Shown piece after piece: positions 1-64,000 of a stretch of DNA of 64,000 bases. The notes under the pieces are model-generated. The model had not been told where the DNA came from. It ran no database searches and saw only the letters and a list, made by a program, of their open reading frames with translations. A program made the translations under genes and the position numbers. The DNA comes from a virus (lineage: Duplodnaviria; Caudoviricetes), in IMG/VR virus record IMGVR_UViG_3300046786_000293, positions 256,001-320,000 of that record, one strand, 5' to 3'. Within the stretch, counting starts at the first letter, position 1, and each line of letters begins with the position of its first letter.

Positions 1-229
1 CAAAGATGCAGACCACACACGTTATAACTTAAACTACGACTATGATAGACAAGAAGCCGCTAAAGCATTGGCTAATGATATGAGCAATGCTCGTAAACCC
101 GATTCAGGTCCAGAGCGTGACGACGCTGTAAAGATTATTCGCTATATGCAACAGAATAGATTGCATACTATTTTAGATTTTGTTAACCACATTGCAGCAA
201 AGTGGAAGTCTATCCAGCAAAAGACTTAA
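1..229 (+). CDS. 3' end of a hypothetical protein (partial, runs off the left edge); only plus-strand gene in the window
   Basis: Open frame from position 2 (KDADHTRYNL...KWKSIQQKT) to TAA at 227-229, converging on the DegT gene. Confidence 0.6.
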   Translation, partial: KDADHTRYNLNYDYDRQEAAKALANDMSNARKPDSGPERDDAVKIIRYMQQNRLHTILDFVNHIAAKWKSIQQKT

Positions 230-1325
230 CAGACTTCACAATATATTCTACTTCAGCGTCTGTTAGTTCGGGATAGATTGGTAAACTGAGACATTCAGTA
301 CAAAACGCACTTGCATTTCTATATAACTCTGACACATAGTTAATGTAAGGATATCCAACTGGATATTCAAACAAAGGTTTTTCGTAATGAATCTTTGTTT
401 CTATTCCGCACAAAGACAAATGATGTTTAAGTTTAGTACGGTCGCTAGTTCTAATCACATACTTGTGCCAAGCATGGACAACATCTTTACTGTGTGTTGG
501 TGTGTCAATTAGTCTACAATCTGCAAGTTCTCGGTTATAGTATTCTGCAATCTCTGTTCTACGTCGTTGCCAAGCATCGAAGTACCTTAACTTGACTAGC
601 ATTTGAGAGCAGTCGGCTTCACTCATTTTGCTGTTAGTACCTGGATAATCGTGATCGTTGGTTTTACCGTTGTCGCGTAAATCTCTTAGTATCTTAGCAT
701 CGTATAAATTATCCACTAGAATCATTCCACCCGACCCATAGTTAGGTAAGTTTTTAGTAGGATCAAAACTTAGTACGCTAACATCCCCCAAACTACCACT
801 AGGTTGACCTTTATAGCTAGCACCAAAACTTTGTGCGGCATCTTCGATTATATATAAATCTTTATTAAAGAACTTGGCTTGCACACTAAATCTATCCCAA
901 TCTACAATGTTGCCAAATAAGTTAACATACATAATGCCATTAACGCCTGTAGCATTCAATGCATAGTCTATACTTTCTAAGTCTATTAGCGCATTGTCAT
1001 CTGTGTCACAGAGTAATGGTGTATTACCATTTAGCAATACGCTATTGATAGTAGCAACAAAACTAATAGTAGGAATAAGAATTTTCGAAGGTTCTTTAAA
1101 TAGCAATTGTTGTGAAAAAATCAAAGCCTGGGTGCAACTATTCACCGCAACTGCATATCGACGATGACAACGTTTTGCTATTTGTCTTTCGAACTCTTCG
1201 GTATAGTTTCCGTCTAATACTTGGCCTGTTGAATACACAACATCACTGGCGTCGAGTAACTCTTCACGCAGGATACTATATTGGCGCTTCAGACCAAAGA
1301 ACGGGATTATAATTTGTTTTGCCAA
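210..1325 (-). CDS. DegT/DnrJ/EryC1/StrS family PLP-dependent sugar aminotransferase
   Basis: AVAVNSCTQAL, IIEDAAQSFGA, LSFDPTKNL(K)..GSGGMI and C-terminal LSLPIYPEL motifs. Confidence 0.93.
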   Translation of the reverse strand: MAKQIIIPFFGLKRQYSILREELLDASDVVYSTGQVLDGNYTEEFERQIAKRCHRRYAVAVNSCTQALIFSQQLLFKEPSKILIPTISFVATINSVLLNGNTPLLCDTDDNALIDLESIDYALNATGVNGIMYVNLFGNIVDWDRFSVQAKFFNKDLYIIEDAAQSFGASYKGQPSGSLGDVSVLSFDPTKNLPNYGSGGMILVDNLYDAKILRDLRDNGKTNDHDYPGTNSKMSEADCSQMLVKLRYFDAWQRRRTEIAEYYNRELADCRLIDTPTHSKDVVHAWHKYVIRTSDRTKLKHHLSLCGIETKIHYEKPLFEYPVGYPYINYVSELYRNASAFCTECLSLPIYPELTDAEVEYIVKSVKSFAG

Positions 1326-2269
1326 AACGGATCGTTCTTAAACCAGTTATAGTAACGTTGAAATCCTTCTTCAACGTCCACCTTTGGATCAAATCTAAAG
1401 TCTCGACGGGCGGCATCGATGTTTAATGCACCACGACTTGGAAAGTCTGCATCTTTGTCGCGAACTTCGATTCTGCCACGTCCTGCAATTTTAACTGCGA
1501 GGTTGGCAGCATCTAATAGACTGTAACTGTGACTCTTAGTTATGTTATAGGTTTTATTATTTGCATCAGCGCTAAGTGCAGCCTGTGTAATACCACGTGC
1601 GGCATCTTCTACATATGTAAAGTCGAGGGTCTCTCCTGCACCGTTAACTTTGAGAGTTTGATCCCGCATAGCCGCAAGCATAAATTTCGACACCACGCGA
1701 TCCTCCACGTCCAGTTCTCCGTAAACAGCACTAGGACGAATGATAGTGTAATCAAAACACCCACGACGATGATAATCTTTAACAAGATGTTCTCCCATTA
1801 GTTTCATAATACCATATTGACCTTGCGGATTACAAATAGCATCTTCTTTTACGTCGTCAGTGAAGTCTCCGTATACCATACTACTACTAATGTACACAAA
1901 CTTTTTTACATGATTAATTTTGCTAGCCTCTAGTAGATTAATTAGTCCAGTACTCATAACTTCACTACCCCACGCAGGATTGCCGCTTACTACCTTCTGT
2001 CGGGGGAAACTAGCCAAGTGAATAACTAGGTCTGGGTGAAAGGTAATGAACATATTATTCAGAGCTTTCGGGTCCCTGATATCTACTCTATGTACAACAG
2101 CCCTAAACTTTTTGCATCTTTCTTTGAATAGATATTCTATTTCGTCAAGCGGAACAAATCCGTAGTTAGTTGTATTATCTACAATGAAACATTGATGTCC
2201 TTGTTCTTCTAACATACGAACAACATTGTGACCAATAAAACCGGCGCCTCCGGTTACTAAAATATTCAT
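1307..2269 (-). CDS. NAD-dependent nucleotide-sugar epimerase/dehydratase (extended SDR)
   Basis: N-terminal ILVTGGAGFIG, YxxxK (YGIMK), RPSAVYG, DFTYVED. Confidence 0.93.
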   Translation of the reverse strand: MNILVTGGAGFIGHNVVRMLEEQGHQCFIVDNTTNYGFVPLDEIEYLFKERCKKFRAVVHRVDIRDPKALNNMFITFHPDLVIHLASFPRQKVVSGNPAWGSEVMSTGLINLLEASKINHVKKFVYISSSMVYGDFTDDVKEDAICNPQGQYGIMKLMGEHLVKDYHRRGCFDYTIIRPSAVYGELDVEDRVVSKFMLAAMRDQTLKVNGAGETLDFTYVEDAARGITQAALSADANNKTYNITKSHSYSLLDAANLAVKIAGRGRIEVRDKDADFPSRGALNIDAARRDFRFDPKVDVEEGFQRYYNWFKNDPFWQNKL

Positions 2270-2508
2270 TTAATTCCCCATTTTAATGTAAAATATGTTG
2301 CGTCTTCTTCTCGTAAGTCTGCAGTGATAACTACCCGCACTCCATATCTTGAAATATCCCAGCCCGTATTCCAAACTGGCGGAGTTATGGCCCGATCCAT
2401 AACCCATTGTCCTTGCTCACTCTTTTCCCATTTATACAACGGATCGGCAATATAAACTTCGATGTCATCTACATCGCCCATATAAAATTCGTGTACGGCG
2501 ATCTTCAA
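2266..2508 (-). CDS. Small hypothetical protein of the 'E-x-DA-x-x-F-x-L-x-W' C-terminal family
   Basis: Ends [16 protein letters not shown]; overlaps both neighbours by 4 nt. Confidence 0.7.
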
Positions 2509-3416
2509 ACCGCCATCTCCGCTTTAATTGTACTATGACTTTGATAATTGATTAATTCAATGTCTGCCATAGTAAACTTATTAATATCTGTAATATTTTG
2601 ATTAAGCTGAAGTTGTGGACCAGATAAGGGTTCACGTGATAATTGCTCTTTTACCTGCTCTACATGATTTAGATATATGTGTGCATCACCTAATACGTGA
2701 ACGAACTCCCCCACATCCAAATTGCACACTTGAGCTATAAGATGCGTTAGCAAACTGTAGCTTGCGATATTGAAGGGTACACCTAAAAACATGTCACAAC
2801 TTCTTTGATACATCTGACAACTTAGTCGATTGTCTGCAACGTAAAACTGGGCAAAGGTATGACACGGTGGGAGGGCCATGGCTTCTAATTCACCTGGGTT
2901 CCATGCTGATAATATATGTCGTCTTCCGTGCGGGTCCCGTTTAATGCCCTCAATAAGATTCTTTAATTGATCGACTTCTTTAAAATGTACGTAGCCTGAT
3001 CTATGAAACTGGTTTCCAAAATCATCTTTAAATGTTTCTTGCTTATGCTCTATAGGTGTGCGCCATTTGCGCCATTGTACTCCATAGACTCTTCCAAGAT
3101 CTCCTGCATATTTTGCTTGAGGATACCAATAATCTGCCAAAGCGTTACCTGTCCATATAGTTGTCTTGCTACTGTCACGAGTACCATGTAGTATTTCGGC
3201 GAGCCGTCGTTCATCGCCGCTTCCTTCGATAAACCATAAAAGTTCGCTTACAACACTTTTCCAAGCTAGCTTCTTAGTAGTGATAGCAGGAAATTCTTTG
3301 CTTAGATCATAACGTTGTTGCATACCAAACACGCTAATAGTACCCGTACCAGTTCTATCTTGTTTGGTTGTACCATTTTCTAATACGTACTTTAATGCGT
3401 CTAAGTATTGTTTCAT
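2505..3416 (-). CDS. thyA: Thymidylate synthase ThyA
   Basis: [28 protein letters not shown] (catalytic Cys), [24 protein letters not shown]. Confidence 0.97.
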
Positions 3417-4153
3417 AATGATAATTTATTTTTAATATAATTAAATAGAATTCGGTGACCGTACCTATTAGGGTGAACGCCATCCGGATGAAATATTTCT
3501 TCTTTACTTATTATACTATTTTCTTTATGTTTGTATAGTTCTTTGACTATTTTTGTTTGCAATGCGTAATCGTATAAATTTAAATTTATATCGTTTATCG
3601 TCCAATCGGGATTTAACACTATAGATTCTTCGTTTAATCTTTTGTATTCTGCCATATGTCCAACTAGCATATGACTAAACGAAGAAACCAATGGTATTAG
3701 GTATTCGAATTGTCTAATTAGTGTTAAGTTGATGTTACATAATCCACCTATCACATACACAACAGTATTATATTCTTGTGCAATAATATTTAATTTATTA
3801 TAGTCAGTTCTAATTAAATCTAGAATTAAATTTTCTATACCGTCTGCATTTTGAATTGCTGTGGTTAAGATATGTTTGTTATATTCGAATAGCTGCAATC
3901 GTAAATTACGTATTGGATCAGTTTGAAAGATAAAAATATAATCTTCTGAGTTAAAATGTTCTATTAGATTTGTCAACAATCTATCAATAGCCGAAGCATT
4001 ACTACTACCCCCTTCAGAAGAATTGAATACTTCATATCCAGCTTCGATAAAGTATTGTTCTAATCCTTTATGTGAGATTCTCCTACCGGTGTGGTCTCTT
4101 GTCCATTCTCCGCATCCCCAGCTATCACCAGTGATAAAGATTTTATGCGACAT
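3413..4153 (-). CDS. SGNH/GDSL hydrolase-like protein
   Basis: ITGDSW block I and PDGVHPN (DxxH) at the C-terminus. Confidence 0.75.
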
Positions 4154-4155
4154 GT

Positions 4156-4662
4156 TTACCGTGTGAAAGGGTCAATGTTTTTATAAGTCATCCATGTACA
4201 TTTCCTATCCGTACTAGGACCTGCACTACGTGCTTGGAAAAAACTTAAATATTTTTTTAGATCGATTTGGACATCAGTTCGAAATTGTCCTTTGAAATGT
4301 GTAATATGTACTTCGTCTACTAAATCTCGAGTTGACATTAAAATTTCTGGCCCACCGATAATCCAAATAGTTTTCGTTGGATTATTTTCTGCAATAACTT
4401 TTATAGAGGAAGATATATCACCGCGGATAGTACGAACACCATCGTATCCAAATAATGGTCTATTAGTAACTACGTAAGTAGTCCTATTAGGTAATGGCTT
4501 AGGCATCTTGGGATCATCCCAAGTTTTCCTGCCCATTATTACTATATCGCCTTGTGTTTGTTCTTTGAAATACTGTAGATCTTCAGAGTGATGGGGCCAA
4601 GGCAATGAACCTTTAAGCCCCATTCCACCCCAATGATCTACGGCAAATATTGCCTTAATCAT
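4156..4662 (-). CDS. folA: Dihydrofolate reductase
   Basis: GMGLKGSLPWP, DLQYFK, IVIMGRKTW, PLPNR, WIIGG. Confidence 0.95.
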   Translation of the reverse strand: MIKAIFAVDHWGGMGLKGSLPWPHHSEDLQYFKEQTQGDIVIMGRKTWDDPKMPKPLPNRTTYVVTNRPLFGYDGVRTIRGDISSSIKVIAENNPTKTIWIIGGPEILMSTRDLVDEVHITHFKGQFRTDVQIDLKKYLSFFQARSAGPSTDRKCTWMTYKNIDPFTR

Positions 4663-4997
4663 AATTTACTTAATAACTTATCTGTTTCTGGCTGAACAGT
4701 TTTCTCTACTGCATCAATGTCTACAAAGAAATCTATATTGTCTATATACATATCTAATTCATCGAGTCTCGAATTAACATGTGTTTCTAATTCATCGGGG
4801 TCCGTACCTTCTGCTAAAATTCTCTTAATGTCTATTTGCACAATAGTTCCATCTTTAAGATGGACCATTAATTTTTCTAACACATGAATCGGGACTTCGT
4901 CTTTGTCTACGTCTTTAAGTATATTTTTCCAAGTTGACTTTGAATTAATATTAAGCCGTTTTGACTTTGGCTGTTTTTTTGGTTTTTGTTCCGCCAT
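4659..4997 (-). CDS. Hypothetical protein
   Basis: 112-aa ORF in the co-oriented operon; acidic C-terminal half. Confidence 0.65.
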   Translation of the reverse strand: MAEQKPKKQPKSKRLNINSKSTWKNILKDVDKDEVPIHVLEKLMVHLKDGTIVQIDIKRILAEGTDPDELETHVNSRLDELDMYIDNIDFFVDIDAVEKTVQPETDKLLSKL

Positions 4998-5640
4998 TTT
5001 CTTTTACTGCACCGTTAAGTTCTGAGGCTTCTTTCATTAGCCTATCTGCTTCTGCTAGCAATTGCTTGGCTTCGGCGGCCATCTTCTGAGCTTGTGCCAT
5101 ACGTTGTGTGGCCATCTGCTCATCTGAAAGTACTTCATTAATACTTATCGTATTTGAAACTTCTACAGGTGTACTGCGACTATTTCGTGGAGTACGAACT
5201 TCATTGATGTCTCTTCCTTCTGCAGGGCGACGTCTCTTGCCAGTCATACCAGCTCCAGCGTCTAATTCGGCCATTTCCTTAACTGCTTCTTCACCTAATT
5301 CCATCTTATTAAGAATTTCGTTTAGTTCATCTAGACGAACTGTACTCTTAGCATTAGGTGTAATGATAACTTGGTTCGTTGGAACTTTTTTAATCATGTT
5401 TTCACGATGTAATGTTTCCAACGCATTAGTACCATCTTGCATAGTAAATCTAAACAAGTAGTCGGCAAGATCTTTTGCTTGTTGCCCAGATTCGGACTCT
5501 AATGCTGCCATGATATCATCATGAATATGGCGGGGAAGTGTCTCAGGGTATAGTAATAGACACATGTGGTCTTCGCCAGGTACTTTTCTAAAAAGCAAAA
5601 CAACTTTCTTATTGCCGTGCTTGCCTACGTGTTTGATCAT
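4951..5640 (-). CDS. Hypothetical protein
   Basis: 229-aa ORF, ATGA-coupled to the upstream gene; C-terminal coiled coil. Confidence 0.7.
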   Translation of the reverse strand: MIKHVGKHGNKKVVLLFRKVPGEDHMCLLLYPETLPRHIHDDIMAALESESGQQAKDLADYLFRFTMQDGTNALETLHRENMIKKVPTNQVIITPNAKSTVRLDELNEILNKMELGEEAVKEMAELDAGAGMTGKRRRPAEGRDINEVRTPRNSRSTPVEVSNTISINEVLSDEQMATQRMAQAQKMAAEAKQLLAEADRLMKEASELNGAVKENGGTKTKKTAKVKTA

Positions 5641-5876
5641 TGAGGATCTCCTTGGGGTTGTTGTCCTTCAGCCGCGGCAGGCTGTTGGGGCTGTATAACA
5701 CCACTGGCTAGCAAGAAATTAAAAATTCTTTCGTAGCAAGGGCCGATGGTTGTGAATTCTTCAGGCTTGAATGCGCCACGACTAGAAGCTAAATTTAAAG
5801 TTTCTAGTACTACAACTAAATCAGATAGATTTAACTGTGGTTGATTCTGTGGCTGTTCTTTTGCTTGGTCTGACAT
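5637..5876 (-). CDS. Small hypothetical protein
   Basis: 79 aa, GGAG RBS, downstream of a TAAATA motif. Confidence 0.7.
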   Translation of the reverse strand: MSDQAKEQPQNQPQLNLSDLVVVLETLNLASSRGAFKPEEFTTIGPCYERIFNFLLASGVIQPQQPAAAEGQQPQGDPQ

Positions 5877-5884
5877 ATTTTCTC

Positions 5885-5920
5885 CGATAATACATAAGAT
5901 ATTTACTATGTGTATTATCA
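5885..5920 (-). promoter_or_regulatory. T4-like late promoter TAAATA in the loop of a hairpin adjacent to the RBS
   Basis: Minus strand reads GATAATACACATAG-TAAATA-TCTTATGTATTATC-GGAG; TAAATA at 5900-5905. Confidence 0.6.
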
Positions 5921-5936
5921 GTGAAAATATTTTTCT

Positions 5937-6227
5937 TTAAGTCAAACCCTGTTCCCAAGTATTAATTTTGTCCAAAAAGAGGCTGAAATAACTAGCTTCA
6001 CTATGAACCTCAAAGGCTGCACACTTGCGACTTTTTGTACCTTCGCTGTCGGTAAAGATGTAGTCACCGAAATAAAATCTACCATCTAAATGTTCGTAGA
6101 TCCAATCGGTTATTCTTTTTTCGGACGTTGCTAGATCAAACGGCACTATTGCAAAGTGCGGCGGACAATGAACCATTTGTCTTATACCGAATACATTCAA
6201 AGGATTAATTTCACCGTGTTTAAGCAT
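5937..6227 (-). CDS. Hypothetical protein, related to the small 'W..G...F...EA..F.L' family
   Basis: ITDWIYEHLDG...AAFEVHSEASYFSLF. Confidence 0.7.
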   Translation of the reverse strand: MLKHGEINPLNVFGIRQMVHCPPHFAIVPFDLATSEKRITDWIYEHLDGRFYFGDYIFTDSEGTKSRKCAAFEVHSEASYFSLFLDKINTWEQGLT

Positions 6228-6316
6228 TATTTAAATTGATTTAAAAAATAGTCAATTAGCCAAGCAATCAAACTTATTACTACAATAAAAAATATACATA
6301 GAATTAGGTACTCCAT
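6227..6316 (-). CDS. 29-aa single-TM micro-protein (not in ORF track)
   Basis: MEYLILCIFFIVVISLIAWLIDYFLNQFK*; TAATG overlap with the next gene. Confidence 0.55.
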   Translation of the reverse strand: MEYLILCIFFIVVISLIAWLIDYFLNQFK

Positions 6317-6390
6317 TTTACGGATTTTCCTTTCTTCCATTGGCGATAGCACCACTTTATATACAACCAACGCTCGCCTTTGAGTTCCAT
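6304..6390 (-). CDS. 28-aa basic, Trp-rich micro-protein (not in ORF track)
   Basis: MELKGERWLYIKWCYRQWKKGKSVKWST*; fills the gap between neighbours. Confidence 0.4.
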   Translation of the reverse strand: MELKGERWLYIKWCYRQWKKGKSVKWST

Positions 6391-6403
6391 AAATTTTTTA
6401 ATA

Positions 6404-6877
6404 TTAAACATTGTCGCCTTCCTTAGTTAATTCGCACACCATTAGAAATTGTTCAAATGCCAACTTAACAGTATCATATTTCATAAGTTTTTCAGCTTCG
6501 GCTTGCATAGCCGCAATACCTGCTTCGGCAACATCGTGAGCACTTTTCCAATGTAAAAATCTTGCTCGTTCGCCAAATACTTTAACAAGTTGTTCCCATG
6601 CTTCTTTTTGCTCGTTGGTAAGAGGAGTCTCGGAATTTTCTTCTCTGCGAATCTCCGAAGCCTCTTGTACAGCCCGAGTCATAGCATCTTCGGCAATACG
6701 TCCAGCGGCAATCAATGCGGCAAAGTTTGGTTCTACGTTATAACGAGTAGATTTGCCACCGGGATACACGCTGATTAAGTGATTGCCTTTGGGTAATGCA
6801 TCTAATAATGCGTAGTCATACTCGTATACCGGTTTGTATCTACGCCCAACTTTTTCATAAAAAATCTTCTTGGTCAT
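6404..6877 (-). CDS. Hypothetical protein
   Basis: 157-aa ORF in the operon. Confidence 0.7.
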   Translation of the reverse strand: MTKKIFYEKVGRRYKPVYEYDYALLDALPKGNHLISVYPGGKSTRYNVEPNFAALIAAGRIAEDAMTRAVQEASEIRREENSETPLTNEQKEAWEQLVKVFGERARFLHWKSAHDVAEAGIAAMQAEAEKLMKYDTVKLAFEQFLMVCELTKEGDNV

Positions 6878-7154
6878 TTTTTAAACCGTTACTATGTCTA
6901 TCTGTTTCTCGTTCAACGTCTTGAAATAGACGTTTTTCTTGTGCTGTAAGTTTGTCTTTGCCGCCGCTATGTCTCGGATTACCGCATAAGAAGCATTCAG
7001 GATTACCGCAATCCATTGCATGTTTCTTATGTAAACGATGCGGATCTTTGACCGGAGCTCCGTGTTCTTTTGCAATTTTGGCTTGTCTTTTTACTGCGGT
7101 TTCGTCAGCGTGTCTACGCTTACTGTTTTTGATTTTTGCGTCTTGGTTGCTCAT
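6855..7154 (-). CDS. Hypothetical basic protein with a CxxxxCxxC putative Zn motif
   Basis: HAMDCGNPECFLCGNPRH. Confidence 0.7.
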   Translation of the reverse strand: MSNQDAKIKNSKRRHADETAVKRQAKIAKEHGAPVKDPHRLHKKHAMDCGNPECFLCGNPRHSGGKDKLTAQEKRLFQDVERETDRHSNGLKNDQEDFL

Positions 7155-7186
7155 CGAAATTCCTTAACTGCAATGTATTTAATGTA

Positions 7187-7429
7187 TTATAACACATTGA
7201 TCTTTTGTTGCAAAGCAAAAAAGGTTGCCGGAATTGAATCCACACAGTCTTTACGAATCCAAATTTCACCGCGCGGTAAAGTAAACCAAGGACGCTCTTG
7301 TAACTTTTGAGTTGTATTATTGTCTCCTAAGTACTGGCGACACAATTCAACTTCGGGCCAAGTTTTAGAATCGAAGTCCCAATTTATAGCTACTTTGAAA
7401 CAAAGGTGTGTTTGTTCGTAGAGTTTCAT
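7187..7429 (-). CDS. Small hypothetical protein, last gene of the tandem array
   Basis: MKLYEQTH...ELCRQYLG...WIRKDCVDSIPATFFALQ; ATGA coupling at 7426-7429. Confidence 0.6.
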   Translation of the reverse strand: MKLYEQTHLCFKVAINWDFDSKTWPEVELCRQYLGDNNTTQKLQERPWFTLPRGEIWIRKDCVDSIPATFFALQQKINVL

Positions 7430-7581
7430 GACCAACCCAACATAAACATTAGTGCTTCGGCTTCTGTGTCAAAATCGTTATAGACCGTACCACGAGTACC
7501 GTAAGTTGATGTAAAGAACAAGGTAGCACGCCACATACCATCTATTTCTTCGATCTCCCAGTGACTTTCTTTGTATCTCAT
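7426..7581 (-). CDS. 51-aa array member (not in ORF track)
   Basis: MRYKESHWEIEEIDGMWRATLFFTSTYGTRGTVYNDFDTEAEALMFMLGWS*; ATGA overlaps at both ends. Confidence 0.7.
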   Translation of the reverse strand: MRYKESHWEIEEIDGMWRATLFFTSTYGTRGTVYNDFDTEAEALMFMLGWS

Positions 7582-7835
7582 GACCACCTTAACTTACACA
7601 GTAGTGCATCGTTTTCATTAATGAACCAAACACTTTTCAAAAACATTTTGTAAACGTGCGGGTCAAATGTTGCCTGGCACCATTCTGCGATTTTGGTATA
7701 TTTGTTTTCCTCTGACGGCAGGTAAATGGCACTTGCGTATTCTGCACCTTTGTGCCAACCCATGTCCGGTGCCTCGTAAGGATGCATAGGTACCCTAACC
7801 TTCTTGCCGTCAATGTAAATCCACAATTCGGTCAT
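7578..7835 (-). CDS. Small array-family protein
   Basis: IAEWCQATF...WFINENDALLCKLRWS. Confidence 0.75.
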   Translation of the reverse strand: MTELWIYIDGKKVRVPMHPYEAPDMGWHKGAEYASAIYLPSEENKYTKIAEWCQATFDPHVYKMFLKSVWFINENDALLCKLRWS

Positions 7836-8185
7836 TTCATTAACTCTTTAATCATGTTGTATTGATCAACAGCCTCCTGAACTTTCTTCCAGGCATCTTC
7901 TAAGGTTACATTGTGTGTTTGTTTTAGTTTACGCAAAGTAACACTGGGAGGATCTTCCTCGACCCAATCATCGGGTGTAGCATCAGTCCAGTAATAAACT
8001 ATAGCATAATGACTATCATCACTTTTGTAGTCACGCCATTCATTCTTTTTCTTATCGTAATAGAGATAATCGTGGTCACTGTCGCCGTCGGCCTTGCCAC
8101 CCATACCCCATCCGCGATAGGATAGATAGTATCCCGATGTATCGGGTTGACGTTCTTCTGTTCGATACCAAATACTTGTTCTCAT
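7832..8185 (-). CDS. Hypothetical protein
   Basis: 117 aa, aromatic-rich N-terminal domain (WYRTEERQPDTSGYYL). Confidence 0.65.
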   Translation of the reverse strand: MRTSIWYRTEERQPDTSGYYLSYRGWGMGGKADGDSDHDYLYYDKKKNEWRDYKSDDSHYAIVYYWTDATPDDWVEEDPPSVTLRKLKQTHNVTLEDAWKKVQEAVDQYNMIKELMK

Positions 8186-8641
8186 TTATTCAGTCTCCAA
8201 TACATTCCACATACCCAGTTTCTCTCGCAACATTTCGTTTTCTTTTTTAAACTTCTTAAGGTCTTGTTCTGTTTCTTGTTTGATATTGTTAGCAACTACT
8301 ACTTCCTTTTCCATTTCGTGAAGTATTTTGGCAATGTTGCGGGCTCGTAGTTGATCACGCTCTTGAGTCATATCTTCAAATTTACATTCCCAACTGTCAG
8401 ATTCACGTCTATAGAAGTCTACATCGTTTTCAAGTTGTCTGATATAATTACCTGGGCTGTAGCTTTGATAATCGATTTCAAATTCAAAAGTCTTTGGGTC
8501 CATACCTGCTGATACAAGATCAGCATATAGTCCACTGGTATCACGCAACAGCATATTCAGTAGTCGCCGGACAACGGGATCTTCGGACTCGAGATCCAAA
8601 TAGTGCAGAAGTTCTGCGTCTGATAACATAGTATAATTCAT
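8186..8641 (-). CDS. Coiled-coil hypothetical protein
   Basis: Start re-placed at the ATG in the ATGA overlap (MNYTMLSD); heptad-rich C-terminal half. Confidence 0.65.
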   Translation of the reverse strand: MNYTMLSDAELLHYLDLESEDPVVRRLLNMLLRDTSGLYADLVSAGMDPKTFEFEIDYQSYSPGNYIRQLENDVDFYRRESDSWECKFEDMTQERDQLRARNIAKILHEMEKEVVVANNIKQETEQDLKKFKKENEMLREKLGMWNVLETE

Positions 8642-8838
8642 GGCTTTCTCAATTCGAACCACATAGCATCTTCTTCACACTCAAACCATATGGTGTCGCT
8701 ACCATAGTAGAGATAGAATTTTCCTGTACTTTCTTGCAGTTGCAAATCACGTTTAACTGTGAGATAGTTCCACCCACCACGTTGAACACGATGCCAATGT
8801 TGTTCGCGAATGCGTTTATCTTTGTTCCAGTACTTCAT
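8638..8838 (-). CDS. Small array-family protein
   Basis: MKYWNKD...IWFECEEDAMWFELRKP. Confidence 0.75.
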   Translation of the reverse strand: MKYWNKDKRIREQHWHRVQRGGWNYLTVKRDLQLQESTGKFYLYYGSDTIWFECEEDAMWFELRKP

Positions 8839-9083
8839 GACCACCTCAATACAAACCACTCAAGGTCTTCTGCATCCCTAAATCGAGCTTCACCGTAGTA
8901 AATGTCATCTAACCACCTAGCTTGCTGTGTGTCAGAATTAAAGCCCGACGGGCCAAATGTCTCGTAACACCATGCACCAATGTCATAATAGTATTTCGGG
9001 GCGGTAAATGCCGCAACGTGCCATGGCCCGCCACCTGAACCATCTACATCCTTCTTTAGCTGATATGTGTGAATAAACATCAT
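8835..9083 (-). CDS. Small array-family protein
   Basis: IGAWCYETFG...RFRDAEDLEWFVLRWS. Confidence 0.75.
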   Translation of the reverse strand: MMFIHTYQLKKDVDGSGGGPWHVAAFTAPKYYYDIGAWCYETFGPSGFNSDTQQARWLDDIYYGEARFRDAEDLEWFVLRWS

Positions 9084-9295
9084 GCCCACTTCAACAAAAA
9101 TGCTGAATAACTTGCCTCGGCGGGAAATTTAACGATCATTTGGTGTCTTGGATTGATGTCCTGGTAAACTTTGATAGCACCGTAGTCACGCTCCAGCATT
9201 TCCCAAATGCTCATGCCCACAACATCGTAGCCGCCAGCATTGTCCCAATACCAGTTGGCCAGTTTCTTCCACTGCGGTTGTATATCTGCTATCAT
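9080..9295 (-). CDS. Small array-family protein
   Basis: MIADIQP...VKFPAEASYSAFLLKWA. Confidence 0.75.
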   Translation of the reverse strand: MIADIQPQWKKLANWYWDNAGGYDVVGMSIWEMLERDYGAIKVYQDINPRHQMIVKFPAEASYSAFLLKWA

Positions 9296-9594
9296 GCCCA
9301 CCTCAATGTAAACATTATAGCATCTTTTTCAGTTTCAAACCAGAAATTATTACCATTCCAAGCATAACTATCTTTACCAAAGTGTTCTACACACCATATG
9401 TGCATTTCTCGCCAATGCCCTGACCATTCAGCCAATCGGGGATTTACCATATAGTAACCACCACTACGAAACACCGAAGTCCAATCTGGTATTTCTGGCG
9501 GCACTATTTTTAGTAAAACTTCTGCGGCTGTTTGACGATTATACCGCTCACGGTGTTCGGTTCTTCGCTCTATGATAAATTCATGAATGTTCAT
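9292..9594 (-). CDS. Small array-family protein
   Basis: MHIWCVEHFG...FWFETEKDAIMFTLRWA. Confidence 0.75.
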   Translation of the reverse strand: MNIHEFIIERRTEHRERYNRQTAAEVLLKIVPPEIPDWTSVFRSGGYYMVNPRLAEWSGHWREMHIWCVEHFGKDSYAWNGNNFWFETEKDAIMFTLRWA

Positions 9595-9791
9595 TCCCAC
9601 CTCAGTGCAAACCATTCGGCATTACTTTTAACTTGAAATACATATCCACCATAACCCGATGACAGTAAAAAATGTTCTACGTGGTTTTCTTTCATCCACC
9701 CAATGAGGTCAAGCCAATCTTGAAACGATCTGACTCTATAAACCGGATAGTCGTTCCATCCAGAATACCCTGAGCGTTCTACTACTTTCAT
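9591..9791 (-). CDS. Small array-family protein
   Basis: LIGWMKEN...FQVKSNAEWFALRWE. Confidence 0.75.
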   Translation of the reverse strand: MKVVERSGYSGWNDYPVYRVRSFQDWLDLIGWMKENHVEHFLLSSGYGGYVFQVKSNAEWFALRWE

Positions 9792-10015
9792 GCCCACCTC
9801 AACACAAACAACAGTAACTCGTCGTCGGGGAAATCATCGGGAAATACTAAGTTATCGAAGTCCATTGGAACTAAGAATCCAAATTGCTTTAGCCATTTGA
9901 TATAATCGTTAAATCTGAAATGATCATTATCGTCAAATACGTTTGGTGTACCGCACTGGCGGTGGTATTCTGCTACAATATTTTGTAGATAGGGACGTTG
10001 TGGGATAGTTTTCAT
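9788..10015 (-). CDS. Small array-family protein
   Basis: YIKWLKQFG...FPDDELLLFVLRWA. Confidence 0.75.
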   Translation of the reverse strand: MKTIPQRPYLQNIVAEYHRQCGTPNVFDDNDHFRFNDYIKWLKQFGFLVPMDFDNLVFPDDFPDDELLLFVLRWA

Positions 10016-10224
10016 GCCCACCTCAACATAAACAACATAGCATCTTGTTCAGATCTAAAATGCCACACAGTTTGGTCTCGACGAAACATTGCGCCCCTGT
10101 AGTCGTCCTGACAGTTTTGTTTGCACCACTCAAACCTTTGATCCTGTCCCCAAACCCAACCACCTGAATGCGGCACTTCTACACGATGTTGGAGATCTTG
10201 ACTGCGACTGTATTTTGCTGTCAT
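10012..10224 (-). CDS. Small array-family protein
   Basis: FEWCKQNC...WHFRSEQDAMLFMLRWA. Confidence 0.75.
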   Translation of the reverse strand: MTAKYSRSQDLQHRVEVPHSGGWVWGQDQRFEWCKQNCQDDYRGAMFRRDQTVWHFRSEQDAMLFMLRWA

Positions 10225-10505
10225 GCCCACCTCAACAAAAATGCACTAACCAACTTCTCATCATAAAAGTAAATATGGCCACCGTGATAGTCCCAGCTAC
10301 TGGATTCTGCGCCTGCTAGATCACTGAGTGGATTGCCAAGTTCCCACAACCATTTATACAGACCATGCGGCCAGTCTATAGGCGTACGATAAGTTTCCCA
10401 GCGTTCTTTGCTGGGATTGTATTCAACCCGCCACTCGTTTTTGGTATGTTTGCGACGAATAGTTGCCAAAATTCTCTCCACTGGAGTTAAAGGTCCATGA
10501 CTCAT
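10221..10505 (-). CDS. Small array-family protein
   Basis: LYKWLWELG...YFYDEKLVSAFLLRWA. Confidence 0.75.
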   Translation of the reverse strand: MSHGPLTPVERILATIRRKHTKNEWRVEYNPSKERWETYRTPIDWPHGLYKWLWELGNPLSDLAGAESSSWDYHGGHIYFYDEKLVSAFLLRWA

Positions 10506-10708
10506 GACCACCTCATCAACAACCACTCAACACCGGGCTTGTTCATATAATACACACCCCAACCTACGTGCCAGTGCGGGATAGCATTTTCCTTTAACCA
10601 CGCAGTTACTTTGTCGGACCCAAGAGCGTCGGCACCGACTTCTACCCTGTAATTGTAGGGATATTGCTGTGATACTTTATAGCCGAGATCTTTGATTTCG
10701 ATTTTCAT
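10502..10708 (-). CDS. Small array-family protein
   Basis: VTAWLKEN...YMNKPGVEWLLMRWS. Confidence 0.75.
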   Translation of the reverse strand: MKIEIKDLGYKVSQQYPYNYRVEVGADALGSDKVTAWLKENAIPHWHVGWGVYYMNKPGVEWLLMRWS

Positions 10709-10929
10709 AACCACTTCAATGAAAAGAAGAAAGCGTCTTGCTCACGCTCAAATGCAAATTTGCTTTCGTTTGTTTTCGGATCAAATGTAGACTTAAACAG
10801 TCCTGGAATGTTGAACTGGCAATAAATGTGCAATCCCATATGAGCCACGTTATGTTGACGCCTTTGCTCTGTGGTAATTGTAACGGGGTGCCACCCTCTT
10901 CGAACAGCACCCCGCACACTTGTTGGCAT
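10705..10929 (-). CDS. Small array-family protein, first gene of the array
   Basis: MPTSVRG...FAFEREQDAFFFSLKWL; start re-placed at the ATG 7 nt after the vWA gene stop. Confidence 0.7.
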   Translation of the reverse strand: MPTSVRGAVRRGWHPVTITTEQRRQHNVAHMGLHIYCQFNIPGLFKSTFDPKTNESKFAFEREQDAFFFSLKWL

Positions 10930-10936
10930 ATTCTTT

Positions 10937-12232
10937 TTACGCACGGGCCAATTTCTTAGCTTCTTCGTAGTGCGCCCACACACCAAACTCGGGCTCGGCA
11001 TCTTTGTTGCCTTTAATAACCCATACAGTATCGCAGTAGTCTTTGACTTCGTCGGGACGCCAGCCAAAGAAGCAGAAGTCTGTAAACATAATCAGCTTCT
11101 TAGGTTCAACGTCATTGTCTTTGAGCCATTCCCACACACAATGCGGATCGGTGCCGCCACCGCCGCCGGGTTGGTATTCAGTAATGTCTGACATGTTTTC
11201 GCTACTAAACTCTACTGGGTTGTAAACTTCAGTATCCCAAGTCAACACACGAACCTTATACTCGTCGTAAGATTCCATGATACCTTTAACTTCACTCAAA
11301 AAGTCTTTCAAGTCCTGTTCGCTAATACTTCCTGAAGTGTCAATAGCAACACAGACATCAATCTGCGTACCGGGCTTCATGCCGGGCATAATTGCATCCA
11401 TATGCCAGCTACGACGGTTAGGGCGCATCCAGCTAAAGTCATCTTTAACAGTACTTTGGATTTGTTGCTCCAACAGTTCACGCCAGTTAACCACAGGCTT
11501 AGTCAAGTCTTTGATCAGACGCTTAACACCTGCGGGCAAGTTACCTGCACCAACTGCCTGTGCGGCCTGCAACAATGCTTCGCGGATCTCGTCTTTAATG
11601 CGCTCACGTTCTTCTTTAGAGAGACGCGGACGACCTTTGCCGTCCTTTTCGTCGCCGTCGCCATCGCCATCGCCGTCACCGGAGCCATCTAAGTGCTCAT
11701 CCAAAACTTGTTGTAGCAAATCGCTGATGTCAATCTTTTCTGCTTTGTCGTACAGGTCGTCGTAGACTTCTTCAGCCGACCAACCTTTGTACTTAGGATC
11801 GTACAGGCAAGGTGTAATCTTGTCACCAATCTTTTGTTCAATCAAATCACTGTTAACACAATAGTCAGCGGCACAATTGAACAGACGCTTGTCGCGAGTT
11901 TCGCCAACACGACCCATGTGGTCGTAGACATTGTGTAGAACTTCGTGGCCAAACAAGAACTCAACTTCTTTGGGTTTGAGTTTGTTAACAAATTCGGTAT
12001 TGTAATAAAAGTTACGACCATCTGTAGCCGCAGTGGTCAGCCAATCGTCTGCATTAACCAAAGACAAACGAGTAGCCAAGTTACCAAAGAACGGGGCACG
12101 AAGCAAAAGACCGATACGTGCCGTAACCAACTTCTCCCGCACTTGTCGATCCAAATTGGGGTCTACGGTATCAGTAAGACGACCGCCAAGTTTATGGGTA
12201 GTTTTTTCTGCACTAGTTGTATTTGTAGCCAT
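10937..12232 (-). CDS. vWA-domain protein with N-terminal zincin metallopeptidase-like domain (MoxR partner)
   Basis: TAATDG, HEVLH (HExxH), acidic GD linker, MIDAS DTSGS...GGGGT...FTD; start re-placed at MATNTT. Confidence 0.85.
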   Translation of the reverse strand: MATNTTSAEKTTHKLGGRLTDTVDPNLDRQVREKLVTARIGLLLRAPFFGNLATRLSLVNADDWLTTAATDGRNFYYNTEFVNKLKPKEVEFLFGHEVLHNVYDHMGRVGETRDKRLFNCAADYCVNSDLIEQKIGDKITPCLYDPKYKGWSAEEVYDDLYDKAEKIDISDLLQQVLDEHLDGSGDGDGDGDGDEKDGKGRPRLSKEERERIKDEIREALLQAAQAVGAGNLPAGVKRLIKDLTKPVVNWRELLEQQIQSTVKDDFSWMRPNRRSWHMDAIMPGMKPGTQIDVCVAIDTSGSISEQDLKDFLSEVKGIMESYDEYKVRVLTWDTEVYNPVEFSSENMSDITEYQPGGGGGTDPHCVWEWLKDNDVEPKKLIMFTDFCFFGWRPDEVKDYCDTVWVIKGNKDAEPEFGVWAHYEEAKKLARA

Positions 12233-12256
12233 TAAATGCTCCTTGTTAATGTATAT

Positions 12257-12305
12257 ATTATAGCAGAAAAGCGAATTTCTGCCAAGTAATACCAAGGTAT
12301 TACTT
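12257..12305 (-). promoter_or_regulatory. Sigma70-type promoter with an overlapping perfect palindrome (candidate operator)
   Basis: TTGGCA (12280-12285)-17 nt-TATAAT (12257-12262); AAGTAATACC-AA-GGTATTACTT at 12284-12305. Confidence 0.75.
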
Positions 12306-12306
12306 T

Positions 12307-12750
12307 TTAAAAGTTGAGTGTGATGTAGCCTGCGTGTACGTTAGCCATAATATTAGCGCAGACATTACTACGGGGTGCAGTTACCAAGTCATCAACGTAG
12401 AAGGTCTTTTGTCGACCCGACGTACAATTTGTGACTTGAATGCCACTGTAATAACGTTCGCGTTCAAAGCGCCATTTAGTACCTTTGCCATCAGTCCAAT
12501 ACCATTTGGAATTTTCGTTAAGCAATTGAAGTTTTTTGCTTTGACCAACCGGCACACACTTGTAACTCAAACCAATAGCCAAGTAGGAGTCCGCCTCTTG
12601 ACGTTTACGAATACGTTCCAACTTGCCACCAATGCTTACTAGGTCTTTGCCAGTCAGACCCATGAGTTGAGTGTAAGCAACCAATTGTCGAACTTGTTCT
12701 TGCTTGTCTGCAGAGAAGCGTCGAAACTCTAATTGGATTTCGTCTTCCAT
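12307..12750 (-). CDS. Hypothetical protein
   Basis: 147-aa ORF between the AAA and vWA genes. Confidence 0.7.
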   Translation of the reverse strand: MEDEIQLEFRRFSADKQEQVRQLVAYTQLMGLTGKDLVSIGGKLERIRKRQEADSYLAIGLSYKCVPVGQSKKLQLLNENSKWYWTDGKGTKWRFERERYYSGIQVTNCTSGRQKTFYVDDLVTAPRSNVCANIMANVHAGYITLNF

Positions 12751-12751
12751 T

Positions 12752-13039
12752 TTACATCCATTTCAATTTGATAAAACTTGCTTCGTTGTCGCTAGCAAGA
12801 TAAATGTAGCAATAACTTCTGCTGGAATTATAACTATCAACATTAAACGCCCATACAGGAGTTTTAAATGACGCATCCCGATAAGTAAACTCGAGTTCAC
12901 AACTCGGGCCCCAAATGGCCCAACAATCGGAACGAATTTTATTAAAGTCTGAATAACCTTTTTCGTTTGCAGTAAACGAAATTCGATATTTGAACTTGTC
13001 AATTCCTTTGTGTCGTCGATCTAACTTTTCTAGTATCAT
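12752..13039 (-). CDS. Array-family homolog inside the AAA-vWA operon
   Basis: MILEKLDRRH...DCWAIWG...YLASDNEASFIKLKWM. Confidence 0.65.
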   Translation of the reverse strand: MILEKLDRRHKGIDKFKYRISFTANEKGYSDFNKIRSDCWAIWGPSCELEFTYRDASFKTPVWAFNVDSYNSSRSYCYIYLASDNEASFIKLKWM

Positions 13040-13047
13040 AATAAATT

Positions 13048-13094
13048 GGGAGGACTTACGGTGAAAGGAGGAAAAAGCCCTGCCTCCCTTCACT
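13048..13094 (-). other. GC-rich intergenic hairpin (attenuator or processing site candidate)
   Basis: GTGAAGGGAGG...CCTCCTTTCAC 11-bp stem with one G-U pair; no U-tract; a second CCTCCC downstream offers alternative pairing. Confidence 0.45.
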
Positions 13095-13096
13095 CT

Positions 13097-14206
13097 TTAC
13101 TTGGCGCTTGCGGCAATAATGTACTTGCCGAAACGCTTATGGAACTCGTCGAAGTTCTTCAACTTGCCAGGAACAAACGGCAGGTTGTAGGTAGTCAACG
13201 CAACACGAGCACCCATAACAGTCAGTTCAGTGGTAAAGTTCTCCATCATGAACTTGAAGAAGTTATCGGCATTGGTATGCCAATCTTCGTTGGGTTTATT
13301 GCCCAACTTTTCTGCACGGTCCTTAAGCTCATAGCACAGGCTAATCACCATAGAGTACATAGCAGAGATTTCTTTGATCTTCAGCTCTTTGATCTTACCA
13401 TCCAACACTTCTTCGGGACGAGGCATTTGGCCTGCAATCTTACGATGTGCCATGAACTTAATAGCAACACCTTCACCAATTGCACCTGCAATCAAGTCAG
13501 TCAGTTCAGTATCAGTACTGTCGTCATCTTCCAACAGTTGGCTCACAAAGGTCCACGAACGCGGCGTAGCAAACGAACGGCTAGAACTACGCGGATCAAA
13601 GTCGTAAAGATCCTGTTTGGCGAAACCAATGTAACCAACCACATCCTTATGGACCTGATTAGTAACAGCCCAGTTCTGCCAGGATTCGTGATCCACACGC
13701 ATCTCCAAGTGAACGAAACGGTTTGCCAGCGGAGCAGGCATACGATAAGTAACACCTTTGTCGCTTTCACGGTTACCAGCGGCAACAACTACAACGTTAT
13801 CGGGCAGGGTATACTTGCCGATACGACGATTCAGAATCAGCTGATAGGCACTTGCCTGGATGCTAGGTGCGGCACTGTTCATTTCGTCGAGGAACAGAAC
13901 AACAATGGGATGCTGAGAGGCAGTTTCTGCATCGGGCAAGTCAATGGGAGGAGCCCAATCCATCTTGCCATTGTCCTTATTGAAGAACGGAATACCGCGC
14001 AGGTCAGTGGGTTCCATCTGAGCAAGACGCAGGTCAATAAACGCACCGCCGAGCTCTCGAGCAATACCTTCAACCACTTCGGACTTACCGATACCCGGAG
14101 GACCCCACAAGAAAGCAGGACGCTTCTTCTTAAAGCATTTCAAAATAGCACGTTTAGCACCATCGCTGGTAACTGTACGGTGTTCGGTTACTGAATCTTT
14201 AGCCAT
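13097..14206 (-). CDS. MoxR-like AAA+ ATPase
   Basis: Walker A GPPGIGKS, Walker B LFLDEM, VVVAAGN, PLANRF. Confidence 0.9.
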   Translation of the reverse strand: MAKDSVTEHRTVTSDGAKRAILKCFKKKRPAFLWGPPGIGKSEVVEGIARELGGAFIDLRLAQMEPTDLRGIPFFNKDNGKMDWAPPIDLPDAETASQHPIVVLFLDEMNSAAPSIQASAYQLILNRRIGKYTLPDNVVVVAAGNRESDKGVTYRMPAPLANRFVHLEMRVDHESWQNWAVTNQVHKDVVGYIGFAKQDLYDFDPRSSSRSFATPRSWTFVSQLLEDDDSTDTELTDLIAGAIGEGVAIKFMAHRKIAGQMPRPEEVLDGKIKELKIKEISAMYSMVISLCYELKDRAEKLGNKPNEDWHTNADNFFKFMMENFTTELTVMGARVALTTYNLPFVPGKLKNFDEFHKRFGKYIIAASAK

Positions 14207-14244
14207 TGTTTTCTCCTTTAAGTAATGACTGTGTTAAAAAATTA

Positions 14245-14277
14245 ATTATAGCAGAATTGTGATTTATTGTCTGTTGT
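14245..14277 (-). promoter_or_regulatory. Promoter with TATAAT and a CAACAGACAA box at -35
   Basis: TATAAT at 14245-14250, 17-nt spacer, CAGACA at 14268-14273; the same arrangement recurs at 27199-27230. Confidence 0.5.
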
Positions 14278-14279
14278 TT

Positions 14280-14768
14280 TTATGCAACACGTTTGACTTT
14301 TCGACGAGTAGCGTCCATGCCGTCGATAATCATACGACCATAGCTCGCGTGGAACCAATCAAACTCGGGTATACGTCCGGGGTTGGCTTTCATTTTGTAT
14401 GTAAGCAAACCCATTTTGGCCAAAGCCACAGGGTAGATGTTGTCTGCCACACTTGGCGGAATACCGCGAACACCTGCAACGTCCAAAGGACTAAACAAGA
14501 AGTCGTTTAGGGTTTCTACCATAGCTTCACTGTATGCAGGCACCTCAAAGTTTTCACGCAAGTATTTCAGCATAGTATTGAACCTTGCAGAAACTTCTGC
14601 TTCGTTTTGGCTAACAGCCACGCAACGATCAAACAAGCGAATAGCTTCTTTGTATTTGTTGGGTTTAGCAACTTCAGTGACCGCGGCAGTGGCCTCAGGT
14701 ACCGCAGTGGCAATCGAAGCCGTCGCAGCCAGCGCGGCCATACCTTGTAAAAATAAACGACGATCCAT
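14280..14768 (-). CDS. Hypothetical protein with a twin-arginine (Tat)-like signal peptide
   Basis: Start re-placed behind an AGGAG RBS: MDRRLFLQGMAALAATASIATAVPEATA. Confidence 0.7.
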   Translation of the reverse strand: MDRRLFLQGMAALAATASIATAVPEATAAVTEVAKPNKYKEAIRLFDRCVAVSQNEAEVSARFNTMLKYLRENFEVPAYSEAMVETLNDFLFSPLDVAGVRGIPPSVADNIYPVALAKMGLLTYKMKANPGRIPEFDWFHASYGRMIIDGMDATRRKVKRVA

Positions 14769-14778
14769 TACAATCTCC

Positions 14779-15129
14779 TTAGACCACGCAAACATAGGGC
14801 TGATTCCACTTGCCAATGTGGACGTTGATATAGTGACTGCAATGGAAGTAGTCAGTTTGGGCATCCGACTCGTCGAAGTAGTCGGGGCCGTACATAGCAG
14901 GGATCACTTCAGACAAAAAATCCTTTGCACGACCTTCGAAGTGTTCGTGATACCAATAAGGATTAACTTGAATATAATCACCGCCAAAGTCGATGTTGCC
15001 TTGTTTAACAGTCAGAACTAGCGACATATGACTACGAACAGAAAGGCTTGCTTTGATGCCATACTTTTTGCAAATAGCCTTGATAGTGGGGGCCAATTTT
15101 GCTTTATGCTCTTGACTCATGTACGCCAT
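14779..15129 (-). CDS. Hypothetical (early) protein
   Basis: 116 aa, GGAG RBS, own promoter. Confidence 0.75.
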   Translation of the reverse strand: MAYMSQEHKAKLAPTIKAICKKYGIKASLSVRSHMSLVLTVKQGNIDFGGDYIQVNPYWYHEHFEGRAKDFLSEVIPAMYGPDYFDESDAQTDYFHCSHYINVHIGKWNQPYVCVV

Positions 15130-15161
15130 TTGGTGCTCCTGTTGTGTTTCGCAATACTAGT

Positions 15162-15195
15162 ATTATAACAAAAACGGGAATTTCGAGCAATACCC
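15162..15195 (-). promoter_or_regulatory. Sigma70-type early promoter
   Basis: TTGCTC (15185-15190)-17 nt-TATAAT (15162-15167) with extended -10 TG; upstream CGGGTA is shared with the 15511 promoter. Confidence 0.75.
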
Positions 15196-15210
15196 GTTCA
15201 ATTTGTCGGG

Positions 15211-15483
15211 TTATGCAGATTCCAGCATGGCCAAAGGCACGTTGAAACGCTGGTTGTTAGTACGCACTAACGCATACTTAAGTTTAATCTTTTCGACAGT
15301 ACCTGTATAGGTAACACCGTTGCGATTGGATGTAAACTTAACATTATCGCCAGCCCAGAATGATCGGGCATTTTGCTTGGCAAGTTGACTACGGGCGAAC
15401 TTGATAGCATTGGCAATGGAGTTCAGGTCATCGTTAGTAAACACGCCCGAAATAATTGCAGAGTTAATGTCTTTAATATTCAT
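15211..15483 (-). CDS. Hypothetical protein with an SH3-like C-terminal beta domain
   Basis: GDNVKF...YTGTVEKIKLKYALV...FNVPLAML. Confidence 0.7.
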   Translation of the reverse strand: MNIKDINSAIISGVFTNDDLNSIANAIKFARSQLAKQNARSFWAGDNVKFTSNRNGVTYTGTVEKIKLKYALVRTNNQRFNVPLAMLESA

Positions 15484-15510
15484 CGCTAGCTCCTTTGTTG
15501 CAATATCAAT

Positions 15511-15591
15511 ATTATAACAAATTTTGGAATTTCGAGCAATACCCGAGTAAAACGAAAGGGTATTACAAAAGTAGTACTTAGGTATTACTTT
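15511..15591 (-). promoter_or_regulatory. Sigma70-type early promoter with an upstream imperfect palindrome
   Basis: TTGCTC (15534-15539)-17 nt-TATAAT (15511-15516); AAAGTAGTAC-TTAG-GTATTACTTT at 15568-15591. Confidence 0.7.
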
Positions 15592-15952
15592 CTAAATGGT
15601 CCAAATAACTAGCAAGATCACTACCTTGTAATTCGAGCCAAATAGCGTCTTGTTCGTCAAAAACAATGAATTTATTAGTGCGGGTCCAATAGTAGTAGGG
15701 GCCCGGAAAGAACCGTTCGAGTTGAAGAAGATTTTTGTTTGTGAGCGGGCGCTCTAGTTCAAACATATAGTCCCTAAGTTTCAACTCTTTCTTAAGGAAC
15801 TGATAGCCCGTCATACTTAGACGTAGGCTATTTTTATCGGTAAAGTTATGCCAAATAAATTTTGTATCAACTATGGCTTTGCTCAATTGCTGAGCAAATA
15901 TTTTTGCTAGTTGATGTTGCGTGTAGCGTTTAGGGGTAGATCCTGTCACCAC
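15578..15952 (-). CDS. Hypothetical protein
   Basis: 124 aa; ends FIVFDEQDAIWLEL, resembling the array-family motif. Confidence 0.7.
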   Translation of the reverse strand: MVTGSTPKRYTQHQLAKIFAQQLSKAIVDTKFIWHNFTDKNSLRLSMTGYQFLKKELKLRDYMFELERPLTNKNLLQLERFFPGPYYYWTRTNKFIVFDEQDAIWLELQGSDLASYLDHLESNT

Positions 15953-16217
15953 TTTTTAAGAGCACTACTGTAAACAAATCTGTTTTAAATAGTGTGTTCA
16001 TTTTTTTAGCCAAGTTAATGGCATGACCCGGATTTGAGAACGAAGTCTTTTTATATTTAGGCCCGGGGTAGTTGACGAGCATATTACTCGACTTTAAGTT
16101 GATTGGTTGGTTATCATAGAAAACAGCCCATATACCTTCACTACTCAAGATTTGTTCGCTCTTGTAGTTTGATTTGTTGACGTGTTCTACTAACACAGTT
16201 GGTTTAGGTCTACTCAT
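15930..16217 (-). CDS. Hypothetical protein
   Basis: 95 aa, downstream of a TAAATA motif at 16238-16243. Confidence 0.75.
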   Translation of the reverse strand: MSRPKPTVLVEHVNKSNYKSEQILSSEGIWAVFYDNQPINLKSSNMLVNYPGPKYKKTSFSNPGHAINLAKKMNTLFKTDLFTVVLLKSGDRIYP

Positions 16218-16262
16218 AGTTTATTGAACCACATATATATTTATCTTTTAAATGTGCGTAGA

Positions 16263-16490
16263 TTATTTAAATCCGCCACCATCCATAGCAATAGTTACAA
16301 TACTATCTGTTTGATTGTTCTGCACTCGTTGACTTAGGTGGGCACAATGATTTAGCAACTCAAATATATCTGCTTGCAAGTTACGTGCTTCGTTAGCACT
16401 TAGTGATAGGTCTTTTTTATTAGTTTGATTCATGACCTTTACTTTGTCATTGAACATTTTTAAATGTAAACTCAATTGAGATTCGTTCAT
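16263..16490 (-). CDS. Hypothetical protein
   Basis: 75 aa, ATGA-coupled. Confidence 0.7.
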   Translation of the reverse strand: MNESQLSLHLKMFNDKVKVMNQTNKKDLSLSANEARNLQADIFELLNHCAHLSQRVQNNQTDSIVTIAMDGGGFK

Positions 16491-16957
16491 TTGGCCATCC
16501 TGAGTGCTTCTTGCATTTCTGTTTTACTTTTAAACGGACCTTGGAAATCGTATCTGTTTAATGTAATAAATTTAGGGCAATAACTTTTAACCCATCCGTT
16601 GTTAAATTTGATGATATAGTAACCTGCACAGTAGTAACTTTTACTTTTGCTAGTCTTAGTGTATACTGGAAATTGATGTTTAACATCCCACAACACATTC
16701 CAAGGCTTTTGGCTAACAGGATATCCGTGTACTTCGTGTATCTCGGATAATTTTTCCTTTTTAGGAACAACATTATCGAACACAACGTTACGGGCCTTGC
16801 TTAGTAGTTTAATTGAAGCAAAACGTTCTCGAGCATGATTATGTACATAGACAAAACCGCCATCTTCGGCAGCTTGTATAGTGGCAACTTTATTACCTTG
16901 TTCTTCAACAATCCAGAATTTATTTTTAAGTACTGGTCGTGCAATCAATTCAGTCAT
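16487..16957 (-). CDS. Hypothetical protein
   Basis: Start re-placed at MTELIARP (ATGA overlap). Confidence 0.7.
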   Translation of the reverse strand: MTELIARPVLKNKFWIVEEQGNKVATIQAAEDGGFVYVHNHARERFASIKLLSKARNVVFDNVVPKKEKLSEIHEVHGYPVSQKPWNVLWDVKHQFPVYTKTSKSKSYYCAGYYIIKFNNGWVKSYCPKFITLNRYDFQGPFKSKTEMQEALRMAK

Positions 16958-17322
16958 AGAATAGTAAGTCCTGCAAATGCAATATAACACAACTGATGTG
17001 TCATTTGATCCAATCCAAGATGATTCCAGAATTGGGGAGTGGTAATATCACGATTACCGTAATTCATTTTAATCCAGTCAATATGATAGTGTAGGATAAT
17101 ATCCAAAGCACCCACAAAGAAAGCAAACTCTATGTTAGGCCAGCCGGTAACGACCCATAAACAAACAAAAGTACCAAGACCGTGTTTGAGACTATGCTTA
17201 ACACCGCGCCAATCTAAGTATTCACCTTTGTATTTGACTTCTTCGTTTGTTTGATTTACAAAGTCAATATACCAATGCTTAATCTGTAGCAAAACAAGAA
17301 TAAACAGTAGAGTATTAATCAT
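16954..17322 (-). CDS. His-rich membrane protein (DUF3307-like)
   Basis: LQIKHWYIDF, HSLKHG, HYHIDWIK, GLDQMTH with hydrophobic segments. Confidence 0.7.
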   Translation of the reverse strand: MINTLLFILVLLQIKHWYIDFVNQTNEEVKYKGEYLDWRGVKHSLKHGLGTFVCLWVVTGWPNIEFAFFVGALDIILHYHIDWIKMNYGNRDITTPQFWNHLGLDQMTHQLCYIAFAGLTIL

Positions 17323-17477
17323 TTATTATTCCTTTGTTGAAATCGATATTCTCGACGTAACCACCATTTATACTGTTGAAAGTATTCACTAAGTGAAAGT
17401 TTCTGACTGCCCCAATTCATTCGCTCTTCGCAGTTTTCATACCATAAGTCTTGTAGCCATGATCTAAATGATTTCAT
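17319..17477 (-). CDS. 52-aa Trp-rich hypothetical protein (not in ORF track)
   Basis: MKSFRSWLQDLWYE...SLSEYFQQYKWWLRREYRFQQRNNK*; ATGA overlaps at both ends. Confidence 0.6.
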   Translation of the reverse strand: MKSFRSWLQDLWYENCEERMNWGSQKLSLSEYFQQYKWWLRREYRFQQRNNK

Positions 17478-17860
17478 ACACCCTCAGGCACAGGTAAGTT
17501 ATCATAATATGTTGCAGCCACATCTTTAATGTACTCCATCATAGTATTTTCGTCTACTTCAGTAAAATAAACATTGTCGTAGGCTTTGTTTGGGTCGATG
17601 TTACGAACTCGTGCTTCTTGCAAATACGCATCTGCAAATTCAGGATTACGCCAGATAAAGCATTGATCGTATCCTGGCACATGAATTTGGATATCGTAGA
17701 CATTGTAAGTTTTGCAATCAAATACACAACTGCAAAACTCTTGACCGTCTGCATCGGCAAAGTCCATAAAACGTGCGTTAGGTCCCCAGCAATTCCATTG
17801 AAACTCACTACCTCCGCTCACCCGACCTTCTACGGCATTAATAACATCAATCAATTTCAT
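17474..17860 (-). CDS. Hypothetical protein
   Basis: Start re-placed at MKLIDVINA (ATGA overlap). Confidence 0.7.
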   Translation of the reverse strand: MKLIDVINAVEGRVSGGSEFQWNCWGPNARFMDFADADGQEFCSCVFDCKTYNVYDIQIHVPGYDQCFIWRNPEFADAYLQEARVRNIDPNKAYDNVYFTEVDENTMMEYIKDVAATYYDNLPVPEGV

Positions 17861-18090
17861 TGCATATCCTTCAAAATATCTATCGTTTGTTCGTAATCTA
17901 TTACACAGGCTATAGGCTTGAGCCAACCATTGTTAATACATTCTGCTATAATCATTTTGTATTCTTTAGGACAATGCTGATTAATCTCAAAGCCAGCTCT
18001 TGGATTTAAAGCAAATCCGTCGACAATATTAAAGCCTTGATCCCCCGAGCGGAGTAATCGGACGCGACTTTGGTGTGTGCGGAACGGCAT
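17857..18090 (-). CDS. Hypothetical protein
   Basis: MPFRTHQS... 77 aa. Confidence 0.6.
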   Translation of the reverse strand: MPFRTHQSRVRLLRSGDQGFNIVDGFALNPRAGFEINQHCPKEYKMIIAECINNGWLKPIACVIDYEQTIDILKDMQ

Positions 18091-18316
18091 TATGTTGGAA
18101 CCTTTCTTCAATAGCTTTTACACAATCTTCAATATTGGACATTGCACGATCATAATCGTGCGTGGTATAAACTGCACGTAGTGTCGCATTTCGAATAGTA
18201 TCGATACACTCGTCGACAATCTGTCGTGCAAATGCTTCTTGCATTTGTGGATTGACACTAGGATAGTGGCTACCACCGGCTTGTAATTGAAATTCTTTAA
18301 GTAATTCTTTATTCAT
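18029..18316 (-). CDS. Hypothetical protein
   Basis: MNKELLKEFQLQAGGSHYP... Confidence 0.6.
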   Translation of the reverse strand: MNKELLKEFQLQAGGSHYPSVNPQMQEAFARQIVDECIDTIRNATLRAVYTTHDYDRAMSNIEDCVKAIEERFQHNAVPHTPKSRPITPLGGSRL

Positions 18317-18324
18317 ATAATCCT

Positions 18325-18522
18325 TTAACTTCCACAGTCTATTCTCCATGGGCATCTTGATAATATTGAGGTTGAGCAATCATCTTCCCCGAAACACGCA
18401 GGAGCAGGTTGCGTCCGCATGAGTCTAATAGCAGTATGGAGTTGTTCTCGTTCCTCCTTGCGACCAGTGCCTTCATAAGACAAGTATGCTTCTTCGTCTA
18501 GTAGAATTTGAATGGACTTCAT
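18325..18522 (-). CDS. Small hypothetical protein
   Basis: 65 aa, ATGA-coupled to the RNase H gene; C-terminal Cys cluster. Confidence 0.55.
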   Translation of the reverse strand: MKSIQILLDEEAYLSYEGTGRKEEREQLHTAIRLMRTQPAPACFGEDDCSTSILSRCPWRIDCGS

Positions 18523-19508
18523 TTTGGATAACTGGCGCTTAAAATATCACCAATCGCTGTGGCGTTCTCGCTCAACTTAGTAAGCTCGTACTTGCCGCAG
18601 AACTTAAGAAACTGAGCACCCACCATGGGTCGATTCAAACGTTTTGCACCGTTAGAAATAGTTTCTGCAATCTTAACTTTAATGTCATCAGGTTGTGCAG
18701 AAAGATCAATCAACGTTTTATTGCGATAGTAGTCATCAAGCACTTTGTGCTCGATACCATTGTGGTCGGTCCAAGTCTGCAACATCATGTTGTTCCACGA
18801 GAACCCCTTCTTGTCCATGTCTGCAAACGCTTCAATCAAACCAACTTTGTTCTTAGAGCCTTTAGTGCGAACACCTGGATAGGCACTGAACACATTGTCG
18901 GTGGAATCTCCACGCATACATTTTTCAAATAGAATAAACTTAGGGTCAGGGATTTTCTTAGGCTCTTTGGTCTTCTTATCAATAACAGGTTTACCTTTTT
19001 TGTCAAAGATTCCTTGCAAGGTGTGAAGTTCGTCTGCAACACCATTGTACTGATTTACATTGTCGGCTAGCAATTGATGGAAGTCGGTGTCTGAACTTAC
19101 AATGGTATGGTGATCCTCAGGGTGACTTTGGATCCATCCTGCCACCAAGTCATCTGCTTCCAAGTTTTCGTGCCGGAGAACAGTACAATTGGTGCGTTCG
19201 GATAGGAATGTTTTAAGTTCGTCAAATGCTTCCCAGAAGAGTTTATCTTCTTCGGCTTCTGCTTCGGTGAGCGCCGCCCGGGCAACTGCTCTGTTCTTTT
19301 TGTAGGGCTCATAGTAATCCTTGCGCCATGAGCGACCTTCGAGACAGAACACAACGTGGTCGGCCTTTTGTTCGCGCCACGCTTTGTTTACGCTGGCTAG
19401 GGTGACATGAATCGCAAAACCTAGTTTATCCCACGTATCGCTTTGGCGATGGGCACTATGTCTTGCACGAAAGAAAGTATTGGCTGTATCAACGATTAAG
19501 TAACGCAT
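18519..19508 (-). CDS. rnh: T4-type RNase H / 5'-3' exonuclease (FEN-like)
   Basis: LIVDT, VFCLEG, SWRK, EADDL, IVSSDTDF, GDSTDNV. Confidence 0.9.
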   Translation of the reverse strand: MRYLIVDTANTFFRARHSAHRQSDTWDKLGFAIHVTLASVNKAWREQKADHVVFCLEGRSWRKDYYEPYKKNRAVARAALTEAEAEEDKLFWEAFDELKTFLSERTNCTVLRHENLEADDLVAGWIQSHPEDHHTIVSSDTDFHQLLADNVNQYNGVADELHTLQGIFDKKGKPVIDKKTKEPKKIPDPKFILFEKCMRGDSTDNVFSAYPGVRTKGSKNKVGLIEAFADMDKKGFSWNNMMLQTWTDHNGIEHKVLDDYYRNKTLIDLSAQPDDIKVKIAETISNGAKRLNRPMVGAQFLKFCGKYELTKLSENATAIGDILSASYPK

Positions 19509-19525
19509 AGAATAATAATAGCATA

Positions 19526-20194
19526 TTATCCATTAAGTGTCAACACATCTTTAACTTTTGGTAAAATGAAGTTAGCCCAGCCTTTATGGGCATCTGCATC
19601 GTAGTGATGCCATTTTGGGTCTACCAAATTGTATCCATTATTTTTTAACCAAAAATAGTAAGTCATATTTTGGTTATAGGGATCGACATAGAAAGGCCCG
19701 TATTCTAGTTTTGATCCGTATTTGTTTTCATCGTAGGCAAGTCTGTACATAAACCAACTAAAACAATTAAAAAACAAATGTGGAATATTCTGACTTAGTA
19801 GCTCTATATGAAAATTCCAGATTTTGTTGTAATTTTCATTTTCTTTTTGACGCTGGTTTTCTTTATCGGCATATTTGATAACCCATTCTTTGTATCTAGT
19901 TTTTAGTTCGTTAGGTACTTCATCTGCGCCGCTAGCAGTTACATGATAACTTTCACCGTTGTAAATCCATTCTTCTCGTTCCCAAGTCGACCACCCGATG
20001 ATAATAAAGTCTGGGCGTGTGTGTTGTAGATATTCTCGTGTTCGACGTATGATTCTATCATTACCTACAGCAGGTTCAGCATCGCATACAAATTCCCAAC
20101 CTAACGCATTTGCTACATGTCGGCCGTAACTATATTCGGGACCACCCGCATCATGCCCACAACTGTGACTATCACCGTTAACGTAGAGTATCAT
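19526..20194 (-). CDS. SGNH hydrolase-like protein
   Basis: YVNGDSHS, GNDRI, C-terminal HHYDADAH. Confidence 0.7.
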   Translation of the reverse strand: MILYVNGDSHSCGHDAGGPEYSYGRHVANALGWEFVCDAEPAVGNDRIIRRTREYLQHTRPDFIIIGWSTWEREEWIYNGESYHVTASGADEVPNELKTRYKEWVIKYADKENQRQKENENYNKIWNFHIELLSQNIPHLFFNCFSWFMYRLAYDENKYGSKLEYGPFYVDPYNQNMTYYFWLKNNGYNLVDPKWHHYDADAHKGWANFILPKVKDVLTLNG

Positions 20195-20436
20195 TCTTTG
20201 TATGCTGGATTAGGAACTTCTAGTTCAAATATATGATATAAATTAGTAACACCACCAGAGTTATTTGATTGATCTGACAGTATACACATGGTTCTGCCGT
20301 ACTCAGCTTCTGTTTGAGTAAGATAAAATCCTAATCCCATACCAGTGGTACTACTACCAGTGGTACTAAACGCTAACCCTGCTTGTCTTAGTAGACAATA
20401 GACTTTAATTAGCTTGGGCTGTGATAAGGATTGCAT
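20191..20436 (-). CDS. Hypothetical protein
   Basis: 81-aa ORF coupled to both neighbours. Confidence 0.55.
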   Translation of the reverse strand: MQSLSQPKLIKVYCLLRQAGLAFSTTGSSTTGMGLGFYLTQTEAEYGRTMCILSDQSNNSGGVTNLYHIFELEVPNPAYKE

Positions 20437-20909
20437 TAGCTTACCTCTGTGCGTCCGCCACCAATATCTCTACGTTGTACTCCAGTAGGCGGCCTAGGAT
20501 TGTTTGCTTCTACTTGTTCGTAAGTTTCTAGTACAACATTACGACAAACATCTTGGAACCATTGATCCACAATTTGTTGATCATCGCGACCTTTGTAGCC
20601 AGCACGAACAAGTTTAGCAACAAAGAATTCATTCCAATCTAATTCAAATGCACCTTGCCCGATGTTTTCTGGATCTAGCTCTACGCTGATAATATTAACC
20701 CACGGCTCACCTTTTTCCGTAGCAAGTTGCTTTGCGGTCTTTTTGGGTTTTGCTTCTTTGGGTTTCTTTACCTTAGGTACATCGGGTGTTTTCTTTGGAT
20801 CTGGCAATCCACGATCCACCGGAATAACTTCTCCTGATGCTTTAATAGCGTCAACTAATTTATCAACGTTAGATTCTTTCTTGCCAAATAGTTTATCAAT
20901 TAATCCCAT
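20436..20909 (-). CDS. Hypothetical protein
   Basis: Start re-placed at MGLIDKLFG; GAFELDWNEFF. Confidence 0.7.
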   Translation of the reverse strand: MGLIDKLFGKKESNVDKLVDAIKASGEVIPVDRGLPDPKKTPDVPKVKKPKEAKPKKTAKQLATEKGEPWVNIISVELDPENIGQGAFELDWNEFFVAKLVRAGYKGRDDQQIVDQWFQDVCRNVVLETYEQVEANNPRPPTGVQRRDIGGGRTEVS

Positions 20910-20919
20910 ATAGTTTCCT

Positions 20920-21786
20920 TTATTTGCCCCAACCATTGCCCCAAAGGTCAACGTGTAAGCGAGGACTGTAGTAGTATCCTCGACTACATGCCCAGTCTGC
21001 AACTCGCACACGGTTTGCCGCATAAGGAGTGACAACACCACCTTGTGGCATAACGTATACAACACCAGTAAATCCGCCTGCTCTAAATTCTTTTACAGCA
21101 CGCTCTACTTCTGCAAAGTGTTCTTCTGTTTCTACAACAAACTTAAGATAAACGGTGCCTAGATTTTGATAACTGGCCACAATATCAGGACAAATTGCTT
21201 CCTCCCACTTTTCGCCGCTTGCACTTAGTTTGGCACTTACACTGAATGTGACTTCTCTCTTAAAGTCTATACCAGGCAGTTGCCACAGTAATAGATATTC
21301 TGCAAATTTATCTTGCAGACGTTGTGTGCCGTTTGTTTCAAATGTGATATTACGAAGATCCTGCATACCTTCGCGACTTAGCAATTCTTCGTAAGCACGT
21401 TGCCAACCCAGTAGCGGCTCACCGCCTGTAATAACAAGATGTACATCGTTACCGTTGTCTTGCACCCACTTGTGATTGGGTGTTAGTGCAAGCATTTTGT
21501 CTACTAGTTCTTTAGTATCATAATTTGGGCTTAGTTCTTTGAATGCGGGGTGCCAGGATGCATAGCTATCACAGCCGGTGTTGACAAGAGGCAGCTCTTC
21601 AAATGTTTTATAAAGGTGTATGTTCTTTGCCACCTCGTCGGCTTCTTTGCTCTTACTACCAGGAGCGCAGCCAAAGCCTGCACACGTAAAGTTGCATCCA
21701 AACGTTCGAAGGAAAACGCTAGGAACACCAACAAAACGACCTTCGCCCTGTGCAGAGTAGAATAGTTCACTTACTTTAATCTTCAT
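20920..21786 (-). CDS. queE: 7-carboxy-7-deazaguanine synthase QueE (radical SAM)
   Basis: SELFYSAQGEG, FLRTFGCNFTC...CD, LVITGGEP, FETNG, PRLHVDLWG. Confidence 0.92.
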   Translation of the reverse strand: MKIKVSELFYSAQGEGRFVGVPSVFLRTFGCNFTCAGFGCAPGSKSKEADEVAKNIHLYKTFEELPLVNTGCDSYASWHPAFKELSPNYDTKELVDKMLALTPNHKWVQDNGNDVHLVITGGEPLLGWQRAYEELLSREGMQDLRNITFETNGTQRLQDKFAEYLLLWQLPGIDFKREVTFSVSAKLSASGEKWEEAICPDIVASYQNLGTVYLKFVVETEEHFAEVERAVKEFRAGGFTGVVYVMPQGGVVTPYAANRVRVADWACSRGYYYSPRLHVDLWGNGWGK

Positions 21787-22051
21787 ATATTTTTGACCAG
21801 AGTCTTAATTTATCTTTTTTGGCTTGTTTTGCTTGTTCAAGCCTTTCCCATGATAATACATTCTGTTCTACTAGAATGTCAATCATAGCCAATACATCAC
21901 CTATTTCATTTTCTAGCATCGTTGAATGAGTCAACCCTGTTTTATAGTGTTGACTATCAACACCAAACCTGCGACATTTACTAACTTCAACGATAACTTC
22001 AGCACATTCTTCTTGAAGAATGTCTAGTGTTTCTTGGATTTTTGGATTCAT
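21776..22051 (-). CDS. MazG-like NTP pyrophosphohydrolase
   Basis: LQEECAEV...ENEIGDVL (EExxE...E.GD). Confidence 0.8.
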   Translation of the reverse strand: MNPKIQETLDILQEECAEVIVEVSKCRRFGVDSQHYKTGLTHSTMLENEIGDVLAMIDILVEQNVLSWERLEQAKQAKKDKLRLWSKIYED

Positions 22052-22236
22052 GTAGTCTTTTCAATTCTTACCATTTTAAAGCAAACCCAACCATCGGGAG
22101 TCTTAACCATGGTACCACCCAATACTTCGCACTGATTGACTCGATCATCAAAACGAGCAAGCGCAAAGCCTGCGGCAATAATTGTAAGGGCCAAGAGTCC
22201 AAACATAATTTTTTCAAATAAACCTAAATTAGTCAT
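22048..22236 (-). CDS. Small membrane-anchored protein
   Basis: One TM segment followed by C...C. Confidence 0.55.
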   Translation of the reverse strand: MTNLGLFEKIMFGLLALTIIAAGFALARFDDRVNQCEVLGGTMVKTPDGWVCFKMVRIEKTT

Positions 22237-22239
22237 AGC

Positions 22240-22431
22240 TCACCAATGTCGAATAACACCTGCAATGATAAAACAGTTTGTTATAATGTATGATAGCACA
22301 ATGGCAGTACGAATGCAAGCAATACGGTCTGCTTCCGAATCCGTACTGCCTGCTTTTTCTCCAAGGGCTTTCGCCCAAAGTCTCCAAATTTTAGTTGCTA
22401 CTTTGAACAATGTTTTCGTTCTCGTCGACAT
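22240..22431 (-). CDS. Small membrane protein
   Basis: WRLWAKALGEKAG...ADRIA followed by a hydrophobic tail. Confidence 0.65.
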   Translation of the reverse strand: MSTRTKTLFKVATKIWRLWAKALGEKAGSTDSEADRIACIRTAIVLSYIITNCFIIAGVIRHW

Positions 22432-23032
22432 TAACTTTCTTTTGCAAGAAATTTAGCAACACACCATATGCGGGCAGAATAACAATCAGGCTAACAATAA
22501 TTTTGCTAATGCTATTGTTGGTAGCAACAGTAAACCAATTAGCAGCCATAAATTCATTTGCACCTTTGTAGAATGCTGTGAAGAAGAAGGTGTATGTGTC
22601 GATGAACGTGCTTACGATACTACTTAGAGTAGGAGCAATCCACCAGCTATTATACTTCTCTCGAAAATATTGGAATACATAGACATCTAACAAGTTAGAA
22701 ACAAAGTATGCCATACCCGATCCAAGACCAATTCGGAATGCGACGCTATCAGGTGCTCCGCCCAATTTGACTACTGCCATACTAACTAATATGGCAGGAA
22801 TAAATGCTAACGCAATAACTGCACGGCCTGTTTGTTTACCTAGCAATCGAACAGTCAGGTCTGTTAAAACAACAACTAACGGAAAGGTAAATGCCGCTAC
22901 TGCTAGAGGATTTCCAAAAACGTCAATTTTAAATTGAACAACATAGTTACTAATAGCAATAATGATGATATGAGCTAACATCAACTTATACGCTAATGCA
23001 CGGTCTACGCCGGCTAAAATTTTGTCAAACAT
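22391..23032 (-). CDS. yhhQ: YhhQ/VUT family queuosine-precursor (preQ0/preQ1) transporter
   Basis: Multi-TM; ISNYVVQ, FTFPLVVVLTDL, SNLLDVYVF, STFIDTYTFF. Confidence 0.88.
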   Translation of the reverse strand: MFDKILAGVDRALAYKLMLAHIIIIAISNYVVQFKIDVFGNPLAVAAFTFPLVVVLTDLTVRLLGKQTGRAVIALAFIPAILVSMAVVKLGGAPDSVAFRIGLGSGMAYFVSNLLDVYVFQYFREKYNSWWIAPTLSSIVSTFIDTYTFFFTAFYKGANEFMAANWFTVATNNSISKIIVSLIVILPAYGVLLNFLQKKVNVDENENIVQSSN

Positions 23033-23043
23033 ATTTTTACTCC

Positions 23044-23376
23044 TTAGTGATTACGTTTGCCGTCAAACACACATACAAAATACAATGTATGAGAATTTGA
23101 CTTATTATGAACACGATGGAACACACCGTCTTCAATTAGGACAACGTCGCCTCCTTGAACGGCCAAACGCTTGTCATCTAATTCCATTTCGCCAACGCCA
23201 GAAATAAAATAATATACTTCTTCTTGTCCGGCATGGCTATGTCCTCTTGTACTTTGTCCAGGTTTTAAATCTGTTGAACTTAGTACAAGATTCTTTAGTG
23301 TTTTGTTGTCTTTAAGAACATAAGTTTCATTGTCTTTAACAATGTCACCACCTATATCATATATGCTATATTTCAT
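23044..23376 (-). CDS. Cupin-domain protein
   Basis: GHSHAGQEEVYYF...GDVVLIEDGVFHRV. Confidence 0.85.
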   Translation of the reverse strand: MKYSIYDIGGDIVKDNETYVLKDNKTLKNLVLSSTDLKPGQSTRGHSHAGQEEVYYFISGVGEMELDDKRLAVQGGDVVLIEDGVFHRVHNKSNSHTLYFVCVFDGKRNH

Positions 23377-23382
23377 AATAAT

Positions 23383-24036
23383 TTAAAATTCTAAAACAAA
23401 ATGTGAAGTTTTTCTATAAACAGTACGTTTTGCCTTTAAACTCATGTTATCAAATAATTCGTCGTCGATTATTCTACAATGCATTTTTTCTGCGTCAGGC
23501 CATCCGCTTCCAATTGCTATAGGATGCATACCTGGATGATTCGCAATACACATTAGTCCACTAAATTGTTTACAGATATTATCCCACACAGGCTCGAATT
23601 CTTCTTCGAGTATATGTTCAATTGATTCTACCATGAGAACTGTGTCAAATTTTGAAAAATCTGCTACAAAATTTTTAACATTGGTTTCTATGACCTTTGG
23701 CGGAATAAACTCGTCTCCAAAGAACTGTTTACCAGTTCGATCAAACCAATTCTGAATGTTGATTGCTATATCCACCGCAGTAACAGGAATACCTAATTTG
23801 GATAAAACACATGATATTTCTCCTCTGCCAGGCCCTATTTCCAATACATGGTTGGGAGTTCTAGTTTTATAATTATTTAAAAATTGCAACTGATCTTCAA
23901 GTGTATTACACTCGATTAAATCATAAATGCCAAATGCATAACACAAGGCCGGAAACTGATCATTCGACCTTAACATTTTTTTATTCCAATTATCTAAATC
24001 AGAATAAAAATACCCTTCTTGGTATGCAAAACTCAT
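23383..24036 (-). CDS. Class I SAM-dependent methyltransferase
   Basis: VLEIGPGRG, AVDI, ESIEHI; ATGA-coupled to queD. Confidence 0.8.
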   Translation of the reverse strand: MSFAYQEGYFYSDLDNWNKKMLRSNDQFPALCYAFGIYDLIECNTLEDQLQFLNNYKTRTPNHVLEIGPGRGEISCVLSKLGIPVTAVDIAINIQNWFDRTGKQFFGDEFIPPKVIETNVKNFVADFSKFDTVLMVESIEHILEEEFEPVWDNICKQFSGLMCIANHPGMHPIAIGSGWPDAEKMHCRIIDDELFDNMSLKAKRTVYRKTSHFVLEF

Positions 24037-24536
24037 GCAAATAAATCCTCGTTCCATTCACGATGACCTTCACGGAATGCCATATTGCTTTGTGTTTCAC
24101 GCACCTCTACACGATAGCACCATAGTCGTTGTGCTTCTCCTGGCCCCCACAGGTCAGGTATATAAACACCATTGACATACTTGTAAAGCATGTCGGCCAG
24201 GCCTTCGCAACCCAGTCTCGGTAAGACTACAACCTTGGCCATTTTCTTGGCTTCTAGTAGTTTGTATGTTTCCATTTCAGGATCATCTTGTGCCACAATC
24301 AACGTGTGGTCGAACATATCCTCTAATAACTTCTTCAAGTCTTTCAATCCACCGTAGTCAGCGGCCCAGTTGCGTACATCTAGGTCATTAGTACCAAAGT
24401 AAAACTTCATTGAAAAACTGTAGCCATGAATTAAGTTACAGTGACTATCGGCACGCCATTGACGATACGCACAGGGAAATGCGTCGTGATATTCTTTGGT
24501 GCTTGTGTATTTGTAGGTAATTGTTTGATTTGCCAT
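24033..24536 (-). CDS. queD: 6-carboxy-5,6,7,8-tetrahydropterin synthase QueD
   Basis: HCNLIHGYS, DYGGLK, FDHTL, CEGLA, VEVRET. Confidence 0.9.
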   Translation of the reverse strand: MANQTITYKYTSTKEYHDAFPCAYRQWRADSHCNLIHGYSFSMKFYFGTNDLDVRNWAADYGGLKDLKKLLEDMFDHTLIVAQDDPEMETYKLLEAKKMAKVVVLPRLGCEGLADMLYKYVNGVYIPDLWGPGEAQRLWCYRVEVRETQSNMAFREGHREWNEDLFA

Positions 24537-24571
24537 CTCTAGTCTCCTTTATGTTAGGTAGCAAGTTTGAT

Positions 24572-24614
24572 GGTATGCAGAATCTTTATAGAGGGATGAA
24601 TGCCAAGTCCTCTT
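24572..24614 (-). ncRNA. preQ1-I-like riboswitch aptamer candidate in the queD 5' UTR
   Basis: AGAGG-ACUUGGCAUUCAUC-CCUCU-AUAAAGAUUCUGC: 5-bp P1, C immediately before the 3' arm, A-rich tail, loop GCA able to pair with tail UGC; follows TAAATA (24622-24627) and precedes the AAGGAG RBS. Confidence 0.6.
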
Positions 24615-24624
24615 GAGTAAGTAT

Positions 24625-25134
24625 TTATTCCCACCAACGCTCGTAGGGAAAAACAATCCATTCTTTTTTGCTTTTAGTAATCTCTTCGCCACTAAAGTCT
24701 ATGGTAACGTGGGACTTACTGCTAACGTTATCGTATACTACTGCAAATTTTACATTATGATTCCAAACATCTTTCCAACTTGGATCCTTGGGTAAACAAC
24801 TAGATTGCCAATCTTCGATAAGCCAATTAATTGTTTTACCTGTATCATTGATGTCGTCGACAATGAGAATCTTTTTGCGAGCAGTTACCTCAGGCTTGCC
24901 GTATTCGTAGCCAAATGCATCTTCAGCCATCCACAAATTACTTTCGTTAGTTTCGGGCTTGCTGGTTACATGTAGTGCATACATAGGAATATCAAAATAG
25001 TGACTAATCATAACTGCGGGAATAAGACCACCGCGAGTTAGTCCTACAATATAATCGGGGCGCCAATTACTAATAGCAATGCTTCGACAAATTTTAGCGA
25101 CCCGGCTATTATATTCTTTATTAGTAAGATCCAT
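24625..25134 (-). CDS. Type I phosphoribosyltransferase (purine PRTase-like)
   Basis: IVGLTRGGLIPA, ILIVDDINDTGKT (PRPP loop), WIVFPYE. Confidence 0.88.
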   Translation of the reverse strand: MDLTNKEYNSRVAKICRSIAISNWRPDYIVGLTRGGLIPAVMISHYFDIPMYALHVTSKPETNESNLWMAEDAFGYEYGKPEVTARKKILIVDDINDTGKTINWLIEDWQSSCLPKDPSWKDVWNHNVKFAVVYDNVSSKSHVTIDFSGEEITKSKKEWIVFPYERWWE

Positions 25135-25459
25135 GTTGTTCTCGTTCCATTTGTTCTTTAAGATTATGATTAGTGATTATATTACTAAACTTAAGTATAA
25201 ACATACTAGCAATACTAGCATCTTCACCATTGAAATGCAATCTACTGCCGCCGAGGCCATTTTGATGATGATGACACCATTTACCTTTGCCGTATGATAC
25301 GTAAGGTACATTATTTTCTTTGCCCCGGCTATTCCAAAAGTGTTCGACTTTTTTATTGCCGCCAATTTGGTCGTACCATTCAACAACTTCGTCGTTGAGT
25401 TCTTCTATGTCTATCCAAATTGGATAAACTACTCGACACCCTGGGGGTAGTGCTATCAT
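25121..25459 (-). CDS. Hypothetical protein, array-family-like C-terminus
   Basis: VEWYDQIGG...LHFNGEDASIASMFILKF. Confidence 0.65.
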   Translation of the reverse strand: MIALPPGCRVVYPIWIDIEELNDEVVEWYDQIGGNKKVEHFWNSRGKENNVPYVSYGKGKWCHHHQNGLGGSRLHFNGEDASIASMFILKFSNIITNHNLKEQMEREQHGSY

Positions 25460-25905
25460 TTTGCCCTTTCAGACAAATATTGTTCCCACTGTACCCATTG
25501 TCCTTTGCGTAGGAATCCCCATTCGCGTTGTTTTGCTCCGGGCATAAACAATGTCCAACAAGTTACATCAGGATCAAGTTCGATACGATGATAACTGTTT
25601 GCACTACAAATACGAAAGTGTCCGGGGCCACGCCAATGTTGAAATTCGGCAATCTTAACTCCTTGATTGTTAAACACAGGAGTCCATTCCCAATATCCGC
25701 CTTTAAGGATAATAGTTGCATAGGGCCAAGGATGATCGTGCAAATCGTCGGGGTCGGACTTAAGAAATTTGTGTAGAAATATGTTAAATGGAAACCGTGT
25801 TCTGTCTTTGAGAAACACATAATAGCGTTCCAAGTAAGGTTCGTTGTTGACACGGTCCATAACAATACGTTTACGACCTAACTTTTCTAGCAATTTAAGA
25901 AACAT
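25456..25905 (-). CDS. Cupin-fold hypothetical protein
   Basis: LHKF, LHDHPW, GGYWE, YHRIEL, WTLF. Confidence 0.75.
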   Translation of the reverse strand: MFLKLLEKLGRKRIVMDRVNNEPYLERYYVFLKDRTRFPFNIFLHKFLKSDPDDLHDHPWPYATIILKGGYWEWTPVFNNQGVKIAEFQHWRGPGHFRICSANSYHRIELDPDVTCWTLFMPGAKQREWGFLRKGQWVQWEQYLSERAK

Positions 25906-25950
25906 AATAGTCCTTTAAAGTTTTGCACATAGATTTTAGTTGAAATAACT

Positions 25951-27192
25951 TTATAAGTCAATGCTTAAAGTTGGTTTGGTAAAATAGACATTTGTTCTAT
26001 TGCTGTCGTTTACTGTGTAAACAAAACCCCATTTATTACCAATTCGAATCGGAAGTGTGATTTGTTTATTTGGTATTTGTGTATACGCTCTACGAGTCCA
26101 GCGGCCTTGCCCGCTTATTAACATTTGCGGACTAGTCCAAATATCAGGGATACCGTCGCCATTAAAATCTTGAATCATAGGCATGTAATCAATATCTATA
26201 TTTGAATTAAAATCAGTTAAGTTAGTTTGATCTACAAAGTTAAAATTACCTTGATTAATTAAAATTTGTACTCGACCTTCGGCAGTCCATTGATTGTTTC
26301 TTGCTGACGCCCACGGTCTACTAAACACAACAATATCTTGTAGTCCGTCATTGTTCATGTCTGCTACTTTACATCTTACATCGTGACTAATTTCAGTAAG
26401 ACCAGAATTACCAACTTCATAGTGGGGTGGAGTTAATAAATGTTGTGCAACAGGCTTTAAATTTGAATTTAGTTCGAATACAGCAGTATCATTAAATGGC
26501 CATTGTCCGTTGGCAATATTTAAATCGGTAATGACTATCTGTTTGCGTCCGTCGTTTGCAAAATCTCCCACGCATACTCCCATACCATGCATCCAGAACA
26601 AACTATTGGCCCAGGTGTGGTCTTTAAATGTAAAGTTGCCGGAACCGTCGTTGATCCACATTTTGCCTTCTGCATCCACAACGTCTAAATTTCCATCACT
26701 ATTAATATCGGCTACAGTTGCACTATGACTCCATGTATATTCTAATAATTGATGACTATGATATGTGCCTGGACGACTTAAAAATAGATGTGTAACAGTA
26801 AGTTGGTTTGAGATATCTACAAAACCTGGCAAAAATATATCGTCTATTCCGTCATTATTAAAATCTGCCACCAACGGTGTTGCTACACTAACTCTAGGTA
26901 CACTGGGCCCGAGAATATCTGCCGTTACATCAGTGCCGCCACCATTTTCATTTAATTTAAAAATATTAACGGGCACAGTCCCGCCCATTTCAATCTGACT
27001 GCCTGTAACTAATACGTAAGTATTACTGTCATTTTTAAAATGGCCTTGCACTATTGCAACACCCATAAAATAATCTGTTTGAATGCCTTTAATAAATGTG
27101 GAATCAACAGTAGCAGAACTACTAGAACCTCCACCGCCTCCGCCACAAGCAGACAACAACAGGCTAAAAAGAAAGGGTATGACTAGTTTCAT
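25951..27192 (-). CDS. Lipoprotein with FG-GAP/VCBS repeats
   Basis: Lipobox LLSAC then a poly-Gly linker; repeats ADFNNDGIDD, ADINSDGNLD, GDFANDGRKQ, ADMNNDGLQD, QDFNGDGIPD. Confidence 0.85.
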   Translation of the reverse strand: MKLVIPFLFSLLLSACGGGGGGSSSSATVDSTFIKGIQTDYFMGVAIVQGHFKNDSNTYVLVTGSQIEMGGTVPVNIFKLNENGGGTDVTADILGPSVPRVSVATPLVADFNNDGIDDIFLPGFVDISNQLTVTHLFLSRPGTYHSHQLLEYTWSHSATVADINSDGNLDVVDAEGKMWINDGSGNFTFKDHTWANSLFWMHGMGVCVGDFANDGRKQIVITDLNIANGQWPFNDTAVFELNSNLKPVAQHLLTPPHYEVGNSGLTEISHDVRCKVADMNNDGLQDIVVFSRPWASARNNQWTAEGRVQILINQGNFNFVDQTNLTDFNSNIDIDYMPMIQDFNGDGIPDIWTSPQMLISGQGRWTRRAYTQIPNKQITLPIRIGNKWGFVYTVNDSNRTNVYFTKPTLSIDL

Positions 27193-27198
27193 ACCCCA

Positions 27199-27230
27199 AT
27201 TATACAGCCAAAATGAATTTTTGTCTGTTG
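27199..27230 (-). promoter_or_regulatory. Promoter with TATAAT and a CAACAGACAA box at -35
   Basis: TATAAT at 27199-27204, 17-nt spacer, CAGACA at 27222-27227. Confidence 0.5.
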
Positions 27231-27235
27231 TATTT

Positions 27236-27673
27236 TTACGACGGATTTCTGAGTAATTCCATGCTCACAATTTGGGCAATTGCCGCAGATGCATCTTCGG
27301 TGTCGGGAATTACATAATTTTGGTATTGATTTCTGTCGTTGCGGTGATCGTAACTACGCATACTCAAGATGATTCCGCCTCGAGCACTAGTTACTTGGAA
27401 TCGAATTGCGTGGTCATCTTGGTAACCGAGTTCATCTTCTCTAGTAGAGATAGATACTTTAGCTTCATTTTCCGGGAACATGAATGCGTGTAGTTTGCGA
27501 CGTAGCCATTCTTTCATAGTTGATTTTTCTTTGAGTTTAGTTGCTTTAGTTACAGTGGAGTTTCTGTAATTTTTTGGATAGACTTTTCCTGCAGGGATTC
27601 CCTGGCTTCCAATTGCGTTACTTCGAATCCTCGGTACAGAGTATTGCGAGTTCGCGTAGTTTGAGTTCGGCAT
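27236..27673 (-). CDS. Hypothetical protein (start uncertain)
   Basis: Open frame ending IAQIVSMELLRNPS. Confidence 0.6.
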   Translation of the reverse strand: MPNSNYANSQYSVPRIRSNAIGSQGIPAGKVYPKNYRNSTVTKATKLKEKSTMKEWLRRKLHAFMFPENEAKVSISTREDELGYQDDHAIRFQVTSARGGIILSMRSYDHRNDRNQYQNYVIPDTEDASAAIAQIVSMELLRNPS

Positions 27674-27983
27674 CTTTAAGACTTTCGATTGCATCTGCCA
27701 CAGCAGGATGTTTCTTTGCTAATTCTTGATATTCAAGTTGACGAGCACGTTCTTCTTTGGCCCAGTCTATTGCTTGTTGAGCATCCGGAGTCAGCTCTAC
27801 AGTTGTATAGTTTGTGGGCATAGTAATCCACGAATTGCCATCGTAGACTTCTATGTTCTGTGTGCTTGGACTATATCGCATGTTGCCTATACCGGTGGCA
27901 CCACTATAAGCATTTAAATACATTGAGCTAGAGCTACCGTTAATAACATTAACGTGCTTGCCGCCCATTATACCTTTAATCAT
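27618..27983 (-). CDS. Hypothetical protein
   Basis: 121 aa; GNMRY...EVYDGNSW. Confidence 0.7.
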   Translation of the reverse strand: MIKGIMGGKHVNVINGSSSSMYLNAYSGATGIGNMRYSPSTQNIEVYDGNSWITMPTNYTTVELTPDAQQAIDWAKEERARQLEYQELAKKHPAVADAIESLKDAELKLRELAILCTEDSK

Positions 27984-28188
27984 CTAGTTCCATCTCGCTG
28001 GCTTCGCGAACTAGAGCAACTAGCTCGTCTATCGAGCCGACCATAATTTTAGCAGTTTTGTAGTCGCCTTTTTTGTTCCGACCACCAACTTCAAACATAA
28101 ATCCATTGTCGTAACGATTGATGGTGAAAGATTCGTTAACCTTGGTCAGTTTGTCGCTGACCTTGGTTACAGGTTTAGCAGTTGCCAT
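27976..28188 (-). CDS. Small hypothetical protein
   Basis: MATAKP...ESFTINRYDNGFMFEVGG. Confidence 0.7.
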   Translation of the reverse strand: MATAKPVTKVSDKLTKVNESFTINRYDNGFMFEVGGRNKKGDYKTAKIMVGSIDELVALVREASEMELDD

Positions 28189-28222
28189 AATTGATTTTTC
28201 CAAGTTGGTTGATTGATTTAAT

Positions 28223-28504
28223 TTACTGTGGATCGCGATCTTTGTTAGCAGCTAATTTAGCATTCACTTCATCGTGAATCTCAGACATGCGAGGTGTACC
28301 CAAAGCGTTTTGCACCCACTGTATCATAGTATCATTAGTAAATGCACTAGCAGGTTGGCCTTGTGCTTCTGCTGGTAAATCAGTAAGTTCTCCTAGCACT
28401 TCTTGCATATAAGCGCCGTCTCTAACAAAATAACCCCAACGAATGCGGTTTAAATTGCCTTGTTCGTTGTTGAATGTTTCCATAATGTGCCAATGGTAAT
28501 CCAT
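28223..28504 (-). CDS. Hypothetical protein, probably late-expressed
   Basis: 93 aa with an AGGAG RBS and TAAATA at 28524-28529. Confidence 0.7.
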   Translation of the reverse strand: MDYHWHIMETFNNEQGNLNRIRWGYFVRDGAYMQEVLGELTDLPAEAQGQPASAFTNDTMIQWVQNALGTPRMSEIHDEVNAKLAANKDRDPQ

Positions 28505-28526
28505 AGATATCTCCTAATATTAGTAT

Positions 28527-29255
28527 TTATCGTGGTGCAAATTCTTGTTGGAGCTTGATATTGTCAAAGAATTCTTTCTTTGTGCCTGCATCATCTTTAA
28601 AAGCACCTCTTAGAACAGTGGTTTGCGTGAGACTAGAGTGCGCCATAATGCCGCGATTTTCACAGCACCCGTGCGTGGCTTGGATGTAGACCGCAACATC
28701 CTTGGAACCAGTAGCAAACTCAATCTCTCTTGCAATGTCCATGCACAACTCTTCTTGTAGTGTGCCTCGACGAGCGCACCATTGAGCGATGCGACTATAC
28801 TTCGATAACCCAATAAGTTTAGGTCCAGCAATAATACCAATATACGCAACACCCGAAACAGGTTGGTGATGATGGCTACACATACTCTTGAGTTCGCTAC
28901 GAACAACAAGCATTCCGTCATACTTACCTTCACTATCATTAGGGAACGCAGTAGCATTGGGACTTTGTTCATATCTACCTGCCATAATCTCATTGAAATA
29001 CATTTTAGCAAGTCTACGTGCTGTACCTTGACTATTAGGATCAGTCTCTCGATCAATTAGTAGTCGATCAAGCACTAATTCAAATGCTTCTGTTGCTTCG
29101 TCGATAAGTTGGTCCATATGAAACTCATCAACATAATCACTGATGTTGTCTCCAGCCCAGAAACGTTTACCTTCTCGTTTCATTTTAAAACGAAGTACAT
29201 CTGCCAGGTACGCTTCTTCGTAACCACCTGTGTCTAATTCCTTACCGATATCCAT
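28527..29255 (-). CDS. folE: GTP cyclohydrolase I
   Basis: TARRLAKM, SMCSHHHQP, GLSKY, LQE, HGCCENRG, TQTT...G.F. Confidence 0.95.
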   Translation of the reverse strand: MDIGKELDTGGYEEAYLADVLRFKMKREGKRFWAGDNISDYVDEFHMDQLIDEATEAFELVLDRLLIDRETDPNSQGTARRLAKMYFNEIMAGRYEQSPNATAFPNDSEGKYDGMLVVRSELKSMCSHHHQPVSGVAYIGIIAGPKLIGLSKYSRIAQWCARRGTLQEELCMDIAREIEFATGSKDVAVYIQATHGCCENRGIMAHSSLTQTTVLRGAFKDDAGTKKEFFDNIKLQQEFAPR

Positions 29256-29258
29256 TAA

Positions 29259-29885
29259 TTATTCCTCGATTGTAAATTGCCGCAAATCTGCGTATTCAAC
29301 ATATTTTGGTTTAGGCTTATTTTCTTTAACGCCCTTTAACAACGCTAACCCCCATTCTGCTTCTTCGGGTCGCGGTTTGTAGTGATAACCTATCTTAAAT
29401 ACTTTTTGATCAGTCCACGGTTTAATATTTAGGTCGCGACCGTCATACCGCATACGAATTAATGCTTCATATGCTTGTGCATCGTCTAATAGTATAGCAC
29501 CACCTCTGCCTATATGTAAAGGTTTATCGTGTCCAAAACTCAAACATTGAATCATTCCAGGGCGATACATATTTTGTTCTAGTCGACGAGCACTATCCCA
29601 AATGCGAGTAAGTTCGAACTTATACTCGCCAACCCAGTGTTGACGATGTGACACAGTGTCGGGGTAGTACTCGTACTTGATACCTAATTTATGCATGGTC
29701 ATTGGAATGCTAATATAGGTATACGGCGTAAATGTACATTGTTTAATGTTGTCGTAGCGCATACACATTTCAATGGCATGGGTACAACAATCAGTCATAA
29801 TGGCATAAGGTGCGCCAGTAAACTCTGCCAGTTCTCGTTCGAACTGAAAAATTTTATCAAAACCTGTTAACGAGCTCATTTGCAC
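29259..29885 (-). CDS. Short DegT-like PLP-dependent aminotransferase
   Basis: TDCCTHAIE, WDSA, LSFGHDKPLHIGRGGAIL; only about 208 aa. Confidence 0.8.
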   Translation of the reverse strand: MQMSSLTGFDKIFQFERELAEFTGAPYAIMTDCCTHAIEMCMRYDNIKQCTFTPYTYISIPMTMHKLGIKYEYYPDTVSHRQHWVGEYKFELTRIWDSARRLEQNMYRPGMIQCLSFGHDKPLHIGRGGAILLDDAQAYEALIRMRYDGRDLNIKPWTDQKVFKIGYHYKPRPEEAEWGLALLKGVKENKPKPKYVEYADLRQFTIEE

Positions 29886-30924
29886 TAAAAAACTTTTCCG
29901 TTAAATCCAATGCCTGTTGTTTAATCAACGGCAAATAACTATCATATTCTTCGATATAGGATGTAATACGATTACAAATATCTGTTTTGTTGGCTACATA
30001 ACTGTCCCAAGTAATAGTCCAGTTACTGGGATATTTAAACCGGTCGGTGTACATTTCTGAATAGGACAATCGATCAGGCACCATGGGAATAGCATCTACT
30101 AATGCACCTTCGTAACATCCGATACCCAATGTTTCTTGTAGACTAGCACTGAACACAATCTTTGCTTCGCCGAGAATATTATGATATTCATTCTTTGTTA
30201 GTGCTTGATCCTGACAAACAACAAATTCATACTGGGGCAGTTGTTCTTTAAGATCTCTAAATATTTCAACTTGCTTCTCAGGCGCAATACGATGCGGGAA
30301 TACAACAAGGTTGCGCTTAGTCATACCTTTGTATGGAGCAAGAGTTTGGTCCATATACTCCATGGGCCAACCAGTGCGTACAATCTTATCGTTGTCGTGA
30401 TTTTCTCGCAAACCAACAATACAACCTAGTAGTTCTTCACAAAACAATTCGATGTGAAAGTCTGTAGCAAAGTAGTTATAATCAATAGCGTGGAAGAAAC
30501 TCTTCTCTGCATGACGTACCCATGGGGTGTTACCAATTAACCGACCTAGAAAGTCGTGGGGATCATAACTACCAGCATGCCACAATGCGTGAATCTTAAC
30601 TGGTGTGTTAAGAAGTTCACTCATATACTTTAAGTTTATGATGCCAGGATGCCAAGCATCAGTAAACAAAAAATGATCGCCAGGCTTAACTGCTCCGGAG
30701 CAGAATAAACGGCCCATTCCTTCAACTTGAGCAGACTTATAGATATTAGTCCCACCAAAGTTAAGAAAAGCACCAGGAGTGGTTGCACTAGGGATATCCG
30801 TAGGACCAGCAAGAATTTGAACATTGTGTCCGGCCTTTCTCAGCAAGTTAGGTACGTGATCTTTCCACTGAGCCGTGTAGCGTGTTTCTACAGGCTCAAG
30901 ATCTATCAAAAAGATATTAGCCAT
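29857..30924 (-). CDS. GT-B fold glycosyltransferase (family 4-like)
   Basis: FPHRIAPEKQ, QETLGIGCYEG...PMVPDRLSYSE. Confidence 0.85.
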   Translation of the reverse strand: MANIFLIDLEPVETRYTAQWKDHVPNLLRKAGHNVQILAGPTDIPSATTPGAFLNFGGTNIYKSAQVEGMGRLFCSGAVKPGDHFLFTDAWHPGIINLKYMSELLNTPVKIHALWHAGSYDPHDFLGRLIGNTPWVRHAEKSFFHAIDYNYFATDFHIELFCEELLGCIVGLRENHDNDKIVRTGWPMEYMDQTLAPYKGMTKRNLVVFPHRIAPEKQVEIFRDLKEQLPQYEFVVCQDQALTKNEYHNILGEAKIVFSASLQETLGIGCYEGALVDAIPMVPDRLSYSEMYTDRFKYPSNWTITWDSYVANKTDICNRITSYIEEYDSYLPLIKQQALDLTEKFFSANELVNRF

Positions 30925-31120
30925 TTGCTCGTTCGGCTTGTCTCATTTGCCAGTTACGAGTCTTTTCAAATTTGCGATATTGCTCGCTTTTATAAAGATC
31001 GCGCTCGTCAAACTTTAACATATTAAAACGACAGTAATCTTTATACTGCTCAAGATCATCAAAGATCCTGTTGACTTCTGGTTTAATTTTGAGATATTTC
31101 TCTACCCATTTTTCAGCCAT
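30917..31120 (-). CDS. Small hypothetical protein
   Basis: 67 aa, coupled to the glycosyltransferase gene. Confidence 0.7.
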   Translation of the reverse strand: MAEKWVEKYLKIKPEVNRIFDDLEQYKDYCRFNMLKFDERDLYKSEQYRKFEKTRNWQMRQAERANG

Positions 31121-31131
31121 TTTATTTTCCT

Positions 31132-31581
31132 TTAGATTTTAACACTAAGATTAGGTCGGTGAGTTTCATATTTAATAAGTGCGCCGTTTTCACCATCTTC
31201 AGCCACTTCAATCCAAACTGCCCGATTGGGATACCGTTCAGCAATTTGTAGATATAAGTCATCTGCAATCATTTCGCAGGATTTGTAGTCGAGTTTGAGG
31301 ATTCCGCCTGCGTAGAGATTTTCGAGCCAGCGTTTGAATTGGATGAACTCGATGTCTCTGTCATTGTGTACAACATCAATCCACACCCGGAAATGGAAGA
31401 TATGGCGGTGAGGACTGCCAAGGAAACTAACGTCATACTCATCGCCCGTCGCAAGTTCGGGTGCTGTTGCGGCTGCTGGATAGCAGTGTATTCCTTCTTT
31501 GCGGAAGGTAATCCAGATTTTTCGTTCTGCATGTTGCTTGATTCTTTCAACAGTTTCTCGGTCAGTTGCGTTCATTTTCAT
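31132..31581 (-). CDS. QueD-like T-fold protein (DpdL-like candidate)
   Basis: FLGSPHRHIFHF, DRDIEF, SCEMIA, IEVAEDGENGA; second QueD-fold gene in the window. Confidence 0.65.
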   Translation of the reverse strand: MKMNATDRETVERIKQHAERKIWITFRKEGIHCYPAAATAPELATGDEYDVSFLGSPHRHIFHFRVWIDVVHNDRDIEFIQFKRWLENLYAGGILKLDYKSCEMIADDLYLQIAERYPNRAVWIEVAEDGENGALIKYETHRPNLSVKI

Positions 31582-32107
31582 CTTCCTCTTCTACTGGAAA
31601 TACAGTTGTATCTCCTACATAATCTTTCCAATCGGTATATACACTACGAGACATTAGTTTATTAAGAGGATGACACCATACGCCAGTATTTGTATCGCCC
31701 CAAGTATTATCATCAATCTTAACAGTGGCATGGTAGTTATATAGTCTAATATAAGGAATCTTAACACTGATCATGGGAATAAATGTTTTATATTCGCACC
31801 ATGATTGCTCATGTAGATCTCTACAATATTGTACATCAAAGTCTAGTGTAACATAATAGTCTTTAACTAGCAAGGGTTTGATCATGTCATCCCATTGTGC
31901 CCAATCGTAAGGACTGAAGGGATGAAAACTTTGGCTAGTACCAAAGTAGATATGCCGAATCTTATGTTTTTCTGCTAGTTTAACGATTTCGTCTACAGGT
32001 TTAATACCTACAACGAATAAGGTCGACTCCCCCTTCATGATAGTGTTTTCAACTTCTGTGCCAACGAAGTAATCTACTTGTTGGCGCCCACTTGTATCAA
32101 TAGCCAT
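31562..32107 (-). CDS. Hypothetical protein in the deazaguanine cluster
   Basis: Start re-placed at MAIDTSGR; YFVGTEVE, TLFVVG, HIYFG, VKIDD, GVWCH. Confidence 0.7.
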   Translation of the reverse strand: MAIDTSGRQQVDYFVGTEVENTIMKGESTLFVVGIKPVDEIVKLAEKHKIRHIYFGTSQSFHPFSPYDWAQWDDMIKPLLVKDYYVTLDFDVQYCRDLHEQSWCEYKTFIPMISVKIPYIRLYNYHATVKIDDNTWGDTNTGVWCHPLNKLMSRSVYTDWKDYVGDTTVFPVEEEDENERN

Positions 32108-33026
32108 TATTTTCCCAATAAATGTAGCCCCTGCTATATCCAGCGGGCCTGTTGTTACCGTCTCCGAATGCTTGTTGCCATTCGGTGTTTCTATTATAAC
32201 CTTTTGTCCAGAACCTGTCAACTACTAGGTCACCATTTGTAATCCAATATTCGGCATCTTTCATACATTGATAAAATTTATCTGTTCTTGGACTTGGAAA
32301 TATCATAGTACAGGCTTTCCAAAGTAAGTTGCCCCAAGAACCTTCGATTTCTTTTTCGACACCCATAACAATCAATGATTCATTTTTGACAATGTCAAAG
32401 TCAAACACTATGTTGGTGGGACTAAGATCAATTACAACATCAAATTGACCTGTGTATGTGGGACTCAATTTGTCGCCCCAAAGTTCTTTGTTGCTGTGTC
32501 CAAATACAGTAATTTCGAAATCTAAATGATTAAGCAGGATAGTGTTATAAGCAATCCAAGCAAGAAAGCCACTACCCAGTATTAAGAGTCTGCGGCCTGA
32601 TCCGCTTCGTTCGGCAATTTCACGTAAGGGTTGGTGAACAACGTTAATGCCGCAAGCCACTGGTTCCAATATATATCTTGGATGAGCCTCGGGAACAACA
32701 ACATACTCTCGATTTCTAACATTGTAAATATCGGCGTAGGCCGGTTCACCTCTTGTTGCAACATAGTCTCCGAATTTGACATCATTTATTTCTGCTCCTA
32801 TACCAATTACTCGGCCTAGTCCTTCATGTCCTTGCATATGCAAAGGTAAAGGACCAAAGTTTCCTAACATCATATCTACATCACTGCGACACACACCAGT
32901 CATTACAGCACGTACACATATTTCGTCTGGAGCCAATGGCGGAATGTTGTATTCTGTTTCTATAAACTCGCCTTGGCCTGAGGTTGCTAGTACTCTGTTT
33001 ACAGATTTATTCTTTTGTGAATCCAT
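32097..33026 (-). CDS. Zn-dependent (MDR, GroES-like) sugar/alcohol dehydrogenase
   Basis: GVCRSD, GHEGLG, GDYV, ILEPVACG, LILGSGFL. Confidence 0.85.
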   Translation of the reverse strand: MDSQKNKSVNRVLATSGQGEFIETEYNIPPLAPDEICVRAVMTGVCRSDVDMMLGNFGPLPLHMQGHEGLGRVIGIGAEINDVKFGDYVATRGEPAYADIYNVRNREYVVVPEAHPRYILEPVACGINVVHQPLREIAERSGSGRRLLILGSGFLAWIAYNTILLNHLDFEITVFGHSNKELWGDKLSPTYTGQFDVVIDLSPTNIVFDFDIVKNESLIVMGVEKEIEGSWGNLLWKACTMIFPSPRTDKFYQCMKDAEYWITNGDLVVDRFWTKGYNRNTEWQQAFGDGNNRPAGYSRGYIYWENNGY

Positions 33027-33874
33027 AGATCCTGCTCAAATTGATTAAGCCAATAGTCGTTATTGGTTCGATTTTCGATGGCTTCTTGAATCATTGCTCG
33101 ATAAGCATATTCAGGACACAAGCCCAGCGGAATCTTGTAATCGTCAAAATAGATAGCAACATCGTCGTGAGTATTACTACGCCAATTTGCTTTAATTGTC
33201 CATTTCTTTCCGTTAACTATACCCTCTAATTCGACACTATCGTCAACATTATAAACACCACTGGGATCAACAGCGCCGTAGTCACTGTCTTTAAGATCAT
33301 CTAAGTTCCAGCGTTGCCATACTTGTTTGAATGTCCAGTTGGTATTGTAGTACTGGGGTTCTATAGCAATCATAAGACTTAGTAAATGAGGAAGCAAATC
33401 TCTACTTACTCCGCCGAACGCCATGTCTTTATTAGTAAACCAACTTCCAGGCTTGGGCACACGGTTTTGATTAATCCAATTTAGTTTAATATTATTAGAA
33501 GTCTGGTAATGCTCGCGCATTTCTTTAAGATTGTCACGCCATTGGTTATTTTTAACCATCATAAAGCGTGTAGTAGTCATATAATCTGTGACCATAGAGC
33601 GCCACAGTTCTGCATCTGGTACACCAGGTTTCTCTACAAATACAATACCTGCTTCGTGAATAGCCGCATGGCGTGCAATGTTTAGATGTGTATAGTTGGG
33701 CGTACAGATATGTACAGTATCAAATCGACCATGCGCCGAAAAGGCGAACCCATAGTCATAAAAATCTGCGCCCATAGCAGGATTTTGATCCACTGTTATA
33801 ACTTCGTGGCCAAGCTCAGTAAGCACGGACTTATAAAGTTGTCCAATGCCCATACCAATAATTAAACTCTTCAT
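32999..33874 (-). CDS. Gfo/Idh/MocA family oxidoreductase
   Basis: LIIGMGIG, HICTPNYTH, FVEKP, GGVSRDLLPH. Confidence 0.85.
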   Translation of the reverse strand: MKSLIIGMGIGQLYKSVLTELGHEVITVDQNPAMGADFYDYGFAFSAHGRFDTVHICTPNYTHLNIARHAAIHEAGIVFVEKPGVPDAELWRSMVTDYMTTTRFMMVKNNQWRDNLKEMREHYQTSNNIKLNWINQNRVPKPGSWFTNKDMAFGGVSRDLLPHLLSLMIAIEPQYYNTNWTFKQVWQRWNLDDLKDSDYGAVDPSGVYNVDDSVELEGIVNGKKWTIKANWRSNTHDDVAIYFDDYKIPLGLCPEYAYRAMIQEAIENRTNNDYWLNQFEQDLWIHKRINL

Positions 33875-34092
33875 TTAACTCGTTTTAGTCTAGTAGTTAC
33901 TTTAGCCCGGACTGCCGGTTTCTTTTGACTTAGTTCGTATTGCATTGTAGCATCACGCACCTCTCTTGCCAAGGCTTCATCGTCCCAAACTAATTCAGTT
34001 CGCCCATCTTCGTATGTAGTTACAGTTAAATGTGTGCCTTGTACAATTTTAGGCCAAACTGTATCGTTGCTTTTATTTTTACGTGTTGCCAT
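33871..34092 (-). CDS. Small hypothetical protein
   Basis: 73-aa ORF in the operon. Confidence 0.65.
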   Translation of the reverse strand: MATRKNKSNDTVWPKIVQGTHLTVTTYEDGRTELVWDDEALAREVRDATMQYELSQKKPAVRAKVTTRLKRVK

Positions 34093-34119
34093 TTTCTTTT
34101 CCTGAGAAATTTTATTAAT

Positions 34120-34332
34120 TTATCGATCATCGCCATAGTCGATTGTTTCGTGATCGTGTTCCCATTGCAGTCGTTCGAGTCTACGGATCTCGTCTTTAAG
34201 TGCAAGTTTTTGTTTTTTCCATTCTTGCATCAATTGACTTTCTGTACCTGGATGTTCGCGTTCGTGTTTAATAATACGTTCATCTAAAACTCTGTGGGAT
34301 TCTTTTAAATGTTTAATTCGGCCTTCATACAT
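34120..34332 (-). CDS. DUF465/YdcH-like coiled-coil protein
   Basis: LKESHRVLDERI...KKQKLALKDEI. Confidence 0.75.
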   Translation of the reverse strand: MYEGRIKHLKESHRVLDERIIKHEREHPGTESQLMQEWKKQKLALKDEIRRLERLQWEHDHETIDYGDDR

Positions 34333-35467
34333 AAGGATTCTCCAGATTAAATGTTTGACTAAAACTTTGATTTCGAGATAGATCTAGATCTTTTGTAAAT
34401 TCTGCAAATTTTTCGACAATCTTTGGTTCGTCACAGGTATTTAATACATTTAATATATTTCTTAAATCATTAATACTGTGTTCTGGGTTGTTTGTTACAG
34501 CAGCTAATAATTGTATAGATTTTTCTAATTCTTGTCTAGCCCGATTGGATAACTCGCCAGTTAATACATACGGGTTCAAACGTTTAGGCCATTGGCATGT
34601 ACCAAACCAAAGTTCTAATGGTCCTTTAGCAAGTTTTTTGGTTTCTATAAAGAACTCTACTACACGACTAATATCTAATACACTATACGCACTGAGGGTT
34701 GCATTCATTGCGACGCTATGCCCTAATTCTAAAATACTTTTTATATTTTTAATAATCACTGGCCAATTGGAGCCGTATCTGATATATTCAGCTGATTTTT
34801 CAACGCCATCTATACTTAATGTCCAATGTACTCTTTTAAAGTGTTTAATTACTTCTAGCCAATCTTGATTCATAACACTACAATTAGTTGTTATTAAAAT
34901 TTCACAATTAGTGTTTCCGATCGCAATTAATTCTTCTAATATTTTTAAATTGTCTTTAATTAGTAAAGGTTCGCCGCCCGTAAACAATATTCTATTAACA
35001 TTACTTAGATTATTTTTAATATCTTCTGCAATGTTTTCATATAAGTTTTTTCTAGGTAGTATATTATTATAATATTTCTGAAGAGAAACATTCTCAGTTA
35101 CTTCTCGTCCAATACTAGAACTGAAATCAGGACTACACATCCTACAACTAAAATTACATAGATTATTATATCTTAAATCGTAGTACTGTATTTTATGTTC
35201 TATATTATCTTTGTTAAGTAAAGGATAATCTCTTATAGCACTTTGCCTTACGCTGTTCAACCCTTTACTTTCCAACTCGTAGCAACCGTTACAGTGACTG
35301 TGCGGTGTGTCATTTAAAATATTATTTTTAACTTCTTGTAGTTCGGTACTATGTTCAAATTCTGAGGGACTACAAGATTCTTGATAGCCACTGTTACAAC
35401 ACATTTTAACACCAGTTGTTGTTACAAACTGGTGAATCCAAGGTAAAGGGCACCAAACTTTAGACAT
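34325..35467 (-). CDS. Radical SAM protein with an N-terminal SPASM/twitch-like Cys cluster
   Basis: CPLPW...CC...CNGC; CNFSCRMC; FTGGEPL; ITTN; SIDG. Confidence 0.88.
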   Translation of the reverse strand: MSKVWCPLPWIHQFVTTTGVKMCCNSGYQESCSPSEFEHSTELQEVKNNILNDTPHSHCNGCYELESKGLNSVRQSAIRDYPLLNKDNIEHKIQYYDLRYNNLCNFSCRMCSPDFSSSIGREVTENVSLQKYYNNILPRKNLYENIAEDIKNNLSNVNRILFTGGEPLLIKDNLKILEELIAIGNTNCEILITTNCSVMNQDWLEVIKHFKRVHWTLSIDGVEKSAEYIRYGSNWPVIIKNIKSILELGHSVAMNATLSAYSVLDISRVVEFFIETKKLAKGPLELWFGTCQWPKRLNPYVLTGELSNRARQELEKSIQLLAAVTNNPEHSINDLRNILNVLNTCDEPKIVEKFAEFTKDLDLSRNQSFSQTFNLENPYV

Positions 35468-37016
35468 TTTGTTCTAATTCATCTAGAGCAGACTCGTCTA
35501 ATCCGCTGTCGTCGATGTGATGTTCTTCGGGTTCGACTTGATCAAACAAGGAATTAAACATAGTACCAGCGTTAATAGTTTTCTTACCTACTGCTCCACG
35601 AGTACCAATGATACTTAACCAATATCTATTGTAGTGTTCGATAAGTTTTTCTGCACGACCACGATCACTAGTAGCAAAGATATCATTAACAATATCTCGG
35701 AAGAATGTGCGATCATAGACTCTAAATCCTTTCTTATCCGATGTAGTTGCAACTAACATCTGCGGATATGAGCCGGCGTCATATTGTCTATTTGCTTCTT
35801 GCACCGCATGAATGTGCGTCCATACGTTATGTCCCATCTGTAAAGTATAACTAAAACTGTCCCAGCTGGTTCGACCTTCTTTACCAATTTTGTTTAAGTC
35901 TCCGGGTTTGTAGTGACAAACATCGTTAACAAGCAATCGTTCACTGACTGGACTTTCTAAGAAAGTATCAAATATCTTGTCTTGCAGTACTGCATCTCTA
36001 AATGTACGAGAATCTGTAGCATACTTTTTATTATCTATGCTAGGTTGCATTTGATAACTCCATTTAGCACGATCCGGAGTAACTACATCATAGTAAATTT
36101 GTCCATTAGCAGTTGCTAAAAATGGACTCGCACAGTCGAAACTAATAGTAAAGTTTTCATTGTGATACTTACGCACCGCACGTTGAACATCGGTAAGCAA
36201 AGTTGCCCATTCGAGTTTACTTGTGCCTAAGAAATGCATCCAGTCATGTAAGCCTGGTTCTAGCAATCCATCGAATCGTAACGCCACAAGTCTACGCAAT
36301 AGCAAGTGAACATCACACATATTTTGTCCACCCATAGCCCAACCTTCGAATGGCTGTGCGTATTGCTTAGGATCGCAGTATTTTTTCATACGTTCATACC
36401 AATCGTCAGCATCAGTGTGATTTTCACCTTGTAGAACGTTTAAGAACTTGCAACGACCAGTTCGTTTACGCATGAAGTATTCATTATTAATATATGTAGC
36501 GTCGACTGCTTCCTGATATGTGCTAATACCAGTAGCACGTTGACCTGCAGGACTACGTGCAACCCACGCAGGAATATCCAAAATCATACCTCGATCCATA
36601 TAAGCATCCATCCATGCAAGAACTTGTTCACGTTTCTTTTGTGCTTTTGGACAATTAGGATCTTTCCAGTCGCCTTCCCATACACCCTTACCAATTTGAA
36701 ATCCGCCCGAGTCCCCTAGTACAAAACTATTAGGATCACGATTGCGAACCATATCTTCCTTGGCATCAAACTTGTTTACATCTAAATTGGCATGACCTGC
36801 ACTATACAATGCCCATTTATAAGGGAAATAGGCTTCTTTAGGATTAAGCCAATTAAGTCCTTCCATGCCATTTTCGAACTTAGCTGGCATACGTTGGGCA
36901 TCTACGTAATTGGGGTCGTGCCGTTGCTTGCCTACGTAGGTTGCATAGAACCCGCTTAACGCTGGCAAGAACACAGCATAGTCATTTTGTTTGCTGGTTA
37001 AATTATCAATTCTCAT
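35460..37016 (-). CDS. dpdA: DpdA, 7-deazaguanine DNA transglycosylase (TGT-like, long form)
   Basis: VLGDSGGFQ, MILDIP, NVLQG, WAMGG, MHFLGT, SFDCASP; co-located with folE, queD and queE. Confidence 0.8.
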   Translation of the reverse strand: MRIDNLTSKQNDYAVFLPALSGFYATYVGKQRHDPNYVDAQRMPAKFENGMEGLNWLNPKEAYFPYKWALYSAGHANLDVNKFDAKEDMVRNRDPNSFVLGDSGGFQIGKGVWEGDWKDPNCPKAQKKREQVLAWMDAYMDRGMILDIPAWVARSPAGQRATGISTYQEAVDATYINNEYFMRKRTGRCKFLNVLQGENHTDADDWYERMKKYCDPKQYAQPFEGWAMGGQNMCDVHLLLRRLVALRFDGLLEPGLHDWMHFLGTSKLEWATLLTDVQRAVRKYHNENFTISFDCASPFLATANGQIYYDVVTPDRAKWSYQMQPSIDNKKYATDSRTFRDAVLQDKIFDTFLESPVSERLLVNDVCHYKPGDLNKIGKEGRTSWDSFSYTLQMGHNVWTHIHAVQEANRQYDAGSYPQMLVATTSDKKGFRVYDRTFFRDIVNDIFATSDRGRAEKLIEHYNRYWLSIIGTRGAVGKKTINAGTMFNSLFDQVEPEEHHIDDSGLDESALDELEQNV

Positions 37017-37665
37017 ATTGTATTGAATTAATTAAGTCGTAGTCTTTTTTATAGTAAGATTTTATTTTTTCTACGGCGCTGATATTATTATTTAGATTTT
37101 TTAAAAGTTCTTCTTTAAAAAACTTATGACTATAGTCCAACTGGGAATTGTTCAGTAGTCCTATATCTATAAAAGGAGTATTATTTTCGGAGAATTTTTC
37201 TATTAGAGTTTTGTTTAACCAACCTCGAATATTATCCTTGGCATTTAAAAAAACACAATCATTTGTATCTATCCCGTTTAGGTAATAAGATTGCAGTTCA
37301 GTATGGTCGTCAAATACCACTTTGTCGACTAGTAATTCGAAAATGTCTTTAGTTATACTTTTAATGGTATCGCCGTGATACATGCTCAAATATTGAACCA
37401 TACCCGAGATCCAACGTTGATAAGGATCGCGAAGTATTACTAATACTTTTTGATTTCTGTTGGGTTTGTATATTTCTTGGTAATAGGCACTGGACCACCC
37501 CATGTTCCTAAGCCCGTCAGTTACAAAAGAACTGGCGTTCTTTGGTATTACAACGTATAAAAATCTTTCAACGCCTGGGCGATGATTGGCTAAACAAAAA
37601 CCAGCAGTAGGACCAAATCTGTCATCCCGCTGCCAGTATTTGTTAAAGTCAAAATCAATCAGCAT
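37006..37665 (-). CDS. Sulfotransferase family 2-like protein
   Basis: IPKNASS (5'-PSB loop), ILRDPYQRWISG, HTELQ, YYKKDYDL. Confidence 0.75.
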   Translation of the reverse strand: MLIDFDFNKYWQRDDRFGPTAGFCLANHRPGVERFLYVVIPKNASSFVTDGLRNMGWSSAYYQEIYKPNRNQKVLVILRDPYQRWISGMVQYLSMYHGDTIKSITKDIFELLVDKVVFDDHTELQSYYLNGIDTNDCVFLNAKDNIRGWLNKTLIEKFSENNTPFIDIGLLNNSQLDYSHKFFKEELLKNLNNNISAVEKIKSYYKKDYDLINSIQYEN

Positions 37666-38396
37666 TACTTAGTTTGTGCAGGTAAGATATAGTTGTAGTC
37701 AGCAATACCGCTGTCTACAGTAATCATTGCGGCACCTTCGTCACTGATTTTAAATGTCTTGTCTCCAGGCAAACTTAAAATACTGATGACAACTCCTACA
37801 GGCCATGCCCACGCTTTAGTAAGATTTCCACTAACACCAGTTTGAAACACAAAGTTACCAGCATGGCTACTATGATCCCCGAAGAAGAATTTCAATTCCC
37901 CGTTTTCTGTTTTAGCAATAAATGTGTTTTCTTCGCTATTGGCACTAGCTTGGAAACGTAGACGTTGAATACTAGCATTTGTTGGCACAATATCAACACT
38001 CCACTTAACGCCTTTGAACTTAACAGTCTTGAGTTTGTCGTTAACAATCTCTGCACTCATAAAACGATAGTCGTTCTTAAAATCGCCTGCTTTGTTTTCA
38101 AAGTGTACACCGACTGGAATCTTATCTCCGTTTTTGTCTTGTTTGTTAACAGTAATGCTGGCATCTTCTTTATATTCTGGAATATTAAGAATAGTGTTTA
38201 GTTTGCTCAGGTTAGGCATGCCAAATGTGCCCACAAACTCTCCTACGACGCCTTTAAATTTGGCTTGTAAAATAACGCTACGATCTTCAGCAATTGCTTC
38301 TAGCGCAGTTTCATTTTCTGTACCTGTAATTTTAACTAGGTCGATTACGCCTAGATTATGTGTATGCTGTACAATGTCTAATAGATGGTCTTTCAT
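37665..38396 (-). CDS. DNA polymerase sliding clamp (gp45-like)
   Basis: 243 aa, near the polymerase; ends GAAMITVDSGIADYNYILPA. Confidence 0.65.
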   Translation of the reverse strand: MKDHLLDIVQHTHNLGVIDLVKITGTENETALEAIAEDRSVILQAKFKGVVGEFVGTFGMPNLSKLNTILNIPEYKEDASITVNKQDKNGDKIPVGVHFENKAGDFKNDYRFMSAEIVNDKLKTVKFKGVKWSVDIVPTNASIQRLRFQASANSEENTFIAKTENGELKFFFGDHSSHAGNFVFQTGVSGNLTKAWAWPVGVVISILSLPGDKTFKISDEGAAMITVDSGIADYNYILPAQTK

Positions 38397-38441
38397 AAGT
38401 TCTCCGATTAATAGTGATTTTATATGTTTTATTTAGAAAAA

Positions 38442-39386
38442 TCAACGGCTATAGTTTTTTATTTCACCTAATGCCTGATGAGTTTTTACCGTTTTTAGTG
38501 CCCCAGGTTTTTTAATACAAACCCAAGATTCGTTTTCTATAGTGTTTATTTCTATCTCAAATCCAAGTTCTGTACATATAGATAAAATAAGTTCGTCGGT
38601 CATCCAACTTTTATTTCCTATCTCTGCAAAATTTACACCTATCACGGTATTGCAATTATTATAAGAAAATAACATTCTGCCCCCGGGTCTTAGTATTTTA
38701 AAACAAGATTCTAAATATTGTTTAGTTTGCTGTGCAGGAAAATAATCGAATACATTCCAACTAAAAATAAATCCGAATTGATTTTGGGGAAGTTTATCTA
38801 AATTATATGGGTCGCTAAAATCTAATAGGTACTGTCTTAATCTTCTACGATACTGTTCTGGAAATTTAATAGATGTAGAATCTAAAAACTCTTGATGTAT
38901 ATCTACTAGATATAACGGATCACTGGCAACTAACAGAGGAGTCCACTCTCCATCTCCGGGTCCTATTTCTAAACAAGCATAACTAGGATTGGTATATTTT
39001 TGTATAACCGACAGAACTTTTTGTTTTGACGAATCTGATGGAATAGTAATTCTATTAGATCTTTCCAGCTCATAAGTAGTACAAGCTGAATATTGATTAC
39101 CGTTATCTGTAGTATAACCTTCAGTATCCCATGTATTGATTTTTCTGTCAATGTCCTGTTTAATTTTACTGTTCAGATCATTGAGCAAGGATTTAGTATG
39201 ACTTAAGACATTTTTTAGATCATTTAAATCTTGGTTTAATTTTTCAACAAATTCAGTGTACTCGGGGTCGCAGGTTACAACTACGTTTACTAAAGAACTT
39301 ATATATTTTTCGTATTCGGCAATAAGACGACTATCGTTAATAACGGATATTTGATTTTTGTTTTTAACTAAGTTAACTAATTTCAT
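38442..39386 (-). CDS. Class I SAM-dependent methyltransferase with an N-terminal coiled coil
   Basis: CLEIGPGDG, LVDI, FSWNVF, ILRPGG. Confidence 0.8.
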   Translation of the reverse strand: MKLVNLVKNKNQISVINDSRLIAEYEKYISSLVNVVVTCDPEYTEFVEKLNQDLNDLKNVLSHTKSLLNDLNSKIKQDIDRKINTWDTEGYTTDNGNQYSACTTYELERSNRITIPSDSSKQKVLSVIQKYTNPSYACLEIGPGDGEWTPLLVASDPLYLVDIHQEFLDSTSIKFPEQYRRRLRQYLLDFSDPYNLDKLPQNQFGFIFSWNVFDYFPAQQTKQYLESCFKILRPGGRMLFSYNNCNTVIGVNFAEIGNKSWMTDELILSICTELGFEIEINTIENESWVCIKKPGALKTVKTHQALGEIKNYSR

Positions 39387-39387
39387 A

Positions 39388-42069
39388 TTATTCCCAACTA
39401 AACAAAGAATCAAATGTTGTTTTAATATCGGTACTTTCGGCTATTTTCCACTCAAGTACCCCTAACAAGTTCTCTACCTTTTGATCTACGATGCCAGCTT
39501 CCATTAAATCTTGATCGAATGGCAAATCTTTGAACCATTGTGGTATATGTGTTTCGTCTGTAGGATAACCTACAGATGTATAACCTAATGGATTATCTCG
39601 TAGTTTACACACAATAGTTTTCATACCGTCAACGATCTGCATACTGTAATTGTCGCTATGCATACGGCGTAGACTGTTCCAGTTCATTGCCGCACGAACG
39701 TGTCCGGGCATATTAGCTTTGCCTAGCCGTTGTTCGTCAGCAGTATACTTGGTCAAATTATTAACACGCTTAGGTGTGCCCTTTTCCCATGCAGGTCTCT
39801 TTTGAAACTCTAGTTTAAAGTTGCGTACCTTCTCGATAACACTTTCACGTTCTGCACCTGTTAGTACATCTAATAGAATCTCACTTAAAAAGTCCTGTAC
39901 AACCTTTGGAGTATCACTGCGCTTCAAGTCCAAGCCCATAGCTTTTACTTTACCTGGTTTGCCACCGATATCTTGACGTTTTCCTTCTTTGTCAATAATA
40001 AGAACCGCATAACGTTTCTTTTTAATAAACAATCCCTTACTGGCAACAAGCTCTCGGCCGCCTTTGATAATAGCACCATTTTGTCGGGGACAATGAAATG
40101 CCTTTTCCATAAATCCTGGGAACGATTCATTTACTTGATCTGCAATAGTATCATAGAGTTGAATACAAGTGTCATTATTCCATTCCATGCGACCTGCTTC
40201 AATATCTGCTTTGAGTGCAGGATAAGCACTAAAATAAACAGAGTCAGTATCACCATAGATAATTGCATCGCCCACATGATCATATGTACCATGAATACAT
40301 TCGTTAACAAAACTATCCATATGCTTGGCAATACTGCGGCCAGTTAGTGTAGTCGATTGACCAATTCTGTGATCAAAGAAACGACAGCCTGGATTTAGAA
40401 TAGCACCATACAAACTGTTCAAGTTAATCTTTTTAACTAACTGACGTTTATCCCAATATTCCTGATCCTCGGGAGTTGTGGACTCTTTAAGTTTGGCCTG
40501 CATCTGCTTACGTTCAGCATACCAACGTTCCAACAAGCCTGGAACAATACCTTTACGTTCATTGGTAAAGATAGTACCGTTGGCACTCAATACCCACGAT
40601 TTGTTGCTATCGAATATAATACGCCAAACATCTGCGGCGCTGACTACATCGCTAGTACCATCTGCTTCCCAGTCGATAGTAATCTCTGTTCCTACATCTC
40701 CACGCATTACTGCCTCATATTCTAAACTGGCAAACAAACCTTCCCACGCCGCGGCAAAACTCATACCTTGTGCCATACGGTCGGCAATGAGTTTGTCAGT
40801 CATTATAGGTCTTAGTTGTCCGACAATTGTTTCTGGTCCCATGTTAAGGGCACGAATAGCCGAGGGATAGAGTGAGTTAATGTCAATGGCTCCAATGTCT
40901 CTGTGCATTCCTTTTTTGGGATGAGCAACGTAGGCACCTGCGGCCTGCGTTTCGCTGGGCCCGTCATCGTCTGTGGGCTCGATTCTTGCTTTGCGGTTAG
41001 GTACGACCAATCCTTGACTGTGTGCTTCATTGATAATTGCCTGTTCAGTGGTTGCTACGGCCCCCATTGTTGTCTGCAATAACACCGTGTTATCGTGAGC
41101 AATGGTATTTGCCAAATCTAAGAAACGAAGTTTCTTATCCAGTTTCGCAATCAAGCGAGTATCTTGTCTGTTGTATTCTAAGAACTTTTCGAAGTCTTTG
41201 TTATACAGTTGATCCAATGTACCTTCATAAGGAGTCTTGCGCTCGTCTAGTTCGTATTCCCCGATGGCATCCAAACTATAACTGTGACGTTCTTCATAGG
41301 TATACTTACGATACAGTTGCATATAGTCCATATGGACACGACCAATCAAGTCGAATGTAATGTTTGTTGCACCATATCGTGCAAACTCACGCTGTTTAGG
41401 AAACTGTCCCCACAAGCACAAACGACGAGTGTCGTCTTTACTTAGTACCCGGGTAATACGTCCAATAGTATACGGAATATCGTAGCCTTCACTATTCCAG
41501 CCAGTTACAATATCTGCATCATCAATTAAATTTAAGAATGTATCTAATAGATCTTCTTCCCGTTCAAAAATATAGCAGTCAGTATGTTTACGTGAAATTT
41601 CCTCCGCAGTTTCCCACGACATCGACTTTGGGGGGATAGCCAAGGTGACCAGTTTATCCAGCCAGTCTAAGTATACCGAAATAGCAGTAATATTATTAAA
41701 TGGATCGGTGGTAGGAGCGAATCCTTTGACAGGGTCAAAGTTCGCCTCGATGTCGAAAAATGCTGTTTGTAACCGAGGCGGTTCTGCACCGAGATAGTTT
41801 TCTTCGAGACAGCGAAATACTGGCTTAAAGTCACTTTCCCACAGTCTTTTGTTACCCTGGATACGAATCTCTTTCTGAAATTCTTTGCCGTTGCGAGTGG
41901 CAAATCTTGAAACGGGAGTTCCATAGATAGTGCGATGTTTGCCCTTGGGGTCATCGTAATAGAATATGTAATTGGCAGGATATTCCTTATATTCTCTAAT
42001 GCCGTTTACACGTTCTACAACATGAATACGATCACGTTGCTTGTCAAATAGTGCGTCTACGTAACTCAA
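39388..42069 (-). CDS. Family B DNA polymerase (T4 gp43-like)
   Basis: Exo FDIE, GWNSEGYD, YNRQD; Pol DINSLYPS, KINLNSLYG, YGDTDS, KKRY. Confidence 0.97.
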   Translation of the reverse strand: MSYVDALFDKQRDRIHVVERVNGIREYKEYPANYIFYYDDPKGKHRTIYGTPVSRFATRNGKEFQKEIRIQGNKRLWESDFKPVFRCLEENYLGAEPPRLQTAFFDIEANFDPVKGFAPTTDPFNNITAISVYLDWLDKLVTLAIPPKSMSWETAEEISRKHTDCYIFEREEDLLDTFLNLIDDADIVTGWNSEGYDIPYTIGRITRVLSKDDTRRLCLWGQFPKQREFARYGATNITFDLIGRVHMDYMQLYRKYTYEERHSYSLDAIGEYELDERKTPYEGTLDQLYNKDFEKFLEYNRQDTRLIAKLDKKLRFLDLANTIAHDNTVLLQTTMGAVATTEQAIINEAHSQGLVVPNRKARIEPTDDDGPSETQAAGAYVAHPKKGMHRDIGAIDINSLYPSAIRALNMGPETIVGQLRPIMTDKLIADRMAQGMSFAAAWEGLFASLEYEAVMRGDVGTEITIDWEADGTSDVVSAADVWRIIFDSNKSWVLSANGTIFTNERKGIVPGLLERWYAERKQMQAKLKESTTPEDQEYWDKRQLVKKINLNSLYGAILNPGCRFFDHRIGQSTTLTGRSIAKHMDSFVNECIHGTYDHVGDAIIYGDTDSVYFSAYPALKADIEAGRMEWNNDTCIQLYDTIADQVNESFPGFMEKAFHCPRQNGAIIKGGRELVASKGLFIKKKRYAVLIIDKEGKRQDIGGKPGKVKAMGLDLKRSDTPKVVQDFLSEILLDVLTGAERESVIEKVRNFKLEFQKRPAWEKGTPKRVNNLTKYTADEQRLGKANMPGHVRAAMNWNSLRRMHSDNYSMQIVDGMKTIVCKLRDNPLGYTSVGYPTDETHIPQWFKDLPFDQDLMEAGIVDQKVENLLGVLEWKIAESTDIKTTFDSLFSWE

Positions 42070-42356
42070 TTAATTAACATCCTTGCTAGTGCTACACTAT
42101 CAATTGTAACAAGTAATAGATAATTTGCAAGCATTCCGGAACTTCGACGAGTCCACGCTGCCCAACCAAATATAGCACATTGTAAAATAAAAAGGGGATA
42201 AAGAATTAAAAATGGTGGAGTGGGAACGGTAAGCATCATAGTAAAGCTACATGCAATACTCAATACCCATGCCACAATTTCTAAAAAACATCTGACGGGA
42301 TTTGATTTCCAATCTTGTTTAATCCAATCTAATGTACCTATTAGGATATCGTTCAC
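42066..42356 (-). CDS. Small membrane protein
   Basis: Three hydrophobic segments. Confidence 0.75.
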   Translation of the reverse strand: MNDILIGTLDWIKQDWKSNPVRCFLEIVAWVLSIACSFTMMLTVPTPPFLILYPLFILQCAIFGWAAWTRRSSGMLANYLLLVTIDSVALARMLIN

Positions 42357-42619
42357 AGAGTCTTGCCAACAGTTTCTAAGATAGTGTTAAGTTCGTCGTG
42401 ATCTCGATTGGTTTCGCCCAGTTTAGCTTTGTGAGCAATTTTGATTGCTTTTTTCAAGGTACCTGATTTAATTTCAAGTTCTTCTGCTACGGCTTTGATA
42501 GTATCATTGAGGCCTGCGTTTAGGTCTTCGACTTCTTGAAGAACTTGCATGCCTTCATTGATAAGTTGAGTAAGTTTAATTTTGGCGTCGCCGTTGAAAC
42601 TACGATTGTAATCTGACAT
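42353..42619 (-). CDS. dsDNA-binding protein (T4 DsbA/GapR-like)
   Basis: Helical; IKAVAEELEIKSGTLKKAIKIAHK. Confidence 0.65.
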   Translation of the reverse strand: MSDYNRSFNGDAKIKLTQLINEGMQVLQEVEDLNAGLNDTIKAVAEELEIKSGTLKKAIKIAHKAKLGETNRDHDELNTILETVGKTL

Positions 42620-42630
42620 ATTTTCTCCTA

Positions 42631-43761
42631 TTAGTTGCTAGATAAACTTGTTCCATGATTATTATACACTTTTTCAACCGACAATTGCAATACTTTCATT
42701 GCTCGTTGTGGCCAGTGTTCGGGCACTTTATTTTGATCAGTCATATGAATACCAAAATGGTTCCATGGGAAATTAATTTGTGTTTTGTCCAAATAGTGCT
42801 GATCCCTTGCTATGTTCATTACGTTATGGTCTATATTGGGTGCGACAATAATTTCTTTAATGTAAGGTTTCCAAAACGCCGGCAAGTCTTCTAAAGTGAA
42901 TTTATAGTCTGCACCGTTAACAGGATCTACAGAGTATAAATTGCTAGCCATAGGATTAATGTTTACACAGTCAGGATCTCTGTCGTCAAAGCCATATCGA
43001 ATAGTCATTCCGTCAAAAAAATGGGGAGGTAATTCAACAGGCGGACAAACTTCCGCTCCAATTTCACAGCACCAATAGCCGTCGTAGTGTCTGAACTGTT
43101 CGTTGATTGCACTATAAATTTTGTTGCGAGGCTGTGCTACTCTATTCCAATCTTCAAATCTAAAAAACTTATTTTCGGGACGTTGTTGTTTAATGTACCA
43201 GTATAAAAATTGTTTTTTAATTACACGTATACTATCATTGTTTACTTGTTCGTATACTGTGAATTTTCCATCTGCTGTTAGATAACCACCGAATACATAA
43301 CTTGTCCTAACATGTTCGGGATAGTGGCTAGTCATTAATACTGCGGCTGGATTCGGATCATTTAAAATAGTTTTAAGTCCATCTTCAAATAATTCTGTAT
43401 TGCTGTCCATGAAGATATGATCTTCGTTGGCATTAAAGAAGACTAAGTCATCGGGAATAGTATCAATTAGTTGCGCTATTTCCATCCATTGGTTCATATA
43501 ATCACAACGATGCCAATAGATAATAACTTTATCTTCGGTTAACTTAGATTTTATCCATTCTTCCATTTCCTGTTCTCTACCCGTAAACTCAGCTAGGTCC
43601 AAACAAAAAATATATTTGGATACTAAATGATCTAAAGGCGCAAGGCTTGCAAAACTGTACTTGGCGATATCGAACCGACAGTCGGTGCGTAATGTATATC
43701 TTTTATTTAAATGGGGGTGTAGACGAACGTCTGTGATTTTACAATTAAACCAAACTATCAT
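42631..43761 (-). CDS. Hypothetical protein, possibly glycosyltransferase-related
   Basis: 376 aa; FFNANEDHIF, FRHYDGY. Confidence 0.65.
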   Translation of the reverse strand: MIVWFNCKITDVRLHPHLNKRYTLRTDCRFDIAKYSFASLAPLDHLVSKYIFCLDLAEFTGREQEMEEWIKSKLTEDKVIIYWHRCDYMNQWMEIAQLIDTIPDDLVFFNANEDHIFMDSNTELFEDGLKTILNDPNPAAVLMTSHYPEHVRTSYVFGGYLTADGKFTVYEQVNNDSIRVIKKQFLYWYIKQQRPENKFFRFEDWNRVAQPRNKIYSAINEQFRHYDGYWCCEIGAEVCPPVELPPHFFDGMTIRYGFDDRDPDCVNINPMASNLYSVDPVNGADYKFTLEDLPAFWKPYIKEIIVAPNIDHNVMNIARDQHYLDKTQINFPWNHFGIHMTDQNKVPEHWPQRAMKVLQLSVEKVYNNHGTSLSSN

Positions 43762-43775
43762 AATATTATTGAAAA

Positions 43776-43857
43776 GTGCTCACTCTAGAGTATACAGTAG
43801 CGAATTGTATATGTCAAGGCAGCAGCCGCCTACCCGGTCCTAAGGCACAGGTCTAGT
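43776..43857 (-). ncRNA. Unassigned structured RNA candidate
   Basis: GC-rich intergenic island after TAAATA (43862-43867); hairpins AGGCGG-CUG-CUGCCU and UAUACA-AUUCGCUAC-UGUAUA, closed by GUGC/GCAC. Confidence 0.5.
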
Positions 43858-44852
43858 TAAGTATTTAGTAGATTGTAATCGGTCAATCGAGAGACCAAAT
43901 TTGCTCTAAATGAATCTGACAAAAAGTATTCTCTATTATACTCTATTTCTTTAATTTTGGCAGCGAATAAATCTGCCAGATTATTGTAAATTTTATCTAA
44001 TAGCTCTAACATACAATCTATTCTAACCATCATATCGCTATGTGATTCGTAAGCATGATTATCTAGTATATCGTCGAAGCATTCAAACCCCAATGATCGC
44101 AATGTGTCTAGACTATTCTTGCCGTTTACTGAAAGAAACAATTGGCCTGCGGCTAATGGCTTACAAGTTTTTTCACTAAAGAACGTATATGTATATGCAG
44201 ACTCTGTGATTAAATTTAAATAGCAATCTGCAAATGCCGGGTGATAAAATGAATGATCGTTGTCCCAGTGATTATCGCCAGGCACACATTCTTTATACAT
44301 TTGTGTTTTTGATATTTTATCGCATACTTCTAAAGGCAAATGATTTACACCCAATTGAAACGCAGTTAACTCTTGTCCATTGTAGGGATTTTTAAAACCA
44401 TAACAACTTACTAAGTTATTTTTGTCTAATTCTTTTTCCAATAGTCGATATACCAAATACAGTCTATGTGGTGCGGGATATCTATTTAAACTACTAAAAT
44501 TATATTTTCTATTAGACGATATAGTGTAATCATGCTTAGAATATTCTAGACTAGATGCATATAGCCATCCGGGAAAAAATATAATGCGGTCTTCTTGATA
44601 AGTTGCATCAGCAGTTAGATAATAAACATCTGCGCCTATTTGTTGATCTAATATATTTTTTACATCTATTAGATTTGGCGGTTGAACGCTACGATCATGA
44701 TCTTTGGTAAAATCTAAAATGACTGGACCATTGATCTTATTAAGAATATCTTTGTGATTTAAGTTATTGGATTGATCGAAGAGTTGTTGTGTTTGAAAAT
44801 CAAAAATTACCGGTATGCATGTATACCGGTAATCGGGGCGCCTAAAAATCAT
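43857..44852 (-). CDS. Hypothetical protein, exostosin/glycosyltransferase-like C-terminus
   Basis: FSSLNRYPAPHR, LNLITES, FSEKTCKPL, GFECFDDILD. Confidence 0.65.
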   Translation of the reverse strand: MIFRRPDYRYTCIPVIFDFQTQQLFDQSNNLNHKDILNKINGPVILDFTKDHDRSVQPPNLIDVKNILDQQIGADVYYLTADATYQEDRIIFFPGWLYASSLEYSKHDYTISSNRKYNFSSLNRYPAPHRLYLVYRLLEKELDKNNLVSCYGFKNPYNGQELTAFQLGVNHLPLEVCDKISKTQMYKECVPGDNHWDNDHSFYHPAFADCYLNLITESAYTYTFFSEKTCKPLAAGQLFLSVNGKNSLDTLRSLGFECFDDILDNHAYESHSDMMVRIDCMLELLDKIYNNLADLFAAKIKEIEYNREYFLSDSFRANLVSRLTDYNLLNT

Positions 44853-45287
44853 TTATTTTAAACTAGAACGTAACATCCATGCATGTTTGTCATGAGCGTC
44901 CATGCGCTCTGCCAAGAAGTTGCTTAAGCCATGCTTGCCTTCGCGTTCGGATAAGTCATAGACTAGTTTTAGTACTCTAACAATTTTTCCGCTGTCTTCT
45001 AATAGTTCCGCTACCATTGCTTCTTTTGGTGGAACTTGTGTTTCGTCGTCGATTTGACTTAGCATACTTAGACGACTAAAACTAGCAGGAGTATAACTGC
45101 CTAACTTACGAATATTCTCTCCAAATGGATCGATGCTGTCCAACACTTCTTCGTATATCTTACCAAATAAATCATGATATTCTAAAAAGTCAGATCCTTC
45201 TACGTTGAAGTGGAAGAAATGTGCTTTTAGATAAAATGCAAATTCTGTACTGTATGCAATTTTCATTGCTTTAATTAGTTCATCCAT
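44853..45287 (-). CDS. dps: Dps / ferritin-like DNA protection protein
   Basis: KAHFFHFNVEG..F...HDLF...Y......D..GE.IR; HDKHAWML. Confidence 0.92.
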   Translation of the reverse strand: MDELIKAMKIAYSTEFAFYLKAHFFHFNVEGSDFLEYHDLFGKIYEEVLDSIDPFGENIRKLGSYTPASFSRLSMLSQIDDETQVPPKEAMVAELLEDSGKIVRVLKLVYDLSEREGKHGLSNFLAERMDAHDKHAWMLRSSLK

Positions 45288-47265
45288 TTTTCTTTACCTT
45301 CTTAACTCGTTGTTGTCCACGTGGTACGCTACCTACAGGGCTAACGAAATTATCATCGCCTATTGTAGCCGCACTAACTGTATGCTTACTTAAATCATAT
45401 TCAGTAAATGTGCGTGTTGCTTCTAAATATAATTTTTTAAAGTTTTGGTTGCTTTCACTTAGGAACCAACCATTATTGTCTTTTCTAAGTCCGAACTTGT
45501 TGCGTAGTTCTCCTGCGCTGGTTCCGGATATTTTAAAATAGCGACGACTTTCGCTGATACTATTGTTTGTTCTTTGTAGTCTTTCCAGTACATCTTGTAC
45601 AGCCAGATCTAAGTCGCTCATGCTGCCGATTTCGCCGTATTTGTCTACAACGTCCATAATAGCGTCTCCGACTACTTCGTGTCCAAATTGACGTACAACA
45701 TCCCCCTCTATTTGATTTAGTGCCTTGAAAATAGCATCGGCTAAATCTAGTCCGCTGATTGTTTCGCTAATTGGAATGTTTTGAATATCTAATATAGCCG
45801 CTGGCTTAGGACCACCACCGCCCGAAGTTGGTGGCTTAGGTGGAGTACGTTGTCCGCTTGGTGGTACATACACTTGTTGTGGTGGATATGTTCTGGTAGG
45901 TTGTGTGCTTAGTACAGGAGTAACAGGACCTATACGTTGTTCCGCCATGCTTTGCTTCTGACGCCACACACTGGAATTCTTTAGTCTGCTGGTTGAACCC
46001 CAAGCAATGCTACGACCGTTGAATACAAAAATCAATTTGTTCAACACCACAGCAGGGCTATGTGGATCTGAGCCAAACTCGCCAGAAACATCACCTATCT
46101 TACGAGCACCCTTGGACTCCAAGAACTTCCAAAACTTTTCAACTGCTTTGGCTTTATGCCACTTGGGTTGATCCTCTGGTTTCAAATCACGGTCAATAAA
46201 AATGTATCCTGGGTCTTTGTATCGTGAGCCATCACCACGAGTCCACATTCTCATACCGGGATTTTTATAATCCATTGGATAGTATGGGCTCCCGCTCATT
46301 TGTTTATTAAATTCAGAGATTAGGCCTCTAATAAAATCAATGGTAGGAGATTCGGTTATAGTATCTTCCGCCACACCTGAATCAGGTCTTGCTGTCATCA
46401 TGGCACCGGGATCAATATTGCCCTTGTTGTCATAACGATGCTGAACACCCTTCTTACCTGCTTTGACTAGTCTTTCCATTGCGGCTTTGGCATCACGATA
46501 GTTATCGTGTGTGGTGGTCTTGATCCAATCACCACTTGAATTGCGATAGCCTACATGAATTTTGCCTTCCGCCACACCTTTAACATCCCAGGTTTTATGG
46601 CACTGGTGACATTCCTTCTCGCCATCACTGTATGTTTTTATGTCGGTGGAATGACAACGCGGGCACTGGTATTGTTTGCCCAGACGACCTTCGTTGCCAT
46701 CATCGCGGATTGGGTGTTCTTCGTCATCGTAGCCTTCCGCCACACCTTGACTTTTACTACGATTAAAATCTCTTGTTGCTTGACGACTTCTGGCGCGGGT
46801 GCTCGGTTCTTTGTATGCTCTCCAACGATCAACCTTTGTGCCACACTTGGTGCAATGTAATACACCATCCATGTCATCGTGGATGCTGGTTTCTTGATAC
46901 TTGCCCTTCTTACACTTTTCGCAAGTCTGACCAGTCATATCTTTTTGTGTAGAGCCTTCCTCCACACCTTGCTTGGTTCTAATAATCTCACGGTCAAGGG
47001 CTCTGATCTCTGATTTCAAATCAACTAATCTTAACTCACCATTTTCTAATGCTCGTTTAATCCCCAATTTAGTATCAACTAAATCAGTAACTGACATATT
47101 TTGAATCTGACTTAGTAGGTCTGCATAATACCCAGCATAATAATCATTGGTATCGTCATCGTCTAAACCTTCAGACACACCTTCATTTAAATGTGTGCAA
47201 TTGCAAGGCGTTTGCCCGCACACATTACACATATCTCTACTTTCAAAAAAATCAAATAATTTCAT
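45280..47265 (-). CDS. Modular protein with repeated GV(A/S/E)E linkers and Cys-pair (Zn-ribbon) modules; likely internal head protein
   Basis: Starts MKLFDFFE; five GVxE linkers; CxxC pairs (CNVC..C.C, CEKC..CTKC, CPRC..CHQC). Confidence 0.75.
   Translation of the reverse strand: MKLFDFFESRDMCNVCGQTPCNCTHLNEGVSEGLDDDDTNDYYAGYYADLLSQIQNMSVTDLVDTKLGIKRALENGELRLVDLKSEIRALDREIIRTKQGVEEGSTQKDMTGQTCEKCKKGKYQETSIHDDMDGVLHCTKCGTKVDRWRAYKEPSTRARSRQATRDFNRSKSQGVAEGYDDEEHPIRDDGNEGRLGKQYQCPRCHSTDIKTYSDGEKECHQCHKTWDVKGVAEGKIHVGYRNSSGDWIKTTTHDNYRDAKAAMERLVKAGKKGVQHRYDNKGNIDPGAMMTARPDSGVAEDTITESPTIDFIRGLISEFNKQMSGSPYYPMDYKNPGMRMWTRGDGSRYKDPGYIFIDRDLKPEDQPKWHKAKAVEKFWKFLESKGARKIGDVSGEFGSDPHSPAVVLNKLIFVFNGRSIAWGSTSRLKNSSVWRQKQSMAEQRIGPVTPVLSTQPTRTYPPQQVYVPPSGQRTPPKPPTSGGGGPKPAAILDIQNIPISETISGLDLADAIFKALNQIEGDVVRQFGHEVVGDAIMDVVDKYGEIGSMSDLDLAVQDVLERLQRTNNSISESRRYFKISGTSAGELRNKFGLRKDNNGWFLSESNQNFKKLYLEATRTFTEYDLSKHTVSAATIGDDNFVSPVGSVPRGQQRVKKVKKNG
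46366..47181 (-). repeat. Dispersed 12-nt repeat GGTGTGGCGGAA (Gly-Val-Ala-Glu)
   Basis: Exact copies at 46366, 46567 and 46735; variants at 46957 and 47170; also 51651 (exact) and 51846 (variant). Confidence 0.85.
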
Positions 47266-47266
47266 A

Positions 47267-49558
47267 TTACTTTCCTTGCCTTGCCAACATTGCTGCATTA
47301 CTTAGTGCTGTTTTTAGAGCAGGTGCAGATTGCGGACTTTCTGCAGCCTTGGCAATTAACGGTGTTAGTGCGCTCATAGACATAGATTCAGGCGAAGTTA
47401 ATGGTTTATTATCGCTTATTTTTGTAACTGCACTGCTTAATGTATTTGTATCTACTTTTGGACCTAGTACACTAGATAAACCGCTCATCGTGCTTTTGGC
47501 AGTAGATACATCTTGCATTTGGTCTAATTGTTGTTGTTTTACAGCAGCAGGATCTTGTTGTACGCTTGTTTGGCTTGTGATTTGTATATCTGGATCCTGT
47601 TTATTAACTGCGGGATCTTCTACTTCATTTGTCTTTTTGCGATCTAACGCACGTAATTTTTGTGCAAGTTTGGCTATATCTACTGGACCATGTTCACGTT
47701 CTTGTTTTTGTACAAGTTTTTTAACACGAGCAATCATGTTATCAAAATCATCTGGATCATAGCGGCTTGCTATTAAATTGTCATCTTTGTTTTCTTTCAT
47801 TCCTGAACGATACCCTGTGTGTTGTACGTGTACTGGATCATTGGGGAGAAATCCTAAATTATACTTATCACCCTTTGGATCATTTTTTGCCAACCAATTG
47901 CGTAATGCCGCAATTTGGTCTGCTCTTGCGTCAATTGCATGGGCTTTGTGGCTTTCGGGATCTTTAGGAGGAGCCCCGTAAACACCAGGTCTTCCTGCTT
48001 TATAATCTCGATGAAGTTTTTCCTGTTCTGCGGCTGTTCTTGCTGAGCTAGTAACGGTTATTGGTATACCCGAATCTTTGCTGGCACGTTCTAAATTAGA
48101 TCTGAATGTTGAATCTAATTTTGTATAACGATCAGCTTGTTTAGCATCGGCGAATCCGAAGTGACTAGGAGAAGTATCTAATGCTTCGATGTTTTTTGGA
48201 TTTTTTACGTGCCAACGACCGTCGTCTGACTTGTAAGTACCGTCAGATTGTTTAGTGAAACTTACGTTAATATTTTTTGTTGGATCTGAAGGATCCTTTA
48301 CATCTCTGAATAACTTGGTTCCTGGAAGATGTCCAGTAATCTTAGTAGGAGTTTGTTGATCTGCAGGAGTAGATGCAGCAGCCGAGGCCTGGCTTGGGAC
48401 TGTTTGAGTAGAAGCGGGTGCAGGTGCGGCTGTTTTAGTTGCCGGTTGAGTAGCAGTAGGCGTAGGTGCAGAACTTGCGGCGGTTTTGTTAACAACTCGT
48501 TCACCGGGTGACAAAGAATCTGCCGTGCTCACCGAAGGAGTTGGTGTTGTACTTCTTGTAGTCGGTGCCGCCGAAGTGTTTGTTCGTGTAGATGTTGCAG
48601 GAGTTTGAGCATTGGGGTCAACGCTACTACCACCAATTTCACCTCTTCGTACTTTTGCAGCAATTTTTTCTAATGTGTCCCCGGGACTAACTATATGCTT
48701 TTCGGTGCTTCCAGGTAATTTAATTTCTTGCCCGGGATAAATTTTATTAGGATTCTTGATAGCTGGATTACTCTTCCAAACTTCTTGCCAACTTCCTGGA
48801 GCAGGATTTTTTGGCATTTGTGGAATAACTGGAGCAGCAGGTTTGGTTGGTGCTGGCGCGGTTGCAGTTGTGGCTGGGGGCAAAGGTTGTGAAGTAATTT
48901 TAACGGGCTCTGCGACAGGTTTAACTTCTGGACCAGGTACAACGGTGCTAGGTGCAGGTTGTGCTACAGGTTGTTGTGCTACGGTAGTTCCTGGTTCGCG
49001 TGCTATACTTTGATCTCTGTCCGGACTTACTAGATCTGCTGCCTTTGCTACATTAATTTGACCACCAGAGCCAACTGGTGCGCCTGAGCCACTTCTAACT
49101 GGCTCACCGGTACTTGTTTGTACTACAGGGGGATTTTTATCTAAGTATGTTCTTATTTCATCTTGTGTAGCAGGTTGCATACCCATACGTTGACGAACGA
49201 TAGGATCTATTCCTGTATATGTAGGAGTCTTACTGGCATTCCATTGTTTATCTAATTCTGCTTTAGGTAAATCAGGACCACTGGAGGCTCTTAACGCTGC
49301 CCAATCATTTGCTGTATTATTGGTTTCTTCTTTAAACTTATTAAATTTTTCTAATAAGGACCACTCGGTGACTTTTTCTTTAGCAGTATTGTGTAGATCT
49401 TTTATTATACTTTCTTCGCAGCCACCGACCATTTTAGATTTGGCTTTGCTAGCAGGATCAGTACCTTTCCAGTAGCCGGGAAATTTAGGACCTGTAGATT
49501 TTTTAGCAGCCTTTTCCATGCTATCTACTGCTTCTAAAAGTTTACGCATATTGGTCAT
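47267..49558 (-). CDS. Pro/Thr-rich protein with LysM-like and M15-type peptidase domains
   Basis: NPAIKNPNKIYPGQEIKLP and HIVSPGDTLEKIA (LysM halves); SSARTAAEQ, SHKAHAID, DPVHVQ (M15 Zn peptidase). Confidence 0.8.
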   Translation of the reverse strand: MTNMRKLLEAVDSMEKAAKKSTGPKFPGYWKGTDPASKAKSKMVGGCEESIIKDLHNTAKEKVTEWSLLEKFNKFKEETNNTANDWAALRASSGPDLPKAELDKQWNASKTPTYTGIDPIVRQRMGMQPATQDEIRTYLDKNPPVVQTSTGEPVRSGSGAPVGSGGQINVAKAADLVSPDRDQSIAREPGTTVAQQPVAQPAPSTVVPGPEVKPVAEPVKITSQPLPPATTATAPAPTKPAAPVIPQMPKNPAPGSWQEVWKSNPAIKNPNKIYPGQEIKLPGSTEKHIVSPGDTLEKIAAKVRRGEIGGSSVDPNAQTPATSTRTNTSAAPTTRSTTPTPSVSTADSLSPGERVVNKTAASSAPTPTATQPATKTAAPAPASTQTVPSQASAAASTPADQQTPTKITGHLPGTKLFRDVKDPSDPTKNINVSFTKQSDGTYKSDDGRWHVKNPKNIEALDTSPSHFGFADAKQADRYTKLDSTFRSNLERASKDSGIPITVTSSARTAAEQEKLHRDYKAGRPGVYGAPPKDPESHKAHAIDARADQIAALRNWLAKNDPKGDKYNLGFLPNDPVHVQHTGYRSGMKENKDDNLIASRYDPDDFDNMIARVKKLVQKQEREHGPVDIAKLAQKLRALDRKKTNEVEDPAVNKQDPDIQITSQTSVQQDPAAVKQQQLDQMQDVSTAKSTMSGLSSVLGPKVDTNTLSSAVTKISDNKPLTSPESMSMSALTPLIAKAAESPQSAPALKTALSNAAMLARQGK

Positions 49559-51525
49559 TTTATTTTTCTTTTATCGTACGGTACTTTAAAGTCATTGATA
49601 AATTCTTTAAATTCTTTAACAGCTCCAGGTATACCTCCAGGAGTTATTCTATGTAAACGTTCAATCCAGTCGTCATTTTTTGAACTACCAGATCCTACTC
49701 CTGGCCCAGTACCTGTTCCTACACCGCCACCGGTACCTCCGCCGGACCCACTGCTTTGTTGTGAATCTTTTTCTTTATCTTTACCAGACGCTGCGGGCGC
49801 AAAGGTAGGCTCGCTTGCTGGTTTTTGCTGTGGTGTTGCTTGTGGCTTAACAGGCTCAGGTTGCGGCTTTACTTGAGGTTTAGTAGGCTCAGGTTGCGGT
49901 TTTACTGGTTCAGGCTCAACGGCAATGTCTGCGGGTTTTGTAACTGGAGGCAAATCTTCTGGTCTCCATATTTCGACAGGCATCGGTACAGTTTGTGATG
50001 TTGGTTCTGCGGCAGGTTCTTGATCTACTTTGCCTTGCCCTTGTCCTTCTTTACCGCCGCCGCCTGTAGTCATTGAAGCACCCACAGGCACAGCCGCTGG
50101 GCTCCACATTTTTTTATCGCCTTGCATTTTGGGCGGTAAAGGTTCGTCAGCTCTTGACGTCGATGTTGGAGGTTTAATTGGCTGGTCATCCCCTGGTCTT
50201 GTTTGCATTAATTCTTGATCTCGGCGACGGGCCTGTGCTTGTGTGCGTGCGGGATTAATTCGAATTGGATTGGCTATAATAGGAGCATTGGCTGAGGTTG
50301 TTGCTCCCGGTGCAACTTGAGAAGGCTCATTAACAACTTTTAATCTAGGTTTTGGCCCTGCAGGAACTTCTGCACCTTGTGGCATAGCTGAAGGTTGTCC
50401 CGCTCTTTGATAAGCAGGAACTTCAACATTTGCTGGTGTGCGAGGCACAGGTCCCGGAGTAACTCTTGGTCCACTTACTACAGCCCCGCCAGCTCCGCCT
50501 GGCGGAAACTCTAAAGGTATTGTAGTTGGTTTAAAAGGACCTTTGGTTTGTTCTTTTAACTTTCGGCTGCTAATAGGAAAGTTTGTACTTAAAAATTCTT
50601 CAAATTCTTCAGCAACCTTTTTAGTTGCTTGCTCTTTGATCGCTCCAGGTATACCACCCGGTGTTATTCTATGTAAACGTTCAATCCAATCCCCGTCGGG
50701 AGTTTTATAATATGTTGGTTCTTGTTGTGCAACTGCTACCGGCGCCGCAGCTAATTGCCCAGGTCTACCCGGACCTGATGGTTCGTTAGGTCTTGTTGCT
50801 AGTTGTGTCTGCGGGGCAAGTTCGGGCTCGGTGTCGGGCTGCGATGATGTTGCTATACCACGCTGTTGTAATAAATTTAATTCTGCTTTTAAATTGGGAT
50901 CATCGGGAGTCTTTTCGAGTTCACGTCGGACGTCCTTGGCATACTGTTGATCAGCAAATGATGGTTTGTTCCCACCGCCTGCGGCAGTAGAATACACGTT
51001 TGAGTATTCACTTCCTGCGCCAACTTTTACACGAGGTTGTGGCTTTGTTAAAGTAGATACTGTGGCAGATTGTTTTGGTATGCTAGGTTCATTTGCTGCA
51101 ACCGGTGCAGCCTTTGCAAATTTAGTGTCCGGTCCAGTACCGCCAATTACACCCAACGGTTGCGGCGGAGTTGTACCAGCAGCCTTTCGCATATAGGCCG
51201 GTTCTTTAGCACCTTTTGGATCTAACCATGGTTGCTTAGGTGTATATGCTGGAGTTTCTGGATCTATAGAGGGCGGTAATGTAAGTGGTAATGATTTTTG
51301 CCCAGGTGCAGGTGTTGTTGCCCCGGTAGCAGGCTTCTGTGTTGGCTCGACAGGTTTTGTTAATTGCTGACCCATCATATTGAATGCTTTATTACCGGCT
51401 GGTATGTTAGTTAATGTACCTATGGGTAACTTTTGTTGAGAGGGAAAATCATAGACTTTTTTCGCCGCCTGTCCTTGTTCGGCAAGTTTATCTAATGACT
51501 CTAACAAACGACGGATGTCTGACAT
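49555..51525 (-). CDS. Pro/Gly-rich low-complexity modular protein; likely internal head protein
   Basis: Starts MSDIRRLLE; duplicated DWIERLHRITPGGIPGAxKE; KPQPEP repeats. Confidence 0.75.
   Translation of the reverse strand: MSDIRRLLESLDKLAEQGQAAKKVYDFPSQQKLPIGTLTNIPAGNKAFNMMGQQLTKPVEPTQKPATGATTPAPGQKSLPLTLPPSIDPETPAYTPKQPWLDPKGAKEPAYMRKAAGTTPPQPLGVIGGTGPDTKFAKAAPVAANEPSIPKQSATVSTLTKPQPRVKVGAGSEYSNVYSTAAGGGNKPSFADQQYAKDVRRELEKTPDDPNLKAELNLLQQRGIATSSQPDTEPELAPQTQLATRPNEPSGPGRPGQLAAAPVAVAQQEPTYYKTPDGDWIERLHRITPGGIPGAIKEQATKKVAEEFEEFLSTNFPISSRKLKEQTKGPFKPTTIPLEFPPGGAGGAVVSGPRVTPGPVPRTPANVEVPAYQRAGQPSAMPQGAEVPAGPKPRLKVVNEPSQVAPGATTSANAPIIANPIRINPARTQAQARRRDQELMQTRPGDDQPIKPPTSTSRADEPLPPKMQGDKKMWSPAAVPVGASMTTGGGGKEGQGQGKVDQEPAAEPTSQTVPMPVEIWRPEDLPPVTKPADIAVEPEPVKPQPEPTKPQVKPQPEPVKPQATPQQKPASEPTFAPAASGKDKEKDSQQSSGSGGGTGGGVGTGTGPGVGSGSSKNDDWIERLHRITPGGIPGAVKEFKEFINDFKVPYDKRKIK
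49622..50691 (-). repeat. About 50-nt direct repeat encoding DWIERLHRITPGGIPGA
   Basis: Copies at 49622-49671 and 50642-50691, differing at a few synonymous positions. Confidence 0.9.
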
Positions 51526-52295
51526 TACTTTGCCTTTGTTTGCTTTTGCTTGTATGTACCGCCAAACAACGAACCTACTTTGGCTTTGTTCTTTGCTGGG
51601 GGATTCACTACAGTGGCCACGCTGCCTGCTGACATTTCATTCACTGTTGCTTCCGCCACACCTTTCCAGTCAGTTTCGCCGCCCAAATCATCAATATACA
51701 TTGCTTGTTTGATAATGTTCAGTAGATACTTCTTTGCTTCTGGTGTAGGTGCCATCTTAGCATATTGCTTTGCTGTGTAGTCGTCACCATTCTCTAACGC
51801 ATCTCTAACATCTTGCTCAAGGCGTGTTGTGTCAGGATCCCATCCTTCTGCCACACCTTGTTCACGCTCTGCCTGACGCTTTGCCCAACGCTCTTTGTTG
51901 CGCTGAACTTGTTGAGGACTTGCTTTCTTTTCTTTGCTTAGGTCACGATGCAGTGCTTTACCTAGTGCGCTAGTATGCGGATTCTTTTCAGACTCCGCCA
52001 CAGGCATAGCATCGCCAACTACGGCAACTACTTCTTCAGCAGGACCACCGCTCATTAATTGATATTCTAAGTGTTCACGGACGGTGTTTAGATAGTCTGC
52101 AGCCAGGGTAATTTTACTGCTTACCCAACCTTCTAAGCCTTGTTGTTCACTAACATGGCGTAGTAGTTTGTGTAATGCAATTGCGTCTTCTGCAGCATGA
52201 TACAGTTCTTTTCGAGCCATTTGCACTTCATGATCTAAGTGCATTTCGTGTGCATCTTCGGCAATGCCTTCATTTAAAAAATCTAAACTTTTCAT
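51525..52295 (-). CDS. Modular protein with GVAE linkers; likely internal head protein
   Basis: Starts MKSLDFLNEGIAE; LEGWVSSKITLAADYL module; two GVAE linkers; TAAATA at 52319-52324. Confidence 0.75.
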   Translation of the reverse strand: MKSLDFLNEGIAEDAHEMHLDHEVQMARKELYHAAEDAIALHKLLRHVSEQQGLEGWVSSKITLAADYLNTVREHLEYQLMSGGPAEEVVAVVGDAMPVAESEKNPHTSALGKALHRDLSKEKKASPQQVQRNKERWAKRQAEREQGVAEGWDPDTTRLEQDVRDALENGDDYTAKQYAKMAPTPEAKKYLLNIIKQAMYIDDLGGETDWKGVAEATVNEMSAGSVATVVNPPAKNKAKVGSLFGGTYKQKQTKAK

Positions 52296-52321
52296 AGTAT
52301 GTTTCCGTGATTATAGTATAT

Positions 52322-52630
52322 TTATTCGCTGATAACGAATCGACCTTTTGATGGGGATTCCACAATAATATCGTCTACCATTAAGTTGGTGAAGTAAAAC
52401 CCTCTAAAACTTGGATCTAGTGATTCTAATTTGACTTCATGATTCCCTGCAGTTAAATTAACCCATATGTTTTCTTTTACAAATTGTCCATTAGTTGTAG
52501 TAGGAGGTTTTGCATTAGACCAAATATATGTACGTTCAGTAATTAAATCACCGTCTAAATAAATTCTATAAACTGGATTTTCGTTGCCGTGTTTATGACA
52601 AAAAACATCTATATTGATTTTATATTCTTT
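52322..52630 (-). CDS. Hypothetical beta-rich protein
   Basis: MKEYKINIDV...YRIYLDGDLITERTY (probable start inside the tracked ORF). Confidence 0.65.
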   Translation of the reverse strand, partial: KEYKINIDVFCHKHGNENPVYRIYLDGDLITERTYIWSNAKPPTTTNGQFVKENIWVNLTAGNHEVKLESLDPSFRGFYFTNLMVDDIIVESPSKGRFVISE

Positions 52631-55236
52631 CATTTTTCTCTGCCTCGACGCATATTTGCTTGCCAATGTGCTAATTGTTTTTTACGGGGACTAGCAGTTT
52701 TTGAACGTGTAATTTTATCTAGAGTAGACAAACTTGCTTTTTTGGGAATACCATGTCTTGCTGAATCGCCTTTGTCTTGGGGATTACGACCGTCAGCAAA
52801 GTTTTCTGCCACGTTGAATGTTGGATCTACTTTTTGACGCGGCATATTTTTAGGCTGATTAGGATCAACGGGATCTATATCTGTAGTAGTTAGTCCAGTT
52901 TTTTCTAAATCTTTAATATACTTGTGTTCTTCTTCTTCGCTACCAAAAGAAAACATGGTGCTAGGAGGTCCCTTTCCAAAGTCATGTTTGCCTAACCCTT
53001 TTAAGTTACTAATATGCTGTCCTAGCTTATACCAATCATAAACGTCCGATACATCTACTCTGACAGATCCTTGAGGCATAGTGGGTTTAAATTCTGGGCC
53101 GTAGGGAGTGTCGTTTGGGTGTCTATCTTCGTTCTTCTTTCTGCCAGCACAGTGAGCTTTTTGACTAAAGCCTTTGGGATCGGAGCAATTAATAGAACTC
53201 TTATATTCTTTGCTCCACGATTCGTCTAACTCTAACGGCTTAGATTTAATAGCGTTGGGATACTTCTTGTTGAAGTGCCGCATAATAATACCAGCGACCC
53301 AATGTGCTTCGTTTTCAATTGGACTTCCAGTATCACCTGCACCGTCATACATTTTACCTTGTTCGTATTGTTTGAAGTGTACCATTTCATGTGCTAGTGT
53401 TCTTAGAATATCTACAGGGTGCCTATCGGCAATGCCAAGATATATTTTTTCTTCTTCATTAACAAAACGACCGAATGTTGCTTGCCCGTCGTTGGATTTG
53501 ATGTGCGGTTGTAAAACAATATGTGGGATTTCTTTAAGTTTAAGTTCTTTCATTGCCAAGGGCATAAACTCTTTAATCATCGCCATCATATCTTCTTCAG
53601 TAACACTACGATTATTTTTTGCTTCTTCTTTAACAACATTGCCTAAAAATGTACGGGCAAATGTTTTACACATTTTTACAATAGCAGGATTACGTGTTTG
53701 CATAACATGAAATGTTTTATTCATGTCTTCTTCTTGTGTAGGGTCTTTATATCCGCAATATACTTTGTGGCAGTCTGTATCGTTAATGATCTCTGTGCAA
53801 CTGTCTCCGTAACGATCGTCCATCGGGTGACAGCATGGACTTAGAGTTGTAAGAATAATACTGCCTGCAGGTACACGACCGTGCTCTGCTTCGTAGTTCA
53901 TTATTGCGGCACGTTCGGCATGTATACGTTTGTCCTTACCGTCGTCGAAGTAGTTAATACCAAAGGCGAAATTATTATCAGGATCAAGTACACAGGCTGC
54001 AACCATGCCAAATGCATCGGCGTTTAGTTTTTGTCCCTCTACTACCATTTCGCATAAGTTAACTAGGATATGATCCAATTTGTCAAAGTTTTTAATTTCA
54101 AAATCTTCGGGGTTTATTCGCGCTGAGAAATCTTCTGCCAGTCTAAAATCACGTAGCATATTTTTTGGTGTGCGAGGCTTAACATCTTTAGTAATGCTCA
54201 TCGAATATCTTGGGTCTTTGGCCATCTTCTTATTCTTAGCCACAACACCGACTCCGGCAGCATCCTCTGACATTTCTTGCTTTAATGCACGAATAACATC
54301 TCCTGCGAGCTGAGTTAAACTACGTTGGGGTCCTGCTTGAAAAACTTTTTGGGCTAAGTTTTCAACATACTCGTTGCCAAATTTTTCAAATATACCAGGT
54401 TGCATTTCACGCAAAAATTCTAATATCTGTGCAGTTCTATCTTGGTCGAATTCTTTCCAATCGTGATAATGTTTTTCGTCTGTTTCTTCTATGTCAGCAA
54501 TTTCATGAAATACCCTTGCACCGCTAATAGGACTAGAACTATAGTTACTGTCAACTTGTCCTATGTCTTCACTGACTGCGGCAGGAATCTTATTAAAAAT
54601 ATGTACTAGTTCAGACGTAGCACGGCCATATAATCCTGCCAAAAATTCTTTTGAGGATTCCGGATCATTCCGTACCATATTCCACAAATTACGACATTCT
54701 GTGCCGTGACTCACATCATATGTTTTGCCTTTGATGTTTACCGCTTTTTTAATTTCGGGGATAACAATCACATAACCGTGTTGGTCGGCAGTCATCGGGG
54801 CGTGACTTTCATCCCATGTTTTGTAATAGCTTGCGCTGCCTGCAGGCTTGATTACGTTTCCGTCTTTGTCTTTTTGATCACGCTTTGTAAATGTATCGGG
54901 ATTTAAGCGATCTTTATCGGGGGCACCTACAGCAGTAACAAATATAGTACTGGAAGGATCAAATCCTGCAGGTAGCTTGTACATTTGATTTGTTTCAATG
55001 ATGCGATCACCGGGCACGCCGGCTGCTGTCATTAATTGGTATTTGTCGGAAAAGTTAAATGGACTTTTAGCGCTAGACTGGTCATTACTAGTTAAAATGT
55101 AGACGCTGTCGCGACCAAATTGCTTTTGTAATTTTGCAAAAACTCCGGCGTGCCCTTGGTGAAAAGGCTGAAAACGTCCAGGATAAGTTACAACAACTTG
55201 TGGCTTACCAGCCTCATATAATTCGTGTGCGTACAT
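52630..55236 (-). CDS. Multi-enzyme protein: HxGH nucleotidyltransferase + cytidine-deaminase-like + zincin metallopeptidase + small C-terminal modules
   Basis: YPGRFQPFHQGH; IHAERAAI...TLSPC...C; RTLAHEMVH; modules separated by (V/L/M)-x-E sites. Confidence 0.85.
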   Translation of the reverse strand: MYAHELYEAGKPQVVVTYPGRFQPFHQGHAGVFAKLQKQFGRDSVYILTSNDQSSAKSPFNFSDKYQLMTAAGVPGDRIIETNQMYKLPAGFDPSSTIFVTAVGAPDKDRLNPDTFTKRDQKDKDGNVIKPAGSASYYKTWDESHAPMTADQHGYVIVIPEIKKAVNIKGKTYDVSHGTECRNLWNMVRNDPESSKEFLAGLYGRATSELVHIFNKIPAAVSEDIGQVDSNYSSSPISGARVFHEIADIEETDEKHYHDWKEFDQDRTAQILEFLREMQPGIFEKFGNEYVENLAQKVFQAGPQRSLTQLAGDVIRALKQEMSEDAAGVGVVAKNKKMAKDPRYSMSITKDVKPRTPKNMLRDFRLAEDFSARINPEDFEIKNFDKLDHILVNLCEMVVEGQKLNADAFGMVAACVLDPDNNFAFGINYFDDGKDKRIHAERAAIMNYEAEHGRVPAGSIILTTLSPCCHPMDDRYGDSCTEIINDTDCHKVYCGYKDPTQEEDMNKTFHVMQTRNPAIVKMCKTFARTFLGNVVKEEAKNNRSVTEEDMMAMIKEFMPLAMKELKLKEIPHIVLQPHIKSNDGQATFGRFVNEEEKIYLGIADRHPVDILRTLAHEMVHFKQYEQGKMYDGAGDTGSPIENEAHWVAGIIMRHFNKKYPNAIKSKPLELDESWSKEYKSSINCSDPKGFSQKAHCAGRKKNEDRHPNDTPYGPEFKPTMPQGSVRVDVSDVYDWYKLGQHISNLKGLGKHDFGKGPPSTMFSFGSEEEEHKYIKDLEKTGLTTTDIDPVDPNQPKNMPRQKVDPTFNVAENFADGRNPQDKGDSARHGIPKKASLSTLDKITRSKTASPRKKQLAHWQANMRRGREK

Positions 55237-55265
55237 ACTACAATTTTAGGTTATTGTAGTATTTA
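55235..55265 (-). promoter_or_regulatory. Late promoter TAAATA overlapping a 10-bp hairpin that covers the start codon
   Basis: Minus strand reads TAAATACTACAAT-AACCTAAA-ATTGTAGTAT-G; perfect arms at 55235-55244 and 55253-55262. Confidence 0.7.
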
Positions 55266-55269
55266 GCGA

Positions 55270-55752
55270 TTAAATATTTTCCAACAACCACAAATAAAAT
55301 GGACTTGTAAATTCGAGAATGTAAGTGCCGTTCCACCCCAAATTTACACACTGTTTTAACACAGGACGAGCGGGATCGTCGGCGACAAATTCACTAGAGT
55401 CCCACATTAGTTGTTCTAAAGAAATATCGTCTATTTCTATACTATTGATATTAAGCAACAAGTCCTTAATGATGGCTGTTTTGTCATCATTTTCAATAGT
55501 ATCATTATCTTCCTTATTCTCTAGTCTTATTTGTAGTCTATTCTTAGAATCTTCTTCTAACTCGGCTGCAAATTCTATATATTTTATAGGACTTACTTTT
55601 TGTTCGCCGCCCGGATCTATGTCAAATTTTATAAAATTTCTTTCTATTAGAACATCATTTAATAAAATAGAGTATTCTGGGAACTTGTCCCAGAATACTG
55701 CACTTAATCCGATTTTAAAAGTTAGTTTTTCTTTAGGCTGACTGTTCGGCAT
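55270..55752 (-). CDS. Hypothetical protein
   Basis: 160 aa; ends NLGWNGTYILEFTSPFYLWLLENI. Confidence 0.75.
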   Translation of the reverse strand: MPNSQPKEKLTFKIGLSAVFWDKFPEYSILLNDVLIERNFIKFDIDPGGEQKVSPIKYIEFAAELEEDSKNRLQIRLENKEDNDTIENDDKTAIIKDLLLNINSIEIDDISLEQLMWDSSEFVADDPARPVLKQCVNLGWNGTYILEFTSPFYLWLLENI

Positions 55753-56656
55753 TTTCTTTTGCGGCGGTCAATGCTTCTTCTGCTGCCTTCTTTTGTGCCT
55801 CTAATGCAGCCTTACCTTCGGCACTATTGGCATCTACACGCTTTAGACCTTTACGCTCTAATGCAGCCAAGTCGCCTTTGAATTCATAGTGTCCAATGTG
55901 ATTCAATAGTACACGACTGTCGGCCCAAATATCCCCGCCCATTGCTTGCCAACGACGGCAGAATGTCCAGTCTTCGCTCAAGTAGTGACCACGTTCGTCA
56001 ATGATAGTATCAAAAATACTATACATAAATGGTTCAAACTGCTTACCAAGACCAATATCATCAACATACTTGCACTCGGGGTGTGCGGCGATTAGTTTTT
56101 CATAAACGTGTTTCTTGAACAACAAGAATCCTGTACCTTGTGTGTCGACTTGAAAAATAGGACCTTCGATTCGTCCGCCATTCTTCAAATTAATAACATA
56201 GTCAATAGGTAGGCTCTTCTTAGGATATAGTCCACCAATCACATCTTTATCTGCGGCAATCATACCAAAGATTGCTTCAGGTTCAAAACGAATGTCTGCA
56301 TCAATAAACATAAAATGTGTAGCTTGTGCATTAGTCATCATCTTGGCACATAGGTTGTTACGTGCTCTAGTCACCAATGATTCGTTAACCATGGTGTCTA
56401 AACTCCAATTAAGACCAACTTTTCCAGCTAACAAAGTAAAACGCAAGAAACTAGTCATTGTTGGTTCACTAACCATACCACCGTAGCAAGGTACTGCAAA
56501 GTGGACATGAACTTTACTAAAGTCAAATTGTCCTTGTTGTACTTGCGCCTGTGTTTTAGCCAATTGTGGTACTGGCATAATAGGTTTAGTTAGTTTTGGT
56601 GCAGGTTTATTTCCGCTAGATTGGGGCGTAACTTGTTTTGGAGTATTATTGCTCAT
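55733..56656 (-). CDS. GT-A fold glycosyltransferase-like protein
   Basis: VPCYGG, RARN, FMFIDADI (DxD), GTGFLL, SEDWTFC, HIG. Confidence 0.8.
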   Translation of the reverse strand: MSNNTPKQVTPQSSGNKPAPKLTKPIMPVPQLAKTQAQVQQGQFDFSKVHVHFAVPCYGGMVSEPTMTSFLRFTLLAGKVGLNWSLDTMVNESLVTRARNNLCAKMMTNAQATHFMFIDADIRFEPEAIFGMIAADKDVIGGLYPKKSLPIDYVINLKNGGRIEGPIFQVDTQGTGFLLFKKHVYEKLIAAHPECKYVDDIGLGKQFEPFMYSIFDTIIDERGHYLSEDWTFCRRWQAMGGDIWADSRVLLNHIGHYEFKGDLAALERKGLKRVDANSAEGKAALEAQKKAAEEALTAAKENAEQSA

Positions 56657-56676
56657 TGATTTCTTTCTTAAAATGA

Positions 56677-56844
56677 TTAGGCTGGTTGAATTTCTACAAT
56701 AATGCCTGAGCCTGCCAGTTCTTCGGCTACAGCATTAAGACTTTCTAGCATTTCTGCTGTAATGATACCTTCATCGGATGAAGATTGATCTTTAACTAGT
56801 TTACTAAAAGTAATTACTAATGATTCTGATTGAATTTTAGCCAT
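56677..56844 (-). CDS. 55-aa hypothetical protein (not in ORF track)
   Basis: MAKIQSESLVITFSKLVKD...VAEELAGSGIIVEIQPA*; TATAAATA at 56867-56874. Confidence 0.7.
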   Translation of the reverse strand: MAKIQSESLVITFSKLVKDQSSSDEGIITAEMLESLNAVAEELAGSGIIVEIQPA

Positions 56845-56869
56845 ATAGGATCCTTGAATATGCTATTAT

Positions 56870-57628
56870 TTATAGATCGGGATTACTTAGTTTATAAATT
56901 CCGGCAATGCATTCGGGTGCTATTAGATTAATAAAAGTTACAATTTTTTCATCTTTGGCATAAAAATATCCGCCGGGGAACCACATATGATTGCTACCTA
57001 AATGTTTTACCAAACTTTTAGTAAGGCATACTTCGTCGTCGCCAAGATTGTACAAATAGTCTAATAGAGTCCGTTTAGTTTCGACGTCTTTAATTTTATT
57101 TTCCCTAAGCATAATTTTATATTGAAATTCGGGATAACTCTTAAAGATAATCTCTCCTCGATTTAATATTTCTATACTTTTTTCATTTGCAGGAGAATGT
57201 ATTTCTTCAACTCTTTCGGGATAGTTTTTCACTAATAAACAGTACAATAGTTCTTGATCATTGCAATAAACTGATAAATTAGGTTCCTCTAATCTAAGTT
57301 TAATTGAACCTTTTAGTGCATTTCTAATAGATATCCAATATTCAAGTTGATCTATTCTTGCATGAACTTTCAAATATTCTACACGTCTTTGAGTATAACT
57401 ACTAGACCAAGATCCAATTCTATAATTAGCAGTTGACTCCAATAAGTTTATTCGTTGATTGAGTAGATGTTCTACTCCTTTATACAGAATTTTATTGTCG
57501 TTTATAATTCTACACCCAGGTGTATGAACTACTGCTTTGTATAGATATTGATTAAAAAATTTCTTTTTTGTCTCTATACATTTAACAGTTGGATTTAATT
57601 GCGTCCAGAACGATGTATCCATTTTCAT
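56870..57628 (-). CDS. Hypothetical protein
   Basis: 252 aa; ends YFYAKDEKIVTFINL, similar to the array-family motif. Confidence 0.7.
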   Translation of the reverse strand: MKMDTSFWTQLNPTVKCIETKKKFFNQYLYKAVVHTPGCRIINDNKILYKGVEHLLNQRINLLESTANYRIGSWSSSYTQRRVEYLKVHARIDQLEYWISIRNALKGSIKLRLEEPNLSVYCNDQELLYCLLVKNYPERVEEIHSPANEKSIEILNRGEIIFKSYPEFQYKIMLRENKIKDVETKRTLLDYLYNLGDDEVCLTKSLVKHLGSNHMWFPGGYFYAKDEKIVTFINLIAPECIAGIYKLSNPDL

Positions 57629-59876
57629 CCGTTAACGATTGTGTAGGGAAAACTATGTATTCGTTTTCTTTAATTTCAAATTCTAATTTATCTTTATAGT
57701 CAACATTAACTAAACAGTTAGCAACATTTTCAAATAGAATCTTTTTACTCAAAGGCACTTTAATTAGTTCGTTAATCTTTCGACCCAACGGACGAGCACC
57801 CATTTTACTATCATACCCTTGACTAATGATATAATCTGTAGCTGCTTCTGACAAAGTAACACGTATACGTTTATCGCTAAGTAGTTCATTCATTTCACTA
57901 ACAAACTTATAAACAATCTTACGAACATTAACAGAATCTAGTTTGTTAAACTTGATAATACCATCTAATCGATTACGAAACTCTGGCTTAAAGAAATCTT
58001 TAACAGCCTTGTCATCTTCACCTGTCTTCTCTAGACTACGACCAAAACCGATACTGTTGCGTTCGTTGTCAGCGGCTCCTAAGTTACTTGTTAGAATAAC
58101 TACAGCATTACGGCAATCTGCCTTCTTGCCGTTGCTACTAGTAATCATGCCCTCATCCATTAAACTAAGAAGCAAATTGCTAACATCCGGGTGGGCTTTT
58201 TCAATCTCGTCGAAAAGAATAATACAATTAGGATTCTTTTCAACATCACTAATAAGCAATCCGCCGCCTAAATTACCATCATCATAGCCGATATACCCGG
58301 GGGGAGCGCCAATCAGTTTTGCAACCGAGTGGCGTTCTTGGTACTCACTCATGTCATATCTTAATAGTTTCATCCCGAGATTCTCTGCCAGCAACTTTGC
58401 TAGTTCAGTTTTACCTGTGCCAGTTGGACCTAAGAATAGGAATGATCCAACCGGTTTATTCAGTGCTTTAAGGCCAGCACGTGACACATAAATTTTATCC
58501 AGCACATCTATTACAGCCTGATCTTGTCCGTAAAGTTTACCTTTAATATTACCTTCAAGGTCTCCTAGATTTTTAACTGCATCAGTGTCTAATTGTTCTA
58601 CTGGAATTTTAGTAAACTTACTTAACGAATCGATAATATGACTCTTACGAACCACAAACCCTGTAGTGGAAATTTTTAGTTTAGCAGCCGCAGTATCAAT
58701 TAAATCAATGGCTTTGTCGGGTAATCTCTTATCTGTTTGATAACGAACACTAAGATCCACTGAGGCATCGATTGCTTCGTCGCTGATATCGCCGCCATGA
58801 AATTCTTCAAAATACTCTTTAAGTCCTTTAAGAATCTGTTTTGCAACTTCTGGTGTCGGTTCCTCTACAGTCATACGATAGAAGCGACGCATCAATGCAC
58901 GGTCCTTTTCGAAGCTTTGACTGTATTCTTCCCAAGTGGTGCTAGCAATAACTTTAACGCGGCCCTTAGTTAATGCAGGCTTAATAATATTAGCAAAGTC
59001 TGGCCCGCTTTGGCTACCACTACCAGCGCCTCGCATAGTATGTGCTTCGTCGATAAACAAAATGGCTTTACCTTTGGCATTTAAAGCCTTGATAATTTCT
59101 TTAATTTTTTCTTCAAAGTCTCCGCGATATTTACTACCTGCAAGAATACTGCTAATATCTAAATTATATACTGTGTGATCTTTAAGATATTCAGGTACTT
59201 CACCTTTAGTAATATTAAGGGCAAGTCCTTCTGCAATTGCAGTCTTACCTACACCAGGATCGCCGACCATTAGAACGTTACTCTTATTGCGCTTGGCTAG
59301 TACCTGTGTAATTTCGTCGATTTCGTTATTACGACCAATGATGGGATCAATACGACCTTGTTCTGCTGCATCGTTCAGGTTATCGCAGTATTCTTCTAAA
59401 ATAGTATCTGCTGTGCTTCTGGTTTTCTTTTTAGTTTTGTTTTCTGCAAAATTCTTATTCCAAAAGTTAACAACTTTGGCTCGTTCTAGTCCAAATCTAA
59501 CTAACAGATATCGAGCATAACTCTTATCTTCTGCCATAATACTAAGGAATAAGTCAATAGTTTGCAAGTTTTGTCGTCCACTAAACAGGACTTGTGTAAA
59601 TGCTCTATTAAACACACGTTCTAAACTGTGCGTTTTTTTCGGAACAATGTCGTATCCTTTACTAATTAGAAATGTTTGAGTAGTTAAATAATCATCTATT
59701 TCTTTTATAAGTAGATCTACATCACAACCAAAGTTGACTAGTATTTCTTTAAAGGACTCATTAGTAACCATTGCATGAAGCAAATGTTCTAACGTCACAT
59801 ATTCGTGGTTTTTATTGGCTGCATATTGTGTAGCCGATTCGATCATTAGATCAATCTCTGGACTTGTTTGTAGCAT
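57582..59876 (-). CDS. clpA: ClpA/ClpB family AAA+ chaperone (ClpA-like, no middle domain)
   Basis: Clp N-domain (HEYVTLEHLL), GDPGVGKT/FIDE, GPTGTGKT/LFDE, FKPEFRNRLD, GARPL. Confidence 0.92.
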   Translation of the reverse strand: MLQTSPEIDLMIESATQYAANKNHEYVTLEHLLHAMVTNESFKEILVNFGCDVDLLIKEIDDYLTTQTFLISKGYDIVPKKTHSLERVFNRAFTQVLFSGRQNLQTIDLFLSIMAEDKSYARYLLVRFGLERAKVVNFWNKNFAENKTKKKTRSTADTILEEYCDNLNDAAEQGRIDPIIGRNNEIDEITQVLAKRNKSNVLMVGDPGVGKTAIAEGLALNITKGEVPEYLKDHTVYNLDISSILAGSKYRGDFEEKIKEIIKALNAKGKAILFIDEAHTMRGAGSGSQSGPDFANIIKPALTKGRVKVIASTTWEEYSQSFEKDRALMRRFYRMTVEEPTPEVAKQILKGLKEYFEEFHGGDISDEAIDASVDLSVRYQTDKRLPDKAIDLIDTAAAKLKISTTGFVVRKSHIIDSLSKFTKIPVEQLDTDAVKNLGDLEGNIKGKLYGQDQAVIDVLDKIYVSRAGLKALNKPVGSFLFLGPTGTGKTELAKLLAENLGMKLLRYDMSEYQERHSVAKLIGAPPGYIGYDDGNLGGGLLISDVEKNPNCIILFDEIEKAHPDVSNLLLSLMDEGMITSSNGKKADCRNAVVILTSNLGAADNERNSIGFGRSLEKTGEDDKAVKDFFKPEFRNRLDGIIKFNKLDSVNVRKIVYKFVSEMNELLSDKRIRVTLSEAATDYIISQGYDSKMGARPLGRKINELIKVPLSKKILFENVANCLVNVDYKDKLEFEIKENEYIVFPTQSLTDENGYIVLDAIKSNC

Positions 59877-59884
59877 AAAAATAT

Positions 59885-60709
59885 TTACCGCTGAGTTGTT
59901 ATTGTATAAATTAACTGTTTTTGATCTTCTGTCAGGTTAGTGGGAATTTTTATATTCACAGAAATGTATAAACTACCTTTAATATCATTCTGGAATCCGT
60001 TTAATCCTTCTCCAGAAATCTTTAATTTTGTTCCATGTTGGCAACCTTGCGGAGTTTGAATTATAAATTCTTTACCATCGAGACCTACAACAGTTTGTTC
60101 ACTACCTAGTATAGCCTGAAAACAATCTATTGTCAAGCTAGTAATTAAATCCAATCCGCTTACTTGAAAAGCAGGATCTGCCATAACTTGAATTATAATA
60201 TATAAGTCGCCCCTGGGCAAGTTATCAAACATGTTGTCTCCCATTCCGGGATACTTCATAGTTGTGCCACTGGTAATACCTTTAGGGACAACAATATCTA
60301 CGTTTTGTCTAGTGCCGTTTGCTGTTTTAATACTTAGAGTTTTATTTTGATCTGTTAATGTATCTCTAAGAGTAATAACTAATTCGGACTTAATATCTTT
60401 GTTTCTGCGCGGTGCAGGCGGTTGCCTACGACCAAACATATCAAATCCAAACTGAGCGAAAATGTCTTCCATATTTCCATTATTAAAATTAAAATGGAAA
60501 TGATTTGGCCCCATTTGTTGAACAGGATTATCGTATTCTGCTCGTTTTTGCGAATCACTTAATACACGATATGCTTCTTCTACTTGTTGGAATTTGGCCG
60601 TATCGCCACCCTTGTCAGGATGATGCTGACTAGCTAACTTTCGATAAGCACGTTTAATTTCGTCGGGTGTTGCAGTTTTGGATATGCCCAAAACTTCATA
60701 ATAATTCAT
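59885..60709 (-). CDS. DnaJ/CbpA-class co-chaperone (no Zn finger)
   Basis: YYEVLG, HHPDKGG (HPD), DnaJ C-terminal domain (PRGDLY). Confidence 0.92.
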
Positions 60710-60715
60710 ATGTAT

Positions 60716-60753
60716 ATTATATAGCGAAAAAAGGCAGTGGTCAACTGCCTTTT
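60716..60753 (-). terminator. Rho-independent terminator whose loop contains the -35 of the DnaJ-gene promoter
   Basis: AAAAGGCAGT-TGACC-ACTGCCTTTTTT; TTGACC (60739-60744)-17 nt-TATAAT (60716-60721). Confidence 0.75.
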
Positions 60754-60774
60754 AAACCTAAGTACAAGAAAGAA

Positions 60775-60978
60775 TTATTTCTTGCCGTCAGGTACTTTTT
60801 CGCCTTCTACCTTTTTGTGAACTTTGATAGTCTTGCAAACTTGCTCGGGCTTGCCGTCTTTGCCGTTTACAACTTTACCGGCTTTGTCTTTTTTGTCTTC
60901 GCAGACTTTCTTTTCTTCACCTCCGGCAAAGGCTGTTGATGCAAGTGCTAATGTTAATAGTGCGATTAAATGTTTCAT
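60775..60978 (-). CDS. Small secreted, Lys-rich protein
   Basis: Signal peptide MKHLIALLTLALASTAFA; two Cys. Confidence 0.75.
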   Translation of the reverse strand: MKHLIALLTLALASTAFAGGEEKKVCEDKKDKAGKVVNGKDGKPEQVCKTIKVHKKVEGEKVPDGKK

Positions 60979-60991
60979 TTTATTTTCCTTA

Positions 60992-61546
60992 TTAAATTAA
61001 TGGTTGTTGTTCTTCTGGAACAATTTTCTTACCGCTGGCTGTAAATGCCGGTTGTTGTGCCGGGAAATTATTTCCAAACCCACTTCCGTTTCCCAAAGGT
61101 TGTGAGCCAAAGGAATTAGTGACTGGTGCTGGAGAACCGAATCCTCCTGCTGCCGTAGAGCCAAATGCTGAAGCCCCGCCTGATGAAAAGGATGTTGCTG
61201 AACCATTTCCAAATCCTCCACTGGTTGGTGTAGTAGGTGCAGGAGGTTTATCCCACCCTTTGTTTGCTGCTGCTAAGGCCTGCTTTTGAGCATCTTTATC
61301 GCCGCCCGCTAGCATAATACCAGATAGTGTACCTGTCAAGAATGTAGCAATAGGAACAATTAATTCAAAGAATTTTTGGTCTATTGGACTTATGGCATTA
61401 AGTGGCTGTGTTACAAATATTAATGAATATAACACGACAAAAACAATACCAGTTAATGTCATTGCAAGACAAACTCCGATAAAGAATTTTAGACGAGCCA
61501 TTAACTGCTCTTCTGTATAGATAAATGGTGTTGTATTATTTTCCAC
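60992..61546 (-). CDS. Two-TM membrane protein with a Gly/Ser-rich tail
   Basis: GTG start after GGAG; ARLKFFIGV...; FLTGTLSGIMLA. Confidence 0.7.
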   Translation of the reverse strand: MENNTTPFIYTEEQLMARLKFFIGVCLAMTLTGIVFVVLYSLIFVTQPLNAISPIDQKFFELIVPIATFLTGTLSGIMLAGGDKDAQKQALAAANKGWDKPPAPTTPTSGGFGNGSATSFSSGGASAFGSTAAGGFGSPAPVTNSFGSQPLGNGSGFGNNFPAQQPAFTASGKKIVPEEQQPLI

Positions 61547-61835
61547 AATTTGCTCCTTGGATTGTTGCGGGGGCACATGCCGGCGCAGTCGAAATATTAG
61601 TTGTTTGAGTCGGTTCATCTTTTGGTAATCCTAATCTTGGGTCCCTTTGACCTTTAAAAATATGCTCAGGACAAGTTCTTGTCACATCGCATTTTGGTTT
61701 TTGACAAAATTCTTTATCCCAGTTTTCAGGGTCCTGACAAGGATATCGAAATCTGTCGCCGCTGCACATAGCCATGCCAATTGGTAATGCCAGTAATACT
61801 AAAAGGTACTTAACTAGCTTATGGTCATCGTTCAT
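61536..61835 (-). CDS. Membrane-anchored Cys-rich protein (possible lipoprotein)
   Basis: Hydrophobic N-terminus; DRFRYPCQDPENW...C....C.....C. Confidence 0.7.
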   Translation of the reverse strand: MNDDHKLVKYLLVLLALPIGMAMCSGDRFRYPCQDPENWDKEFCQKPKCDVTRTCPEHIFKGQRDPRLGLPKDEPTQTTNISTAPACAPATIQGANCGK

Positions 61836-61858
61836 AGTTAACTCCCTGCCCTTTTTTA

Positions 61859-62197
61859 TTATACATCTTTAGATCCTATTTTATTATTTAAATATTTGTC
61901 CATGATTGCGTTACCTACCCATATGGCCATATATCCTGTAAAATACCATTCTGTAAATTTATCATCTAATATTAAATAGACAAATCCCCAAGTACTAACA
62001 ATCCATGCTCCTAAACGTGTAAATTTCTTTTCGTCCAAATGGCCGTCTTTACAAATAAGGTCTTTAAGATCTACCCTACTTTGACTGTCTTTGTGCCATA
62101 GGTATAATAGTGCTAGTAAAAAAAATACAACAATAGCAAGCACAGCGCTCATACTAAGATGCATTTTAGATATTGAAGCCCAATCTATGTTAAACAT
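61859..62197 (-). CDS. Holin-like membrane protein
   Basis: Three hydrophobic segments, located in the lysis cassette. Confidence 0.5.
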   Translation of the reverse strand: MFNIDWASISKMHLSMSAVLAIVVFFLLALLYLWHKDSQSRVDLKDLICKDGHLDEKKFTRLGAWIVSTWGFVYLILDDKFTEWYFTGYMAIWVGNAIMDKYLNNKIGSKDV

Positions 62198-62205
62198 TTG
62201 TATTA

Positions 62206-62469
62206 TCAGTTTTTATTAAATATTTTTTTTTGTTCAGCATACCAGTCTTGCCAGCCGTGTGTTTTTTCAGCACACTGATAATATGTGGCGTAATTTTGTA
62301 TTACTACTTTTAACATTTCTCTCAGTGAATTTTTTCCGTCATCTACGGTTAGCAGATCTGGGCAACGTTCTAATAGAATTTGCGGAGCAACAGGAAAGTC
62401 TTGCTTAACAGGGACCACTGTAGAACAAGCACTGAAAAATAACACACAAACTAGAACCAAGTATTTCAT
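62206..62469 (-). CDS. o-spanin-like lipoprotein
   Basis: Lipobox FSAC, P..LLERCP..L; overlaps the i-spanin gene. Confidence 0.7.
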   Translation of the reverse strand: MKYLVLVCVLFFSACSTVVPVKQDFPVAPQILLERCPDLLTVDDGKNSLREMLKVVIQNYATYYQCAEKTHGWQDWYAEQKKIFNKN

Positions 62470-62960
62470 TTGCTTGCCCCTTTGCGTTGTTCTTCTATAA
62501 TTTTATTCATGCGGGCTGCTTCATTGTGAACATCGATTGCTTCTTTGGGAATAGGACAAGTCTCTTCGAATTTCACTATCTCTTTAACCCTGTCAACATA
62601 TTGAACAATGGTATCCGCTTTTTCTTTAATTACTTTTGTCTTTGTAACAACTTTAGTTTCTACTACCGTATTGACTTTAGCAGATTCTTTTTTTGCTTCC
62701 TCTAATTGTGCTTCTACTTCTTTGACACGTTCGCGCCATTCCATTTCGGTACTATAACCACCTTTAAGATATAGTCCAGTGGCTAAAATTATTACACTAA
62801 CGACTTGTAAAAGTAAATGATAATTTGCCAGTACTGGAAATAATCTTAGTAATCTATTAAGTACAAAAAATGTTAAAATGGTACTTATAATACCGATAAT
62901 CAATATAGTGTTAACTATAAAGAGCAAAAAGCTGTCAGGCAAAAAGTGCAGGATCCACAT
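62466..62960 (-). CDS. i-spanin-like inner-membrane protein
   Basis: N-terminal TM segments, periplasmic coiled coil, C-terminal CPIP..A...HN.AA. Confidence 0.7.
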   Translation of the reverse strand: MWILHFLPDSFLLFIVNTILIIGIISTILTFFVLNRLLRLFPVLANYHLLLQVVSVIILATGLYLKGGYSTEMEWRERVKEVEAQLEEAKKESAKVNTVVETKVVTKTKVIKEKADTIVQYVDRVKEIVKFEETCPIPKEAIDVHNEAARMNKIIEEQRKGASK

Positions 62961-63599
62961 TTAATGTGCTCCGAGAACGTGTAAAGCGTGATTGTAATGT
63001 TTTATGCGATCTTCTAATCCGATAGTTCCGCCATTGATACGCTTAGTTAATGTTAAGATGTCGCCTTTGTCAGCCCACTGATTTAAGTTATTAGCTTCCC
63101 AAAACCAAGCTGCACTTTGCACACAGCCTTCGAATGTTGTTAAATGCTCTGAAGCTTCTTCAACAGTTTGCTCTGTAGATTGGGCATAACGTGTATAGTT
63201 ATCTTTGCCTGTTAATTGAATCAGTCCTCGACCACAATAACGATATCCGTCACCGCTTTCTTCGGGCCCATTGCCCATACGATTGGCGTATATACGATTG
63301 GCAATAGCTTCTTGTTTGTTAGGCTTGGCACAATATTCTTCTGCTAGTGCGTCAGTGGGAAAGTATTTTGCAAATAGTTTGCGTAATGTCGGTGGGCGAT
63401 AGTTTAAGTTTTCTTTAATAGCTCTAAAGCTGCCCGACTCATGGGCACATTGCGCTAAAAATGCTGCAACACGCTCTTTAGTATCAATATCGTAGTCTGG
63501 CAAAATTATGCATAATGCTTCGTACCAGTGATCTATATAAGGGTTGTTTGGAACAATTTGTTTTAATTGGGCTAAGGTAAATTCAAATTTGAAGCTCAT
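62961..63599 (-). CDS. Glycoside hydrolase family 19 endolysin
   Basis: FLAQCAHESG, ENLNY, YANRMGNG, YCGRGLIQLTG..NY, TKRINGG..GL.DR. Confidence 0.93.
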   Translation of the reverse strand: MSFKFEFTLAQLKQIVPNNPYIDHWYEALCIILPDYDIDTKERVAAFLAQCAHESGSFRAIKENLNYRPPTLRKLFAKYFPTDALAEEYCAKPNKQEAIANRIYANRMGNGPEESGDGYRYCGRGLIQLTGKDNYTRYAQSTEQTVEEASEHLTTFEGCVQSAAWFWEANNLNQWADKGDILTLTKRINGGTIGLEDRIKHYNHALHVLGAH

Positions 63600-63644
63600 T
63601 CATATCTCCGTTGACATGAATATTTATCGAATTTTTGGTAAAAT

Positions 63645-64000
63645 TTACTTCAACCCAGCAGCCACTCTTAGACTTTCAGTAAAATCATTAACTGGGGCTT
63701 TTTTGTTCATTGGAACTCTTGCGGTTTCTTTCATTGCGTCAATTTCGTCAGATTCTACTTCATCTGTTTCACCAAATTTAGCAACATATGCTTCGGGGCT
63801 AGTTGGAACTATACGATTTATGTTCTCGACGGTGAGGTCATATTCTGAACTATCTTTACGATATTGGAACTTCCACTCGGATATTTTTTGATCTGTTAAG
63901 TTCAAAATGTCTTTTATTAAAGTTTGAATGTTTTTTGCAGATTTCATATCTCTTGCTAGTTCTGCAAAAACTAGATATTCGCCGTCTTCTAATTCACCTG
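63645..64000 (-). CDS. Hypothetical protein, 5'-partial (frame open to the window edge)
   Basis: No stop upstream of the tracked ATG: ...GELEDGEYLVFAELARDMKSAK... Confidence 0.7.
   Translation of the reverse strand, partial: GELEDGEYLVFAELARDMKSAKNIQTLIKDILNLTDQKISEWKFQYRKDSSEYDLTVENINRIVPTSPEAYVAKFGETDEVESDEIDAMKETARVPMNKKAPVNDFTESLRVAAGLK

Follow-up and report, generated by a model that had tools for sequence, protein, structure and literature searches.

The closest precedent for the arrangement described here is the 15-bp 'recer' repeat of Gram-positive surface proteins. In the protein PAB and protein G family (de Chateau & Bjorck, PNAS 1996), as outlined in PMC3467074, direct repeats of about 15 bp within an intronless gene code for spacers at module borders, and they were proposed to promote in-frame interdomain recombination. 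In phage T4, the internal proteins IPI, IPII and IPIII and the Alt protein carry a capsid targeting sequence and are cleaved by gp21 after Glu, and the internal proteins form a hyperplastic, highly diverse set of injected anti-defence factors (PMC3012670, PMC9026906, PMC5694885). The inner-body and ejection proteins of phiKZ and SPN3US are processed at S/A-X-E or A-X-E (PMC5694885, PMC9026906). In the gp38 tail-fibre adhesins of T-even phages, exchanges occur in or near His boxes and glycine-rich motifs (Tetart 1998, PMC3157838). PeSLs are intergenic promoter and stem-loop cassettes of T4-type phages, about 50-60 bp long, and PeSL-like elements are present at T-even internal-protein loci (PMC2839356, PMC4122927).

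The window (the whole 64,000-nt stretch of DNA that was analysed) belongs to a giant freshwater T4-like phage with a genome of 338,510 bp (338.5 kb). Two polyprotein genes within it share a short repeated in-frame sequence, which is called the joint here.

45280..47298, minus strand: polyprotein gene 1, a 672-aa ORF with about seven modules, three of them small Cys/Zn-ribbon modules
51525..52295, minus strand: polyprotein gene 2, 256 aa, with the T4-CTS-like leader MKSLDFLNEGIAE

The true start of gene 1 is likely the second ATG, at 47265, which gives the leader MKLFDFFES. A TAAATA sequence lies 27 nt upstream of the gene 2 ATG. Both genes carry a short N-terminal leader with a pattern ending in aliphatic-x-Glu. 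No PHROG family was found for either gene, the only Pfam match was a weak, sub-threshold Zn-ribbon in gene 1, and no sequence homology of either protein to T4 IPI-III, Alt or any named family was found. Relatives align only to single modules of gene 1, and the gene 2 modules at aa 99-151 and 144-216 are matched separately by relatives. The modules between joints are unrelated to each other in sequence and length. They appear to be units of 50-150 residues, separated by the joint in head-targeted 'cargo' polyproteins. A tandem-repeat protein formed by slippage was considered and rejected, since the flanks and the modules between repeats are non-homologous and unequal in length.

The copies of the joint in the window, and the sites related to it, are as follows. 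The exact 12-mer, GGT GTG GCG GAA, is denoted GGTGTGGCGGAA; contigs from other metagenomes carry the labels X3, X4, X8 and X10 and are given with the positions at which their similarity to the window begins or ends.

46366..46377, minus strand: exact 12-mer joint in gene 1 (SGVAED); X4 contig departure at 46378
46567..46578, minus strand: exact 12-mer joint in gene 1 (KGVAEG), 18-mer AAAGGTGTGGCGGAAGGC; departure of four contigs (X8, X10) at 46580
46735..46746, minus strand: exact 12-mer joint in gene 1 (QGVAEG), the perfect 18-nt consensus copy CAAGGTGTGGCGGAAGGC; X4 and X10 contig departures at 46749
46957..46968, minus strand: joint variant GGTGTGGAGGAA, GGT GTG GAG GAA (QGVEEG), one step off the consensus; X4 contig departure at 46973, X8 at 46953
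47170..47181, minus strand: joint variant GGTGTGTCTGAA, GGT GTG TCT GAA (EGVSEG), the first after the leader module; X3 and X10 contig matches begin at 47192
51651..51662, minus strand: exact 12-mer joint in gene 2 (KGVAEA); X3 contig begins at 51650
51846..51857, minus strand: joint variant GGTGTGGCAGAA, GGT GTG GCA GAA (QGVAEG), with a single silent change; X10 contig begins at 51844
51993..52004, minus strand: degenerate joint CCT GTG GCG GAG (PVAE), in frame; blastn blocks to at least 20 loci start at or just past it (gene nt 294-313)
45940..45951, minus strand: degenerate joint AGC ATG GCG GAA (SMAE), in frame; similarity blocks stop at gene nt 1346-1359 and an X8 contig breaks at 45952
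52257..52268, minus strand: leader site GGC ATT GCC GAA (GIAE) in gene 2, with ordinary codons

The preliminary description of this DNA had placed exact copies at 46366, 46567, 46735 and 51651, nearly exact ones at 46957, 47170 and 51846 across two genes, and echoes near 51993 and 45940; all of these were verified, and the echoes are real and in frame. The four exact copies lie on the minus (coding) strand, all encode G-V-A-E in frame, and are spread over the two genes; the rest of the genome holds no further copy. Zero copies were expected in the window from 100 dinucleotide shuffles. Among the direct repeats of the region, the leading family is a 16-nt repeat with 7 copies. The spacings between joints (201, 168, 222, 213 and 195 nt) are multiples of three, which places them in a single phase. 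The sequences flanking the joints are unrelated between copies, and the linkers are therefore not recent duplicates. The GIAE leader site serves as an internal control, since it encodes a similar peptide with ordinary codons.

The joint resembles the recer repeats, as the latter are described in the source cited above, in that several short direct repeats per gene sit at borders and modules are shuffled between genes. In that description, however, the recer repeats belong to bacterial cell-wall proteins, occur in far fewer genes and are given no protease-site role, and the likeness is one of described arrangement. The T4 internal proteins and the joint polyproteins both start with a short M-K-x-x-x-E-F-I-x-E-type leader, and a gp21-family protease is encoded in both genomes. 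Each T4 internal protein has its own small gene and is cut once, whereas here many modules are fused within one gene, the internal joints being putative cleavage sites and the modules putative virion cargo. The gp38 motifs and the joints are both short conserved motifs between hypervariable segments in T4-type phages, but the former are the structural core of one folded domain in fixed order and the latter are spacers between independent, non-homologous modules in free order. PeSLs and joints both flank variable genes or modules as short conserved sequences, with shuffling by recombination between them; unlike a PeSL, the joint is 12-18 nt long, coding, in frame inside ORFs and without a single pair in the alignment fold. 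Giant-phage head cargo with several post-Glu cleavages by a gp21-related protease is common to phiKZ, SPN3US and the present phage (the cleavage here being putative), although the former are a different phage lineage, for which no published account of cassette exchange or of a joint conserved in its DNA was found. Integron gene cassettes and diversity-generating retroelements were rejected as models. The genome is devoid of tyrosine and serine recombinases (PF00589, PF00239), including the tyrosine-recombinase integrase of integrons, and of reverse transcriptase (PF00078); a structured attC-like site is absent, and the modules are unrelated rather than variants of one repeat.

Silent positions of the joint are conserved to a degree that neither codon usage nor common descent comes close to explaining. 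The in-frame joint spans 18 nt, with the 12-mer at its core and the consensus codons CAA, GGT, GTG, GCG, GAA and GGC (Q-G-V-A-E-G). The genome uses GGT at 0.38, GTG at 0.123, GCG at 0.077 and GAA at 0.815, so that the Val and Ala codons of the joint are the rare ones. Given this usage, the probability that at least 4 of 5 GVAE peptides are encoded by the exact 12-mer is 3.7e-10. The codon-shuffled control suggested in the preliminary description was run within genes: synonymous shuffling gave a mean of 0.075 copies and a maximum of 2, and 4 or more copies were reached in none of 400 runs. At 72 non-redundant GVAE sites, GGT was used 68 times, GTG 64, GCG 61 and GAA 67, against background fractions of 0.48, 0.16, 0.09 and 0.75. 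Similarly, among 41 linkers that come from contigs of related phages and have unrelated flanks, GGT was used in 38, GTG in 37, GCG in 36 and GAA in 38; the P1' Gly codon was GGC in 22 of 29, and P5 was CAA in 29 of the 41. The earlier claim that silent positions of the linkers are fixed beyond protein-level need thus holds with all copies counted, the linker codon usage being far from background.

With rising divergence, third-position identity at the conserved G/V/A/E codons of the modules fell from 0.89 to 0.48, whereas in the linkers it stayed at 0.82-0.84 throughout the range. Selection on the protein alone, for a GVAE cleavage motif, combined with common linker ancestry and no DNA-level force, would explain a peptide that is conserved and plausibly functional. 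Such selection predicts neither rare codons at the silent sites of about 90% of independent linkers nor a linker silent identity that is constant while module silent sites saturate; the unrelated flanks, which exclude recent duplication, and the ordinary codons of the GIAE site in the same gene also count against it, and we give it next to no credence.

The consensus 14-mer was found in at least 120 stretches of the viral collection, with at least 171 matches. Among the matches listed, 149 lie in the GVAE frame of ORFs of at least 150 aa, and 29 stretches are multi-copy. A synonymous 14-mer with the preferred codons GTT and GCA, used as a control, gave at least 120 matches, all of them single, with no multi-copy stretch among the matches listed. 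One joint consensus holds over contigs of 33% to 51% GC, whose hosts probably differ. Polyproteins with this joint are a trait of uncultured jumbo phages that form a large T4-related clade. The sharing of non-consensus states, silent ones included, among joints of one phage was evaluated by a GC-stratified permutation over all 433 joints: 77 shared states were found, compared with 46.9 expected (sd 7.5, p=0.0007). For GVAE sites only, the values were 10 and 6.3, which is not significant (p=0.115). The flanks of joints with common states are only 28% identical, and these joints are therefore not duplicates.

Entire modules have been gained, lost, rearranged in order or transferred from one gene to another and from one phage to an otherwise unrelated one, and both of their junctions fall inside the joint. 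For the two window genes, 56 of 74 similarity-block ends are no more than 15 nt away from a joint, compared with 17 of 74 random ends. Over all loci, a joint edge lies within 12 nt of 53% of the ends of blocks with at least 95% identity and of 49% in the 85-95% range; the random values are 6-8%. Contigs from four other metagenomes gave a similar picture, with 15 of 24 listed loose ends within 15 nt of a joint. Homologue similarity stops at about 90% of exact joints (91%) and at 75% of degenerate ones, a contrast of little weight because the latter class probably includes false joints. In L005/L022, a single gene of a different phage directly joins a gene 1 module to one from gene 2. L009 has an additional module of 76 aa between two joints, at the position of joint 46735. 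An X10 contig lacks 51665-51867, which is the module between joints 51651 and 51846. The sole segment common to L031 and L034 is a 224-nt cassette of 99.55% identity in about 10 kb of otherwise unalignable sequence; the identity starts at AAGGTGTGGCGGAA and stops at GGTGTGGCGGAA, with a joint on both sides. The preliminary description had attributed module exchange to recombination between linker repeats and pointed to indels bounded by the repeat in relatives. Indels and rearrangements do end at the joint, and exchange at the linker is observed; that the 12-18 nt of identity are its cause is what we infer.

The genome encodes a Peptidase_S77 protein (PF03420, gp21 family) at genome positions 192411-192863, a match that passes the cut-off with an E-value of 4.2e-27, and a RecA/UvsX-like gene. 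A T4-CTS-like leader pattern is present in 43 of 98 linker-bearing ORFs and in 29 of 349 ORFs overall, as a pattern match only. The major capsid protein and the other head proteins of the genome are without GVAE, which counts against the reading favoured below. The joint peptide is a putative substrate of the T4 gp21-type head protease that the phage encodes.

The reading we favour, to which a probability of roughly 55% is assigned, is that the joint is a handle through which short-homology recombination spreads in-frame cassettes, and that its peptide doubles as a head-protease site. During mixed infection, the T4-type recombination and replication machinery (UvsX/RecA-like) would cross over or switch template within identical joints, and since all joints have a single phase, every exchange would be in frame by default. 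Cassettes flanked at both ends by consensus joints would be mobile and spread, mutated joints would be dead ends, and copying between joints would homogenise them. Spread and copying together could keep the DNA uniform, as biased conversion or weak selection would. V-A-E followed by G would be the cutting site of the gp21-family prohead protease, whose known relatives cut after Glu, and the modules would be freed inside the head and then injected along with the DNA. Several points weigh against the handle: a stretch of 12-18 nt offers very little length for homologous recombination, and an advantage in evolvability or transmission is a second-order force and is expected to be weak. Block ends at linkers are also expected wherever selection keeps modules as units, and one consensus over 33-51% GC fits a universal nucleotide-level function at least equally well.

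Such a function is the most serious competitor, though a doubtful one: the joint nucleotides would be under direct mRNA or DNA selection unrelated to recombination, and exchange would be a by-product of domain borders. The candidates are a translational pause between modules, rRNA pairing, a two-layer G-quadruplex and a phage-protein binding site. This would suit the identical consensus in phages of differing GC, and in formal terms the restoring force amounts to weak selection. Both GTG and GCG are rare codons that depend on wobble reading, since the 40 phage tRNAs include no cognate of either; however, GGT, GAA and CAA are fixed too although they are common codons. The core holds four GG runs if P1' is Gly, but the G-quadruplex reaches only -1.4 kcal/mol, and GTG (21/27) and GCG (23/27) are still fixed where the fourth run is missing. 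Local RNA structure is disfavoured, as RNAalifold predicted 0 pairs across 33 linkers taken together with 24 nt on either side. An internal Shine-Dalgarno role is disfavoured, as the anti-Shine-Dalgarno duplex of -7.2 kcal/mol is matched by 7% of background 18-mers. The best 16S rRNA pairing, in the 1400 region at -23.9 kcal/mol, is equalled by 12% of composition-matched shuffled 18-mers, and no complementary 'guide' was found elsewhere in the genome at up to 2 mismatches. One fixed motif, moreover, would not give lineage-specific silent variants common to unrelated joints.

A more far-reaching version of the exchange is unlikely: the joint as the recognition or attachment site of a dedicated system (a 'protein integron'), which would trade injected effector modules between genes and unrelated phages and use the same site for protease release. 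Slightly less probable still is a sequence-specific enzyme, such as a nuclease, a recombinase or a homing-type protein, that has the 18-nt joint as its target and causes cassettes to be inserted and excised. The conserved 14-18 nt have the typical length of a recognition site, the junctions are precise on both cassette sides, and homing nucleases are abundant in T4-like phages. Against such an enzyme, the genome lacks the recombinases and the reverse transcriptase named above, the joint has no inverted-repeat or attC-like structure, and an enzyme cutting all joints would cut the phage's own genome; in a non-systematic look at the loci, no enzyme gene stood out as a conserved neighbour.

Should the joint act as a recombination handle and protease site, it would give these phages an inbuilt means of assembling and re-assorting libraries of small injected proteins without loss of frame. 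The injected modules are likely anti-defence or host-takeover factors, and rapid diversification of the cargo would then be explained. The joint is also a clean natural case for the old question whether a sequence can be kept for promoting recombination (evolvability) as against coding, and its peptide and DNA roles are separable experimentally by synonymous recoding. As a tag of 14-18 nt, it marks hundreds of uncharacterised effector modules in metagenomes together with their exact borders.

Megablast against cultured phages gave no match, and nothing relevant on a GVAEG or QGVAEG motif was found in the literature. The nearest cultured relatives by DNA polymerase are Phosso and Atu_ph07. The repeated 12-mer is absent from both and from Variovorax phage V45v66, whose match was rejected as a polyprotein because it is a free-standing Zn-ribbon gene. 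In bacterial genomes, the 18-mer occurs as single chance matches in high-GC taxa and on one mis-binned phage contig.

The 12-mer GGTGTGGCGGAA, which reads GGT GTG GCG GAA and encodes the G-V-A-E joint between protein modules, occurs exactly at 46366, 46567, 46735 and 51651 in the window, all on the minus strand. These are its only exact copies in the whole 338,510-bp genome, of which the window covers 256001-320000, and 100 dinucleotide-preserving shuffles gave none. When up to two mismatches were allowed, seven window sites were obtained, all on the minus strand, the additional ones being 46957, 47170 and 51846. All seven are in frame in the coding orientation (G-V-A-E five times, G-V-E-E once and G-V-S-E once) and all are contained in gene 1 and gene 2. 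Every exact and near copy claimed in the preliminary description was found, and both of its echoes are present and in frame.

Joint-bearing genes and related sites
45280-47298, minus strand: gene 1, 672 aa, joint-bearing
45940-45951: echo AGC ATG GCG GAA, in frame
51525-52295, minus strand: gene 2, 256 aa, joint-bearing
51993-52004: echo CCT GTG GCG GAG, in frame
52257-52268: gene 2 leader site G-I-A-E, spelled GGC ATT GCC GAA
Genome 139304-140689, outside the window, minus strand: third joint-bearing ORF, 462 aa, adjoining a terminase-like gene

The flanking DNA is different at each of the seven sites. Among direct-repeat families of the region the joint repeat ranks first, with spacings of 201, 168, 222, 213 and 195 nt. 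Genes 1 and 2 hold seven of the eight G-[VI]-[AS]-E peptides in the genome ORFs. The joints of the third ORF are CAA AGT GTG GCG GAA GGC (QSVAEG) and CAA GGT TTA GCG GAA GGC (QGLAEG), with 216 nt between them.

Genome codon shares were computed over about 349 called ORFs. From these shares, the GGT GTG GCG GAA spelling is expected for 0.3% of GVAE peptides, and the probability of at least four exact 12-mers among five GVAE peptides is 3.7e-10. Synonymous codon shuffling within genes gave a mean of 0.075 copies and a maximum of 2, and four copies were reached in 0 of 400 runs. This control is conservative, since the linkers' own codons remain in the pool. The genome-wide count and the shuffled control thus bear out the earlier claim that the linker codons depart from the background. 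Gene 2 itself offers a contrast: its leader site G-I-A-E resembles the joint peptide yet lacks the DNA signature.

Protein-based searches of viral contigs with genes 1 and 2 recovered 32 loci of 38-51% GC, recruited by module peptides without using linker DNA. Each locus matches one or few query modules only; in gene 1 these include residues 309-449, 106-164 and 211-245, and in gene 2 residues 99-151 and 144-216. The exact 12-mer is present in 28 of the 32 loci, mostly in multiple copies; every copy is on the coding strand, with none on the opposite strand. Codons were counted at 72 non-redundant GVAE sites and in 41 linkers with unrelated flanking peptides, with the same ORFs as background. 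In the 41-linker set, 22 of the 29 Gly codons after GVAE are GGC (31% in the background), and the codon before GVAE is CAA in 29 of 41. This flanking preference extends the conserved element to about 18 nt, CAA GGT GTG GCG GAA GGC. Linker variants are one step from the consensus, most of them by a transition (GTA, GCA and GAG are examples).

Codon usage at the joint (share in this genome among codons for the same amino acid; GVAE sites in related loci; linkers with unrelated flanks; background in the same ORFs)
GGT: 38% of Gly codons; 68/72; 38/41; 48%
GTG: 12.3% of Val codons; 64/72; 37/41; 16%
GCG: 7.7% of Ala codons; 61/72; 36/41; 9%
GAA: 81.5% of Glu codons; 67/72; 38/41; 75%

In homologous polyprotein pairs, third-position identity at conserved G, V, A and E codons of the modules falls from 0.89 to 0.48 as protein identity drops, whereas in the linkers of the same pairs it holds at 0.82-0.84. 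Descent in common therefore cannot account for the linker identity. A restoring force is at work on the silent linker sites.

The 14-mer AGGTGTGGCGGAAG has at least 171 matches in at least 120 stretches of the viral collection. Among the matches listed, 149 fall in ORFs of 150 aa or more and read in the GVAE frame, at least two linker-like motifs are present in 113 of the ORFs so matched, and the peptide context is usually (K/E)-Q-G-V-A-E-G; 29 of the stretches listed have multiple copies. The preferred-codon synonymous control AGGTGTTGCAGAAG was found in at least 120 stretches, but among its listed matches it never occurred twice in one stretch, and only 14 ORFs had two linker-like motifs. 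The repeated 12-mer is absent from the nearest cultured phages. Across 185,579 prokaryote species (one genome each), the 18-mer gave only single matches in high-GC taxa, plus one short contig that is probably phage DNA binned wrongly. Four exact 12-mers lie in a 510-aa ORF of an 8.9-kb contig (L206, CAILDT010000116.1) assigned to a lake Bacteroidetes MAG; this contig probably belongs to a phage and was mis-binned, and it hints only weakly at a host.

Rearrangements and indels bounded by the repeat, as the recombination proposal anticipated, were found in several comparisons. When the window genes were compared with the related loci by blastn, 56 of 74 ends of distinct similarity blocks were within 15 nt of a joint, against 17 of 74 for random positions. 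In all-versus-all comparison of linker-bearing genes, a joint edge was no more than 12 nt away for 53% of the internal ends of blocks with ≥95% identity and for 49% of those with 85-95%, compared with 6-8% under random placement. For 142 of 158 exact joints, the similarity of at least one homologue stops at the joint. In two related phage loci (L005 and L022), the module of gene 1 nt 739-1347 is followed directly by that of gene 2 nt 434-648, and a third module (gene 2 nt 294-428) lies further along, in reversed order. Another locus (L009) has an additional 76-residue module between two joints that are neighbours in the window, and the modules flanking this insert match the window at 98% and 90% identity. 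The clearest exchange is between L031 and L034, loci on contigs of 171 kb and 11 kb respectively. Their sole common sequence in about 10 kb is one 224-nt cassette of 99.55% identity, which starts with AAGGTGTGGCGGAA and ends at the final base of the next GGTGTGGCGGAA.

Four further metagenomes, of freshwater, estuary and aquatic origin, supplied independent contigs for comparison. Fifteen of the 24 listed departures from the window fall within 15 nt of a joint, a zone (joints plus margins) that covers about 5% of the stretch. In one contig the module enclosed by the two gene 2 joints is missing. These contigs are Logan assemblies, built from words longer than the joint repeat, so chimeric joins are unlikely.

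We prefer the reading that short identical joints promote crossovers, and we give it a probability of about 55%. During mixed infection, crossovers or template switches would occur inside the joints, cassettes with consensus joints at both ends would be those that move and spread, and occasional conversion between joints would homogenise them further. Its weak points are the very short homology and a maintaining force that is second-order. Sharing between joints was measured for 433 non-redundant joints from 121 loci with a GC-stratified permutation. Different joints of one phage have non-consensus states in common above expectation, and at silent positions alone the count was 77 versus 46.9 expected (sd 7.5, p=0.0007). 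The flanks of joint pairs with common variants are only 28% identical, so these pairs are not duplicated units. The sharing of silent variants favours DNA copying between joints.

A direct RNA or DNA function of the joint sequence could instead maintain its identity. One consensus over a wide GC range, a third weak point of the crossover reading, fits such a universal nucleotide function at least equally well. Nothing stood out among the RNA-level ideas examined, and we regard this explanation as unlikely. The joints gave no consensus RNA structure, and no sequence complementary to them was found elsewhere in the genome. A two-layer G-quadruplex is marginal, and the codons remain fixed where a quadruplex is impossible. 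Pairing with the anti-Shine-Dalgarno tail is of ordinary strength, 12% of shuffled sequences match the 16S 1400 region as well as the joint does, and no phage tRNA favours the joint codons GTG and GCG. That a dedicated enzyme acts on the joint seems highly improbable; the genome has no reverse transcriptase, tyrosine recombinase or serine recombinase. The RNA-level nulls, the absence of recombinases and the silent-variant sharing together lead us to prefer crossovers within the joints.

Nothing relevant on the joint motif was found in the literature searched. The conceptually nearest precedent is the recer sequences. These direct repeats of 15 bp occur in multiple copies where domains meet in albumin-binding surface proteins of Gram-positive cocci, and they are proposed to promote in-frame domain shuffling (as described in PMC3467074). 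Analogues of T4 type are the hyperplastic internal-protein loci with a conserved leader, the gp38 adhesin with recombination at conserved motifs (PMC3157838), and the PeSL cassettes (PMC2839356, PMC4122927). Unlike known analogues, the joint here is an in-frame coding sequence, separates independent non-homologous modules, and probably also serves as a protease site.

The neighbouring DNA polymerase is of T4 type, nearest to Sinorhizobium phage Phosso (52% identity), followed by Agrobacterium phage Atu_ph07 (48%) and Rak2-like jumbo phages (42%). The phage has genes for a gp21-family prohead protease (PF03420, E=4e-27) and for a RecA/UvsX-like protein. Its 40 tRNAs include no cognate of GUG or GCG. 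Of these tRNAs, 39 form a cluster at genome 111567-126564; the lone one at 183606-183679 has a CUA anticodon of amber-suppressor type and was called Pyl by ARAGORN.

Gene 2 starts with MKSLDFLNEGIAE, and MKLFDFFES is found at the second ATG of gene 1. The T4 capsid targeting sequence is MKTYQEFIAE, with cleavage after the last Glu. Capsid targeting sequences have 10 residues, gp21-type proteases cut after Glu, and injected internal proteins are diverse (PMC3012670, PMC9026906, PMC5694885). Leaders of T4 capsid-targeting type are present in 43 of 98 linker-bearing ORFs of related contigs versus 29 of 349 ORFs of this genome. At the protein level, the leaders, the protease and the T4 internal-protein background point to head-targeted cargo polyproteins, with predicted cleavage at the linkers, as the most likely reading of genes 1 and 2. 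The first joint of gene 1 (47159-47191) and the gene 2 leader site (52246-52278) have the common DNA context TTTAAATGAAGG (L-N-E-G), which suggests a conserved first site after the leader, 'LNEG-aliphatic-x-E'. Pfam and PHROG families gave no match for genes 1 and 2 except a sub-threshold Zn-ribbon. The Zn-ribbon module (46780-46970, gene 1 residues 114-177) has a homologue of 44% identity in the cultured Variovorax phage V45v66; this is a small free-standing gene, so at least one module occurs outside polyproteins too.

Two large low-complexity proteins are encoded between genes 1 and 2 on the minus strand (47267-49558 and 49555-51525), with leader-like N-termini MTNMRKLLEAVDSME and MSDIRRLLESLDKLAE; neither has a GVAE joint, and the first has a LysM domain. 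A 59-nt direct repeat (49613-49671 and 50633-50691, 88% identity) in the 656-aa gene encodes DWIERLHRITPGGIPGA twice, and a 33-nt tandem repeat is found in its Pro/Lys-rich part at 49829-49894. Directly downstream of gene 1 is a Dps/ferritin-like gene (44853-45287, minus strand; PF00210, E=2e-17).
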